A DNA stretch of 32,000 bases. Source: Methylophaga frappieri. Its GTDB lineage: Bacteria > Pseudomonadota > Gammaproteobacteria > Nitrosococcales > Methylophagaceae. The stretch spans positions 1,500,001 to 1,532,000 of the forward strand of contig NC_017856.1 in assembly GCF_000260965.1 (NCBI RefSeq), read 5' to 3'. Shown piece by piece: positions 1 through 32,000 of this stretch. The number at the start of each line of letters is the position of its first letter. Positions within the stretch are counted from its first letter, which is position 1. The translations under genes and the position numbers were made by a program. The notes beneath the pieces are model-generated. The model was not told where the DNA came from and made no database searches. It was given only the letters and a program-made list of their open reading frames with translations.

Positions 1-316
1 CAGACTACGTAGTTCAAGATCAAAACAGTAGGTTTGCTCTCGGTGTAGTCGGCCCGACACTCAGCTTTCTAGGCTCACTAATCTGGGGTTTCGGAGATTT
101 GCTCAATAAATTTTTCGTTGGGTTCGGTGCAGGCTGTGCTTAACAATGCGCTGCAAAGGACGTTTGACCCGTCGCCGATTTTTTGGCATCCACCAAAAAC
201 GTGGCTGCCTCAAACGCCTCTCAGCTTAGGTTTTATGCCCATACGCCTCGATGCGATCTGCTTAATTTCGCTAACATTTCCCGTTGCCAGACTTTCAATA
301 CAAGAGATGATTCCCA

Positions 317-853
317 ATGAATTCAGCAGCTTTTAGTCAAATCGCCAAAGCCACATTGTCAATGGTGTTGTTAACCACCAGCCTATTTCCAGTCGCCTCT
401 GCGCAATCTGATATAGCAGCGGAATTGCGACAAAAGACCATGGAATGTCGTACTGCACGCATCGGCGACTGTGTCCGAGCTTGTTTTATTCCATCGCGGG
501 AGCTTGATGATGGTAGAGAGGTGTCAGAAGCCGACATTGAAGCCTGCCGAAATGCGCATGCTCAGCTAGCAACGCCTGCCAAACCTGAACCAACCTGGAC
601 ACCCGAATATGCGCCGCTGCCGGATGTGGTCGGCGTCTTTCGTGGTGCCTTGGTTAATGCCCAAGGGCGTGATGACTGGAAACGTTACTGCCGATCATCA
701 GCTATAGTCGGTGACGGTACACCGTGGAATGTGCCTAAAGGCGCCACCGTCAGGGTGTCGGGAATTCGCTACGTGACCAACCCTATTAACAGCTTTGATA
801 GAAGTAAGAACGCCTGCCGTGCGGATAGTGTTGAGGTTGTTTCGACACCCTAA
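317..853 (+). CDS. Secreted cysteine-rich hypothetical protein
   Basis: 178-aa ORF. The N-terminus (MNSAAFSQIAKATLSMVLLTTSLFPVASA/QSD) looks like a Sec signal peptide with an AxA cleavage site. The mature part has several Cys. I recognise no family. Confidence 0.5.
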   Translation: MNSAAFSQIAKATLSMVLLTTSLFPVASAQSDIAAELRQKTMECRTARIGDCVRACFIPSRELDDGREVSEADIEACRNAHAQLATPAKPEPTWTPEYAPLPDVVGVFRGALVNAQGRDDWKRYCRSSAIVGDGTPWNVPKGATVRVSGIRYVTNPINSFDRSKNACRADSVEVVSTP

Positions 854-1166
854 TTGAAGTGACGTCTGGTAAAGGCGTGATGAGGCATAGCCTTGAATCA
901 GATCGCTGTCTTTGATCGCCGGAGATGGCTCACGCTGCACGGCTATTCATGGCGTTAATTGACACATTGCTTCAGAGGTGGCGGCATAAAGCTCCATTTT
1001 GATCTCATCAAGCAAAACCTGATAGCGACTTTCTGAAGTATGCATCGCCTGTTGGTTTAATTTATTGGTAATGAGCGAGATAGAGCCATCTCGCTTCGCA
1101 TCGAAGTCTGGCAATACGGGACAAATTTTAATAAGGTAAGCCCTCATTTTAGGTGAGTTGTTTTCG

Positions 1167-2381
1167 ATGAATTCAAATCCCAAAACCCGCATATCCGGTA
1201 AGCCGCTTGAGGTTTTTCTCGCTTTTTTGAAACTTGGCTTAACGGCTTTTGGCGGCCCTATCGCGCATTTGGGATACTTCCGAACGGAATTTGTGGAACG
1301 ACGACGCTGGCTCAGTGATGCGCAATTTGGGCAATTGCTCGCTATTTGCCAGTTTTTGCCTGGCCCCGCCAGCAGCCAATTAGGCTTTACGCTTGGGTTA
1401 CTTCGTGGTGGCTGGCTGGGAGCGTTTGCGGCGTTCATGGCTTTTACCCTGCCCTCTGCAATATTACTTGTCGCTTTTGCCGCTGCCTTACCCTGGCTTT
1501 CTCAACCGATTGGCGAGGCTGCAATACACGGCCTAAAACTGGTTGCTTGTGCTGTCGTTGCCGATGCGGTTTTCGGCATGGCCAAAAAATTATGTCCTGA
1601 TTTGCTTCGGAAACTTATCGCCCTCTTATCGGCTGCTATCTTAATTTTTGCGTCGTCTGCTTTAACGCAGCTGGCTGTCATCGCTTTGGCGGCAGTGATG
1701 GGGATGGTTTTTATCAGGCAGACCAATCAGTCCACTTCTCAGACCCCAATCCCCCTTCCCTATGGAACCAAATTGGGTGCGATGCTGCTGGCTGTATTTG
1801 TCTTGTTATTGCTCGGTTTACCGCTCTTTGCTTCGAGCCAACTCGGGTTTATTTCTGTTGCTGAGGCATTTTATCGGGCGGGGGCTTTGGTATTTGGCGG
1901 TGGCCATGTTGTGTTGCCATTGCTACAGGATACGGTGGTCAGCAATGGCTGGGCTAATACACAAGACTTTTTAGCTGGTTATGGCGCAGCGCAGGCGATT
2001 CCGGGGCCAATGTTTGCCTTTTCGGCGTATTTGGGCGCTATTATTTCGCCATGGCAACAAACGTATTGGATGGCGGCGACGGCGCTGGTCTTTTTGTTTT
2101 TACCGGGCTTTTTATTAATTAGCGGTGTCTTGCCTTTTTGGCGTGTGATTTCACAAAATCCGAACGCGATTCGGGCAATCGCTGGTGTCAATGCAGCGGT
2201 TGTCGGCTTACTTGGCGCGGCATTATACGATCCAATTATCACGTCAGGTATTACGGGTTATCTGGATGTTTTTATCGTATTGATTGCGCTCGTTCTGCTG
2301 ATGCGATGGCGTATTAATCCGCTCTTTATCGTAGTTTGGTGTGTCAGCGCCTCGATTATTTCTTTCTGTTGCTTAGCTTAA
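1167..2381 (+). CDS. chrA: Chromate ion transporter (CHR family) ChrA
   Basis: Polytopic membrane ORF with the typical ChrA N-terminus FLKLGLTAFGGPIAHLGYFRTEFVERRRWLSDAQF...FLPGPASSQ, repeated as a second half-domain (ALVFGGGHVVLPLLQ...AIPGPMF). The track starts at TTG 1158. ATG 1167 sits behind AGGTGA (1151-1156) and is the more likely start. Confidence 0.9.
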   Translation: MNSNPKTRISGKPLEVFLAFLKLGLTAFGGPIAHLGYFRTEFVERRRWLSDAQFGQLLAICQFLPGPASSQLGFTLGLLRGGWLGAFAAFMAFTLPSAILLVAFAAALPWLSQPIGEAAIHGLKLVACAVVADAVFGMAKKLCPDLLRKLIALLSAAILIFASSALTQLAVIALAAVMGMVFIRQTNQSTSQTPIPLPYGTKLGAMLLAVFVLLLLGLPLFASSQLGFISVAEAFYRAGALVFGGGHVVLPLLQDTVVSNGWANTQDFLAGYGAAQAIPGPMFAFSAYLGAIISPWQQTYWMAATALVFLFLPGFLLISGVLPFWRVISQNPNAIRAIAGVNAAVVGLLGAALYDPIITSGITGYLDVFIVLIALVLLMRWRINPLFIVVWCVSASIISFCCLA

Positions 2382-2473
2382 TCCGACTCGCGCACAAAGC
2401 TGTTGGGATAAGGTTACCCGTCATCGATGGCTTGGCGTAAGATAATCATTTCGTTAATGATTAAAAGTGAATA

Positions 2474-2659
2474 ATGGCGACAAAAGACAATCTTGAACCA
2501 GAGACCTTAACCACGGAAGCTGAGTCGTGCTGTAATGACGCGGGTTGCTGCGCCCCACAAAGCCCCATCACACGCGATTACCCCAAAATTGGCAGAAATG
2601 ATCCCTGCCCGTGCGGTAGTGAGAAAAAGTTTAAAAAATGCTGCGGCAAAAACAGTTAG
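2474..2659 (+). CDS. Small SEC-C motif metal-binding protein
   Basis: 61-aa ORF ending in the SEC-C motif [19 protein letters not shown], with an additional N-terminal CC..CC cluster. Confidence 0.7.
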
Positions 2660-2745
2660 TTTGAGGGTGCAGATGCCTTTCATTTATACGGAAAGTTATT
2701 TTTGGGGTTACATCGACACCGTTGTTACCCACCCCATTGTTTGGC

Positions 2746-3111
2746 ATGACATACGCAGAATTTAATGATTTTTGTGGCGCGCTACCTGCAACAACCTATG
2801 TCATGCAATGGGGCAAGGCGCATGTTTGGAAAGTAGGCGGTAAAGTCTTTGCGATTGGTGGTTGGGAAAAAGAAAGTGATCCTGCTTTTACCTTTAAAAC
2901 CTCAACCTTAAACTTCAATATTTTGCGAGATGAGCCGGGCTTTCGAGCCGCGCCATACATGGCAGCCAGAGGCATGAAATGGATTCAGCAATATGCTGTC
3001 ATCGAAGGTGGCGATGCAGATCTCAAAGACTATATTCAAGAATCACACCGGCTGGTATCACTTGGCCTGACCAAGGCGCAACAAAAAGCATTAGGGCTTA
3101 ATCAACGTTAA
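2746..3111 (+). CDS. MmcQ/YjbR family DNA-binding protein
   Basis: MTYAEFNDFCGALPATTYVMQWGKAHVWKVGGKVFAIGGW... matches the pattern of YjbR/MmcQ-family proteins. The internal ATG at 2746 is preferred over the track start 2722. Confidence 0.7.
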   Translation: MTYAEFNDFCGALPATTYVMQWGKAHVWKVGGKVFAIGGWEKESDPAFTFKTSTLNFNILRDEPGFRAAPYMAARGMKWIQQYAVIEGGDADLKDYIQESHRLVSLGLTKAQQKALGLNQR

Positions 3112-3244
3112 ACATTCTTTTTTGTTGAAACCTGAAGTCAAACTAGATTGATATTAGGATATAAAGCGAGTAAGTGTTTGATGAATCACTGCCAATTTGA
3201 GGGAGACTGTTAGCTGTTCAACGTATTAATCAAGGAGAGATGCA

Positions 3245-4291
3245 ATGAACAAACAAAGACTGATTGTTTTATTCGATGGGACCTGGAATGACCCGGAAGA
3301 TCAGACCAACGTATACAGATTGTCTCGTCAGATTCACGACTACGATGGCGAGATACACCAGCGGTTCTTTTATGATCCGGGCGTCGGGACCTCCAAATTG
3401 TCCCGTTTTCTTGGTGGCACCTTTGGCTATGGTCTGAGTGAAAATCTCCGGCAAGGCTATGAGTGGCTGGTAAAGCGATATTCAGCCGGTGATGAAATCT
3501 GGGTTTTTGGTTTCAGCCGTGGCGCGTATACGGCGCGAAGCCTCGTTGGCATGATCAGAAAATGTGGCCTGCTCCATATAACAAAACCAAAATTGCTCGA
3601 CGATGCCGAAAAATTGTATCGCAACAAAGAAGCAGCTCCCGATTCCGATGAATGTAAACAGTTTCGGGCCACCTATAGCCGGGAAGTCAAAATCCATTTC
3701 ATCGGCGTATGGGATACGGTCGGGGCGCTCGGTATTCCCGGAACCAATCTGTCTGAGTATGGAAAGTATTCGTGGCACGACACCGAGCTGTCGAGCATTG
3801 TCGAACGAGCCTACCATGCCATGGCACTTGATGAGTTTCGAGCCGTCTATGATGTGGCGCTTTGGACCAGTCCAGAAGGCACAACTAAACCGAGTCAACT
3901 GGCTCTGGAACAACGGTGGTTCATTGGTGCGCATGCGAATGTTGGAGGTGGATACGGGGCAGATCCGCTCGCCGACATCTCATTGGCATGGATGAGCGCC
4001 AAAGCCCGGAATGCAGGGCTAGTGCTTGATGATTATGCAGCTGATAACAAAGCGTGGCACAGCGCACCAGCGCCCTCGTTCAACGAGTTTCTTGGTGGAG
4101 CCTATGCGTTCTTCAGACGCCTCAAAGCCAAAGGAGACGGCAAACACTTTCGTAAATACGCCACCGGACATAATGACTATCCAGCAGTCAATGTGACGGT
4201 CGACGAAAGTGTTTGGCAAAGGTGGCGAGATCCGCAATTTTCATATAAACCGAAAACACTGGTTGATGCCGGGCTGGAAGCGCCCGAGTGA
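3245..4291 (+). CDS. DUF2235 domain alpha/beta hydrolase (Tle1-like phospholipase fold)
   Basis: The N-terminus LIVLFDGTWNDPEDQTNVYRL and the GxSxG nucleophile elbow GFSRGAYTARSLVGMI are characteristic of DUF2235. A strong RBS (AAGGAGAG) precedes ATG 3245. Confidence 0.8.
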   Translation: MNKQRLIVLFDGTWNDPEDQTNVYRLSRQIHDYDGEIHQRFFYDPGVGTSKLSRFLGGTFGYGLSENLRQGYEWLVKRYSAGDEIWVFGFSRGAYTARSLVGMIRKCGLLHITKPKLLDDAEKLYRNKEAAPDSDECKQFRATYSREVKIHFIGVWDTVGALGIPGTNLSEYGKYSWHDTELSSIVERAYHAMALDEFRAVYDVALWTSPEGTTKPSQLALEQRWFIGAHANVGGGYGADPLADISLAWMSAKARNAGLVLDDYAADNKAWHSAPAPSFNEFLGGAYAFFRRLKAKGDGKHFRKYATGHNDYPAVNVTVDESVWQRWRDPQFSYKPKTLVDAGLEAPE

Positions 4292-4307
4292 CGTAGCCTT
4301 GCAAGCG

Positions 4308-4946
4308 TTACGACGGCCAACGCAAGTCCTGATCGACACATTGATAGATCTGACCGATGCTGTCAGCGTCGCTCAATAATTGATGCGCCAATCTGGCTAC
4401 TTCACTACGATAAATTAAGCCATGCACTTCATCATGTTGTGATAATTGGCCGGTATGGGTGATGCCGCCATCTTTGAGGCCACCGGGGCGCAAAATGGTG
4501 TAATCAAGAAGACTGGTTTGCAGCCATGATTCTGCGAGAGACTTTTCCCGAACGGCTGCACCGAAACCTTGCTTGGAGCGCTCGGACAGATATTGCCAGG
4601 AGTCCCCACAACCCAACGAGGTCACCAGTAGAAATCGCAAGACGTTATTGGCTTCCAGTGCATTTATCAGATGACGGTGACCGATATAATCGACCGGTAC
4701 CTCAGCCCGATAACTGCCCATGGTTGAAATAACCCATGCCGCTTTGGGAAGCGCAGCAACCACTTCATTAACTTGCGACGCTTGTGTGGCATCACAGGAA
4801 AACGTTTGTAAACCAAACGCTGAAAGCTGTGGGTTTTTGGATGGATCCCGCGCTACGGCAATCACCTTGCAGCCTTGGTGGTGAAACAATTCAACCATTG
4901 CCGCACCCAGACCACTTCCTGCCCCCCAAATAACCACTGTTTGCAT
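4308..4946 (-). CDS. NAD(P)-binding SDR/NmrA-like oxidoreductase
   Basis: 212-aa ORF with an N-terminal Rossmann motif VVIWGAGSGLGAAMV. Its length and layout match atypical SDR / NAD(P)H-binding proteins. Confidence 0.7.
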   Translation of the reverse strand: MQTVVIWGAGSGLGAAMVELFHHQGCKVIAVARDPSKNPQLSAFGLQTFSCDATQASQVNEVVAALPKAAWVISTMGSYRAEVPVDYIGHRHLINALEANNVLRFLLVTSLGCGDSWQYLSERSKQGFGAAVREKSLAESWLQTSLLDYTILRPGGLKDGGITHTGQLSQHDEVHGLIYRSEVARLAHQLLSDADSIGQIYQCVDQDLRWPS

Positions 4947-4958
4947 AGCCCCTCCGCC

Positions 4959-5165
4959 TTAGATATGACGATGTTCGTCTGGTAAAAAAATATCTTCGAT
5001 TTTCAGCTGAAAATACTGCGCTATCTTGAATGCCAACGGCAAACTGGGATCGTACTTACCATTTTCGATGGAATTGATGGTCTGCCGAGAAACATTGAGT
5101 TGGCTGGCTATTTCTGCCTGCGAAATGCCGTGCTGATTTCTGAGCACTCGCAGTGTGTTATTCAT
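4959..5165 (-). CDS. XRE-family helix-turn-helix transcriptional regulator (short, 68 aa)
   Basis: LRNQHGISQAEIASQLNVSRQTINSIENGKYDPSLPLAFKIAQYF is a canonical HTH_3/XRE fold. The start overlaps the stop of the upstream membrane-protein gene in an ATGA junction (5162-5165). Confidence 0.9.
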   Translation of the reverse strand: MNNTLRVLRNQHGISQAEIASQLNVSRQTINSIENGKYDPSLPLAFKIAQYFQLKIEDIFLPDEHRHI

Positions 5166-5539
5166 TTATACATTCTTGCGACAAACGGCGTCGCAAAACC
5201 CCAGACCACCATCATAAACGGCAGAATCCAGACATACGGGATGCTGGGAAAGCCGACATTTTCCAGAAAGCCATAAGTAAATGTGCTCAAACCAACAATA
5301 GCAAAACTGAGTGCAAAGCTCATTAGTTGGATACGTTGCTGTAATTCATCTAAGCGGGCGACAGCGCGAATAATAGCCGCAGTCGCCATTAATGCCGGCA
5401 CTACGGGTAAGAGCGCTACCCAAATCCGCCATGGGGATTGTGGATACATGATCAAAAACCCAATACTAAAAAAAATCGCCAGAGTGTATAGCGCCATACT
5501 CGAACCGAATTCAATCAGGTATTGCTTACTGTTTAGCAT
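5162..5539 (-). CDS. Four-TM membrane protein co-transcribed with the XRE regulator
   Basis: Hydrophobic ORF with about 4 predicted helices, coupled to the HTH gene by a 4-nt overlap. ATG 5539 (MLNSKQY...) is preferred. The track start 5593 would run through the upstream inverted repeat. Confidence 0.6.
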   Translation of the reverse strand: MLNSKQYLIEFGSSMALYTLAIFFSIGFLIMYPQSPWRIWVALLPVVPALMATAAIIRAVARLDELQQRIQLMSFALSFAIVGLSTFTYGFLENVGFPSIPYVWILPFMMVVWGFATPFVARMYK

Positions 5540-5554
5540 ATCGCCCTCCCGAGA

Positions 5555-5612
5555 TGTAAAGATGACTTGACACATTATGCGACCACCCTGCAAGTGTCAA
5601 GCGTACTTTACA
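5555..5612. promoter_or_regulatory. Large imperfect inverted repeat upstream of the membrane-protein/XRE operon (candidate operator)
   Basis: TGTAAAGatgaCTTGACAC (5555-5573) and GTGTCAAGcgtaCTTTACA (5594-5612) are reverse complements at 15/19 positions, with a 20-bp spacer. The repeat lies just upstream of ATG 5539. Confidence 0.4.
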
Positions 5613-5734
5613 TTGGGATAGCGATTTGTCATGGTTAACCATGTCTGCGCAGAGTGAGTCTTGGCACCTTGAATTTACAGACGAAAAAGGCCAATCTGTA
5701 AGTATGATTTGAATCTGCCATTAGGAAATAAATC

Positions 5735-6028
5735 ATGCGTTTGGGATGGGTGATCGCTGGCAACGTTTTGCAGCTTTGTTATGCATTGCTGGCTTTTATG
5801 GCGGTGGTTTTCTCCTCAGCCAGTCTGGTTAACACGCAATCATTAACGCCAATGCAGCATTTTATTCTGGATAATGCGCTGCATGTTTTACCCTTGGTAT
5901 CCTTGGTGATCATCGTTTTGACTAGTGCTTTGTATTTTGCCGATGCGGCAGCACGATGGTATTGGCTTCATGCTATTCCGATTCTGTTAGGGATAGCTTA
6001 TATTAGTTATGCAGTCGGTCTGAACTAA
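5735..6028 (+). CDS. Small hypothetical membrane protein (about 3 TM)
   Basis: 97-aa hydrophobic ORF with AGGAAA upstream of the ATG. I recognise no family. Confidence 0.45.
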   Translation: MRLGWVIAGNVLQLCYALLAFMAVVFSSASLVNTQSLTPMQHFILDNALHVLPLVSLVIIVLTSALYFADAAARWYWLHAIPILLGIAYISYAVGLN

Positions 6029-6135
6029 ACCCGCTTGTTTATTTCATTGGGTTAGACAGCACTTGCTGATTTGGCTATTGACCTTGCTTAATCCCCCACA
6101 CTATCAAATGTATACCGGCTATTCAGGTAGGATGA

Positions 6136-6654
6136 ATGATGTATTTGGAAAAACGACCAACGAGCGTGAGCGTTATTGCATGGGCATGGATCGTTATTGG
6201 TTTTTTGATGCTGATTTCGGCCACATTGGGATTGTTTGCTCATCTGGTAACCAGCGGTTACTTTTCTGAATCTGATTGGCAATTTACCACTTACTTGTAC
6301 CCGACCATTGCCCTGACTCAAATCGCAGTCGCGATCATGGGCCTCGTTGCTGGCATTTTTTTTCTGAAGATGCGGCCTTGGGCACGCTTTACTCTCGAAA
6401 TCCTCACTTGGCTATCAATACTGCTGTTAGCCGGTTTTTTCTTTTTCGTCATGATGAAAATACTGAACATGGGTTCGGTGGACGCATCACATGCTCCTCA
6501 AATTGTGTCGATATTCATGACATTCGCCATGATACTCATGTACGGATTACCTTTATTTTTTGTACTGCGCAGGCTGAGAAGCCCGAAGGTCAGATTAGCT
6601 GTAAATGCGCAGGCTAATGCGGCAGTTGAACCGGCACAGGATAACCCTGCTTAG
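6136..6654 (+). CDS. Hypothetical membrane protein (about 4 TM)
   Basis: 172-aa ORF with four long hydrophobic segments and a hydrophilic tail. An RBS-like AGGTAGGA lies upstream. Confidence 0.55.
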   Translation: MMYLEKRPTSVSVIAWAWIVIGFLMLISATLGLFAHLVTSGYFSESDWQFTTYLYPTIALTQIAVAIMGLVAGIFFLKMRPWARFTLEILTWLSILLLAGFFFFVMMKILNMGSVDASHAPQIVSIFMTFAMILMYGLPLFFVLRRLRSPKVRLAVNAQANAAVEPAQDNPA

Positions 6655-6711
6655 CGCACTGCCAGTCATCAAACTGCTTTTAAAAAATAAACAAACCTAT
6701 CGAGGTAAACC

Positions 6712-7125
6712 ATGCAAACCAGACCAGACATCACCATTTCGACTATCGATTCACAACGGCTTTATCAATTGATCGATGCGTTACCAGACACCAATCATGC
6801 TGCGATTATCAATCTTGAAGAAGAGCTTGAACGCGCCACATTGGTTTCGCCACAAGAAGTGCCGCCGACAATTGTGACCATGAATTCGACCGTGCAGTTT
6901 GTTATCGAATCGACGCAAAAATCGTTTGAACTGACACTCGTATATCCGAAAGATATGGATGACAGTGGACAAACCTTGTCTATTTTGTCACCAGTTGGCA
7001 GCGCCTTGCTCGGTCTGGCTATCGGCGATCAAATTGAGTGGCCTAATCCAAGCGGTGATACCTTGAAAGTCACCATCATCGATATCCTTTATCAACCCGA
7101 ACGCGCAGGCGACTACCAGCGTTAA
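6712..7125 (+). CDS. rnk: Nucleoside diphosphate kinase regulator Rnk (GreA/GreB C-terminal domain family)
   Basis: 137 aa. It has a short N-terminal helical part and a Gre-type C-terminal domain (VTMNSTVQF...LSILSPVGSALLGLAIGDQIEW...LKVTIIDILYQPE). Confidence 0.85.
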   Translation: MQTRPDITISTIDSQRLYQLIDALPDTNHAAIINLEEELERATLVSPQEVPPTIVTMNSTVQFVIESTQKSFELTLVYPKDMDDSGQTLSILSPVGSALLGLAIGDQIEWPNPSGDTLKVTIIDILYQPERAGDYQR

Positions 7126-7225
7126 TGATTTCCAGCATTCGCGGTGGTTACCCTGGTGGAAGATTTCCCCCCGCCAGCGCGAATATGATTAAATTGGGTT
7201 TTGATACCGTCATCAGGAGGTTGCT

Positions 7226-7492
7226 ATGGCTGGAGGATGGTCCCGAGATGGGGCGGTACAAGATCAAATTGATGCCAGTGTCGAGGATGCGATTCATCAG
7301 GCACGGTCGCGTTTACCTAAAGGTGAGAGTCTGACGCATTGTGAAGAGTGCGATAAGCCTATCCCGCAGGCGCGGCGTGAGGCGATACCGGGCGTCAGGT
7401 TATGTGTGCAATGCCAGGAAATCGTTGATAAAGAAAACAAAGCAACTAGCTTATTTAACCGCCGCGGCAGTAAGGATAGTCAACTCCGTTAG
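7226..7492 (+). CDS. TraR/DksA family C4-type zinc-finger protein
   Basis: 88 aa with the CxxC-N17-CxxC finger (CEECDKPIPQARREAIPGVRLCVQCQE). A strong RBS AGGAGG lies upstream. Confidence 0.85.
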   Translation: MAGGWSRDGAVQDQIDASVEDAIHQARSRLPKGESLTHCEECDKPIPQARREAIPGVRLCVQCQEIVDKENKATSLFNRRGSKDSQLR

Positions 7493-7521
7493 CCGATTTC
7501 CATCTAAATTAGTGAGACAAT

Positions 7522-7549
7522 AAAAAAGGGCCGTTTGGCCCTTTTTTAT
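7522..7549. terminator. Bidirectional rho-independent terminator shared by the TraR/DksA gene and prlC
   Basis: AAAAAGGGCC-gttt-GGCCCTTTTT: a perfect GC-rich stem flanked by an A-run and a T-run, between convergent genes. Confidence 0.8.
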
Positions 7550-9589
7550 TTAAGCTGCGATACCGGAATGCCTGAGTAACGCATCAATTTGTGGTTCACG
7601 CCCACGGAATGCAATAAATAACTCCATCGGTTCACGGCTACCACCTTGTTCAAGAATCGACTCCAAAAACTCTTGGCCGGTTTTACGATCGAAAATGCCG
7701 TTTTCTTCAAACTTGGAGAAGGCGTCGGCAGATAACACTTCGGCCCATTTATAGCTGTAATAACCCGCCGCGTAGCCCCCCGCAAAAATATGGGCGAAGC
7801 TATGCGCAAATCGATTAAATCTTGGTGGTTTGACAACCGCTACTTCATCACGAACCTGCGCCAATACGGCATCGACCTGATTCGTTTTGGCTGGATCAAA
7901 TTCCAAATGCAGACGGAAATCAAACAGTGAAAACTCTAACTGACGCAACATCATCATGGCGGATTGAAAGTTTCGCGCATCAATCATTTTCTGATACAAG
8001 TCATCAGGCAATTTTTCGCCTGTTTCATAATGCCCCGAAATCAAATCAATGGCTTCACGCTCCCAACACCAGTTTTCCATAAACTGGCTTGGCAATTCGA
8101 CGGCATCCCACGCCACACCATTAATACCAGACACGCCAGCGACATCAATTTTGGTCAGCATGTGATGCAAGCCATGACCAAATTCATGAAACAACGTGGT
8201 GACCTCATCATGTGTAAACAAGGCCGGCTTACCATCGACCGGCTCGGAGAAATTACAGGTCAAAAATGCTACCGGGATTTGAATACCCTGACGGGTCTGG
8301 CGACGAACTTTACATTCATCCATCCAGGCGCCACCGCGTTTATGCTGACGGGCATATAAATCAAGATAGAACTGGGCGCGCACCGCACCATCATCACCGA
8401 CAATTTCAAAAAAGCGGACATCGGGATGCCAGACATCCACTTGTTTGTTTTCTCTTATCTGCAGTCCATACAAGCGATTGACGACAGCAAACAGACCGTC
8501 GACAACGGTATTTTCTGGAAAATAGGGTTTAACCTCTTCTTGCGAAATGGCATAACGCTCTTGGCGTAATTTTTCTGCCCAGTAAGTAATATCCCAGGCT
8601 TCTAATACTATTAAACCAGATTTTTCTTTGGCGTAATCGCAAAGTTCTTTAAATTCCTGCTCAGCAATCGGTTTACTGCGCTGTGCCAGATCCGTCAGGA
8701 AATCCAATACTTGCTGGGGAGTTTGCGCCATTTTGGTGGCCAGTGATCGCTCGGCGTGATTTTCAAAGCCGAGCAACTGTGCTAGCTCATGCCGTAACTG
8801 AAGAATATCCTGCATGACCTGAGAATTATCCCATTGACCGGCATGCGGGCCTTGATCGGAGGCTTTGGTTGCAAATGCGGTATACATTTCTTCGCGCAAA
8901 TCACGATTATCAGCGTAAGACATCACCGGCATATAAGACGGAAAATCCAGGGTAAACAACCAGCCATCAAGATTTTCCCGCTGTGCCATCTGTTTGGCCA
9001 TAGCCACCGTTGAGGGAGGCAGCCCGGCCAATAACGTCTCGTCGGTAATATGTTTTTTCCAGGCATGGGTGGCATCAAGCAGATTTTCTTCAAACTTGAC
9101 ACTACGTTCGGTCATCTGCTGCGACAGTGTTTTAAAACGCTGCCGATCCGCTTCATCAAGCTCCACCCCAGACAGTCGAAAATCACGAACGGCATTATCA
9201 ACTACTTTCTTCTGGGCCACATTGAGGTGATGATATTCGTCACTTTGCTGGAGCGTTTTATAAGCCTGATAAAGCGCTTCGTTTTGCCCTAACTCGGTAC
9301 TGAAATCACTAAGTTTAGGTAAGCAAGCATTGTAGGCTTTACGGAGATCCTCAGAATTCATCACCGAATTGAGATGGCTGACCGGTGACCAGACCGTGTC
9401 GATCATAACGTCCAGCTCTTCCATTGGCACAACCAAGGTTTCCCAAGTCGGTTTGTCAATATTTTGCAAAGTGGTTTTGACTAAATCTCGAGCGCTGGCA
9501 AGCGCAGCATCCAGCGCCGGCTCCACATGCTCAGGCTTGATAGCTGAAAACGGCGGTAAAAAATCTTGATTTAGCAAAGGATTACTCAT
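7550..9589 (-). CDS. prlC: Oligopeptidase A (M3 family zinc metallopeptidase)
   Basis: 679 aa with the HEFGH zinc motif (LFHEFGHGLHHML). Length and overall sequence are typical of PrlC/OpdA. Confidence 0.95.
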   Translation of the reverse strand: MSNPLLNQDFLPPFSAIKPEHVEPALDAALASARDLVKTTLQNIDKPTWETLVVPMEELDVMIDTVWSPVSHLNSVMNSEDLRKAYNACLPKLSDFSTELGQNEALYQAYKTLQQSDEYHHLNVAQKKVVDNAVRDFRLSGVELDEADRQRFKTLSQQMTERSVKFEENLLDATHAWKKHITDETLLAGLPPSTVAMAKQMAQRENLDGWLFTLDFPSYMPVMSYADNRDLREEMYTAFATKASDQGPHAGQWDNSQVMQDILQLRHELAQLLGFENHAERSLATKMAQTPQQVLDFLTDLAQRSKPIAEQEFKELCDYAKEKSGLIVLEAWDITYWAEKLRQERYAISQEEVKPYFPENTVVDGLFAVVNRLYGLQIRENKQVDVWHPDVRFFEIVGDDGAVRAQFYLDLYARQHKRGGAWMDECKVRRQTRQGIQIPVAFLTCNFSEPVDGKPALFTHDEVTTLFHEFGHGLHHMLTKIDVAGVSGINGVAWDAVELPSQFMENWCWEREAIDLISGHYETGEKLPDDLYQKMIDARNFQSAMMMLRQLEFSLFDFRLHLEFDPAKTNQVDAVLAQVRDEVAVVKPPRFNRFAHSFAHIFAGGYAAGYYSYKWAEVLSADAFSKFEENGIFDRKTGQEFLESILEQGGSREPMELFIAFRGREPQIDALLRHSGIAA

Positions 9590-9592
9590 GGC

Positions 9593-9621
9593 CTGTTGGC
9601 TCCTGTCATTCTGTCTGTCAG
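9593..9621 (+). promoter_or_regulatory. Cluster of CTGT(C/T)A direct repeats (Pho-box-like) in the prlC/plcP-like divergent region
   Basis: CTGTTGG (9593), CTGTCAT (9603), CTGTCTG (9611) and CTGTCAG (9615). The two best CTGTCA copies are 12 bp apart, against 11 bp in the canonical E. coli Pho box. Confidence 0.3.
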
Positions 9622-9721
9622 CGGCGATGACGACTGGCGGTCATATTAGTGCAACCAAACATTCACATCGCTGCAATATGCATTCGTTAGTGTGCTTTCA
9701 ACACAAAGGTTGGGGCATATT

Positions 9722-10516
9722 ATGCAATCACAAGTCAGTCCAAAACGAAAACTAAAAGTTCGCAGCGTCTGGATTTCAGATATTCACCTTGGCTTTCGGG
9801 GCTGTAGCGCTGAATTGTTGCTGGACTTCCTGCACCACGTGGAATGCGAGTACCTGTATCTGGTTGGCGACATCATTGATATTTGGGAAATGAAAAAGAA
9901 AATGTTTTGGCCGCAGGAACATAACAATGTGATTCGCACCCTGCTGGGCAAGGCAAAGCACAATACCAAAGTGGTTTATGTACCCGGTAACCATGATGAG
10001 GTTTTGCGTGATTATGACGGCATGGTTTTTGGCAATGTCGAAATCAAACACGACACCATCCATACCACGGCAACCGGTCGCAAACTCCTGATTTTGCATG
10101 GGGATGAATTTGATAGCGTGGTGAAAATATCGCCCATGCTGGCCAAGATTGGCAGTCGCCTCTACGAATTTCTGTTACGAGCCAACCGCTACGTTAACTA
10201 TGTGCGACGCAAAATGGGCTTTTCCTATTGGTCACTGGCCGCGTTTTTAAAACACAAAGTCAAAAATGCCGTGCAATACATTAGTAATTTTGAGGAAGCG
10301 GTTGCGCACGAAGCAGCAAGGCAAGGCGTCGATGGCGTCGTTTGCGGACATATTCACCGCGCCGAAATAACGCAACTGCATGGCATTGATTACTATAACT
10401 GCGGTGACTGGGTAGAGAGCTGCACAGCTTTGGTAGAGAATCCGGATGGCAGTATGGAAATTTTGTCATGGACTGAACTGGCAGCAGAAACCAGCGCTAT
10501 TGCTCAGGCGGCCTGA
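9722..10516 (+). CDS. LpxH-like metallophosphoesterase, probable PlcP-type phospholipase C (often auto-annotated as UDP-2,3-diacylglucosamine diphosphatase)
   Basis: Calcineurin-like phosphoesterase motifs are present: VWISDIHLG, LVGDIIDIW, VPGNHDE, ILHGDEFD, CGHIH. The gene is translationally coupled (TGATG) to a GT4 glycosyltransferase, as in plcP-agt operons. ATG 9722 is preferred to GTG 9692. Confidence 0.8.
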   Translation: MQSQVSPKRKLKVRSVWISDIHLGFRGCSAELLLDFLHHVECEYLYLVGDIIDIWEMKKKMFWPQEHNNVIRTLLGKAKHNTKVVYVPGNHDEVLRDYDGMVFGNVEIKHDTIHTTATGRKLLILHGDEFDSVVKISPMLAKIGSRLYEFLLRANRYVNYVRRKMGFSYWSLAAFLKHKVKNAVQYISNFEEAVAHEAARQGVDGVVCGHIHRAEITQLHGIDYYNCGDWVESCTALVENPDGSMEILSWTELAAETSAIAQAA

Positions 10517-11550
10517 TGAAAATTATTATTGTCACTGACGCTTGGGAGCCGCAAGTCAATGGCGTGGTCCGGACCTTGGGGAAAACGCGCGATTATCTGA
10601 AAAGTTTTGGTCATGATGTCACCATGATCACCCCGCAACGCTTTAAAACAGTGCCCTGTCCTTCTTATCCCAGTATTCGTTTAGCTATTTTACCTTATAG
10701 AAAGTTGGCGAGAATTTTGCGCGACAAGCAGGCCAACGCGATTCATATCGCAACTGAAGGACCGTTAGGCCAAGCCGCTCGGCGCTGGTGTTTACGCCAT
10801 CATGTCCGCTTTACCACCTCTTACCACACTCAGTTTCCGGAATATTTACGGTTGCGTGCACCTATTCCACTGAGTTGGAGCTATGCTTTTTTAAGACGCT
10901 TTCATCAACCTGCAGAGCGTACTCTGGTGCCAACTAAATCGCAGCAGACACGTTTGCAGTCACATGGTTTTGATAAGGTTGAAGTGTGGGGACGCGGTGT
11001 CGATACCCAGGTTTTTCAACCTGAAAACCCAGTAACACTGGACTTGCCGAAGCCGATTTTTGTCAATATGGGCCGTGTGGCGGTGGAAAAAAATATTGAG
11101 GCTTTTTTGGATTTAGATTTACCAGGCAGTAAATTGGTTATCGGCGATGGACCAGACAAAGCACAACTAGAAAAACGCTACCCCGATGTCGTTTTTGCAG
11201 GTGCGAAGTTCGGTGAAGAACTGGCAAGCTGGCTGGCTGGCTGCGATGTCTTTGTATTTCCGAGTAAAACCGACACCTTTGGTCTGGTGATTTTGGAAGC
11301 CATGGCCTGTGGCCTGCCCGTCGCCGCTTACCCTGTGACGGGGCCCATTGATATTATCGATCAAGGGAGTACCGGCTGGATGGATGATAATTTGCAACTT
11401 GCAGCACAGCAGGCATTAACACTGAATAAAGCCGATTGCATTTATTTCGCCGGATTAAATAGCTGGACAGCCTGTAGTCGCGAATTTGAGTCCAAGATGT
11501 TTAATAATACGCCTGAACCACCAGCAAATGCCCTAACAGAGGTCGTATAA
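10516..11550 (+). CDS. GT4-family glycosyltransferase (Agt-like glycosyl-diacylglycerol synthase candidate)
   Basis: The N-terminus MKIIIVTDAWEPQVNGVVRTL and the C-terminal E-x7-E region (FVFPSKTDTFGLVILEAMACGLPV) are typical of GT4/GT-B enzymes. The start overlaps the upstream stop by 1 nt. Confidence 0.85.
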   Translation: MKIIIVTDAWEPQVNGVVRTLGKTRDYLKSFGHDVTMITPQRFKTVPCPSYPSIRLAILPYRKLARILRDKQANAIHIATEGPLGQAARRWCLRHHVRFTTSYHTQFPEYLRLRAPIPLSWSYAFLRRFHQPAERTLVPTKSQQTRLQSHGFDKVEVWGRGVDTQVFQPENPVTLDLPKPIFVNMGRVAVEKNIEAFLDLDLPGSKLVIGDGPDKAQLEKRYPDVVFAGAKFGEELASWLAGCDVFVFPSKTDTFGLVILEAMACGLPVAAYPVTGPIDIIDQGSTGWMDDNLQLAAQQALTLNKADCIYFAGLNSWTACSREFESKMFNNTPEPPANALTEVV

Positions 11551-11687
11551 CCTTTTGCAAACGCATTTTCACTGTGGTTTCAGCACCACAATCAACGCGA
11601 ATTATGACTTTTTTGCGACAGATCGCTTGATTCCCCATCAGCGTGCGTGAGATTATTTCTCTGTAAGTAACTTCAGGAAATAGCGCC

Positions 11688-12416
11688 ATGACGCACGATA
11701 ACTTATTCCGACGCTTTGGTTTTATCGCTTTACTGGCGCTAATGACAGGTTGTGCCAGCACCAGCAATAATCCACAGGATCCCTACGAGAGCTACAACCG
11801 GGCCATGTACAAATTTAATGACACGCTGGATAAAGCAGTTATTAAGCCGGTTGCGCAAGGCTATGACGCGGTGGTCCCTGATCCGATCAGCTGGGGTGTC
11901 AGTAATTTCTTTAGTAACCTCAACGAAATTACGGTCATCATCAACGATTTACTGCAAGGCAAGTTTGAGCAGGCCGCCCACGATACGGGTCGTTTTGCAC
12001 TCAATACCACCGTTGGCGTATTCGGTATTTTCGATGTCGCAGGCCATGCTGGACACAAGAAAAATAATGAGGACTTTGGTCAGACCCTAGGCGTTTGGGG
12101 CGTTGAACCGGGCGCTTACGTCGTCTTACCTTTCTTTGGCCCGCGTACCGTGCGCGATAGCTTTGGTCTGGTTGGTGATATGTTTACGGATCCGGTCATG
12201 TATGTTGAAGGCGATGATGCCCGATTGGCCTTGGCCGGCTTACGAGTCATTGATACGCGTGCCAATTTACTAAAAGCCAGCAAGATTGTTTCTGAAGCGT
12301 CTGACGATGAATACGCTTATATTCGGGATGCCTATCTGCAGCGCCGTCAATATCTGGTTCATGACGGCAACCCACCAACAACCGATGATGACTTTGATTT
12401 GTTTGATGACCTGTAA
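11688..12416 (+). CDS. mlaA: MlaA/VacJ family outer-membrane lipoprotein
   Basis: Lipobox LMTGC, then DPYESYNRAMYKFNDTLDKAVIKPVAQGY and GPRTVRDSFG, which are typical of MlaA. Confidence 0.9.
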   Translation: MTHDNLFRRFGFIALLALMTGCASTSNNPQDPYESYNRAMYKFNDTLDKAVIKPVAQGYDAVVPDPISWGVSNFFSNLNEITVIINDLLQGKFEQAAHDTGRFALNTTVGVFGIFDVAGHAGHKKNNEDFGQTLGVWGVEPGAYVVLPFFGPRTVRDSFGLVGDMFTDPVMYVEGDDARLALAGLRVIDTRANLLKASKIVSEASDDEYAYIRDAYLQRRQYLVHDGNPPTTDDDFDLFDDL

Positions 12417-12438
12417 CCCATAGGTCATGCCAGATTTG

Positions 12439-12467
12439 AAAAGCCGGTTTTACGCCGGCTTTTTTTT
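12439..12467 (+). terminator. Rho-independent terminator after mlaA
   Basis: AAAAGCCGG-ttttacg-CCGGCTTTTTTTT hairpin followed by a T-run. Confidence 0.75.
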
Positions 12468-12557
12468 ACCTGTTCTCGATAAAAATACGCTATAACCACT
12501 GCGATTCTCGCCTTAGATGTTTATACTGATGGCCGGGATTCACCACCAAGAAAAAAC

Positions 12558-13535
12558 ATGACGCTAAGCAATGACAAACTGATTTCACTGGCAACCGCGG
12601 TGATCGATACCGAACTGGATGCAGTCAGTGCTTTGCGGTCGCGAATTGATGCCACTTTTGTAAAGGCTTGTCAGTTTTTATTGCAATGCGAGGGGCGCAT
12701 TGTCGTTATTGGCATGGGCAAATCCGGTCATATCGGCGGCAAGCTGGCGGCGACCTTTGCCAGCACTGGCAGCCCCGCTTTTTTTGTGCATCCGGGCGAA
12801 GCCAGTCATGGTGATCTGGGTATGATTACTAACAAAGATGTGGTCGTTGCGCTCTCAAACTCGGGCGAAACCAGCGAAATTTTGACGATTCTCCCCATTA
12901 TTAAACGACTTAATATCCCTCTGATTGCGCTTACTGGTCGGCCACAATCCACGCTTGCCCGATGCGCCAGTGCACATTTAGATGTCAGCGTTGACAAAGA
13001 AGCCTGTCCGCTTGGTTTGGCACCCACCGCCAGTACCACGGCAACGTTAGTCATGGGCGATGCACTTGCGATTGCTTTACTGGAAGCGCGTGGTTTTACC
13101 GCTGATGATTTTGCTTTGTCTCACCCCGGTGGCCATTTGGGTCGGCGTTTATTACTCCGCGTCAGTGATATTATGCATACAGGTCAGGCTATTCCGCAGG
13201 TCCAGGAATCGGCCGGACTAAGTGAAGCCCTGCTGGAGATGAGCAATAAAAGTCTGGGCATGACGGCAGTGACTAACGCACAGGGTCAATTGTGTGGCAT
13301 TTTCACGGACGGTGACCTACGCCGGGTATTATCTCAAACCGTTAATGTGCATACCGCTTTGCTGGCAGACCATCTGACCCGAAACTGTAAAACCGGCCAG
13401 CCGGATATGCTTGCCGCAGAGGCCTTGGCGATAATGGATCAATACAAAATTAACGCGCTGCTCATTGTCGATCAGCAGCAAAAACTGGTTGGCGCGCTAA
13501 ATATGCACGACTTGCTGCGTGCTGGCGTCGTCTAA
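12558..13535 (+). CDS. kdsD: Arabinose-5-phosphate isomerase KdsD (SIS + tandem CBS)
   Basis: SIS-domain motifs (VVIGMGKSGHIGGKLAATFASTGSPAFFVHPGEASHGDLG) plus a C-terminal CBS pair. Synteny with kdsC-lptCAB supports the call. Confidence 0.95.
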   Translation: MTLSNDKLISLATAVIDTELDAVSALRSRIDATFVKACQFLLQCEGRIVVIGMGKSGHIGGKLAATFASTGSPAFFVHPGEASHGDLGMITNKDVVVALSNSGETSEILTILPIIKRLNIPLIALTGRPQSTLARCASAHLDVSVDKEACPLGLAPTASTTATLVMGDALAIALLEARGFTADDFALSHPGGHLGRRLLLRVSDIMHTGQAIPQVQESAGLSEALLEMSNKSLGMTAVTNAQGQLCGIFTDGDLRRVLSQTVNVHTALLADHLTRNCKTGQPDMLAAEALAIMDQYKINALLIVDQQQKLVGALNMHDLLRAGVV

Positions 13536-13548
13536 AACAGGAATCATC

Positions 13549-14070
13549 ATGCAAGACATTCTGGCGAGAGCCAAACAAATCAAACTGCTTATTTTTGACG
13601 TTGATGGCGTCCTCACGGATGGTCGCATCATTATCGGTGACGATGGTCAGGAATATAAAGCCTTTCATTCGCGTGACGGTCATGGCATGAGGTTGCTTCA
13701 ATATACCGGGGTTGAGATAGGCATTATTACCGGCCGGACCTCCAAGACGGTGGAGCATCGTATGCAAAACCTGGGTATCAACCACGTCTATCAGGGACAA
13801 AAGGTCAAGTTACCGGCTTTTGAAGAATTGACCGCCAAACTGGGCATCAATCCCGAGCAGTGTGCTTATGTGGGCGACGACTGGGTCGATTTGTCGATCA
13901 TGAGTCGAGCTGGGCTTTCGATTGCAGTGCAGGATGCAGATGCGCGTACCAAACAACATGCGCATTGGATTACGCCATCTTGCGGTGGCCAAGGTGCTGC
14001 ACGTGAGGTCTGTGAACTCATTATGGAAGCGCAGGGTACCCTGCAGGATCAATTTGAACGCCATCTTTAA
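13549..14070 (+). CDS. kdsC: 3-deoxy-D-manno-octulosonate 8-phosphate phosphatase KdsC
   Basis: HAD motif LLIFDVDGVLTDG and typical KdsC sequence (FHSRDGHGM..., YVGDDWVDL). ATG 13549 lies just after the kdsD stop. Confidence 0.93.
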   Translation: MQDILARAKQIKLLIFDVDGVLTDGRIIIGDDGQEYKAFHSRDGHGMRLLQYTGVEIGIITGRTSKTVEHRMQNLGINHVYQGQKVKLPAFEELTAKLGINPEQCAYVGDDWVDLSIMSRAGLSIAVQDADARTKQHAHWITPSCGGQGAAREVCELIMEAQGTLQDQFERHL

Positions 14071-14635
14071 TCTGTCCAGACTGACCCGTCTCGGGCTGCT
14101 TGTTGCGGTAGTGGTGAGTCTATGGCTTTTGCTGGCCAGTGAACCTGAACCAACCACGCGCAACACCAATCCAGTCAGCGACGAACGAAGCAGCGATTAC
14201 GCAATGACCGATTTCGTCATGACGGTGATGGATACCAATGGCTATCCGCAACGGATTATCGAAGGTCGAGAAGCAGCCCATTATCCTGATGGCGATCGGA
14301 CACAAATCATCAAACCGGAAGGCCTGATCATGCATCAACAAAAAGATGATTGGATTATGCAAGCCGATATGGCCGATACCACTGGTAAGGGAGAACACAT
14401 TGTGCTGACCGGGAATGTTATTATCACCAACAAGGATCAGCCTTCGATACAATTGTTGACCGATCTGATGCATCTGGACACCGTCAATAATACGGCCTAT
14501 ACCGATCGTCCGGTTGTGATGCGGTCACCCAATGGGGACACGCATGCGGTTGGCTTTCATGCCGCTTTACAGGAAGAAACCATCAATTTGCATTCAAGGG
14601 TAAGAGGACAATATGATGCGCCTGCAACTAACTAG
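14054..14635 (+). CDS. lptC: LPS export system protein LptC
   Basis: An N-terminal TM anchor (LTRLGLLVAVVVSLWLLL) is followed by a beta-jellyroll-type sequence, positioned between kdsC and lptA. The start is uncertain. TTG 14054 is the only plausible start before the TM helix. The track ORF start 13922 lies inside kdsC. Confidence 0.7.
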   Translation: MNAIFNLSRLTRLGLLVAVVVSLWLLLASEPEPTTRNTNPVSDERSSDYAMTDFVMTVMDTNGYPQRIIEGREAAHYPDGDRTQIIKPEGLIMHQQKDDWIMQADMADTTGKGEHIVLTGNVIITNKDQPSIQLLTDLMHLDTVNNTAYTDRPVVMRSPNGDTHAVGFHAALQEETINLHSRVRGQYDAPATN

Positions 14636-15404
14636 CCTGCTTCTTTTCTGGCTGCCAATCGTGGCTTGGGCATTACCAAGTGATAGAGATGAGCCAATCA
14701 ATATCGAAGCGGATCATGCCCAGATGGACGACGCGTCGGGTGTCGCCCAGTACAAAGGTGATGCGATCCTGACTCAAGGCACTTTGCGTATTGAAGGCGA
14801 TATCATCACCTTTTATTACGATGAGAATAAACAACTGAAAAAAGCCGTTGCCGAAGGAAAACTGGCCACTTATAAACAAGTCCATAAACCCGGTGAAGAA
14901 CCCGTTCGTGCCAAAGCATTACGCATGGATTATTTCGCTGGTGATCAAAAAATTTACTTGATTGGTGAAGGTTACGTCTGGCAGAACGGGGATGAATTTA
15001 AAGGCAATCAAATCGAATACGATATTGCCCGTAATGTGGTTTTTGCCAATTCACGCTCTGTTGATATTGATGGCGAAAGCCGGAGCAGTGGCCGTGTACA
15101 CGTCACTATTCAGCCTCCAGGACAACGTCAGCAAGCACCCGCTGCCGAGCCCGCAGTGCCAGCCGAAACTATTCAGGCGCCGTCACAAACCGGAGATACT
15201 TCCTACCCGACTGGTGTTGTCTCCACCGTATTGAATATTCGCACGGGACCAGGGACACAATACGAACGGATTGCCACTTTTGCTGCCAATACCGAGGTGC
15301 TAGTTCTGACACGTCAGCAACAATGGGCACAGGTCAAAGGCATGGTCGATGGCGAACCAACCATCGGCTGGGTAAATGCACGTTATCTGCAGGATGCGCC
15401 CTAA
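14613..15404 (+). CDS. lptA: LPS transport periplasmic protein LptA with C-terminal P/A/Q-rich linker and SH3b domain
   Basis: Signal peptide, then an OstA/LptA core ([36 protein letters not shown]...), then the linker [24 protein letters not shown]. The C-terminus is an SH3_3-like domain: [38 protein letters not shown]...GWVNARYL. Confidence 0.85.
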
Positions 15405-15409
15405 CTTCA

Positions 15410-16135
15410 ATGCGTAAACTTGCTGCACAGCACCTTGCCAAACAGTATGGCTCTCGTCAGGTCGTCAAACAGATTTCGCTAGAAGTTAACAGCGGCGAGA
15501 TAGTCGGCTTATTGGGACCCAATGGCGCGGGCAAAACCACCAGTTTTTATATGATCGTCGGCTTAGTCCCCGTAGATCGGGGGCATATCTTTCTGGACCA
15601 ACAGGAAGTCACTCGTGAGCCCATGCATCTGCGCGCCCAGCGCGGTATCGGCTATCTACCCCAGGAGGCATCGGTATTTCGTAAACTAACGGTAGAACAG
15701 AACCTGCGAGCCATTATCGAAACACGGCAGGATCTCACTGCCGACGCGGCTTCGTCTCTGCTTGATCGTCTGCTGAGTGATTTTCATATTGAACCCATTC
15801 GTGACGCGCTGGGTATGGCCTTGTCCGGCGGCGAACGACGGCGTGTCGAAATTGCCCGCGCCTTGGCAACCGAGCCTGATTTTATTTTACTTGATGAGCC
15901 TTTTGCCGGTGTCGATCCGATTTCTGTACTCGACATTCAAGGCATCATTAAAGATCTGGCCGCACGCGGTATCGGCATCCTGATTACCGACCACAATGTC
16001 CGAGAAACGCTGAGCGTCTGTCAGCGCGCCTATATCTTTAACGAAGGGGAAGTCATTGCCAGAGGGACCCCGGCAGAGATATTAAAAAATGAACAAGTCC
16101 TCAATGTTTATCTGGGTCGCGAGTTCAGGCTTTAA
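15410..16135 (+). CDS. lptB: LPS export ABC transporter ATP-binding protein LptB
   Basis: Walker [10 protein letters not shown], signature LSGGERRR, Walker [13 protein letters not shown] 15410 lies 5 nt after the lptA stop, so the track start 15323 is an artefactual extension. Confidence 0.95.
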
Positions 16136-16186
16136 ATACGTTTAATTCAGGGTATGATAAGCCCAATTGCCCTTTAGGGATGATGG

Positions 16187-18871
16187 ATGTCCTGTTACCG
16201 CCGCTTTCTGTTGTGTCTGTTGCTTGTCTTGCCAGGCTCTTTGCTGGCAGTCGAGGAAAGTCGAACGCTGACACCGGTGACCGTCAAACTGCACTGGCTT
16301 CATCAATTTCAGTTTGCTGGCATATACGCTGCCATCGAAGCGGGTTACTATCGTGATGCCGGGCTGAATGTCACTATCGAAACCGCTTGGGAACCGCCTC
16401 ATGATGAAGTAGAAAGCGGTGAAGTTGAGTTTGGTTTTTCTGGTGCCGGGCTGGTTGTCGAACGCCTTAACGGACGCCCTTTTGTGGCGCTAGCTGCCAT
16501 TTTCCAACGCAGTCCTTATACCTGGCTGGTGCTCGCTGAGAGTTCAATTGAAGAACCCACCGACTTTATTGGCAAAACCGTCACGCGACATTCCTCGGTA
16601 GATGATTTGTCAGCCATCCTCTGGCAGCAGAATATCGACACCACGAAAATTAACTTTGTGCCACGCCAACCAAACGATCTGCAACGCCTTATTGCCGGGG
16701 AGATAGATATTTTGCCAGCTTATGTTTCCAACGAACCTTATTATCTGGAACAGCGGAATATCGCTTATCGGGCTATCTCCCCCCATGACTTTGATATTAA
16801 TTTTTACAGCGATATTCTGTTTACCAGTGAGCAGTTTTTACGTGAGTCGCCAGAAATCGTCGCTGCTTTTCATCGGGCAACACTGCAAGGCTGGGAAGAT
16901 GCCCTGAACTATCCTGACGCCGTTATTGACACTATCCTGCGTAATTACAACACGCAACAGAAGACACGTGCCCACCTCTACTACGAAGCGAACGCATTAA
17001 AATCTCTCAGCCTTTATCCTATGGTGGAGATTGGTCATATGACACTGGCTCGATGGCAGGCCATCGCAGATTATTATCAAAAACAAGGCGTCGTGAATAA
17101 TAGCCAGCCGCTGGCTGGATTTCTGTATGAGCCGCCCTCAGAAAGGGATGTGACCGCTTGGCAATGGGGCTTGCTGTTATTAGCTCTGATCGCCATCATG
17201 GCCTTACTCGGTTTTCATCTAAAACGCCGTCACAGTTTACTTCTGAAAAGTCAGGTGGCCGAAAAAACTGCGGCGCTGGCGCAGGAATTACAACATCGAA
17301 AAACACTCGAAAATTATGCCAAACGTGAAGGAGAACGATTAAAAACCGTACTGGATAATACTCAGGACGGCGTCATCACGATCGATGCCAGTGGCAAAAT
17401 TAGCCATTTTAATCAAGCCGCATCCACTTTGTTTGGCTATCAACCTGATGATGTCATTGGCAAAAACATCACCATGTTAATGCCGGCGACTTTTCGTCAT
17501 CAACATGAACAGGGAATGCTGCGTTTTCTGCAACATGGCGAATCAAACGTGATTGGTTCAGCAGTGCAAGTTGAGGCGTTGCATAAGAGTGGTCAGACAA
17601 TCCCGATTGAGCTGACACTCAGTGCCTATCAATGGGAGTCACAATACTTTTTTACCGGTATCGCTCGCGATATCTCTTTGCGACAGGCGGAACATCAAGC
17701 TTTGATTACCGCCAAGGAGGAAGCAGAAAAAGCCAATCAGGCCAAGTCAGAATTTCTCTCGGCCATGAGTCATGAGCTGAGAACGCCATTAAATGCCATC
17801 ATGGGCTTTGCCCAACTGCTAAAAATGGATATCCAGAATCAACTTTCAGCAGAGCAAAGCAGCCACCTTGATATTATTTTGCAAAGCGGTTCGCATCTTG
17901 CCAAATTGATCAATGATGTTCTGGAATTGTCGCGCATCGAGTCCGGCAATCTTGATGTTACTCTGGTGCCCGTGAATGTCAGTCAGGTGATTGAGGACTG
18001 TTTGCCTTTTTTGCAAACGTTGGCGCATGACAACAGCATCCAAATTGATATCCCGCCCGCGACTAATCATTGGGTCAAGGCGGATGCAACCCGGCTGAAA
18101 CAGGTGATGATTAATCTGCTCAGCAACGCGATTAAATACAACCGGCCACAGGGCATGGTCAGTATCAGTCTGGATGAACTCTCAGACAACCAGATCTTGC
18201 GAATCACCATTACCGATACCGGGATAGGCATTCCAAAACAGCTTCAAACACGTTTATTTACTGCATTTGATCGGCTTGGTCAGGATGCCTCCGGCATTGA
18301 AGGTAGCGGTGTTGGACTGGTAGTAACCCAACGTCTGATTGAGGCTATGCAAGGGCGTATTGGGTTTGATAGCCGCGAAGGTGAAGGCAGTCGCTTTTGG
18401 CTTGATTTGGCATTGATGCAAACCAAGATGACGCCGTCACCAGCGCCTGTCGACACTGAATCCTTGCCAGAAATCCAGTCAAGTCAGTCTGTGCCTGGTG
18501 GCAAAACCATGACCGTACTGTATGTCGAAGATAACCCGGCCAATATACAACTCATGCAAGCGTATTTCCGCCAGCATTCACACTGTGTCATGCATAGCTG
18601 TAAAACTGCCGAAACGGCATTACAGGCAATTACCACACTAAAACCAGAATTAATTTTGATTGATATTAATTTACCTGGCATGAATGGCTTGGAAGCAACC
18701 CGTCAGATTCGGCAAATGCCGGGGATGAAACCCGTCCCTATTGTTGCCATCACCGCCGCTGCCATGCCGCATGAACAACAACGTGCCAGCGGCTTGTTTG
18801 ATGCCTATTTAACCAAACCACTCAATTTCAATGAGTTGGATATTTTTTTACAAAATAACCTGTCCCCATAA
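16187..18871 (+). CDS. Hybrid sensor histidine kinase/response regulator with periplasmic solute-binding-like (NMT1/SsuA-type) sensor, PAS, HisKA, HATPase and REC domains
   Basis: Signal/TM segment, then an SBP-like region (VKLHWLHQFQFAGIYAAIEAGYYRDAGLNV), then a second TM (LLLLALIAIMALLGF). A PAS domain (GVITIDASGKISHFNQAAS) and H-box SHELRTPLN follow. N/G boxes (LLSNAIKYN, DTGIGI, GSGVGL) and a receiver (LILIDINLPGMNG...LTKP) complete it. Confidence 0.9.
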   Translation: MSCYRRFLLCLLLVLPGSLLAVEESRTLTPVTVKLHWLHQFQFAGIYAAIEAGYYRDAGLNVTIETAWEPPHDEVESGEVEFGFSGAGLVVERLNGRPFVALAAIFQRSPYTWLVLAESSIEEPTDFIGKTVTRHSSVDDLSAILWQQNIDTTKINFVPRQPNDLQRLIAGEIDILPAYVSNEPYYLEQRNIAYRAISPHDFDINFYSDILFTSEQFLRESPEIVAAFHRATLQGWEDALNYPDAVIDTILRNYNTQQKTRAHLYYEANALKSLSLYPMVEIGHMTLARWQAIADYYQKQGVVNNSQPLAGFLYEPPSERDVTAWQWGLLLLALIAIMALLGFHLKRRHSLLLKSQVAEKTAALAQELQHRKTLENYAKREGERLKTVLDNTQDGVITIDASGKISHFNQAASTLFGYQPDDVIGKNITMLMPATFRHQHEQGMLRFLQHGESNVIGSAVQVEALHKSGQTIPIELTLSAYQWESQYFFTGIARDISLRQAEHQALITAKEEAEKANQAKSEFLSAMSHELRTPLNAIMGFAQLLKMDIQNQLSAEQSSHLDIILQSGSHLAKLINDVLELSRIESGNLDVTLVPVNVSQVIEDCLPFLQTLAHDNSIQIDIPPATNHWVKADATRLKQVMINLLSNAIKYNRPQGMVSISLDELSDNQILRITITDTGIGIPKQLQTRLFTAFDRLGQDASGIEGSGVGLVVTQRLIEAMQGRIGFDSREGEGSRFWLDLALMQTKMTPSPAPVDTESLPEIQSSQSVPGGKTMTVLYVEDNPANIQLMQAYFRQHSHCVMHSCKTAETALQAITTLKPELILIDINLPGMNGLEATRQIRQMPGMKPVPIVAITAAAMPHEQQRASGLFDAYLTKPLNFNELDIFLQNNLSP

Positions 18872-18880
18872 CTGTTTGGT

Positions 18881-20332
18881 TTAGCGCTTCCCCATCACCT
18901 TGCACTGCAATACCCCCTGATGCAGACGAATCGAGACCGCATCGCCCGTGGTGACCTGCGCGCTGTTTGTCACCACACGACCGTCATCACAACTGGTAAT
19001 ACTGTAACCACGATCCAGGGTATTCAGCGGACTGACTGCTGACAACGTTCGTGCCTGCTGAGTGAGTGACTGACGACGCGATTGCAACTGCTGATGCAAT
19101 GTTTTATGTAATCGGCCCTGTAACGCACCCACTTGTTGTTGAGATCGCTGCAATCGCTGGCTCACTGACTGAATATGATGCTGCCAATGCGCATTCAATT
19201 GTTTCTCCAGCCCCAGCAGTTTCTGGCGTTGAAACGCAATTTTTGCCTGTGGATGCAGTATTCTGGCCTGCAAAAAATCGGTCCGCTGATAGGCGGACTG
19301 CAGGCGACGTTGCATGGTGCTTTGCAACTGGTAGCACAATCGCTGAAGTAATTCCTGTTGGCTGCGTAATGCATGTCGAGGATGCGGCAGCCGCTGTCTG
19401 AGATAATGCAAATAGTGGTTTTGCTGCTGCAACCTCCGCTTGATCGTCAACGACAGTCGGTTTTGGGTCTGCGCTAAACTTCTAAGCAGATCAGTCATAT
19501 CGGGTACGGCCATTTCTGCCGCCGCAGAAGGTGTGGGTGCACGCACATCAGCGACGAAATCCGCAATGGTAAAATCGACCTCATGTCCTACCGCGCTGAT
19601 AACTGGTATCTGACAAGCAAAAATCGCTTGTGCTACTTTTTCATCATTAAATGCCCATAAGTCTTCCAATGAGCCACCGCCCCGCCCCACAATCAATACC
19701 TCACACTCTTTTCGACTCGCAGCCAGTTCAATCGCCGCCTTAATCTGTGATGGCGCAGTTTCACCCTGAACTGCAGTGGGATAAATAATCACGTTTACCG
19801 CCGGAAAGCGACGTTTTAATACACTCAAAATATCGTGCACAGCCGCCCCATCCGGCGAGGAAACGATACCGATAACCGTTGGCGCAGACGGTAAGGTTTT
19901 TTTATGTGCAGTATCAAACAGGCCGGCCAGCCCTAACCGAGCTTTTAGCGCTTCGTATGCCCGCTGCAGCGCACCACTGCCCGCAGACTCCATGTGTTCA
20001 ACGATGAGCTGAAACTCGCCGCGTCCTTCATACAACGTAACGCGAACCCGCAATAACACCTGCATGCCGTTTTCAGGCGTCAACCGGAGGTATTGATTGC
20101 GGCCGCGAAACATTGCGCAACGCACCTGCGCTGCCTCATCTTTAAGCGTAAAGTAGAGATGTCCGGATCCAGGCATGGCCAGATTAGAAATTTCGCCCTC
20201 AACCCAAAGCAATGGGAAGCTGCCATCCAGGAGTTGTCGGGTCTCACGCACCAATCGCGACACCCCATAGATATCCGTAACCTGACGCTTGGCGAGTTTC
20301 GAGCTTGAATCAGATGTGACAGGTGCTGCCAT
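18881..20332 (-). CDS. xseA: Exodeoxyribonuclease VII large subunit
   Basis: OB-fold N-terminus (LWVEGEISNLAMPGSGHLYFTLKDE), a catalytic core (GRGGGSLEDLWAFNDE, VISAVGHEVDFTIADFVAD) and a long coiled-coil tail. Confidence 0.93.
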   Translation of the reverse strand: MAAPVTSDSSSKLAKRQVTDIYGVSRLVRETRQLLDGSFPLLWVEGEISNLAMPGSGHLYFTLKDEAAQVRCAMFRGRNQYLRLTPENGMQVLLRVRVTLYEGRGEFQLIVEHMESAGSGALQRAYEALKARLGLAGLFDTAHKKTLPSAPTVIGIVSSPDGAAVHDILSVLKRRFPAVNVIIYPTAVQGETAPSQIKAAIELAASRKECEVLIVGRGGGSLEDLWAFNDEKVAQAIFACQIPVISAVGHEVDFTIADFVADVRAPTPSAAAEMAVPDMTDLLRSLAQTQNRLSLTIKRRLQQQNHYLHYLRQRLPHPRHALRSQQELLQRLCYQLQSTMQRRLQSAYQRTDFLQARILHPQAKIAFQRQKLLGLEKQLNAHWQHHIQSVSQRLQRSQQQVGALQGRLHKTLHQQLQSRRQSLTQQARTLSAVSPLNTLDRGYSITSCDDGRVVTNSAQVTTGDAVSIRLHQGVLQCKVMGKR

Positions 20333-20355
20333 AAATCTTCCTGTTACTGATATAA

Positions 20356-21858
<1,503 letters not shown>

Positions 21859-21906
21859 TCATTCCCGGCATCTGATTGCCGTATTTTGCCGATTAAAGAG
21901 ACCCCA

Positions 21907-23484
21907 ATGAGCAGCAATATTCACGATCACCGCATCCTCATCCTGGATTTTGGTTCGCAATACACGCAATTAATCGCCCGCCGCATTCGCGAAGCGGGCG
22001 TTTATTGTGAGTTACGCAACCCGGAAATGTCTGAAGCGGAAATTCGTGCGTTTAATCCCAGGGGCATCATTCTTTCTGGCGGCCCCGACTCCACCATTGG
22101 TGACGCTGCGCCGAGTGCGCCACAATGTGTTTTTGAACTGGGACTGCCAGTTTTAGGCATCTGCTACGGCATGCAAACCATGGCACAACAATTGGGCGGA
22201 CAGGTGGAATCATCCGCTCATCGCGAATTTGGTTATGCCCGTATTCGCGCGCGTGGCCATTCCGAACTGCTCCGTGAGATTGAAGATCATACGACAACCG
22301 AAGGCTGGGGCATGCTGGATGTGTGGATGAGCCATGGTGATCGCGTTGCCAGTTTGCCGGAAGGCTTTAAGGTGATAGCAAGTACAGATAGCGCGCCAAT
22401 TGCCGGTATGGCGAATGAATCGCGTCGGTTCTACGGTGTACAGTTTCACCCAGAGGTCACCCACACCACCCAGGGACAACGCATGATTGAGCGTTTCCTG
22501 ATTGATATCTGTGGCTGTGAAACCTTGTGGACCTCTGCCAATATCATCGAAGACAGTATTGCTGCCATTCGCGAACAAGTGGGCGATGACGAAGTGTTAT
22601 TGGGTTTGTCAGGTGGTGTTGACTCCTCGGTTGTAGCAGCATTACTGCATAAAGCGATTGGTGATCAACTGACCTGTGTCTTTGTTGATAACGGTCTGCT
22701 GCGTCAAAACGAAGGCGATCAGGTCATGGCCATGTTTGCCAAACACATGGGCATTCGTGTGATCCGCGCTGATGCCGAAGATCGTTTCCTCAACGCTTTG
22801 GAAGGCATCGATGATCCGGAACAAAAACGCAAAATCATCGGCAATAAGTTTGTCGACATTTTTGATGAAGAAGCCGCCAAACTGAAAAACGTCAAATGGC
22901 TGGCCCAAGGCACGATTTACCCGGATGTAATCGAGTCTGCCGCCGCAAAAACCGGTAAAGCGCATGTGATCAAAACACACCATAACGTCGGTGGATTGCC
23001 TGAGCACATGAAACTCAAACTGGTCGAACCATTACGCGAATTATTTAAAGACGAAGTCCGTAAACTCGGCGTCGAACTCGGTTTACCTTCAGACATGGTT
23101 TATCGTCACCCTTTCCCTGGCCCGGGTCTTGGCGTCAGAATTCTGGGTGAAGTGAAAAAAGAATTCGCCGACTTATTACGCAAAGCCGATCAAATCTTCA
23201 TCGCAGAATTACGCAAACACGACCTATATGACAAAACCAGTCAGGCATTTGCTGTCTTTCTGCCGGTGAAATCCGTCGGTGTAATGGGTGATGGCCGCCG
23301 TTATGATTATGTTGTGTCACTGCGTGCCGTGGAAACGATCGACTTTATGACCGCACGCTGGGCTAACTTGCCATACGATTTTCTGGATCTGGTTTCACGC
23401 CGCATCATTAATGAAACTGCCGGTATTTCACGGGTGGTCTACGACATTTCCGGCAAACCGCCTGCCACTATCGAGTGGGAATGA
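21907..23484 (+). CDS. guaA: Glutamine-hydrolysing GMP synthase
   Basis: GATase domain ([24 protein letters not shown]), ATP-PPase P-loop SGGVDSSV and the C-terminal end ...[12 protein letters not shown] 21907 is preferred over TTG 21886. Confidence 0.97.
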
Positions 23485-23531
23485 TTCCACGTCTGGCACT
23501 GGCTGGCATTCACAAGCAGTAAACCTCTATT

Positions 23532-23560
23532 AACCCATTGATATCAATGGGTTTTTCTTT
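23532..23560 (+). terminator. Rho-independent terminator downstream of guaA
   Basis: AACCCATTGA-ta-TCAATGGGTT perfect palindrome followed by TTTTCTTTATTTTT. Confidence 0.7.
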
Positions 23561-23611
23561 ATTTTTCCTGGCAATGTCAGGCACTCCCTAGCACCCTCAA
23601 GCAAACTTTTT

Positions 23612-23766
23612 TCATGGTATTTTTGATGGTATTGTTCGAGCTGATACCGCGACCTCAAAGAAATACCATGCCATGAATTTTGGAGTAGTCATGGTATCGA
23701 AAATCACTAACATGCTGATATTAAAGGAAATATAGGCGAAAAATACGGCATGTTTGATCATGGTAT
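23612..23766. repeat. Five copies of ATGGTAT (four direct, one inverted) upstream of int; candidate arm-type integrase/RDF binding sites
   Basis: ATGGTAT occurs at 23614-23620, 23626-23632, 23691-23697 and 23760-23766. The inverted copy ATACCAT is at 23663-23669. Three copies share the extended form TCATGGTAT. Confidence 0.5.
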
Positions 23767-23792
23767 TAAGGACGAGAAAAGGAGGATTAGCC

Positions 23793-24989
23793 ATGCTGAC
23801 CGATACCAAGCTTCGCAACCTGAAACCTCAAGACAAGCTCTACAAGGTCAACGACCGAGACGGCCTTTACGTAGCAGTCACACCGGCAGGGACAATCTCT
23901 TTTAGACATAACTACTCCATCAGCGGCCGTCAGGAGACGTTGACCATCGGTCGATATGGCAGTGGCGGTATCACACTGGCGGAAGCGCGGGAACTGCTGA
24001 GCGAAGCAAAGAAAATGATTGCAGCCGGCAAATCCCCGGCCAGAGAGAAAGCGCGCGACAAATCGCGCGTGAAGGATGCCGAAACATTCGGGGCATGGGC
24101 TGAAAAATGGTTGCGCGGCTATCAGATGGCTGACTCGACACGCGACATGCGTAAATCGGTCTACAATCGTGAGTTGAAAAAGCGCTTCGGCAATCAGAAA
24201 TTATCTGAGATCACACATGAGGATCTCCGGGCAGTGACCGATGCCATCGTGGAAAGAGGAGCGCCAGCAACAGCCGTCCACGCCCGAGAAGTGGTATTAC
24301 AGGTTTATCGGTGGGCGATCGAACGCGGACAGAAAGTTGAAAACCCCGCTGAAATGGTTCGCCCCAACAGTATCGCCAGATTCGAACCCCGAGACCGCGC
24401 CCTGAGTCCTGCCGAAATTGGTCTGATGTATCGGTACATGGATCGAATCGGGACCTCGCCGCAATATAGAGCCGCAATCAAGCTGCTGTTATTGACCATG
24501 GTCAGAAAATCCGAGTTGTCCAACGCCACCTGGGAAGAGATCAATTTTAGCGAGGCACTCTGGACGATCCCGAAACAGCGTATGAAGCGACGAAATCCAC
24601 ATTTGGTGTTTCTGTCTCGCCAGGCACTGGATATCTTTATCGCACTGAAGACCTTTGCCGGTGGCTCTGAATTCGTGCTTCCCTCGCGGTATGATTCCGA
24701 CTTGCCTATGAGTGCAGCGACTTTGAATCGCGTTCTTGCCCTGACGTATCAGGCTGCACAAAAGGATGGTGAACAGCTTGGTAAATTTGGTCCGCACGAT
24801 CTGCGTCGCACAGCCAGCACCTTATTGCATGAAGCAGGCTACAACACTGATTGGATTGAAAAGTGTCTTGCCCATGAGCAGAAAGGAGTAAGGGCAATTT
24901 ACAATAAAGCCGAATACCGGGAGCAACGGGCGGCGATGTTGCAAGACTGGGCTGACATGATTGACGAGTGGACTAGCGTGAAACGTTAA
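23793..24989 (+). CDS. int: P4-type tyrosine integrase (DUF4102 arm-binding N-terminus)
   Basis: The N-terminus MLTDTKLRNLKPQDKLYKVNDRDGLYVAVTPAGTISFRHNY is the typical DUF4102/Arm-DNA-bind_3 opening. C-terminal catalytic motifs are HDLRRTAST, LAHE and IYNKAEY. ATG 23793 follows AAAAGGAGG. Confidence 0.93.
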   Translation: MLTDTKLRNLKPQDKLYKVNDRDGLYVAVTPAGTISFRHNYSISGRQETLTIGRYGSGGITLAEARELLSEAKKMIAAGKSPAREKARDKSRVKDAETFGAWAEKWLRGYQMADSTRDMRKSVYNRELKKRFGNQKLSEITHEDLRAVTDAIVERGAPATAVHAREVVLQVYRWAIERGQKVENPAEMVRPNSIARFEPRDRALSPAEIGLMYRYMDRIGTSPQYRAAIKLLLLTMVRKSELSNATWEEINFSEALWTIPKQRMKRRNPHLVFLSRQALDIFIALKTFAGGSEFVLPSRYDSDLPMSAATLNRVLALTYQAAQKDGEQLGKFGPHDLRRTASTLLHEAGYNTDWIEKCLAHEQKGVRAIYNKAEYREQRAAMLQDWADMIDEWTSVKR

Positions 24990-25221
24990 TGGGGATTCCT
25001 GGCCGGATAGGTTGATCTTCAGACTCTTTGCGCGATTCGATCCACTTTTCCACCTCGGCCAAGTCCCAGGCGACATTGCGGCTTGTCAGCACGATTCTGC
25101 GCGGAAAGTCGCCTCGTTTCTCCATATTGAAGATGGCGCGATCTGAAAGCGGAATCATAGCCAGTAATGTTTTTCGATTGATTAAAGTCTTTCTTGGTCG
25201 AGTAGGGTGTCCGTCATCCAT
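24973..25221 (-). CDS. alpA: AlpA-family phage-type transcriptional regulator/excisionase
   Basis: LINRKTLLAMIPLSDRAIFNMEKRGDFPRRIVLTSRNVAWDLAEVEKWIESRK matches the AlpA (MerR-like winged HTH) pattern. It is convergent with int and overlaps it by 17 nt. Confidence 0.8.
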   Translation of the reverse strand: MDDGHPTRPRKTLINRKTLLAMIPLSDRAIFNMEKRGDFPRRIVLTSRNVAWDLAEVEKWIESRKESEDQPIRPGIPINVSR

Positions 25222-25283
25222 TGCTTCTCACTCTCGCTCCGGACCGCACGTGTCAGAGTCTTAGGCTTGCCAAAAACTAAACG

Positions 25284-25335
25284 TTAGCACCGTGCAAATC
25301 ATTTTGGCAAAAGAGAATGTTTAGCAATGTGATAA
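25284..25335. promoter_or_regulatory. Two TTAGCA-N3-TGCTAA-like palindromes upstream of alpA (candidate repressor operators)
   Basis: TTAGCAccgTGCAAA (25284-25298) and TTAGCAatgTGATAA (25321-25335). Each matches the motif found in the cI/cro intergenic region at 11/12 positions. Confidence 0.5.
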
Positions 25336-25464
25336 ACAATTACTGCATCAGGGTGGGGTGACGGACTTAGGAGTGTTGCCGTGACAGCGTCATTCACCAT
25401 ATTTGCGCTGCATGCGATCACTCGAAATTATTGTTGCTCGTGTCTCTGGGTCCGCTGGGAAAAC

Positions 25465-26139
25465 TCAGACCACCTCCCCCTTGAAGACAATGACTCCACA
25501 GATTGTCGCTTCTTCATCCACTTCGATAATGCGATTCGGCCAGTCAGGGTTGAGTGCCTTCAGGTACTGCTTGCCCTCTTCAATAATTAACTGCTTGAAC
25601 GTGGCTTCATTGGATTCATCGAGTCGAACAACCACGTACTTTCCGTGGTCAGGTGAAACATTGGGGTCAACAAAAATCAGGTCGCCCTCATGAAATTTGG
25701 GTTCCATACTGCTGCCGCGAACCCTAAGTACAAAGGATTCAGGACTACAACACACCGGGCAGGGTAAAAGTTCTGAACCGTAGGCCGGTACGAAACTTTC
25801 AGAAATCTCATACCAGTTTCCCGCTTGGACCCAGGATATCAGCGGGTGGAGACTGCGCAAATCCGGGCCGTCGTGGGCGTTGTGTTCCTCTTGTCTTGCC
25901 CCGTCCGCATGGGGGGTATCCATCCATCCTTGGTCTTTATTCATAGCCTTTTCCAGTTTTTCCGCCAGCTCATCTCCGATAGAGCGGGGCGTTCCTTTTT
26001 TGGTTGGCAGCTGGTTGCGCACCTGGCTGAGGTAGGAGCTATTGGTCCCAGCCGCGCGCGCCAACTTGGCAGCTGACCCCGCTTCGGCAATCAAAACCTC
26101 AAGATTGTGGAGCCGGATCTGGTTAAGTTTTAGCGTCAT
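25465..26139 (-). CDS. CI/LexA-type repressor (XRE HTH + S24 peptidase autocleavage domain)
   Basis: N-terminal HTH (GSAAKLARAAGTNSSYLSQVRN), candidate Ala-Gly cleavage site in PLISWVQAGNW, Ser nucleophile in VRGSSMEP, and Lys in ATFKQL. Confidence 0.9.
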   Translation of the reverse strand: MTLKLNQIRLHNLEVLIAEAGSAAKLARAAGTNSSYLSQVRNQLPTKKGTPRSIGDELAEKLEKAMNKDQGWMDTPHADGARQEEHNAHDGPDLRSLHPLISWVQAGNWYEISESFVPAYGSELLPCPVCCSPESFVLRVRGSSMEPKFHEGDLIFVDPNVSPDHGKYVVVRLDESNEATFKQLIIEEGKQYLKALNPDWPNRIIEVDEEATICGVIVFKGEVV

Positions 26140-26223
26140 GCGAAATACTTTAGCAGATAATTTAGCAGGATGCTAAGCAAAAACGTGGTGCTTGTCGTTG
26201 CCCGATGATTCGCACGGTGCTAA
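26130..26223. promoter_or_regulatory. Operator cluster in the repressor/cro divergent intergenic region
   Basis: Perfect palindrome TTAGCAggaTGCTAA (26162-26176) and near-perfect TTCGCAcggTGCTAA (26209-26223). A weaker copy TTAGCGtcaTGCGAA (26130-26144) overlaps the repressor start codon. There is also an extra half-site TTAGCA at 26150-26155. Confidence 0.55.
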
Positions 26224-26234
26224 TGTTTTTACGC

Positions 26235-26522
26235 ATGGAGCTAAAGGACTTTCTCAAAGTGGCAACCAAGCGGGAGCGGGCCGACGTCGCTGCGGCGTGT
26301 GGCGACTCAGTCTCCTACTTGTATCAGATTGCCGGCCAGCATCGATATGCCAGTCCATTGATGGCGACGCAAATCGAGCATTACACACGTACTGTGGCGG
26401 ACCTTTCGGATGGTCGACTGGAGCCTGTGCCTCGGGCGAGCATGGTTCGACATCCAGAGATTTTCTACGGCGTCGTGCCTGAATCGGGTGCACAAGAAGC
26501 AGGTGGTAACGATGACGCCTGA
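26235..26522 (+). CDS. Cro/YdaS-like small HTH protein, divergent from the repressor
   Basis: MELKDFLKVATKRERADVAAACGDSVSYLYQIAGQHRYASPLMATQIE resembles YdaS/Cro-type HTH proteins. The start is ambiguous (26205, 26223 or 26235). 26235 is preferred because the earlier starts overlap the 26209-26223 operator. Confidence 0.6.
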   Translation: MELKDFLKVATKRERADVAAACGDSVSYLYQIAGQHRYASPLMATQIEHYTRTVADLSDGRLEPVPRASMVRHPEIFYGVVPESGAQEAGGNDDA

Positions 26523-28029
26523 GAGATCGCCATCCGTCCACGAGATCACCCGTGTAGACGTCACTCGTATCCACCATTACTCCCGCAATCCCCGCCGGCA
26601 GCAGAACCCGGAATACGATCGAATAAAGGCGTCGATCCAGGCTGAAGGCCTGGATCAACCATTGGTGCTATCACAGGAGCCGGGGGCTGCTGATTATGTG
26701 CTCCACAGTGGCGGCAATACACGGCTGAGGATACTGAAGGAGCTTTTGGACGAAACCGGCGATGAGCGATTTCGCTGGATCGATTGCGTCGTCAAGCCCT
26801 GGTCGCAGGAGTCCAATGTACTTTTTGCCCACCTCCGGGAAAACGAATTGCGCGGCGGTTTGCCTTTCATCGATAAAGCGTTGGCCGTATTCGAAGCAAA
26901 GTCTCTCCTCGAAAGCGAGATGGAGGTTGAGAGCCTGTCTCAGCGCCAACTGGAAGAGCTGTTCAGAGAGCGAGGTTTCGGGCTCAGCCACAGCATGATT
27001 TCCAAAATGGGATATGCCGTTGAGACCTTGTGGCCATTGATGCCAAAAGCCTTAGCTGCCGGATTGGGTCGACCACAGGTGGAAAAGATCCGAGCCCTTG
27101 AACGCGCTGCCCGAGCGATCTGGGATCGTCGCCAATTGGGGGATAACACCGTCTTCGATGCGATCTTTGCCGAGTTGTGTCGCCGTTATGATGGCGCCGA
27201 ATGGGACATTCAGCCACTGCGCGATGCATTGGAAAATGAGATCGCCGTGGAGTCCGAACTGAATCGCCAGGTGATTCATCTGGAGATGGAGGCACAACTA
27301 TCGGGCCGCGCATTCAGCCTTCCCGCTCATACCGAAGAGGTTACAGAGCCGGGGGCGGACAGGGACCCGGAACACCCGGAGCATTCTGATAGTGGGCCGC
27401 CATCGAATACGACGACATTGGAAAAGCAGCCCGCTGACATCGATTCACCGGCGAGTGGTCATGACAAAAGCAAAGACCAACCGAACATGCCGGCTGAGTT
27501 GACCTCTGCGCCGAATTCCCAAAAAGGTGGTCAGCAAAGAAATCTTGAGGTTTTGCGGAGCCAGTTGTGGGACTGCGCAGTAACCCTGGCGACATCCCAC
27601 GGACTGCACGAGACAGTCATTCATCTGCCGGATCAGGGCTTGGGCTTTCTGCTGATTGATGTGCCTTCACCGGAGCTGCGGGAATCCCTTGACCAGGACA
27701 TGCTGGATTTAGTGTCCGCACTCTGGTGGCAGTTGGCTGCGAGCTCAGAGTTGACCGTCGCTCCCACGGACATTGTCCTGGCCTACCTGGATAAAGACTC
27801 GTCCCTATACCAGGCCTTGGCATCCCATGATGCCGGTCTGCTCTTTGGCAGTGTCTGGACGCCTGATCCCGGCCATCTCAACAGCCAGCTCTGGCAGCAA
27901 TTGAACCCGCCAGACTGGCAGCGTTTGCTGCAAATGATGGAGTCCTACCGGAGCATTAAACGGTTAGCCTTCGATACTGGGGTCGAGCTTTGGGCGCAAC
28001 AAGGAGGTGAAAGCGATGTCGTCCAATAA
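26512..28029 (+). CDS. ICE-type ParB-like N-terminal domain protein (PFGI-1-class ParB / BisD-like)
   Basis: ParB/Srx-type N-terminus (ITRVDVTRIHHYSRNPR...IKASIQAEGLDQPLVL...YVLHSGGNTRLRILKEL), a long acidic/Pro-rich linker and a C-terminal domain. ATG 26512 follows AGGTGG and overlaps the cro-like stop by 11 nt. Confidence 0.85.
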   Translation: MTPERSPSVHEITRVDVTRIHHYSRNPRRQQNPEYDRIKASIQAEGLDQPLVLSQEPGAADYVLHSGGNTRLRILKELLDETGDERFRWIDCVVKPWSQESNVLFAHLRENELRGGLPFIDKALAVFEAKSLLESEMEVESLSQRQLEELFRERGFGLSHSMISKMGYAVETLWPLMPKALAAGLGRPQVEKIRALERAARAIWDRRQLGDNTVFDAIFAELCRRYDGAEWDIQPLRDALENEIAVESELNRQVIHLEMEAQLSGRAFSLPAHTEEVTEPGADRDPEHPEHSDSGPPSNTTTLEKQPADIDSPASGHDKSKDQPNMPAELTSAPNSQKGGQQRNLEVLRSQLWDCAVTLATSHGLHETVIHLPDQGLGFLLIDVPSPELRESLDQDMLDLVSALWWQLAASSELTVAPTDIVLAYLDKDSSLYQALASHDAGLLFGSVWTPDPGHLNSQLWQQLNPPDWQRLLQMMESYRSIKRLAFDTGVELWAQQGGESDVVQ

Positions 28030-28618
28030 GGAAGCCGACCTCACCACCGCCGTGCTGTTGTACGCCATGCGATGTCTGGCAGAGGGGGATCAGCAGGCAT
28101 TGCGCGCCATGAACTTTGGCCCCAAAGAACTGGACGCCCTGAAAGAGATGAATCTGGCCGATCTCTATCGGGCCGATGCACTGCGTGTGCACTGTCTGCA
28201 GATTGGTCTCAATCGTGATGTTTTTTGGCCGATGCTCGATCACCTGCGTCATCAGCGGGAATCTGAGGATCTCCAGCGAACATTGCTGGTCGCGGACGCA
28301 CCGTTAGAGATGATGCAGCAGCTGTTTGGTGTGAGTTCTCGGGAGTACACGCGATGGCGCCGATTGTTGACGCTGGCGCCGGCCGTGGGCCGGCCTCCCG
28401 AACTGAATGAAACCGATACCCACGCGCTCTGGTATGCCTGGCAGGATAAGGTTCAGGCGGATGACAAATCCACATTAACTGCAGAGGACTATCTCGACCT
28501 ACAGCAACAGACAGGCATTGGATTGCGATCGATTTGGGCGCTGGTGCAGCGTTGGGAAACCTACGGTGAGGGAAGCAGTGCCGCGACGTCCGGGCGGGTT
28601 GTCGAGAATGGCCCATGA
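28016..28618 (+). CDS. DUF2857 protein (STY4526/YPO1902 family pathogenicity-island protein; BisC-like)
   Basis: LLYAMRCLAEGDQQALRAMNFGPKELDALKEMNLADLYR...MMQQLFGVSSREYTRWRRLL matches my recollection of this family. ATG 28016 follows AAGGAGGTG and overlaps the ParB-like stop by 14 nt. Confidence 0.75.
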   Translation: MSSNKEADLTTAVLLYAMRCLAEGDQQALRAMNFGPKELDALKEMNLADLYRADALRVHCLQIGLNRDVFWPMLDHLRHQRESEDLQRTLLVADAPLEMMQQLFGVSSREYTRWRRLLTLAPAVGRPPELNETDTHALWYAWQDKVQADDKSTLTAEDYLDLQQQTGIGLRSIWALVQRWETYGEGSSAATSGRVVENGP

Positions 28619-29864
28619 TGCGGATGCGCTGCGACCAGAAACTGTTGCTCTCGACGCTTTAATCAAGGCAACTGTTGCCAAGGTTCGTGCCCAGAGTGAT
28701 CCATCGTTACCGGATGCCATGTTGTTCATGGGGAATTGGCATCAGGCCGTGCCGGCCATGGTCATCCAGGACCCGGTGTTGGAACCCGTCGATAAACTGG
28801 TATGGATGGTTATCATGCTCCATGCCAGAGAGACTGGAGGACGAACGGCGTTTCCCGATTACGATACCATTGCGGCTAAAACTAACGTTTCCTCAACCTC
28901 CACTGTCTCTCGTGCTATTGCCATTCTGCGCTTGACGCGTTGGCTAACGCTGTGTGCCAGAGTGCGTCAAAAAAGCGGCCGTTTCACCGGCAATGTCTAC
29001 AGTCTTCACGATGAACCCCTGCCTCTGGTCGATGCCCTGTACCTGGATGAGTCCTACATGGCATTCGTTACCCAATCCCAGGAGCATCATCACGCCCGCG
29101 TCCGGCGCGTGGCGCAAGCTGTGTTGGAGAGTCTGGATAAGGATATTCAGGAAGGCGAGTCGTTAGGACGGAAGGAGTCAACTATTGAGCGTCGACTGCA
29201 GGCCGCCCAACAATTGTCAGTTTCCAGCGGAAACCACGGCAACAGCGGTCGTTATTTTACCTTTCACGCCGCGACCATCGGGAAACTGAAAAATTCGTCC
29301 GGGGCCTGCGCATCAGCACAATCCGTCCAGGACCAAAATTCAAAGGCGGAGGCTAAGGAACACTACAGTAGTCGTTGTAGTAGTCATTATAAAAAAACAA
29401 CTACAACAACCACTACACAAAATACAAACCATGAAGAGAAAACATTTTCTGAATCCAATCCATCAGTCCCGTCGGTGACAGAGCGAGCGCTGATCTATCC
29501 GCCGCGCTTGTCGGAGAACCAGAAACACCTGGCGGACAGGTATCTTGCCATGATCGATCTTGATGATCGGCAGTTGGTGCTCGACGAACTTCAGGGTCGT
29601 CTGGAGTCTGAGCAAAAAGGCATGAAGCCGGTTTATGACGAGCTGCGATTCTTGCATTCGCTGTGCAAGGCGGCACAACAAGGCGAATTTGTGCCCAACC
29701 TCGGGATCAAGGTGGCCGAGGCAAGACAAGATCGGGCACATCACGTACCACCGCCAGAAAACGAAGAACAGAAAACTAAAGCGGCTGAAGAGCGAGCACG
29801 AAACCAAGCCTATGGGCGTGAGCAGCTGGCCAAGTTACGAGCATCATTGAATATGGATAAATAG
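28608..29864 (+). CDS. STY4528-family pathogenicity-island replication protein (winged-helix N-terminus)
   Basis: VIQDPVLEPVDKLVWMVIMLHARETGGRTAFPDYDTIAAKTNVSSTSTVSRAIAILRLTRWLTL is the typical conserved N-terminal region. ATG 28608 overlaps the upstream stop by 11 nt. The centre has a poly-Thr low-complexity segment. Confidence 0.78.
   Translation: MAHDADALRPETVALDALIKATVAKVRAQSDPSLPDAMLFMGNWHQAVPAMVIQDPVLEPVDKLVWMVIMLHARETGGRTAFPDYDTIAAKTNVSSTSTVSRAIAILRLTRWLTLCARVRQKSGRFTGNVYSLHDEPLPLVDALYLDESYMAFVTQSQEHHHARVRRVAQAVLESLDKDIQEGESLGRKESTIERRLQAAQQLSVSSGNHGNSGRYFTFHAATIGKLKNSSGACASAQSVQDQNSKAEAKEHYSSRCSSHYKKTTTTTTTQNTNHEEKTFSESNPSVPSVTERALIYPPRLSENQKHLADRYLAMIDLDDRQLVLDELQGRLESEQKGMKPVYDELRFLHSLCKAAQQGEFVPNLGIKVAEARQDRAHHVPPPENEEQKTKAAEERARNQAYGREQLAKLRASLNMDK
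29362..29416. repeat. AT-rich inverted repeat / ACTAC-GTAGT pentamer cluster embedded in the STY4528-family gene
   Basis: GTAGTCGTTGTAGTAGT (29368-29384) pairs with ACTACAACAACCACTAC (29400-29416) at 15/17 positions across a 15-nt A-rich loop (cattataaaaaaaca). A further ACTAC-a-GTAGT palindrome lies at 29362-29372. Confidence 0.5.
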
Positions 29865-30042
29865 CGCGACCGCCCGTTATCACACGTGATGTGACATATC
29901 TCCGTCGTTACTTCCCTGCACTGTTTCCACTGGAACCATCTGATCGCAGCAACGCAAAACACTGCACCAGTCGGATGGATATTCCGTGGTGCCATTTTCC
30001 CATTCGTGGATTCATAGCACGTCAGAGTTGATCTTGAAGGGA

Positions 30043-30792
30043 ATGACGCAAATGAATTCAGACGCAGAACAGTCACACGAGAATACAGCTGAAAATCAAA
30101 ACGAGTCAGTGCCAGGCGCCCTGCAGGGTGAAGTCTGGTTGACGATTCAGACCTATCAGGCTCAGAGCCTGATCCGCGGCCGCCGTGCAGCCGATGGCAA
30201 GCCTGCCATTATGGGATTGATCGGTTTTGCAGATCGGCTGAAGTCGCTATGGCAGGCCGTCCGCTTCGACGACCCTTATGCCGACTGGTGGTTGCTCAAA
30301 GTGGAAGAGGGCGTTGCCGATATCCGCGCACAGCTGCAGGGATTGCAGCAAAGGATGGACGCCCTTATCACTGAATCCAACAGTGCTCTCGAATTCAGCG
30401 TCGCACAATCGAGTCGACCACAGCGCGTATCGTTACAGTTCGCCAATCCCTACGCCTTCCGCGCTGCACAGTTGCTGGGTGAGTACGACCGGTTGATGTG
30501 CGCAGACATGACGTTGCATTACTTAGGTCTCGACATGCCCACTGACCTCATTGAGCAGGTGTCGGGTAGTGGGCGATGGGTGCGCCGGGTGTTTGCGTTG
30601 CCCCAGGGGTATCACTGCCTGGACGTTCGTCGCTCCGATATCCGGCAAGGAACACCGGCAGCCATCAAAGCGAGAGAGCGGATGGGCGAGATTCCCCAGG
30701 ACATCCTCAATGGTGAGCGGTTGCCGTCTCTGCGTCCCCTGGCATTTCAACAGCTGAATAACAACGCCATCGCAGATTCTGACGAGGGCTGA
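30043..30792 (+). CDS. PFL_4669-family integrating conjugative element protein (TIGR03761-like)
   Basis: The position after the STY4528-family gene, and sequence such as AIMGLIGFADRLKSLWQAVRFDDPYADWWLLKVEEG, fit my recollection of this ICE family. ATG 30043 follows AAGGGA. The track start GTG 29986 is less likely. Confidence 0.7.
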   Translation: MTQMNSDAEQSHENTAENQNESVPGALQGEVWLTIQTYQAQSLIRGRRAADGKPAIMGLIGFADRLKSLWQAVRFDDPYADWWLLKVEEGVADIRAQLQGLQQRMDALITESNSALEFSVAQSSRPQRVSLQFANPYAFRAAQLLGEYDRLMCADMTLHYLGLDMPTDLIEQVSGSGRWVRRVFALPQGYHCLDVRRSDIRQGTPAAIKARERMGEIPQDILNGERLPSLRPLAFQQLNNNAIADSDEG

Positions 30793-30797
30793 ACGCC

Positions 30798-31193
30798 GTG
30801 GCCACCAGCACGCTTCAGCAGCTTGTCATCTCGCTCGATACGCGAATTCCACTCGAAGCGATGGTGCTTCAGCGTTTACGCCGCCTGCCTAACAGCAGAC
30901 AAAACGAGTGGTTGCGGCAGCTGTTGCTGGTGGGATTTCGAAGCGAGTGTCAGGCCATCCGATCTGAGCAAGCGCTGCCGGCACACGCAATGCCTATGAG
31001 CCAGCCGTGTACATCCACCCAGATAAACGGAAGTCGCGGAGCGGGTTCCGTCCAGCCGCGAACAACCGAGACGATGCTCGATCACGCTGCGCGGTCACCT
31101 GGCAGCTCACACAACAGCGAACGCGCCAGGCTTGCTCCCCCAAACGACACCAGAAAACCCTTTACGCACCTGAGACGAGTGATCGGTGAGTAA
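30798..31193 (+). CDS. Hypothetical protein, possible ribbon-helix-helix N-terminus with disordered tail
   Basis: 131-aa GTG-start ORF. The N-terminus QQLVISLDTRIPLEAMVLQRLRRLPNSRQNEWLRQLLLVGF has a beta-alpha-alpha pattern and the C-terminal half is S/P/R/T-rich. I recognise no family. Confidence 0.4.
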   Translation: MATSTLQQLVISLDTRIPLEAMVLQRLRRLPNSRQNEWLRQLLLVGFRSECQAIRSEQALPAHAMPMSQPCTSTQINGSRGAGSVQPRTTETMLDHAARSPGSSHNSERARLAPPNDTRKPFTHLRRVIGE

Positions 31194-31225
31194 AGACGTC
31201 TAACCCCGATATCAGGAATCGCACC

Positions 31226-32000
31226 ATGACAGAACTGACCGATGAGAAATTTTCTGACGAAGACAAACCTCCCGTGACCACTCATCCCATGGCGGTTGGG
31301 CAGGTGGGTCTCGATGACGGCTATGCCTATACCAAAGTGGCGTTACCGGATGGTCGCCTCCTGGCGGTGCCTTCGCGGGCACGCATGGGATCGGCCGGTG
31401 TCACCTGGATACGGGATGAGGAACAGAAAATTTTTGAGTACGAAACCGGTGGCAGTGTGTATTCCGTCGGTGCGGTCGATGGTGAGCCCACTCAATTCGA
31501 TGAATACCCGGGCTCGGCCCTGAATCGGGTGATCGTCCAGCATGCACTGCAACAGGCGGGTTTGTCGGGCCGATCCGTCCATGTGGTGACGGGGTTGCCG
31601 GTCTCCGCCTTTTACCGCAACGATGGTCAGCAACGACGACGAGCGATCCAGGCAAAAAGGGAGGGTTTGAAATTGGCGGTTGAGCCTGTTGTTGCCAGAA
31701 AAGCATCGCAAAGGGCAGCGCAACAGGGGCTCCTAAAGGTGAGCATCGCCTTTCATGAAGTTATTCCGGAGGCGCTGGCTGCCTGGTACGACTATGTGAT
31801 TGTTATGACCGATGATGATGGTGTGACGTTGGACGCGGATCGGGTCAACGCGCCCATCGCCATTGTCGATATCGGTGGCCGCACCACGGATTATGTGGTG
31901 GTCCAGGACCAGGGCATTGTGCATGGTTCCTCCGGCTCTCTGAATCGCGGCATGCTGAACGTCAAGATTCGCGTGGCGAACCGTATACAGGAACAGTTCG
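31226..32000 (+). CDS. ParM/StbA-family actin-like segregation ATPase (5' partial, runs off the window)
   Basis: I translated this by hand from ATG 31226 and found no stop through 32000, which is why it is absent from the ORF track. Actin-fold phosphate motifs are VGLDDGYAYTK and IAIVDIGGRTTDY, plus VVTGLPVSAF. Confidence 0.85.
   Translation, partial: MTELTDEKFSDEDKPPVTTHPMAVGQVGLDDGYAYTKVALPDGRLLAVPSRARMGSAGVTWIRDEEQKIFEYETGGSVYSVGAVDGEPTQFDEYPGSALNRVIVQHALQQAGLSGRSVHVVTGLPVSAFYRNDGQQRRRAIQAKREGLKLAVEPVVARKASQRAAQQGLLKVSIAFHEVIPEALAAWYDYVIVMTDDDGVTLDADRVNAPIAIVDIGGRTTDYVVVQDQGIVHGSSGSLNRGMLNVKIRVANRIQEQF

Follow-up and report, generated by a model that had tools for sequence, protein, structure and literature searches.

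What is the DNA that begins at the 3′ end of guaA in Methylophaga frappieri, and how is it switched on? The window, that is, the whole stretch of 32,000 nucleotides analyzed here, ends with a region (23473-32000) that is probably the left 8.5 kb of a type-G ICE of the ICEclc/PFGI-1/pKLC102/SPI-7 kind, for which a repressor-BisDC switch mechanism is proposed. An integrative element of this kind at the guaA 3′ end had already been proposed in a first-pass annotation, and the gene order of pKLC102 agrees with it. The genes named there (integrase, AlpA, cI-like repressor, ParB-like with GGNTRL, DUF2857, STY4528, PFL_4669, and ParM-like) were all found where they had been placed. The element is real, recently mobile, and mostly of known kinds. 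What looks new is a lambda-like repressor switch lying directly upstream of bisDC-like genes, together with a swappable integration cassette. Judging from its sequence, the element is apparently switched on via this phage-lambda-like repressor.

Insertion into guaA and the integration cassette

The host target gene guaA (GMP synthase; ORF and domains) occupies 21907-23484 (+). In an alignment of nine hosts, the host sequences diverge up to ACNATN, and from GAGTGGGAATGATTCC (23473) rightwards all is common. This boundary was set independently, and the element start at 23485 given in the first pass was thus good to about 12 bp. The final guaA codons and the TGA stop codon come from the element; the guaA end is GAGTGGGAATAA at empty Alcanivorax sites and GAGTGGGAATGA at every occupied site. 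The switch from host to element marks the attL core GAGTGGGAATGAT, the crossover region (23473-23485, +). It contains GAGTGGGA, the core known for GIsul2-family integrases, at which site-specific recombination has been reported from experiments (PMC9376610, PMC7775301). No tRNA gene was found in the 32 kb window.

Both ends of the element were located in Alcanivorax nanhaiticus, where attL and attR share the 13-bp direct repeat GAGTGGGAATGAT. An attR repeating the guaA end and island-free relatives had been suggested as checks, and both exist; the empty site (attB) of a strain related to A. nanhaiticus has the same 13 bp. The A. nanhaiticus insert is 108,809 bp in length, although only its two ends were seen and a composite of tandem elements is conceivable. 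At its far end, this element carries genes for metal efflux as cargo.

Just inside the left boundary, a terminator scan and a palindrome scan revealed a hairpin that leads into a T run (AACCCATTGATATCAATGGGTT TTTCTTT; 23532-23553, +). This element-borne hairpin is kept in all copies of the nine-host alignment and is likely to be a terminator for the restored guaA. A cluster of CATGGTAT repeats follows at 23613-23766 (no strand assigned), and an exact-copy count placed all four of the copies in the 32 kb window within it. A tandem pair, CATGGTATTTTTCATGGTAT, lies 68-80 bp inside the attR of the A. nanhaiticus copy. The CATGGTAT repeats are putative P-arm sites for arm-type binding by the integrase.

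The integrase (23793-24989, +) is a tyrosine integrase of the P4 type with 398 aa; it belongs to the GIsul2 family and has Arm-DNA-bind_3, Phage_int_M, and Phage_integrase domains. Its ATG codon at 23793 lies 308 bp past the guaA stop codon and is preceded by an AGGAGG ribosome-binding site, so that the distance of about 300 bp noted earlier is accurate. An identical integrase protein is encoded 3′ of guaA in many hosts. The contig collection has this protein indexed in 47 blocks, and it also occurs in five species-representative genomes, among them those of A. nanhaiticus and Oceanobacter antarcticus. An AlpA-family protein (PF05930 at 3.4e-11; PHROG 'excisionase and transcriptional regulator') is encoded at 24973-25221 (-), and its gene is convergent with int, overlapping the int 3′ end. 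The AlpA of GIsul2 boosts excision (PMC9376610), and the AlpA found here is likely to be an excisionase, or recombination directionality factor.

It was stated in the first pass that the guaA 3′ end is a known site for other islands. This is correct: GIsul2 and other guaA islands with P4-type integrases (e.g., ICERspD18B) use the same end with the same GAGTGGGA core, and the element-side sequence past the core is similar in GIsul2-type islands (TTCCACGTCTGGCAC vs TTCCGCGTCTGGCAC). The integrase found here and that of GIsul2 from E. coli EC26 share 88% identity across 395 aa, and an AlpA gene adjoins int in both cases. In contrast, GIsul2 is an island of 15 kb that carries rep genes of the IncQ type, a few trb genes, ars genes, and ISCR2-sul2, while the remainder of the element here is a type-G ICE of about 100 kb, and the alpA gene here is inverted, converges on int, and has its own operator-like sites. 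A backbone with 99% identity rightwards from 25467, at the stop codon of the repressor gene, was found with an unlike integrase of 453 aa to its left. With this other integrase, the same backbone is present elsewhere in chromosomes, and the att site, int, and alpA thus seem to form an exchangeable integration cassette.

The repressor region and the BisDC-like genes

The gene at 25465-26139 (-) encodes a repressor of the lambda-cI/LexA type, in which an N-terminal helix-turn-helix region is combined with an S24 autopeptidase domain (PF00717 at 9.5e-28). This repressor matches phrog_4 'transcriptional repressor' (3.9e-36), and its nearest solved relative is lambda cI. In an alignment to lambda cI, the site of cleavage between Ala and Gly (VQAG, residue 105) and the catalytic serine (GSSM, 142) and lysine (TFKQ, 180) all correspond. 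A pattern scan for TTAGCA-N3-TGCTAA gave six matches in the window, compared with 1.5 expected, and five of the six lie in two regulatory regions. Two operator-like palindromes, TTAGCACCGTGCAAA and TTAGCAATGTGATAA (25284-25335, no strand assigned), precede the start codon of alpA by 63-114 bp, and three more (26130-26223, no strand assigned) start at 26130, 26162, and 26209 in the divergent control region, that at 26162 being the perfect TTAGCAGGATGCTAA. Their positions are conserved in relatives whose repressors are 65-83% identical. The palindromes are candidate operators, to which the repressor may bind.

A small gene in the cro position (26205-26522, +) is divergent from the repressor gene and heads the rightward operon, with its true start possibly at 26235. 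The ORF is conserved, with 64-100% identity across relatives. Family searches gave weak matches only (phrog_35 'repressor', E 0.003), and neither these searches nor a structure model provided a convincing family or fold match.

Next comes a BisD-like ParB/CTPase-fold protein (505 aa; 26512-28029, +), which scored 317 bits with TIGR03764 (cut-off, 143.75 bits). It has GGNTRL at residue 67, the motifs G68NTR71 and E110NELR114, a low-complexity linker of about 70 aa, and a C-terminal domain. No parA gene adjoins the BisD-like gene, and a BisC-like DUF2857 protein (PF11198 at 1.7e-57) is encoded at 28016-28618 (+). The BisD of ICEclc has been described with GxxR and ENxxR motifs, a long linker, and an extra C-terminal domain (PMC12409273), and the BisC of ICEclc is a DUF2857 protein (PMC7423338). 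In ICEclc, the two together serve as the master activator of transcription for transfer competence (PMC7423338, PMC12409273). Since the pair found here matches ICEclc in DUF2857, in both motifs (GxxR and ENxxR), in the linker, and in having no parA, it appears to be the BisD/BisC counterpart and not a maintenance system. The label 'maintenance genes', used in the first pass, should therefore be abandoned for this core pair. A palindrome scan found no ICEclc-type bisS palindrome pair.

The following genes encode a STY4528-family protein with an HTH_36 domain (28578-29864, +; NF040582 at 212 bits), a PFL_4669/AcaB-family protein (30052-30792, +; TIGR03761 at 226 bits, PF08900 at 4e-79), and a 131-aa ORF (30798-31193, +), which is conserved with 92-100% identity in close copies and had no match in domain and family searches. 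The last is a ParM/StbA-like actin-fold protein, recognized from its translation and cut by the window end (31226-32000, +); in full copies it is 368 aa in length with StbA_N, ALP_N, and MreB-like_C domains. In annotated pKLC102 (MOBH/MPF_G), the order is Arc, ParB, DUF2857, STY4528, and PFL_4669, and the last four are in the same order here. The STY4528-family gene has the same position as in pKLC102, and the 131-aa ORF occupies the place of the pKLC102 DUF3158 gene. However, the pKLC102 protein and the BisD-like protein share about 35% identity in the N-terminal part only.

Might the ParB-like, ParM-like, and STY4528 proteins instead be a partition/replication set keeping the excised circle, with the repressor governing excision alone? 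NCBIfam names STY4528 and STY4534 'replication' proteins and TIGR03764 a 'ParB family protein', a ParM-like gene lies downstream, and BisD itself has been proposed to clamp ICE DNA besides activating genes (PMC12409273). Nevertheless, such a role seems unlikely: the ParB-like protein is without a parA partner, it shows two features specific to BisD, a long linker and an additional C-terminal domain, and its gene is followed by DUF2857, the BisC of ICEclc, where transfer promoters are activated only by both proteins together (PMC7423338).

The BisDC reading fits type-G (MOBH) relatives such as ICEclc, pKLC102, PAPI-1, PFGI-1, and SPI-7, which share the BisD GxxR and ENxxR motifs and the long linker. 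In contrast to these, which use a tRNA gene, the element lies at guaA, its integrase adjoins the regulatory end, and it has none of parA, shi, dnaB, bisR, mfsR, and tciR. Instead, the lambda-like repressor and the small divergent gene lie directly upstream of the bisD-like gene. The earlier view that alpA and a cI/cro pair replace ParA and DnaB holds for the absence of both genes between the integrase and parB and for the repressor and the small divergent gene, but alpA belongs to the integration cassette.

A different conjugative element, SXT, has a cI-like RecA-cleavable repressor divergent from an operon with a cro-like first gene and an FlhDC-type master activator. The layout found here is analogous in arrangement to that of SXT/R391 (SetR, CroS, SetCD), and the ICEclc BisC is reported to be FlhC-like (PMC7423338). 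However, the conjugation type differs, the activator BisD is a ParB-fold CTP clamp and not FlhD, and the site is guaA and not prfC.

I propose that the lambda-cI-like repressor would occupy the 15-bp palindromes, both those of the divergent control region and those ahead of alpA, silencing the excisionase gene and the rightward operon (the cro-position gene, the bisD-like and bisC-like genes, and downstream genes). DNA damage would activate RecA and cause self-cleavage of the repressor, an SOS induction of the switch. Synthesis of the BisD-like CTP clamp and its BisC-like partner would follow, and these would activate the transfer genes as they do in ICEclc. The integrase and AlpA would excise the element by recombining attL with attR, and the circle would move through the type-G apparatus and integrate at GAGTGGGAAT in the guaA gene of the recipient.

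Spread, conjugation genes, and composition

Is this locus an isolated case? Near-identical copies were found at guaA in several genera. The element DNA 3′ of guaA is 96.8-99.5% identical in unrelated marine Gammaproteobacteria, and because these hosts share only about 66-69% identity in guaB, the element must be recently mobile. The first pass regarded guaA as unusual for this ICE family. This was not borne out; the guaA-int-alpA-cI-small gene-bisDC layout is present in at least 24 of the best 80 species-level genome matches, and one 2026 Xanthomonas preprint lists a type-G ICE at guaA. These matches indicate that the use of guaA by the type-G ICE family is common in genomes.

Conjugation genes were expected rightwards of the window, and copies of the same backbone indeed have them. 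They include the type-G genes for PilL2, TIGR03759, SLT, PFL_4695, TraD, and a DtrJ-like protein, and further transfer genes for RAQPRD, DUF3262, DUF2976, DUF3487, and DUF2895; PilL2, TIGR03759, PFL_4695, TraD, and the RAQPRD-DUF3262-DUF2976-DUF3487-DUF2895 series are shared with the ICEclc/pKLC102 group. No relaxase gene was found within the reached sequence of any copy.

The M. frappieri locus could be a decayed or mobilizable remnant, in which the integration and regulatory end persists and the conjugation genes to the right are lost. The window stops at 32000, and degraded copies exist elsewhere: in L013 the ParM-like gene is truncated by transposases, L116 retains just 472 bp of the left end, and in L004 the bisD-like gene is interrupted. 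I regard a remnant as quite improbable here, as all genes of the 8.5 kb are intact, the sequence is 99.5% identical to a full-length copy without gaps, and most long contigs bearing this left end run on into transfer genes. A temperate prophage or phage satellite, as the integrase, AlpA, and a cI/cro-type switch whose repressor is closest to lambda cI and, like AlpA, matches PHROG families might suggest, is scarcely credible, since genes for phage structure, packaging, or lysis are absent from 20 kb of the same backbone, which instead encodes families specific to ICEs along with a type IV coupling protein, and a viral contig scan gave no match.

The base composition changes within the element. 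The first pass described the DNA as richer in GC from the integrase on, and this is true overall (0.540 for 23485-32000 vs 0.489 for 1-23484), but the jump, a climb to 0.556, starts only at about 26.1 kb. The GC content of the integrase-alpA-cI part (23485-26139) is 0.505, similar to that of the guaBA region (0.513).

Gene content and the guaA junction

The left 23.4 kb of the window consists of host chromosomal genes, including those for a chromate transporter, a Tle1-like phospholipase, an M3 peptidase, LPS genes, a hybrid histidine kinase, xseA, guaB, and guaA, whose 3′ end lies at 23484. The protein with the Tle1-like type VI phospholipase effector domain and the chromate transporter (3245-4291 and 1158-2381 in the host flank) are unrelated to the element. 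The first gene of the element encodes an integrase of 398 amino acids (start at 23793, after an AGGAGG ribosome-binding site) with P4-type arm-binding, central, and catalytic domains. It is followed by two minus-strand genes, alpA (24973-25221) and an S24-peptidase repressor gene (25465-26139), and by a small divergent gene in the cro position (26205 or 26235 to 26522). Next come the ParB-like gene, here called bisD-like (26512-28029; 505 amino acids; TIGR03764 at 317 bits against a cut-off of 143.75), the DUF2857 gene, here called bisC-like (28016-28618; 1.7e-57), and genes of the STY4528 family (28578-29864) and the PFL_4669/AcaB family (30052-30792), both scoring above the curated cut-offs. 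A 131-residue ORF separates the AcaB-family gene from a ParM/StbA-like ORF that is cut by the window end. No tRNA gene was found in the window. All the genes listed in the first-pass annotation were confirmed by ORFs and domain matches, and its interpretation was largely right; the function of the ParB/DUF2857 pair, the supposed rarity of the guaA site, and the position of the GC shift had to be corrected. As to GC, the remark holds only in part: there is a real rise (to about 0.556), but it begins near 26.1 kb and not at the integrase.

It was found that the element is inserted at the guaA 3′ end with the core GAGTGGGA, as in the GIsul2 family, and that the junction reads ACTATCGAGTGGGAATGATTCCACG. 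The att sites of GIsul2, a guaA-associated resistance island, share this core, and both excision and integration by the GIsul2 integrase at the 3′ end of guaA have been demonstrated (PMC9376610). The same 3′-end recombination is known for ICERspD18B, with the direct repeat ACAATNGAGTGGGAATNNTT (PMC7775301). Matches of the element in E. coli, in chromosomes and plasmids alike, were limited to the integrase region, and the matching locus is GIsul2, annotated there as guaA, integrase, HTH, repA, repC, trbJKL, ars, ISCR2, and sul2. The window integrase is 88% identical to the GIsul2 integrase over 395 residues, and the window AlpA is 73% identical to the copy in GIsul2-like loci. In those loci, alpA lies directly downstream of int on the same strand, whereas the window alpA lies on the opposite strand and overlaps the 3′ end of int. 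In Alcanivorax, the guaA 3′ end reads GAGTGGGAATAA at empty sites and GAGTGGGAATGA at occupied sites; thus, the stop codon comes from the element, which also supplies a hairpin with a T run (23532-23553). All four exact copies of the octamer CATGGTAT in the window fall between the core and the integrase start, and they can be read as putative arm-type integrase binding sites.

Is guaA a rare site for this ICE family, as had been supposed? This was not borne out. A related integrase was found in 504 genomes in a scan of species-representative genomes, and at least 24 of the best 80 loci have the full layout of guaA, int, minus-strand alpA, minus-strand repressor gene, small gene, bisD, bisC, STY4528, AcaB, and ParM; in addition, a 2026 preprint places one type-G, MOBH ICE at guaA in Xanthomonas cissicola. 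The guaA mentions in PMC10732049 and PMC13310844 were rejected as integration-site reports, since they concern MLST loci only. Another 38 of the best 80 loci have an integrase with 88% identity and a plus-strand alpA and lack the backbone. Because the window integrase is so near that of GIsul2, the two kinds of element are likely to contend for one guaA site or to stack there, which is relevant to the spread of the sul2/ISCR2 unit. In an Alcanivorax sp. locus (CP073758.1; L113 11822-20736), a type I restriction-modification system comes after guaA, and the 10 kb that was read shows no integrase; therefore, the guaA 3′ end may host other islands too.

Host range, right end, and size

The contig collection has 47 blocks in which the identical integrase protein is indexed. 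In each of the eight places examined, its gene comes straight after guaA, of which one contig retains only the 3′ end, and the host flanks differ. When the junctions of nine hosts were aligned, guaA was host-specific until ...ACNATN and the DNA was common from GAGTGGGAATGATTCCACGT on. The element DNA is 96.8-99.5% identical between hosts, whereas their guaB genes are about 66-69% identical, which indicates horizontally mobile DNA and a recent spread. Vertical inheritance was rejected on the same ground, as the element is 97-99% identical between hosts whose housekeeping genes are just 66-75% identical. A prophage was rejected because virion genes are absent from 20 kb of the backbone. No match to the attL sequence was found in a scan of viral contigs, and the element backbone had no DNA match in plasmid records or E. 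coli genomes.

In the species-representative scan, hosts of a 100%-identical integrase include Alcanivorax nanhaiticus, Oceanobacter antarcticus, and MAGs of Porticoccus and Spongiibacteraceae. Near-identical copies of the element are found in oil-degrading marine genera (Alcanivorax and Oceanobacter), Porticoccaceae, and Halieaceae, while the same layout in a more diverged form is found in sulfur-oxidising lineages, including an endosymbiont of the tubeworm Escarpia. The full-layout hosts include Halieaceae, Parahaliea, Ketobacter, Sedimenticolaceae, Chromatiaceae, Thiogranum, Nitrococcus, and the Escarpia endosymbiont, and the identity of the backbone proteins falls as low as 43-60% among these loci. 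With copies spread over such marine and sulfur-oxidising hosts, the element is therefore a present-day carrier of genes among bacteria of the sea, with metal-efflux cargo and a variable slot of anti-phage-type genes.

In metagenomes, the attL sequence had 12 matches, 11 of which are ordinary guaA junctions. The remaining one (L116, contig Ga0222719_10005228) has non-guaA DNA upstream and was rejected as a usable attP, since only a 472-bp remnant is left there, with IS3 and primase genes next to it. This left-end fragment (8457-8928) comprises the core and the first 145 bp of int, the int stub being fused to an amidase-like ORF, and it adjoins an IS3 remnant, a D5_N primase gene, and another integrase gene. 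It looks like a decayed or rearranged copy of the element.

The predicted attR, repeating the end of guaA, and an empty site were found in the sister copy of A. nanhaiticus and in a related contig (L137), respectively. Look-ups of cluster members revealed the A. nanhaiticus PheS on the same 405,965-bp contig as attL. The attL and attR sites have GAGTGGGAATGAT in common and lie 108,809 bp apart (ARXV01000002.1, 133,181-241,990); the right junction reads ...TTGATAATAGAGTGGGAATGATCTGAGAGG and is followed by a 112-residue ORF, infC, rpmI, rplT, and pheS. A tandem pair of the CATGGTAT octamer lies 68-80 bp inside attR. In L137, which is about 96% identical in both flanks, guaA is joined directly to the right flank via the same 16 bases. 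Three PheT homologues were also followed as routes to attR: P0197 was rejected because its host lacks the guaA-infC synteny, P0023 was rejected because a restriction-modification island follows guaA, and P0321 led to empty sites only. The right end of the window copy would read ...ATNGAGTGGGAAT before the host DNA, and the attP of an excised circle would contain …TTGATAATAGAGTGGGAATGATTCCACG…. The right end of the A. nanhaiticus 109-kb insert (L133 1-7404) has genes for a czcCBA-like RND system, a CDF transporter, an RcnR/CsoR-type repressor, and an SBF-family transporter. The cargo at this far end is thus of the heavy-metal efflux kind.

Conjugation genes and integration cassettes

In the window, the TIGR03764 protein gene is followed by the DUF2857 gene, and the STY4528 and PFL_4669 genes follow in the conserved order of type-G elements. 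The same regulatory-end order (Arc, ParB, DUF2857, STY4528, PFL_4669) is found in pKLC102, which is typed MOBH/MPF_G. Type-G mating-pair formation genes and a PFGI-1-class TraD were found in copies of the backbone outside the window. The conjugation genes expected to the right are present in copies sharing the identical AcaB-family or PFL_4695 proteins. Contigs with the identical AcaB-family protein continue with ParM-like, STY4534/DUF3577, RadC, and DUF6573 genes, sometimes HipBA, and an Integrase_1-family gene, and then with PilL2 (TIGR03748), TIGR03759, a lytic transglycosylase, PFL_4695 (TIGR03765), and TraD. Copies with the exact PFL_4695 protein add the TraD in full (704 amino acids), a DtrJ-like protein, an Xre-RES pair, an RNase_T exonuclease, and a variable slot, past which RAQPRD, DUF3262, DUF2976, DUF3487, and DUF2895 genes are found. 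The TIGR03754 match of TraD was on an N-terminal fragment, and a search with the fragment returned partial proteins only. The same series of conjugation genes is found in a more distant relative. These transfer genes were read from copies outside the window, as far as about 27 kb from attL, and no relaxase gene lies within this reach.

The variable slot lies inside the conjugation module between the RNase_T exonuclease gene and the RAQPRD gene (L141 15476-18915; L142/L143 15359-20300; L126 5942-10027), and its anti-phage-type cargo differs by copy: AAA_21 with a UvrD helicase (Gabija-like), AAA_13 with nSTAND3, or a KAP NTPase of 1361 amino acids. A HipBA toxin-antitoxin pair is present between the DUF6573 and Integrase_1 genes in some copies (L005, L010-L019) and absent from others (L002, L006, L009).

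I found that the same backbone, 99% identical from 25467 (the repressor stop codon) to the window end, is also present in copies at non-guaA sites. These copies have a 453-residue integrase, an HTH_17 excisionase-like gene, and a diverged alpA. The 453-residue integrase and HTH_17 genes (3367-4973 in L010-L019) accompany the backbone at several different non-guaA chromosomal sites. The association of one backbone with another integrase at other sites argues that the att-int-alpA block behaves as an exchangeable cassette. The cassette would be of the GIsul2 type at guaA or carry the 453-residue integrase elsewhere, with the joint falling exactly at the 3′ end of the repressor gene.

The bisDC-like genes and the repressor

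In ICEclc, the former parB gene and the adjoining DUF2857 gene are bisD and bisC, and the transfer-competence promoters are activated only by the two proteins together (PMC7423338). BisD itself has the ParB fold and acts as a CTP-binding clamp; it contains GxxR and ENxxR motifs, a linker of roughly 70 amino acids, and an extra activation domain (PMC12409273). The window ParB-like protein has G68NTR71 and E110NELR114 as well as a C-terminal domain; its low-complexity linker (about residues 295-365) is rich in Pro, Ser, and Asp, and its gene has no parA partner. These features argue for reading the pair as a master activator, not a partition system. The label of maintenance genes, given earlier to the pair, does not hold, as the ParB-like protein has the features of BisD, the DUF2857 protein corresponds to BisC, and parA is absent.

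The nearest solved relative of the repressor is lambda cI. The Ala-Gly cleavage site and the Ser-Lys dyad of the S24 domain are aligned with those of lambda cI (VQAG, GSSM, and TFKQ in the repressor against VQAG, GNSM, and TFKK in cI). With up to two mismatches allowed, the window contains six copies of the palindrome TTAGCA-N3-TGCTAA where 1.5 are expected, and none of 100 shuffles gave as many. The 65-bp divergent region, with its edges, accounts for three of the sites, and the stretch upstream of alpA for two more. The same arrangement is kept in relatives whose repressor is just 65-83% identical. In L043, L045, L047, and L055 (loci of Sedimenticolaceae, Thiodiazotropha, and the Escarpia symbiont), an insert of 2.6-7 kb separates alpA from the repressor gene; the same arrangement, including the operator-like sites upstream of alpA, is retained despite the insert. 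The likeness to lambda cI and the clustering and conservation of the palindromes suggest that the excisionase gene and the rightward bisDC-like operon would be under one repressor, and predicted RecA-stimulated cleavage would free both. The SetR/CroS/SetCD logic of SXT resembles such a switch.

Taken as a whole, the element may belong to a widespread marine ICEclc-type lineage in which the slow stationary-phase input through MfsR, TciR, and BisR has been replaced by a lambda-like, DNA-damage-cleavable repressor that directly gates the bisDC-like activator and the excisionase, so that an SOS trigger would drive the bistable BisDC loop, on a backbone that docks onto interchangeable integration cassettes. 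I put this forward tentatively, with a little less than even confidence. Neither the element family nor the integrase family nor the guaA site is new, while no published description was found of this marine lineage or of a lambda-type repressor directly upstream of bisDC-like genes. The element is useful on several points, yet it is no new kind of system: its modular build joins an ICEclc-family conjugation and activator core, a GIsul2 integration module, and a phage-type switch in a very successful mobile element. Should the repressor wiring be true, the element would allow the BisDC clamp-activator to be studied outside Pseudomonas in a system that is easy to induce.

The cro-position gene is a conserved small ORF at the right place with weak PHROG matches only, and the single-sequence model of its product (mean pLDDT 62.5, low confidence) gave no significant fold match. 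A palindrome scan of the window found no repeated long palindrome like the bisS pair of ICEclc. The window does contain two similar palindromes with 9-10-bp arms, at 26634-26656 in the bisD-like gene and at 30154-30174 in the AcaB-family gene (arms GATCCAGGC..GCCTGGATC and ATCAGGC..GCCTGAT), and these are possible candidates for the loading sites of the BisD-like protein.

Follow-up and report, generated by a model that had tools for sequence, protein, structure and literature searches.

The window, by which we mean the whole 32,000-nucleotide stretch of Methylophaga frappieri DNA analysed here, contains guaA, which ends at 23484, followed by an integrated element that includes the following genes.

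23754-24989, plus strand: P4-type tyrosine integrase (Pfam Phage_integrase, Arm-DNA-bind_3 and Phage_int_M)
24973-25221, minus strand: alpA, encoding an AlpA-family small winged-helix regulator (Pfam PF05930, E = 3e-11)
25465-26139, minus strand: lambda-cI-like S24 repressor of 224 aa, predicted to be autocleavable (Pfam Peptidase_S24, PF00717, E = 1e-27)
26235-26522, plus strand: cro-like protein of 95 aa, first gene of the rightward operon, its end overlapping the start of the parB-like gene
26512-28029, plus strand: ICE ParB-family protein (NCBIfam TIGR03764 ICE_PFGI_1_parB, E = 9e-95), second gene of the rightward operon
29986-30792: AcaB/PFL_4669-family gene

Judged by its sequence, the element is an ICE of the PFGI-1/pKLC102/SPI-7 class inserted after guaA, an assignment read from the first ~8.5 kb of the element, with the window ending at 32000. 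All of the PFGI-1-class markers (ICE ParB TIGR03764, PFL_4669 family TIGR03761, STY4528 family and DUF2857) scored above their curated cut-offs, and the rightward operon runs in the order cro-like, parB-like, DUF2857, STY4528-like. A megablast of 23400-32000 against plasmids gave no match. The gene guaA is a known integration hotspot (PMC10386936); a literature candidate for a pairing of guaA with SOS islands was set aside, as guaA served there only as an MLST typing locus. The integrase gene marks the guaA-proximal end of the element and is convergent with alpA, the two overlapping by 17 bp, and the same integrase adjoins guaA in several related loci (L004, L008, L010-13, L024, L025 and others). 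AlpA scored 43.3 bits against Phage_AlpA PF05930 (cut-off 21) and shared about 75% identity (E = 2e-29) with PDB entry 8c3t, an "AlpA family phage regulatory protein", although a literature search on that code found no paper. It is a putative recombination directionality or excision factor for the adjacent P4-type integrase.

The best match of the repressor among solved structures was lambda cI (3bdn, E = 3e-14), and 1130 homologues were found. It is 100% identical in Alcanivorax nanhaiticus, Porticoccus litoralis and Oceanobacter antarcticus, and 99% identical in Haliea salexigens. In 15 homologues the catalytic residues S144 and K182 and the SSY-SQ-R core of the recognition helix were invariant, and the cleavage residues A106-G107 nearly so (at least 90%). 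Its N-terminal domain had no significant Pfam match (YdaS, E = 0.18), and a putative helix-turn-helix there (…GTNSSYLSQVRNQ…) was assigned by eye, from a largely invariant segment of helix-turn-helix-like sequence (…AGSAAKLARAAGTNSSYLSQVRNQ…). BLASTP of this domain against the cro-like protein gave no alignment.

For the cro-like gene a start at 26205 was considered and rejected, as the ATG at 26235 (MELK...) is conserved in all homologues; the operator at 26209-26223 is thus intergenic. There are 262 homologues of its product, all unnamed, and the gene is conserved in most of 70 related loci, with no homologue found in L053 and L067. Pfam and NCBIfam searches with the protein gave no match, and its top profile matches among solved structures were weak ones to YdaS/"antirepressor Cro" (8co2 and 8c7k, E = 0.03-0.05). 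The same two entries headed a Foldseek search with the AlphaFold model of a database homologue (pLDDT 76), again weakly (probability 0.75-0.80, TM 0.41-0.49). The protein contains a YdaS/Cro-type helix-turn-helix segment (…DSVSYLYQIAG…) in which Y28-L29-Y30-Q31 is invariant and resembles both the SYLSQ of the repressor and that of YdaS. The label "cro-like" is suggested by gene position together with these weak profile and fold matches.

The palindrome TTAGCA-N3-TGCTAA recurs between the divergent repressor and cro-like genes and upstream of alpA. Operators below are scored by their matches to its 12 specified positions, and are listed with the predicted promoters.

25281-25310, minus strand: predicted alpA promoter, -35 TTGCCA (25310-25305), 18-nt spacer, extended -10 TGcTAACGT, hexamer at 25286-25281
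25284-25298: promoter-proximal leftward operator, TTAGCACCGTGCAAA, 11/12
25321-25335: distal leftward operator, TTAGCAATGTGATAA, 11/12, 37 bp upstream of the proximal one, centre near -54
26130-26144: weak operator, TTAGCGTCATGCGAA, 10/12, spanning the repressor start codon (26139-26137) and the predicted transcription start
26147-26155, minus strand: predicted TG-extended -10 of the repressor gene, TGCTAAAGT, 7 nt before the ATG
26150-26155: lone half-site TTAGCA, inside the extended -10 of the repressor gene
26162-26176: central operator, TTAGCAGGATGCTAA, 12/12, a perfect palindrome
26198-26226, plus strand: predicted cro-like promoter, -35 TTGCCC (26198-26203), 17-nt spacer, extended -10 TGcTAATGT, hexamer at 26221-26226
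26209-26223: promoter-proximal rightward operator, TTCGCACGGTGCTAA, 11/12

Every motif copy that the earlier note had reported, with its mismatch count, and the half-site were recovered at the same coordinates. At ≤2 mismatches the window held 6 matches against 1.48 expected, a number reached in 0 of 100 shuffles, and five of the six cluster inside 940 bp. The sixth, at 17890, was taken as chance. The central operator coincides in part with the repressor promoter, at its -35 region, and is near -65 relative to the rightward promoter. At the cro-like promoter, the rightward proximal operator (centre near -18) overlaps both spacer and -10, and the leftward one (centre near -17) does so at the alpA promoter. 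From the two leftward sites to the alpA ATG (25221, minus strand), which lies downstream of them, the distance is 63-114 bp. As a pair, the core promoter-operators make up a 24-nt inverted repeat (I1), 22 of 24 positions being identical (92%) and the copies 902 nt apart; the leftward copy is at 25279-25302, and the operator at 26209-26223 belongs to the rightward copy.

The earlier note had also pointed to a 9-bp inverted repeat bracketing the proximal leftward site. Its arms are indeed present (25267-25275, TTGCCAAAA; 25302-25310, TTTTGGCAA), but only the arm that forms the -35 is conserved. We rejected it as a separate element, as its left arm is the alpA -35 and its right arm is conserved in the closest relatives only. 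Two further identities for the palindrome itself were discarded: it bears no resemblance to a host LexA box (consensus CTGT-N8-ACAG), and it follows the repressor and not the integrase type, contrary to what integrase arm sites or attachment sites would do.

In both promoter-proximal sites the half-site TGCTAA doubles as the extended -10 (TGcTAATGT or TGcTAACGT), so part of the conservation of the motif is promoter conservation. The predicted -10 of the repressor gene, only 7 nt before its ATG, implies a leaderless mRNA. Of 47 non-redundant relatives, 32 had a TAnnnT hexamer 5-8 nt upstream of the repressor start, compared with a background of 4%, and one had a Shine-Dalgarno-like motif. For the cro-like gene, whose -10 hexamer here is 8 nt from the ATG, such a hexamer was found 7-8 nt upstream in 55 of 57 non-redundant relatives (44 of them TG-extended), a Shine-Dalgarno-like motif again occurring once among the 57. 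The cro-like mRNA thus appears to be leaderless, as the repressor mRNA appears to be in most relatives. A simple promoter and terminator scan did not report the proposed promoters and found no minus-strand terminator; folding of the spacer between the repressor gene and alpA revealed no terminator-like structure (z +1.45), so read-through could express alpA despite the operators. A search of 23400-27000 with Rfam (E up to 1) gave no match, so an RNA element is not indicated.

Conservation of the motif was assessed in 70 related loci. At ≤1 mismatch, 150 matches fell within 41 kb of regulatory DNA and 2 within 524 kb elsewhere, an enrichment of ~900-fold in two regulatory windows. The first of these is the DNA between the repressor and cro-like genes. 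The second, downstream of the repressor gene, is directly upstream of a small excisionase-type gene, which is alpA here and an HTH_17 or other putative excisionase gene in relatives. Even with repressors down to about 45-50% identity, both places retain the motif, with hardly any copies elsewhere, and where it stands with respect to the repressor gene is fixed. The two intergenic regions are richer in AT than the whole element (GC content of 44-48%, against 54%), and an AT-rich palindrome might cluster there by chance. This can be given next to no probability, being refuted by the shuffles and by this position-specific enrichment. The earlier note too had judged the recurrence unlikely by chance.

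Within the repressor/cro-like region, nearly all relatives have the central operator at U34-U48, its usual sequence being TTATCAnnnTGCTAA; the perfect operator here is centred near -30 of the presumed repressor promoter, whereas in other relatives the centre is near -41. Many relatives have the weak operator too, at U5, and in L017 and L024 it takes the form of a perfect 8-1-8 palindrome, TTTCGCATGATGCGAAA. It is a candidate site for negative autoregulation of the repressor, although coding constraint may explain its conservation. On the leftward side the distance between distal and proximal sites is conserved at 37-38 bp (48 bp in some relatives), and 11 type-A relatives share the alpA promoter block TTTATCACnTTGCTAAACATTCTCTTTTGyCAAAAnGATTyGCACnnTGCTAAyGTTT.

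Proximal sites in relatives always overlap a TG-extended -10 (TGCTAATGT or TGCTAACGT). The motif might thus be a duplicated promoter sequence, TGCTAAnGT being a shared extended -10 and its palindromic partner incidental, as the 22/24 repeat of the core promoters and the -10-like continuation after every TGCTAA half-site (TGCTAATGT, TGCTAACGT, TGCTAAAGT and TGCTAAATT) could suggest. We consider this very unlikely. The left half (TTAGCA or TTATCA, exactly 3 bp off) is conserved as strongly as the right half, and with only 3 bp between it and the -10 it cannot serve as a -35 element, which argues for a dimeric binding protein rather than plain promoter similarity. The full palindrome is also held by the distal site (25321-25335) and, in all relatives, by the upstream sites, at positions that do not call for a promoter.

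Proteins of the AlpA family act as regulators that bind DNA, and two of the sites lie in the alpA promoter, so the palindromes could instead be AlpA-binding elements through which AlpA regulates its own gene and activates the rightward operon. This we hold to be extremely improbable, as the motif occurs at the same positions in loci lacking an AlpA homologue (L022, L029, L035, L044, L058 and L075) and is absent from the alpA promoter region of GIsul2, an island that has no such repressor and whose AlpA is 73% identical to the one here. The motif stays with the repressor/cro-like pair when alpA is exchanged for unrelated excisionase-type genes; in one such arrangement a putative excisionase gene and then an integrase gene follow behind the repressor. 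In type-B relatives alpA lies immediately behind the repressor gene without an operator, and the motif is downstream of alpA, before a different gene. Control of alpA by the repressor is thus not universal; what is universal in the relatives, as predicted from the placement of the sites, is control by the repressor of the excisionase-type gene next to the integrase.

Nearly all motif-bearing loci retain the SYLSQ core of the repressor's recognition helix, and the two loci with the most divergent recognition helix (L066 and L067) have one motif site or none. The cro-like protein, with its conserved helix-turn-helix and similar residues, co-occurs with the motif in almost all loci as well. It might be the main or only binder, or, as in lambda, both proteins might bind but prefer different sites; on that view the shared motif would mean Cro-type shut-off of both promoters and not maintenance repression. 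The repressor co-occurs with the motif too, so the comparative data cannot separate the two proteins. However, L053 has sites on both sides and no detectable cro homologue, and palindromes of this sort are, in the textbook case, bound by a dimeric S24 repressor. We regard this alternative as unlikely, and as a refinement of the main explanation more than a contradiction of it: with its SYL-x-Q recognition helix the cro-like protein may also bind the palindrome.

We propose, with a probability of about 0.8, that TTA(G/T)CA-N3-TGCTAA is the operator of the element's lambda-cI-like S24 repressor, acting in a lambda-style two-promoter switch. That one regulator controls both the alpA and rightward promoters, as the earlier note had suggested, is supported at the level of predicted binding by the phylogenetic footprinting of the 70 loci. 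The two operator clusters would flank the repressor gene as OL and OR flank lambda cI. To the right, the cro-like/parB-like operon for transfer and maintenance would have one operator over the spacer and extended -10 of its promoter, with the perfect operator over the -35 region of the repressor's own promoter and the weak one across the repressor start. To the left, 0.9 kb away, a near-identical promoter-operator would drive alpA, with a second operator 37 bp upstream. In the integrated state, repressor dimers would keep RNA polymerase off both promoters and would also regulate their own gene, possibly negatively. DNA damage would, through RecA*, lead to self-cleavage of the repressor at Ala106-Gly107 and release both promoters together, coupling excision, if AlpA is the excision factor, to expression of the rightward operon.

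From the arrangement of the 24-nt inverted repeats, and by analogy with lambda OL-OR, repressor oligomers may bridge the two clusters in a loop enclosing the repressor gene. The switch would appear unusually compact, with both switch genes leaderless and an operator half-site serving as the extended -10 of each promoter. A joint reading of a repressor-bridged 0.9-kb loop, a compact SOS-type bistable switch and a portable cassette is tentative, and we think it rather less probable than its opposite.

The closest parallel in layout is the lambda immunity region. Both have an autocleavable-type S24 repressor (the C-terminal domain here being most similar to that of lambda cI), a divergent cro or cro-like gene, several palindromic operators over divergent promoters, and a far-side operator cluster on a leftward promoter that reads in the same direction as the repressor gene, toward excision functions. 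The lambda cI mRNA made from PRM is leaderless, as is predicted for the repressor mRNA here, but the cro-like mRNA here appears to be leaderless also, unlike that of lambda. Further differences are the operator, which here is 15 bp (6-3-6) and of another sequence, the composition of the clusters (two full sites plus weak ones, against three sites in lambda) and their distance (0.9 kb against 2.3 kb). No N/Q antitermination genes are in view in the host, which is a conjugative element, and its leftward transcript encodes an AlpA-type protein, the integrase gene being convergent. ImmR of ICEBs1 in Bacillus subtilis represses Pxis, regulates itself and is inactivated after DNA damage, yet it is not self-cleaving and is cut by a separate protease, ImmA. 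An element repressor acting directly on an excisionase/transfer promoter and on its own promoter is common to the two systems, whereas ICEBs1 is a Gram-positive element with an unrelated backbone and one divergent promoter region rather than two flanking clusters.

In the SXT/R391 ICEs, the cI-like SetR, cleaved in the SOS response, and the Cro-like CroS act at operators between their divergent genes (PMC5812530). There croS-setCD is under the control of the repressor, and SetCD in turn switches on xis, int and tra (PMC5812530). The element described here shares with them an ICE host and a cI-like repressor with a putative Cro-like counterpart at inter-gene operators, but its backbone is of the PFGI-1/pKLC102/SPI-7 class and Pfam and NCBIfam searches of the window, including the 6 kb around the rightward operon, found no setCD, so it falls outside SXT/R391. 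Its excision-factor promoter has operators of its own, so that control would be direct, unlike in SXT. Pseudomonas aeruginosa AlpR, a LexA/cI-like autocleaving protein, directly represses alpA and DNA damage derepresses it (PMC7969949). An autocleaving-type repressor and a gene named alpA are common to both cases, but the P. aeruginosa AlpA is a processive antiterminator for lysis genes and not part of an integration module. Chains of that protein are present in cryo-EM complexes (PMC9371919). When the AlpA of the window was compared by phmmer (E up to 1) with the chains of all solved structures, only 8c3t and one unrelated chain were retrieved, so there is no detectable homology to the P. aeruginosa AlpA (the PA0907 antiterminator) and the shared name is probably coincidental. 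GIsul2 and the Pseudomonas sp. M1 island resemble the element in insertion after guaA, a P4-type integrase and an AlpA-family gene. In GIsul2, however, int and alpA have the same orientation and are followed by repA/repC, and there is neither a cI-like repressor nor a copy of the motif.

To our knowledge, the regulation of PFGI-1/pKLC102/SPI-7-class ICEs is poorly understood and this marine conjugative element family is unstudied. A switch of the lambda OL/OR or SetR/CroS type is of a known kind, sound but ordinary, and because it repeats lambda and SXT logic the gain lies in breadth and in a tractable model, not in a new principle. The analysis provides a concrete map of operators, promoters and repressor for a family whose repressor has more than 1000 homologues among marine and sediment Gammaproteobacteria and for which culturable carrier strains exist. 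The map predicts that DNA damage would induce excision and transfer together, and the comparison shows a regulatory cassette that is kept while integrase and excisionase modules are exchanged. If the tentative joint reading given above is true, ICEs of the PFGI-1/pKLC102 class would have their first defined bistable switch of the SOS type, with the excision-factor and transfer-operon promoters directly coupled, in a portable cassette behind which different integration modules are swapped in.

The motif TTAGCA-N3-TGCTAA lies within an integrative conjugative element (ICE) of the PFGI-1/pKLC102/SPI-7 class, at the end next to guaA. This assignment follows from the order guaA, integrase, alpA, repressor and from the genes 3' of the cro-like gene, which encode an ICE ParB (TIGR03764), DUF2857, a STY4528-family protein and a PFL_4669/AcaB-family protein. 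For islands carrying P4-type integrases and AlpA, guaA is an established integration hotspot (PMC10386936).

Features of the window, by position
23484: end of guaA
23754-24989, plus strand: P4-type integrase gene, after guaA
24973-25221, minus strand: AlpA-family gene, convergent with the integrase gene
25284-25298: operator, 11/12
25310-25281, minus strand: predicted alpA promoter (-35 TTGCCA 25310-25305, 18 nt, TGcTAACGT, -10 hexamer 25286-25281)
25321-25335: operator, 11/12
25465-26139, minus strand: gene for the S24 peptidase-domain protein of 224 aa (repressor)
26130-26144: weak operator across the repressor start codon, 10/12
26150: single half-site TTAGCA
26155-26147, minus strand: predicted repressor -10, TGCTAAAGT, 7 nt before the ATG
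26162-26176: perfect operator, 12/12
26198-26226, plus strand: predicted rightward promoter (-35 TTGCCC 26198-26203, 17 nt, TGcTAATGT, -10 hexamer 26221-26226), 8 nt from ATG 26235
26209-26223: operator, 11/12
26235: ATG of the small cro-like ORF (MELK…), divergent from the repressor gene

All the motif sites described in the earlier note were found at the coordinates it gives, as was its 9-bp inverted repeat (25267-25275 / 25302-25310). Six matches with no more than two mismatches occurred in the 32 kb, against 1.48 expected; 0/100 dinucleotide-preserving shuffles reached that number, and five of the six clustered inside 940 bp. A 9/12 match, TACGCATGGAGCTAA (26230-26244), spans the cro-like start codon and mirrors the 10/12 site over the repressor start. 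The rare codon CTA encodes Leu3 of both the cro-like protein and the window's repressor, and CGA encodes Arg3 of the repressor in relatives starting MKRK or MMRK; both are retained in most relatives. This hints at constraint at the DNA level, but coding constraint may also account for it.

By aligning repressor homologues we drew 80 loci from species-representative genomes; the 70 with a full repressor gene were scanned over the whole locus of ~8.6 kb each. The motif recurred at fixed distances 5' of the repressor gene (~84, 37-48 and 5 nt ahead of its start) and as a pair 3' of it, spaced 37-38 or 48 bp, with the consensus TTA(G/T)CA-N3-TGCTAA. Matches with at most one mismatch totaled 150 in these two regulatory windows (41 kb) versus 2 in the other 524 kb, a ~900-fold enrichment. 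The SYLSQ recognition-helix core was retained in nearly all motif-bearing loci, and L066 and L067, the two whose helices diverge most, carried one site or none.

Promoter elements were read from the sequence and backed by conservation. Operator 26209-26223 overlies the spacer and -10 of the rightward promoter, and 25284-25298 is placed likewise in the alpA promoter, with a second operator 37 bp upstream; a repeat finder independently flagged the two promoter-operator cores, which lie 902 nt apart, as an inverted repeat of 24 nt with 92% complementarity. The perfect operator overlies the -35 region of the repressor promoter, its center lying near -30 in the window and near -41 in other relatives, and the weak site overlies the predicted repressor transcription start. 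As the TGCTAA half-site also serves as an extended -10, the motif might reflect nothing more than similar promoters. Against this reading, the other half-site, at a distance of 3 bp, is conserved equally and cannot act as a -35; the distal sites, too, retain the full palindrome. Strong phylogenetic footprinting backs the earlier proposal that one regulator serves both the alpA and rightward promoters, with the palindrome as its candidate operator.

A cro-like start at 26205 was rejected, the conserved start being ATG 26235, which has no Shine-Dalgarno sequence ahead of it. In 55/57 non-redundant relatives a TAnnnT hexamer preceded the ATG of the cro-like gene by 7-8 nt (44 TG-extended, only one with a Shine-Dalgarno-like motif), and in 32/47 one preceded the repressor start by 5-8 nt (background 4%). 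Given hexamers this close to the starts, the cro-like mRNA is probably leaderless, as is the repressor mRNA in most relatives. No terminator was found between the repressor gene and alpA, so read-through is possible.

The best solved-structure match of the repressor C-terminal domain was lambda cI (3bdn, E 3e-14), with LexA and UmuD far below in score. Across 15 homologues, with identity down to 67%, S144, K182 and the SSY-SQ-R core of segment …TNSSYLSQVRNQ… were invariant and Ala106-Gly107 nearly so (≥90%). The nearest phage repressors were below 50% identity. The cro-like protein received no family assignment. Its profile weakly matched YdaS/'antirepressor Cro' of prophage CP-933P (E 0.03-0.05), and Foldseek with its AlphaFold model (pLDDT 76; top probabilities 0.75-0.80) agreed, two such entries topping both searches. 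The repressor and the cro-like protein share an S-Y-L-x-Q recognition-helix motif with YdaS.

We propose that repressor dimers would occupy both operator clusters, blocking the promoters of alpA and of the cro-like/parB-like operon and autoregulating the repressor gene; looping between the clusters is conjecture. Upon DNA damage, RecA-stimulated self-cleavage would free both promoters together, coupling excision to rightward-operon expression, and the induced state may be locked by binding of the cro-like protein to these sites. The layout is that of lambda, with cI between OL/PL and OR/PR/PRM. SetR/CroS of SXT/R391 is the closest ICE precedent, but there the excisionase is controlled indirectly via SetCD (PMC5812530) and not directly as predicted here, and the backbone differs. 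P. aeruginosa AlpR-AlpA follows the same logic (PMC7969949), with no detectable relatedness between the two AlpA proteins. A literature search turned up no paper devoted to this family of ICEs. The evidence supports a switch of known type, its sites and conservation established and repressor binding predicted.

In loci organized like the window, the downstream operator pair precedes alpA, beside the convergent integrase gene and guaA. In a second type, an 80%-identical alpA without operator lies immediately behind the repressor gene, and the pair follows it, before an HTH_17 excisionase-type gene adjoining a different integrase. As the pair there fronts this second gene, AlpA may not be the induced excision factor. 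In further loci the pair is followed by a small gene and then an integrase gene, the two likely forming an excisionase-integrase operon; this small gene matched HTH_17 in L035, gave only sub-threshold DUF1233 matches in L014 and L029, and had no Pfam match in L044 and L075. GIsul2, with a 73%-identical alpA and no such repressor, contained no motif copy. Since the motif is kept while alpA position and downstream module vary, its constant partners are the repressor/cro-like pair, and its constant leftward target is the excisionase-type gene of the resident integration module.

The ~80%-identical alpA homologue that comes ~30-80 bp after the repressor gene occurs in L001-L003, L005, L006, L009, L014 and L017-L019 (e.g. 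L002:4673-5120). It has a ribosome-binding site of its own, and the two genes are probably co-transcribed. In L002 the second gene, behind the pair, is HTH_17; in L014 it is a putative excisionase gene, followed by an integrase gene. The module behind the leftward promoter-operator varies in integrase family and target site (L014, L016, L022, L029, L035, L044, L058, L075); the point of exchange is near the promoter and first codons, and several unrelated genes begin MDDGY/MDNGY. In the window, the integrase and alpA 3' ends overlap by 17 bp (24973-24989), and alpA-promoter transcription would enter the integrase gene antisense. Three copies of TTTTT(T/G)(C/A)ATGGTATT between the guaA stop and integrase start (23607-23633 and 23753-23767), the last overlying the integrase start codon, are possible attachment-site or integrase arm-type repeats. 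A perfect 15-nt inverted repeat, CAAAACCTCAAGATT / AATCTTGAGGTTTTG (26092-26106 and 27541-27555; chance expectation in the examined stretch ~0.01), has one arm inside the repressor gene and the other inside the parB-like gene, both coding for NLEVL with identical codons. The repressor gene at L016:4001-4783 is ~108 nt longer, owing to an apparent internal duplication close to the S24-domain 3' end.

The repressor protein sequence was 100% identical in L001-L008 and L070, including Alcanivorax nanhaiticus, Porticoccus litoralis, Oceanobacter antarcticus and Sedimenticola and Halieaceae metagenome-assembled genomes, and 99% identical in Haliea salexigens (L009). Such near-identity across genera indicates recent inter-genus spread. 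Several of the hosts can be cultured. The system is of modest interest for the predicted direct dual control of an excision-factor promoter and a transfer-operon promoter, for two divergent genes that both appear leaderless, for an operator half-site that is also an extended -10, and for a regulatory cassette conserved while the integration modules behind it are exchanged.

What the first reader, a model, noticed from the sequence alone, without database searches (positions are those of the whole stretch)
25465..28618. Lambda-like, probably SOS-cleavable switch wired directly to a ParB-like/DUF2857 (BisD/BisC-like) pair: a control layout I do not recognise as described for this ICE family
The repressor has all the features needed for RecA-stimulated self-cleavage: AG in SWVQAGNW, GSSMEP Ser and FKQL Lys. 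Its divergent partner, the cro-like gene, is the first gene of an operon whose members overlap by 11, 14 and 11 nt: cro-like, ParB-like, DUF2857, STY4528 family. As I recall, in ICEclc a ParB-domain protein and its small partner (BisD/BisC) form the feed-forward activator of transfer competence, switched on through LysR-type regulators and an alpA promoter. I remember nothing there like a CI/Cro switch. If the pair here is equivalent, this element replaces that upstream cascade with a prophage/SXT-style DNA-damage input. Via the shared operators, that input would also gate alpA. This may be a hybrid regulatory system worth characterising.
Basis: partly seen in the sequence, partly recalled or inferred. 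Interest (0 to 1): 0.75.

Follow-up and report, generated by a model that had tools for sequence, protein, structure and literature searches.

The report
Phage-type cI/cro switch driving ICE activator genes
A mobile element inserted in the guaA gene of a marine bacterium carries a phage-lambda-style repressor/anti-repressor switch wired directly to the two genes that act as master activators of DNA transfer in related elements, which suggests that DNA damage switches on its spread; this wiring is shared by many marine relatives and I found no description of it in the papers searched.

Summary
The window holds the left end of an ICE of the ICEclc/ICEHin1056/pKLC102/SPI-7 (PFGI-1 class) superfamily, inserted in the 3' end of guaA.

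- **Repressor:** a lambda-CI-type S24 protein (25465-26139, -). Its Ala-Gly, Ser and Lys align exactly with the lambda CI cleavage and catalytic residues.
- **Cro-like gene:** a YdaS/Cro-like gene faces the repressor. Its start is better placed at 26235 than at 26205. It overlaps a ParB-like gene, which overlaps a DUF2857 gene, which overlaps an STY4528-family gene (11, 14 and 11 nt).
- **Homology to BisD/BisC:** the pair is homologous to BisD/BisC. TIGR03764 scores 317 bits and DUF2857 gives 1.7e-57. Identity to an ICEclc-type pair is 39% and 30%. The domain architecture is the same as BisD.
- **Operators:** a 15-bp palindrome, TTAGCA-N3-TGCTAA, occurs three times between cI and cro and twice upstream of alpA, where about 30 nt of the cro promoter/operator block is duplicated.
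- **Conservation:** 61 of 80 related loci, all from marine or sediment bacteria, share the layout. Ten others carry an FlhDC-like pair at the same position.
- **Contrast with ICEclc:** no TciR, BisR, ParA or Shi homologue lies nearby.

SOS induction and activator function are inferred, not shown. This is a new variant built from known kinds: SXT-like SetR/CroS logic with a BisDC-like output.

The parts
23224..23484 (+). Left junction (attL region). The last ~250 bp of guaA appear to be supplied by the element.
   Evidence: About 90% nucleotide similarity to other copies of the element in different hosts begins at 23224-23239. The host guaA proteins are only 68-78% identical.
23754..24989 (+). 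P4-type tyrosine integrase, guaA-specific class
   Evidence: Pfam Phage_integrase, Arm-DNA-bind_3 and Phage_int_M. It is 73% identical at the DNA level to a guaA-adjacent integrase in E. coli.
24973..25221 (-). alpA (excisionase / regulator type)
   Evidence: Pfam Phage_AlpA 3.4e-11. PHROG 'excisionase and transcriptional regulator' 6.3e-10.
25281..25310 (-). Predicted alpA promoter: -35 TTGCCA (25310-25305), 18-nt spacer, extended -10 TGcTAACGT (25289-25281)
   Evidence: Read from the sequence. It aligns with the cro promoter over a shared block ATGATTyGCACGGTGCTAAyGTTT. Inference; no transcript data.
25284..25298 (.). Operator OA1 (TTAGCACCGTGCAAA), overlapping the alpA -10 and spacer
   Evidence: One mismatch to TTAGCA-N3-TGCTAA. 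A pair of such sites is conserved upstream of the alpA or xis-like gene in related loci.
25321..25335 (.). Operator OA2 (TTAGCAATGTGATAA)
   Evidence: One mismatch. It is conserved 37 bp from OA1 in related loci.
25465..26139 (-). Lambda-CI-type repressor with an S24 self-cleavage domain (A106-G107, S144, K182)
   Evidence: Among 44 distinct homologues, Ser is kept in 44 and Lys in 40. The nearest annotated relatives are temperate-phage cI proteins at 35-47% identity.
26130..26144 (.). Operator O1 (TTAGCGTCATGCGAA), over the cI start codon
26147..26176 (-). Predicted cI promoter: -35-like TTAGCA inside O2, extended -10 TGcTAAAGT (26155-26147) 7 nt before the ATG, so the mRNA would be leaderless or nearly so
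   Evidence: Read from the sequence. Inference.
26162..26176 (.). Operator O2 (TTAGCAGGATGCTAA), a perfect palindrome
   Evidence: Zero mismatches. Conserved in related loci.
26198..26226 (+). Predicted cro-operon promoter: -35 TTGCCC (26198-26203), 17-nt spacer, extended -10 TGcTAATGT (26218-26226), 8 nt before the ATG
   Evidence: Sequence. The block GCACGGTGCTAATGT...CATGGAGCTAAAG is conserved in loci whose ParB is only 45-70% identical. Inference.
26209..26223 (.). Operator O3 (TTCGCACGGTGCTAA), overlapping the cro -10
26235..26522 (+). Cro-like (YdaS/Cro-type) HTH protein, 95 aa, first gene of the operon
   Evidence: Start supported. Profile search: the best PDB hits are phage Cro/YdaS 8co2 and 8c7k (E about 0.1). 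AF2 model pLDDT 74; best fold match is YdaS 8c7k (probability 0.84, TM 0.45). Weak PHROG repressor hit. No Pfam family.
26512..28029 (+). BisD-like ParB-family protein: CTP-clamp N-domain (G68NTR71, E110NELR114), 68-aa disordered linker, helical C-domain
   Evidence: TIGR03764 317 bits. 39% identity to an ICEclc-type BisD. hhalign 100% probability for the N-domain. C-domain 85% probability, E 6e-6. AF2 and Foldseek.
28016..28618 (+). BisC-like DUF2857 protein
   Evidence: Pfam DUF2857 1.7e-57. 30% identity, E 4e-17, full length, to an ICEclc-type BisC homologue.
28608..29864 (+). STY4528-family protein (counterpart of ICEclc orf96323)
   Evidence: NCBIfam 212 bits, cut-off 130. 30% identity to the L092 counterpart.
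30052..30792 (+). PFL_4669 / AcaB-family protein
   Evidence: TIGR03761 226 bits; Pfam AcaB 4e-79. 31% identity to the L092 counterpart. The 246-aa version is the one called in public assemblies.

Best explanation
This is the regulatory head of an integrative conjugative element (MPF_G, PFGI-1 class) inserted in the 3' end of guaA.

1. A lambda-CI-type repressor binds 15-bp palindromic operators (TTAGCA-N3-TGCTAA). Three lie in the 95-bp cI/cro intergenic region and two lie upstream of alpA.
2. In the quiescent state the repressor shuts two nearly identical promoters. One drives the overlapping operon cro - bisD-like - bisC-like - STY4528-family gene. The other drives alpA, the excision and regulatory gene next to int.
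3. DNA damage activates RecA, which stimulates self-cleavage of the repressor at A106-G107 by the S144/K182 dyad.
4. Both promoters then fire. The Cro-like protein keeps cI off, which locks the decision. AlpA promotes excision. The ParB-like CTP clamp and its DUF2857 partner activate the downstream transfer genes, as BisDC does in ICEclc.

What is shown: gene content, overlaps, homology, operator positions and their conservation. What is inferred: operator occupancy, promoter positions, RecA-dependent cleavage, Cro antagonism and the activator role of the pair.
For: - S24 repressor with the cleavage site and catalytic dyad aligned to lambda CI. Ser is invariant and Lys nearly invariant in 44 distinct homologues.
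- Operators are confined to the two regulatory regions: 5 hits against 0.62 expected in the window, and 132 hits in 17.8 kb against 7 in 379 kb over 31 related loci.
- The alpA promoter region duplicates the cro promoter/operator block. In elements with a different integrase module the operator pair sits upstream of the xis-like HTH_17 gene instead.
- No LexA box is present, so any SOS input would come through repressor cleavage.
- The cro-like protein matches YdaS/Cro in both sequence profile and fold, weakly.
- The gene overlaps are consistent with one coupled operon.
- The pair is homologous to BisD/BisC with the same motifs and architecture (PMC7423338, PMC12409273).
- The layout is conserved in 61 of 80 loci, down to 44% ParB identity.
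- A coupling-protein gene and DUF2859 lie about 10 kb downstream in loci with the identical AcaB protein.
- SGI-4, which carries the same ParB-DUF2857-STY4528-PFL_4669 core genes, transfers more after mitomycin C (PMC6543542).
Against: - No experimental data exist for any member of this clade.
- ICEclc itself is not induced by SOS inducers (PMC5812530).
- 15 of 44 repressor homologues have Val instead of Ala at the cleavage site and 4 have Arg for Lys, so cleavability may not be universal.
- The homology of the BisD-like C-terminal domain to the BisD activation domain is only moderately supported (85% probability).
- No bisS-like long palindrome was found in the roughly 7-10 kb examined.
- The Cro-like assignment rests on marginal scores (E about 0.1, TM 0.45).
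- cI and alpA are co-directional with no terminator detected between them, so read-through from the cI promoter could complicate control of alpA.
Confidence: 0.6

Rival explanations
1. The switch is real but not SOS-driven. The S24 repressor would be a stable immunity repressor inactivated by another route, such as an antirepressor, a growth-phase signal or another protease. Its S24 domain would serve mainly for dimerisation.
For: - 15 of 44 homologues carry Val-Gly rather than Ala-Gly, and 4 carry Arg for the catalytic Lys.
- ICEclc is not induced by SOS inducers (PMC5812530).
- No LexA box is nearby.
Against: - The window protein has the canonical Ala-Gly, Ser and Lys, aligned residue for residue with lambda CI.
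- Ser is invariant in 44 of 44 homologues, which is hard to explain without catalysis.
- Its relatives are cI repressors of temperate phages.
Confidence: 0.25
2. The ParB-like, DUF2857 and STY4528-family genes serve replication and partition of the excised element rather than transcription activation. The cI/cro switch would then control maintenance functions, and the transfer genes would be controlled elsewhere.
For: - The STY4528 family is named 'pathogenicity island replication protein' by NCBIfam.
- Mavrodi et al. placed the region around these genes at the putative oriV of PFGI-1 and pKLC102 (PMC2647930).
- A ParM/StbA-like partition ATPase lies just downstream in related loci.
- BisD itself is proposed to have a second, DNA-clamping role (PMC12409273).
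Against: - No ParA partner lies next to the ParB-like gene.
- The protein has the long linker and the extra helical C-domain that canonical ParB lacks; in BisD that domain is the part that activates together with BisC (PMC12409273).
- The DUF2857 partner is conserved in tandem in every locus.
- The two roles are not mutually exclusive.
Confidence: 0.2
3. The juxtaposition is accidental: a prophage or satellite remnant (int-alpA-cI-cro) landed beside an unrelated ICE core, with no functional coupling.
For: - The repressor is phage-like.
- Integration modules are exchanged between otherwise near-identical elements.
Against: - cro overlaps the ParB-like gene by 11 nt.
- cI and cro stay with the ParB-DUF2857 operon in 61 of 80 loci across about 55% sequence divergence, and across swaps of the integrase module.
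- The cro-like family is found neither in the phage nor in the plasmid collection.
Confidence: 0.03

Closest known systems
ICEclc BisDC master activator and its cascade (MfsR/TciR -> BisR -> PalpA -> alpA-parA-shi-bisD-bisC; PMC7423338, PMC12409273)
   Same: - A homologous ParB-like plus DUF2857 pair sits in tandem, followed by STY4528-family and PFL_4669-family genes.
- The GxxR and ENxxR CTP motifs are present.
- The architecture matches: ParB N-domain, a disordered linker of about 70 aa, and a helical C-domain.
   Different: - No TciR, BisR, ParA, Shi or DUF3158 (InrR position) homologue is nearby.
- alpA is not the first gene of the operon; it lies on the other strand next to int.
- The operon is headed by a cro-like gene and faces an S24 repressor.
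- Identity is only 39% and 30%, and the C-domain homology is only moderately supported.
SXT/R391 SetR / CroS - SetCD module (PMC5812530)
   Same: The logic and geometry match: a CI-like self-cleaving repressor is divergent from a cro-like gene, and that gene is the first gene of the operon encoding the master activator of excision and transfer.
   Different: - The output here is a ParB-like CTP clamp plus a DUF2857 protein, not the FlhDC-family SetCD.
- The conjugation system is different (MPF_G class core genes).
Phage lambda CI/Cro immunity region
   Same: - S24 repressor with aligned Ala-Gly, Ser and Lys.
- Three operators between divergent promoters.
- A small Cro-type HTH protein on the other side.
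- A possibly leaderless cI mRNA.
   Different: - It controls an ICE operon rather than lytic genes.
- A second operator pair controls the excision gene at a distance.
- The Cro-like protein belongs to the YdaS-like class, not the lambda Cro fold class.
SGI-4 and SPI-7-type ICEs, ICEHin1056, pKLC102/PAPI-1, PFGI-1
   Same: - They share the core order ParB - DUF2857 - STY4528 - PFL_4669.
- SGI-4 transfer is raised by mitomycin C (PMC6543542).
   Different: - They have parA and/or dnaB upstream of parB, and no S24 repressor next to it in the annotated records inspected.
- The route of mitomycin C induction in SGI-4 is not known.

Membership tests
BisDC-type activator pair (ICEclc) | The small subunit carries DUF2857 (BisC) | tested here: met
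   Pfam DUF2857 1.7e-57, covering 173 of 174 profile positions. 30% identity, E 4e-17, to the ICEclc-type homologue in L092.
BisDC-type activator pair (ICEclc) | The large subunit has a ParB-like N-domain with GxxR and ENxxR nucleotide-binding motifs | tested here: met
   G68NTR71 and E110NELR114 are invariant in alignment A1. TIGR03764 317 bits. hhalign 100% probability against the ICEclc/pKLC102/ICEHin1056 group. Foldseek hits to CTP-bound ParB, Noc and KorB, including 6SDK.
BisDC-type activator pair (ICEclc) | A long disordered linker followed by an all-helical C-terminal activation domain (BisDact) | tested here: inconclusive
   The architecture is met: AF2 gives 272-339 at pLDDT below 50, and 340-497 mostly helical (two short strands) and confident. 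Sequence homology of the C-domain to the ICEclc-type C-domain is moderate: hhalign 59%, then 85% probability, E 6e-6, over 126 collinear columns. BLASTP and tblastn found nothing.
BisDC-type activator pair (ICEclc) | parS-like bisS loading sites downstream of the pair | tested here: inconclusive
   No long palindrome was found in 25000-32000 or in 10 kb of L004. Most of the element lies outside the window.
BisDC-type activator pair (ICEclc) | Both proteins together, but neither alone, activate the transfer-competence promoters | not testable with these tools
   This needs reporter assays.
ICEclc-type upstream cascade | LysR (TciR) and BisR upstream, with alpA-parA-shi as the first genes of the bisDC operon | tested here: not met
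   tblastn with the L091 and L092 proteins found no TciR-, BisR-, ParA- or Shi-like hit in the window or in 92 related loci. alpA is on the opposite strand next to int.
LexA / lambda CI self-cleaving repressors (MEROPS S24) | S24 domain with a Ser/Lys dyad and an Ala-Gly cleavage site in the hinge | tested here: met
   Pfam 9.5e-28. Residue-for-residue alignment with lambda CI.
LexA / lambda CI self-cleaving repressors (MEROPS S24) | N-terminal DNA-binding domain and cognate palindromic operators | tested here: met
   Residues 5-81 match PHROG repressor families (6e-14, 1.5e-7). Palindromic sites are enriched and conserved. Binding itself was not tested.
LexA / lambda CI self-cleaving repressors (MEROPS S24) | RecA-stimulated autoproteolysis | not testable with these tools
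   This needs a cleavage assay.
SXT/R391 SetR-CroS-SetCD module | A cI-like repressor divergent from a cro-like gene that heads the master-activator operon | tested here: met
   Gene order and overlaps. This is an architectural match only.
SXT/R391 SetR-CroS-SetCD module | The master activator is the FlhDC-family SetCD | tested here: not met
   The operon encodes TIGR03764 and DUF2857 proteins. FlhDC-like pairs occur only in other loci of the clade.
MPF_G / PFGI-1-class ICE | Signature core genes plus an integrase and conjugation genes | tested here: met
   TIGR03764, TIGR03761, STY4528_fam, DUF2857, an integrase and AlpA are in the window. A TraG-D_C coupling protein, DUF2859 and SLT genes lie downstream in loci that encode the identical AcaB protein. 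The conjugation genes themselves lie outside the window.

The most novel reading that the evidence does not exclude
A whole clade of ICEclc-superfamily elements in marine Gammaproteobacteria has placed the BisDC-type master activator, together with the excision gene alpA, under a single SOS-cleavable CI/Cro switch. This would be the first case in the superfamily where the inducing cue can be read from the sequence. The position just upstream of bisDC also behaves as a plug-in socket for alternative sensory heads: cI/cro in 61 loci, FlhDC-like (with a divergent TetR in some) in 10, and parA-based heads in the described relatives.
Probability: 0.45. Interest if true: 0.65.

Novelty: new variant of a known kind. 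Interest (0 to 1): 0.55.

Why it matters
For ICEclc-family elements the core activator BisDC is conserved, but the cues that start activation are unknown outside ICEclc itself. The 2023 and 2026 papers on P. aeruginosa ICEs state this explicitly.

This clade offers a cue that can be read from the sequence and tested directly: DNA damage acting through repressor self-cleavage. It also offers a compact two-promoter regulon (cro-bisDC and alpA) with defined operators. Cultured carriers exist, including Alcanivorax nanhaiticus, Porticoccus litoralis, Haliea salexigens and Oceanobacter antarcticus.

The finding also documents natural swapping of input modules in front of a conserved output. The element's regulatory region is almost identical (ParB-like protein 96-99% identical) across several genera of oil-degrading and coastal bacteria, which implies recent and frequent transfer.

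Tried and rejected
- **LexA boxes:** CTGT-N8-ACAG gave no hit in the switch region, and the total count was at chance.
- **bisS/parS-like palindromes:** only weak palindromes inside coding sequence were found.
- **ParB C-domain against plasmids:** tblastn gave no match. The homology question was therefore addressed by profile-profile comparison instead.
- **Pfam for the cro-like protein:** no credible family, only spurious weak hits.
- **Frame error:** I translated the cro-like gene from 26236, which is one base out of frame. The 'cro' hits in that call are not protein evidence and are superseded.
- **AcaB look-up:** the 268-aa GTG-start version of AcaB was found on only one short contig. The 246-aa version worked.
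- **E. coli genomes:** only the integrase matched, in an unrelated guaA island.
- **Literature lead:** a paper on a Stenotrophomonas 'SOS-associated island' mentioned guaA only as an MLST locus.
- **Rfam and tRNA scans of the window:** nothing found.
- **Generic sigma-70 scan:** it did not call the promoters I propose. They rest on extended -10 elements and on conservation across loci, and they are inferences.

Full report
**1. What is in the sequence**

Window 21886-23484 encodes guaA. It is followed by:
- a P4-type integrase (23754-24989, +);
- alpA (24973-25221, -);
- a 224-aa Peptidase_S24 repressor (25465-26139, -);
- a small divergent gene;
- four further + strand genes: a ParB-like gene (26512-28029), a DUF2857 gene (28016-28618), an STY4528-family gene (28608-29864) and a PFL_4669/AcaB-family gene (to 30792).

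The family assignments are strong. TIGR03764 (ICE_PFGI_1_parB) scores 317 bits against a cut-off of 144. DUF2857 gives 1.7e-57. STY4528_fam scores 212 bits against 130. TIGR03761 scores 226 bits against 111.

These four genes, in this order, form the conserved core of ICEHin1056, pKLC102, SGI-4, a Pantoea conjugative plasmid and ICEclc-type elements.

Loci that encode exactly the same AcaB protein continue with ParM/StbA, DUF3577, RadC, DUF6573 and HipBA. After a further integrase-like gene and three small unassigned ORFs come SLT, DUF2859 and a TraG-D_C coupling protein. The element is therefore a conjugative element whose transfer genes lie beyond the window.

Similarity to other copies of the element begins at about 23224-23239. 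The element thus seems to supply the last ~250 bp of guaA.

**2. The repressor**

Its best solved relative is lambda CI (5.5e-10). The alignment puts VQ-A106-G107 on the lambda cleavage site A111-G112, S144 on S149 and K182 on K192.

Residues 5-81 match phage repressor families. The nearest annotated relatives are cI proteins of temperate phages at 35-47% identity.

Across 44 distinct homologues from related elements:
- Ser is invariant;
- Lys is kept in 40 (Arg in 4);
- Gly is kept in 39;
- Ala is kept in 29, with Val in 15.

The catalytic apparatus is thus under selection. The cleavage site is canonical in the window but not everywhere.

**3. The cro-like gene**

The ORF finder starts it at 26205. 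However, tblastn alignments start at residue 1 of the version beginning at ATG 26235 (MELKDF...) in 61 of the 80 loci from the genome scan and in all 6 loci fetched through the repressor.

In one search I mistakenly translated from 26236, which is out of frame. Those 'cro' hits should be ignored.

The 95-aa protein has no Pfam family. A profile of 18 homologues finds the phage Cro/YdaS entries 8co2 and 8c7k as its two best PDB hits, aligned from residue 1 (E about 0.1). An AF2 model (pLDDT 74) has YdaS 8c7k as its best fold match (probability 0.84, TM 0.45), followed distantly by N15 Cro.

The label 'cro-like' is therefore reasonable but weakly supported. The family (262 clusters, all unnamed) is absent from the phage and plasmid collections.

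**4. Operators and promoters**

The intergenic region holds a perfect palindrome, TTAGCAGGATGCTAA, at 26162. Two near-copies lie at 26130 (over the cI start codon) and 26209. Two more lie at 25284 and 25321, between cI and alpA.

With at most one mismatch to TTAGC-N5-GCTAA, the window has five hits, all at these places. Chance would give 0.62, and none of 100 shuffles reached five.

In 31 related loci, 132 of 139 hits with at most 2 mismatches fall either in the cI/cro intergenic region or within 450 bp downstream of cI. That is 17.8 kb out of 397 kb. These loci are related to one another, so the count shows conservation, not an independent probability.

The site at 26209 overlaps an extended -10 (TGcTAATGT), which has a -35 (TTGCCC) 17 nt upstream and lies 8 nt before the cro ATG.

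On the minus strand, the site at 25284 lies in an almost identical block (ATGATTyGCACGGTGCTAAyGTTT). That block has a -35 (TTGCCA) 18 nt upstream and lies ahead of alpA. The two regions align with one 10-nt gap between the operators.

In elements that carry a different integrase module, the operator pair lies upstream of the HTH_17 (xis-like) gene next to that integrase.

cI also has an extended -10-like element 7 nt before its ATG, so both genes may be leaderless. All promoter positions are inferences: the generic scan did not call them.

There is no LexA box.

**5. Is the pair BisDC-like?**

The eLife paper states that BisC has DUF2857 and BisD a ParB domain (PMC7423338). The NAR 2025 paper describes BisD as a ParB-like CTP-binding part (G92NTR95, E136NELR140), a linker of about 70 aa, and a helical activation domain that works with BisC (PMC12409273).

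As a stand-in for ICEclc I used a Pseudomonas veronii plasmid locus (L092). It has the order LysR / BisR position / alpA / parA / shi position / parB / DUF2857 / STY4528 / PFL_4669, and a 553-aa ParB with GNTR at residues 92-95. I did not have the ICEclc sequence itself.

| Window protein | Comparison with L092 counterpart |
|---|---|
| ParB-like | 39% identity over 250 aa, E 3e-51 |
| DUF2857 | 30% identity, full length, E 4e-17 |
| STY4528-family | 30% identity |
| PFL_4669/AcaB | 31% identity |

Further points on the ParB-like protein:
- G68NTR71 and E110NELR114 are invariant in the window's clade.
- The AF2 model shows a confident ParB fold (10-270), a 68-aa disordered linker (272-339) and a confident, mostly helical C-domain (340-497).
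- Foldseek matches the N-part to CTP-bound ParB, Noc and KorB, including 6SDK, and finds nothing for the C-domain. The same was reported for BisD.
- Profile-profile comparison of the C-domains gives 59% probability with small alignments and 85% (E 6e-6, 126 collinear columns) with larger ones. Homology of the activation domain is likely but not settled.
- No bisS-like site was found in the sequence available.

**6. What replaces the ICEclc cascade**

tblastn with the TciR-like, BisR-like, ParA, Shi-position, DUF3158 and Ssb proteins of L091 and L092 finds nothing in the window or in 92 related loci. Only AlpA-type proteins match.

Here alpA is not the first gene of the operon. It lies on the other strand beside int.

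**7. How general is it?**

A scan of one genome per species with a ParB profile returned 80 loci. All come from marine or sediment bacteria, including Halieaceae, Porticoccaceae, Alcanivorax, Oceanobacter, Sedimenticola and Thiogranum.

| Gene directly upstream of the ParB-like gene | Loci (of 80) |
|---|---|
| cro-like gene (60 with the S24 repressor; in the 61st a contig end cuts it off) | 61 |
| FlhC-like gene, most with an FlhD-like gene before it, four with a divergent TetR | 10 |
| CI-type HTH protein without an S24 domain | 1 |
| Small unassigned ORFs or contig ends | 8 |

The cI/cro layout holds down to 44% ParB identity.

The repressor is 98-100% identical in elements whose ParB-like protein is 85-99% identical, and these sit in different genera. 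The same head is found with two different integration modules. This indicates recent transfer and modular exchange.

**8. Literature**

In the library searched, I found no paper describing an S24 repressor or a cI/cro pair next to bisDC/parB in this superfamily.

- The ICE review states that SOS inducers do not raise ICEclc excision. It describes the SXT module (SetR, CroS, the croS-setCD operon), which is the closest analogue in logic (PMC5812530).
- SGI-4, which has the same core genes, transfers more after mitomycin C by an unknown route (PMC6543542).
- The P. aeruginosa papers already note that upstream regulators vary while bisDC is conserved (PMC10732049, PMC13393423).

Absence from this library does not prove absence from the literature.

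**9. Verdict**

The most likely mechanism is a lambda/SXT-type bistable switch. Its repressor holds two near-identical promoters, one for cro-bisD-like-bisC-like and one for alpA. RecA-stimulated self-cleavage is the probable trigger, and BisDC-like activation is the probable output.

My confidence in each part:
- The switch architecture and the co-regulation of alpA: about 0.75.
- SOS as the signal: about 0.55.
- An activator role for the pair: about 0.6.

It is a new variant assembled from known kinds. It is conserved in a sizeable clade and can be tested directly in cultured strains.

Noticed in passing
L057 4945-5975; also L059, L061, L064, L065, L068, L069, L070, L074, L078 (just upstream of the ParB-like gene): In 10 of the 19 related loci that lack the cI/cro pair, an FlhC-like gene (Pfam FlhC 1e-16) sits directly upstream of the ParB-like/DUF2857 genes on the same strand. 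Most also have an FlhD-like gene before it (Pfam 4e-5, below the Pfam cut-off), and four have a divergent TetR regulator. A SetCD/AcaCD-type activator pair would thus sit in tandem with a BisDC-type pair.
   Followed up: partly
L002-L006, L008-L010, L012, L014, L096-L101 compared with window 23754-25221: The same cI-cro-ParB-DUF2857-STY4528-AcaB head (ParB-like protein 96-100% identical, repressor 99-100%) occurs with two different integration modules. One is the guaA P4-type int plus alpA. The other is a 453-aa integrase plus an HTH_17 xis-like gene, sometimes with an extra AlpA, at other chromosomal sites. The operator pair follows the xis-like gene.
   Followed up: partly
window 25465-26139 compared with 26512-28029, across L007-L086: The repressor is far better conserved than the ParB-like protein in the same loci. 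Examples: 100% against 96-99%, and about 76% against 48-50% in L051, L055 and L056. This suggests strong constraint on the immunity module, or its exchange between elements.
   Followed up: no
Repressor homologues in L007-L086 (alignment column of window residue A106): 15 of 44 distinct repressor homologues have Val-Gly (with Asp two residues earlier) in place of the canonical Ala-Gly cleavage site. Four have Arg in place of the catalytic Lys. Part of the clade may have altered or lost self-cleavage.
   Followed up: no
window 26147-26155 and 26218-26226: Both cI and the cro-like gene have an extended -10-like element (TGCTAAAGT and TGCTAATGT) ending 7-8 nt before their ATG, with no Shine-Dalgarno sequence. 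Both mRNAs may be leaderless, as lambda cI mRNA from PRM is.
   Followed up: no
window 23224-23484: Similarity to copies of the element in other hosts starts inside guaA, about 250 bp before its stop codon. The element appears to replace the 3' end of guaA on integration. An E. coli island with a 73%-identical integrase sits at the same site (L087).
   Followed up: partly
window 29986-30792 and 30798-31193: The PFL_4669-family protein matches Pfam AcaB ('Transcriptional regulator AcaB', 4e-79), so a further regulator may lie just downstream of the pair. The next ORF (131 aa) has no hit in Pfam, NCBIfam or PHROGs, but public assemblies call a gene at that position.
   Followed up: no
L083 (Blastocatellia MAG) and L079 (Nitrospira defluvii MAG): Two loci of this gammaproteobacterial element family sit on contigs binned to non-proteobacterial MAGs. 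L083 is a 2.2-kb contig. This is probably a binning artefact rather than a true host range.
   Followed up: no
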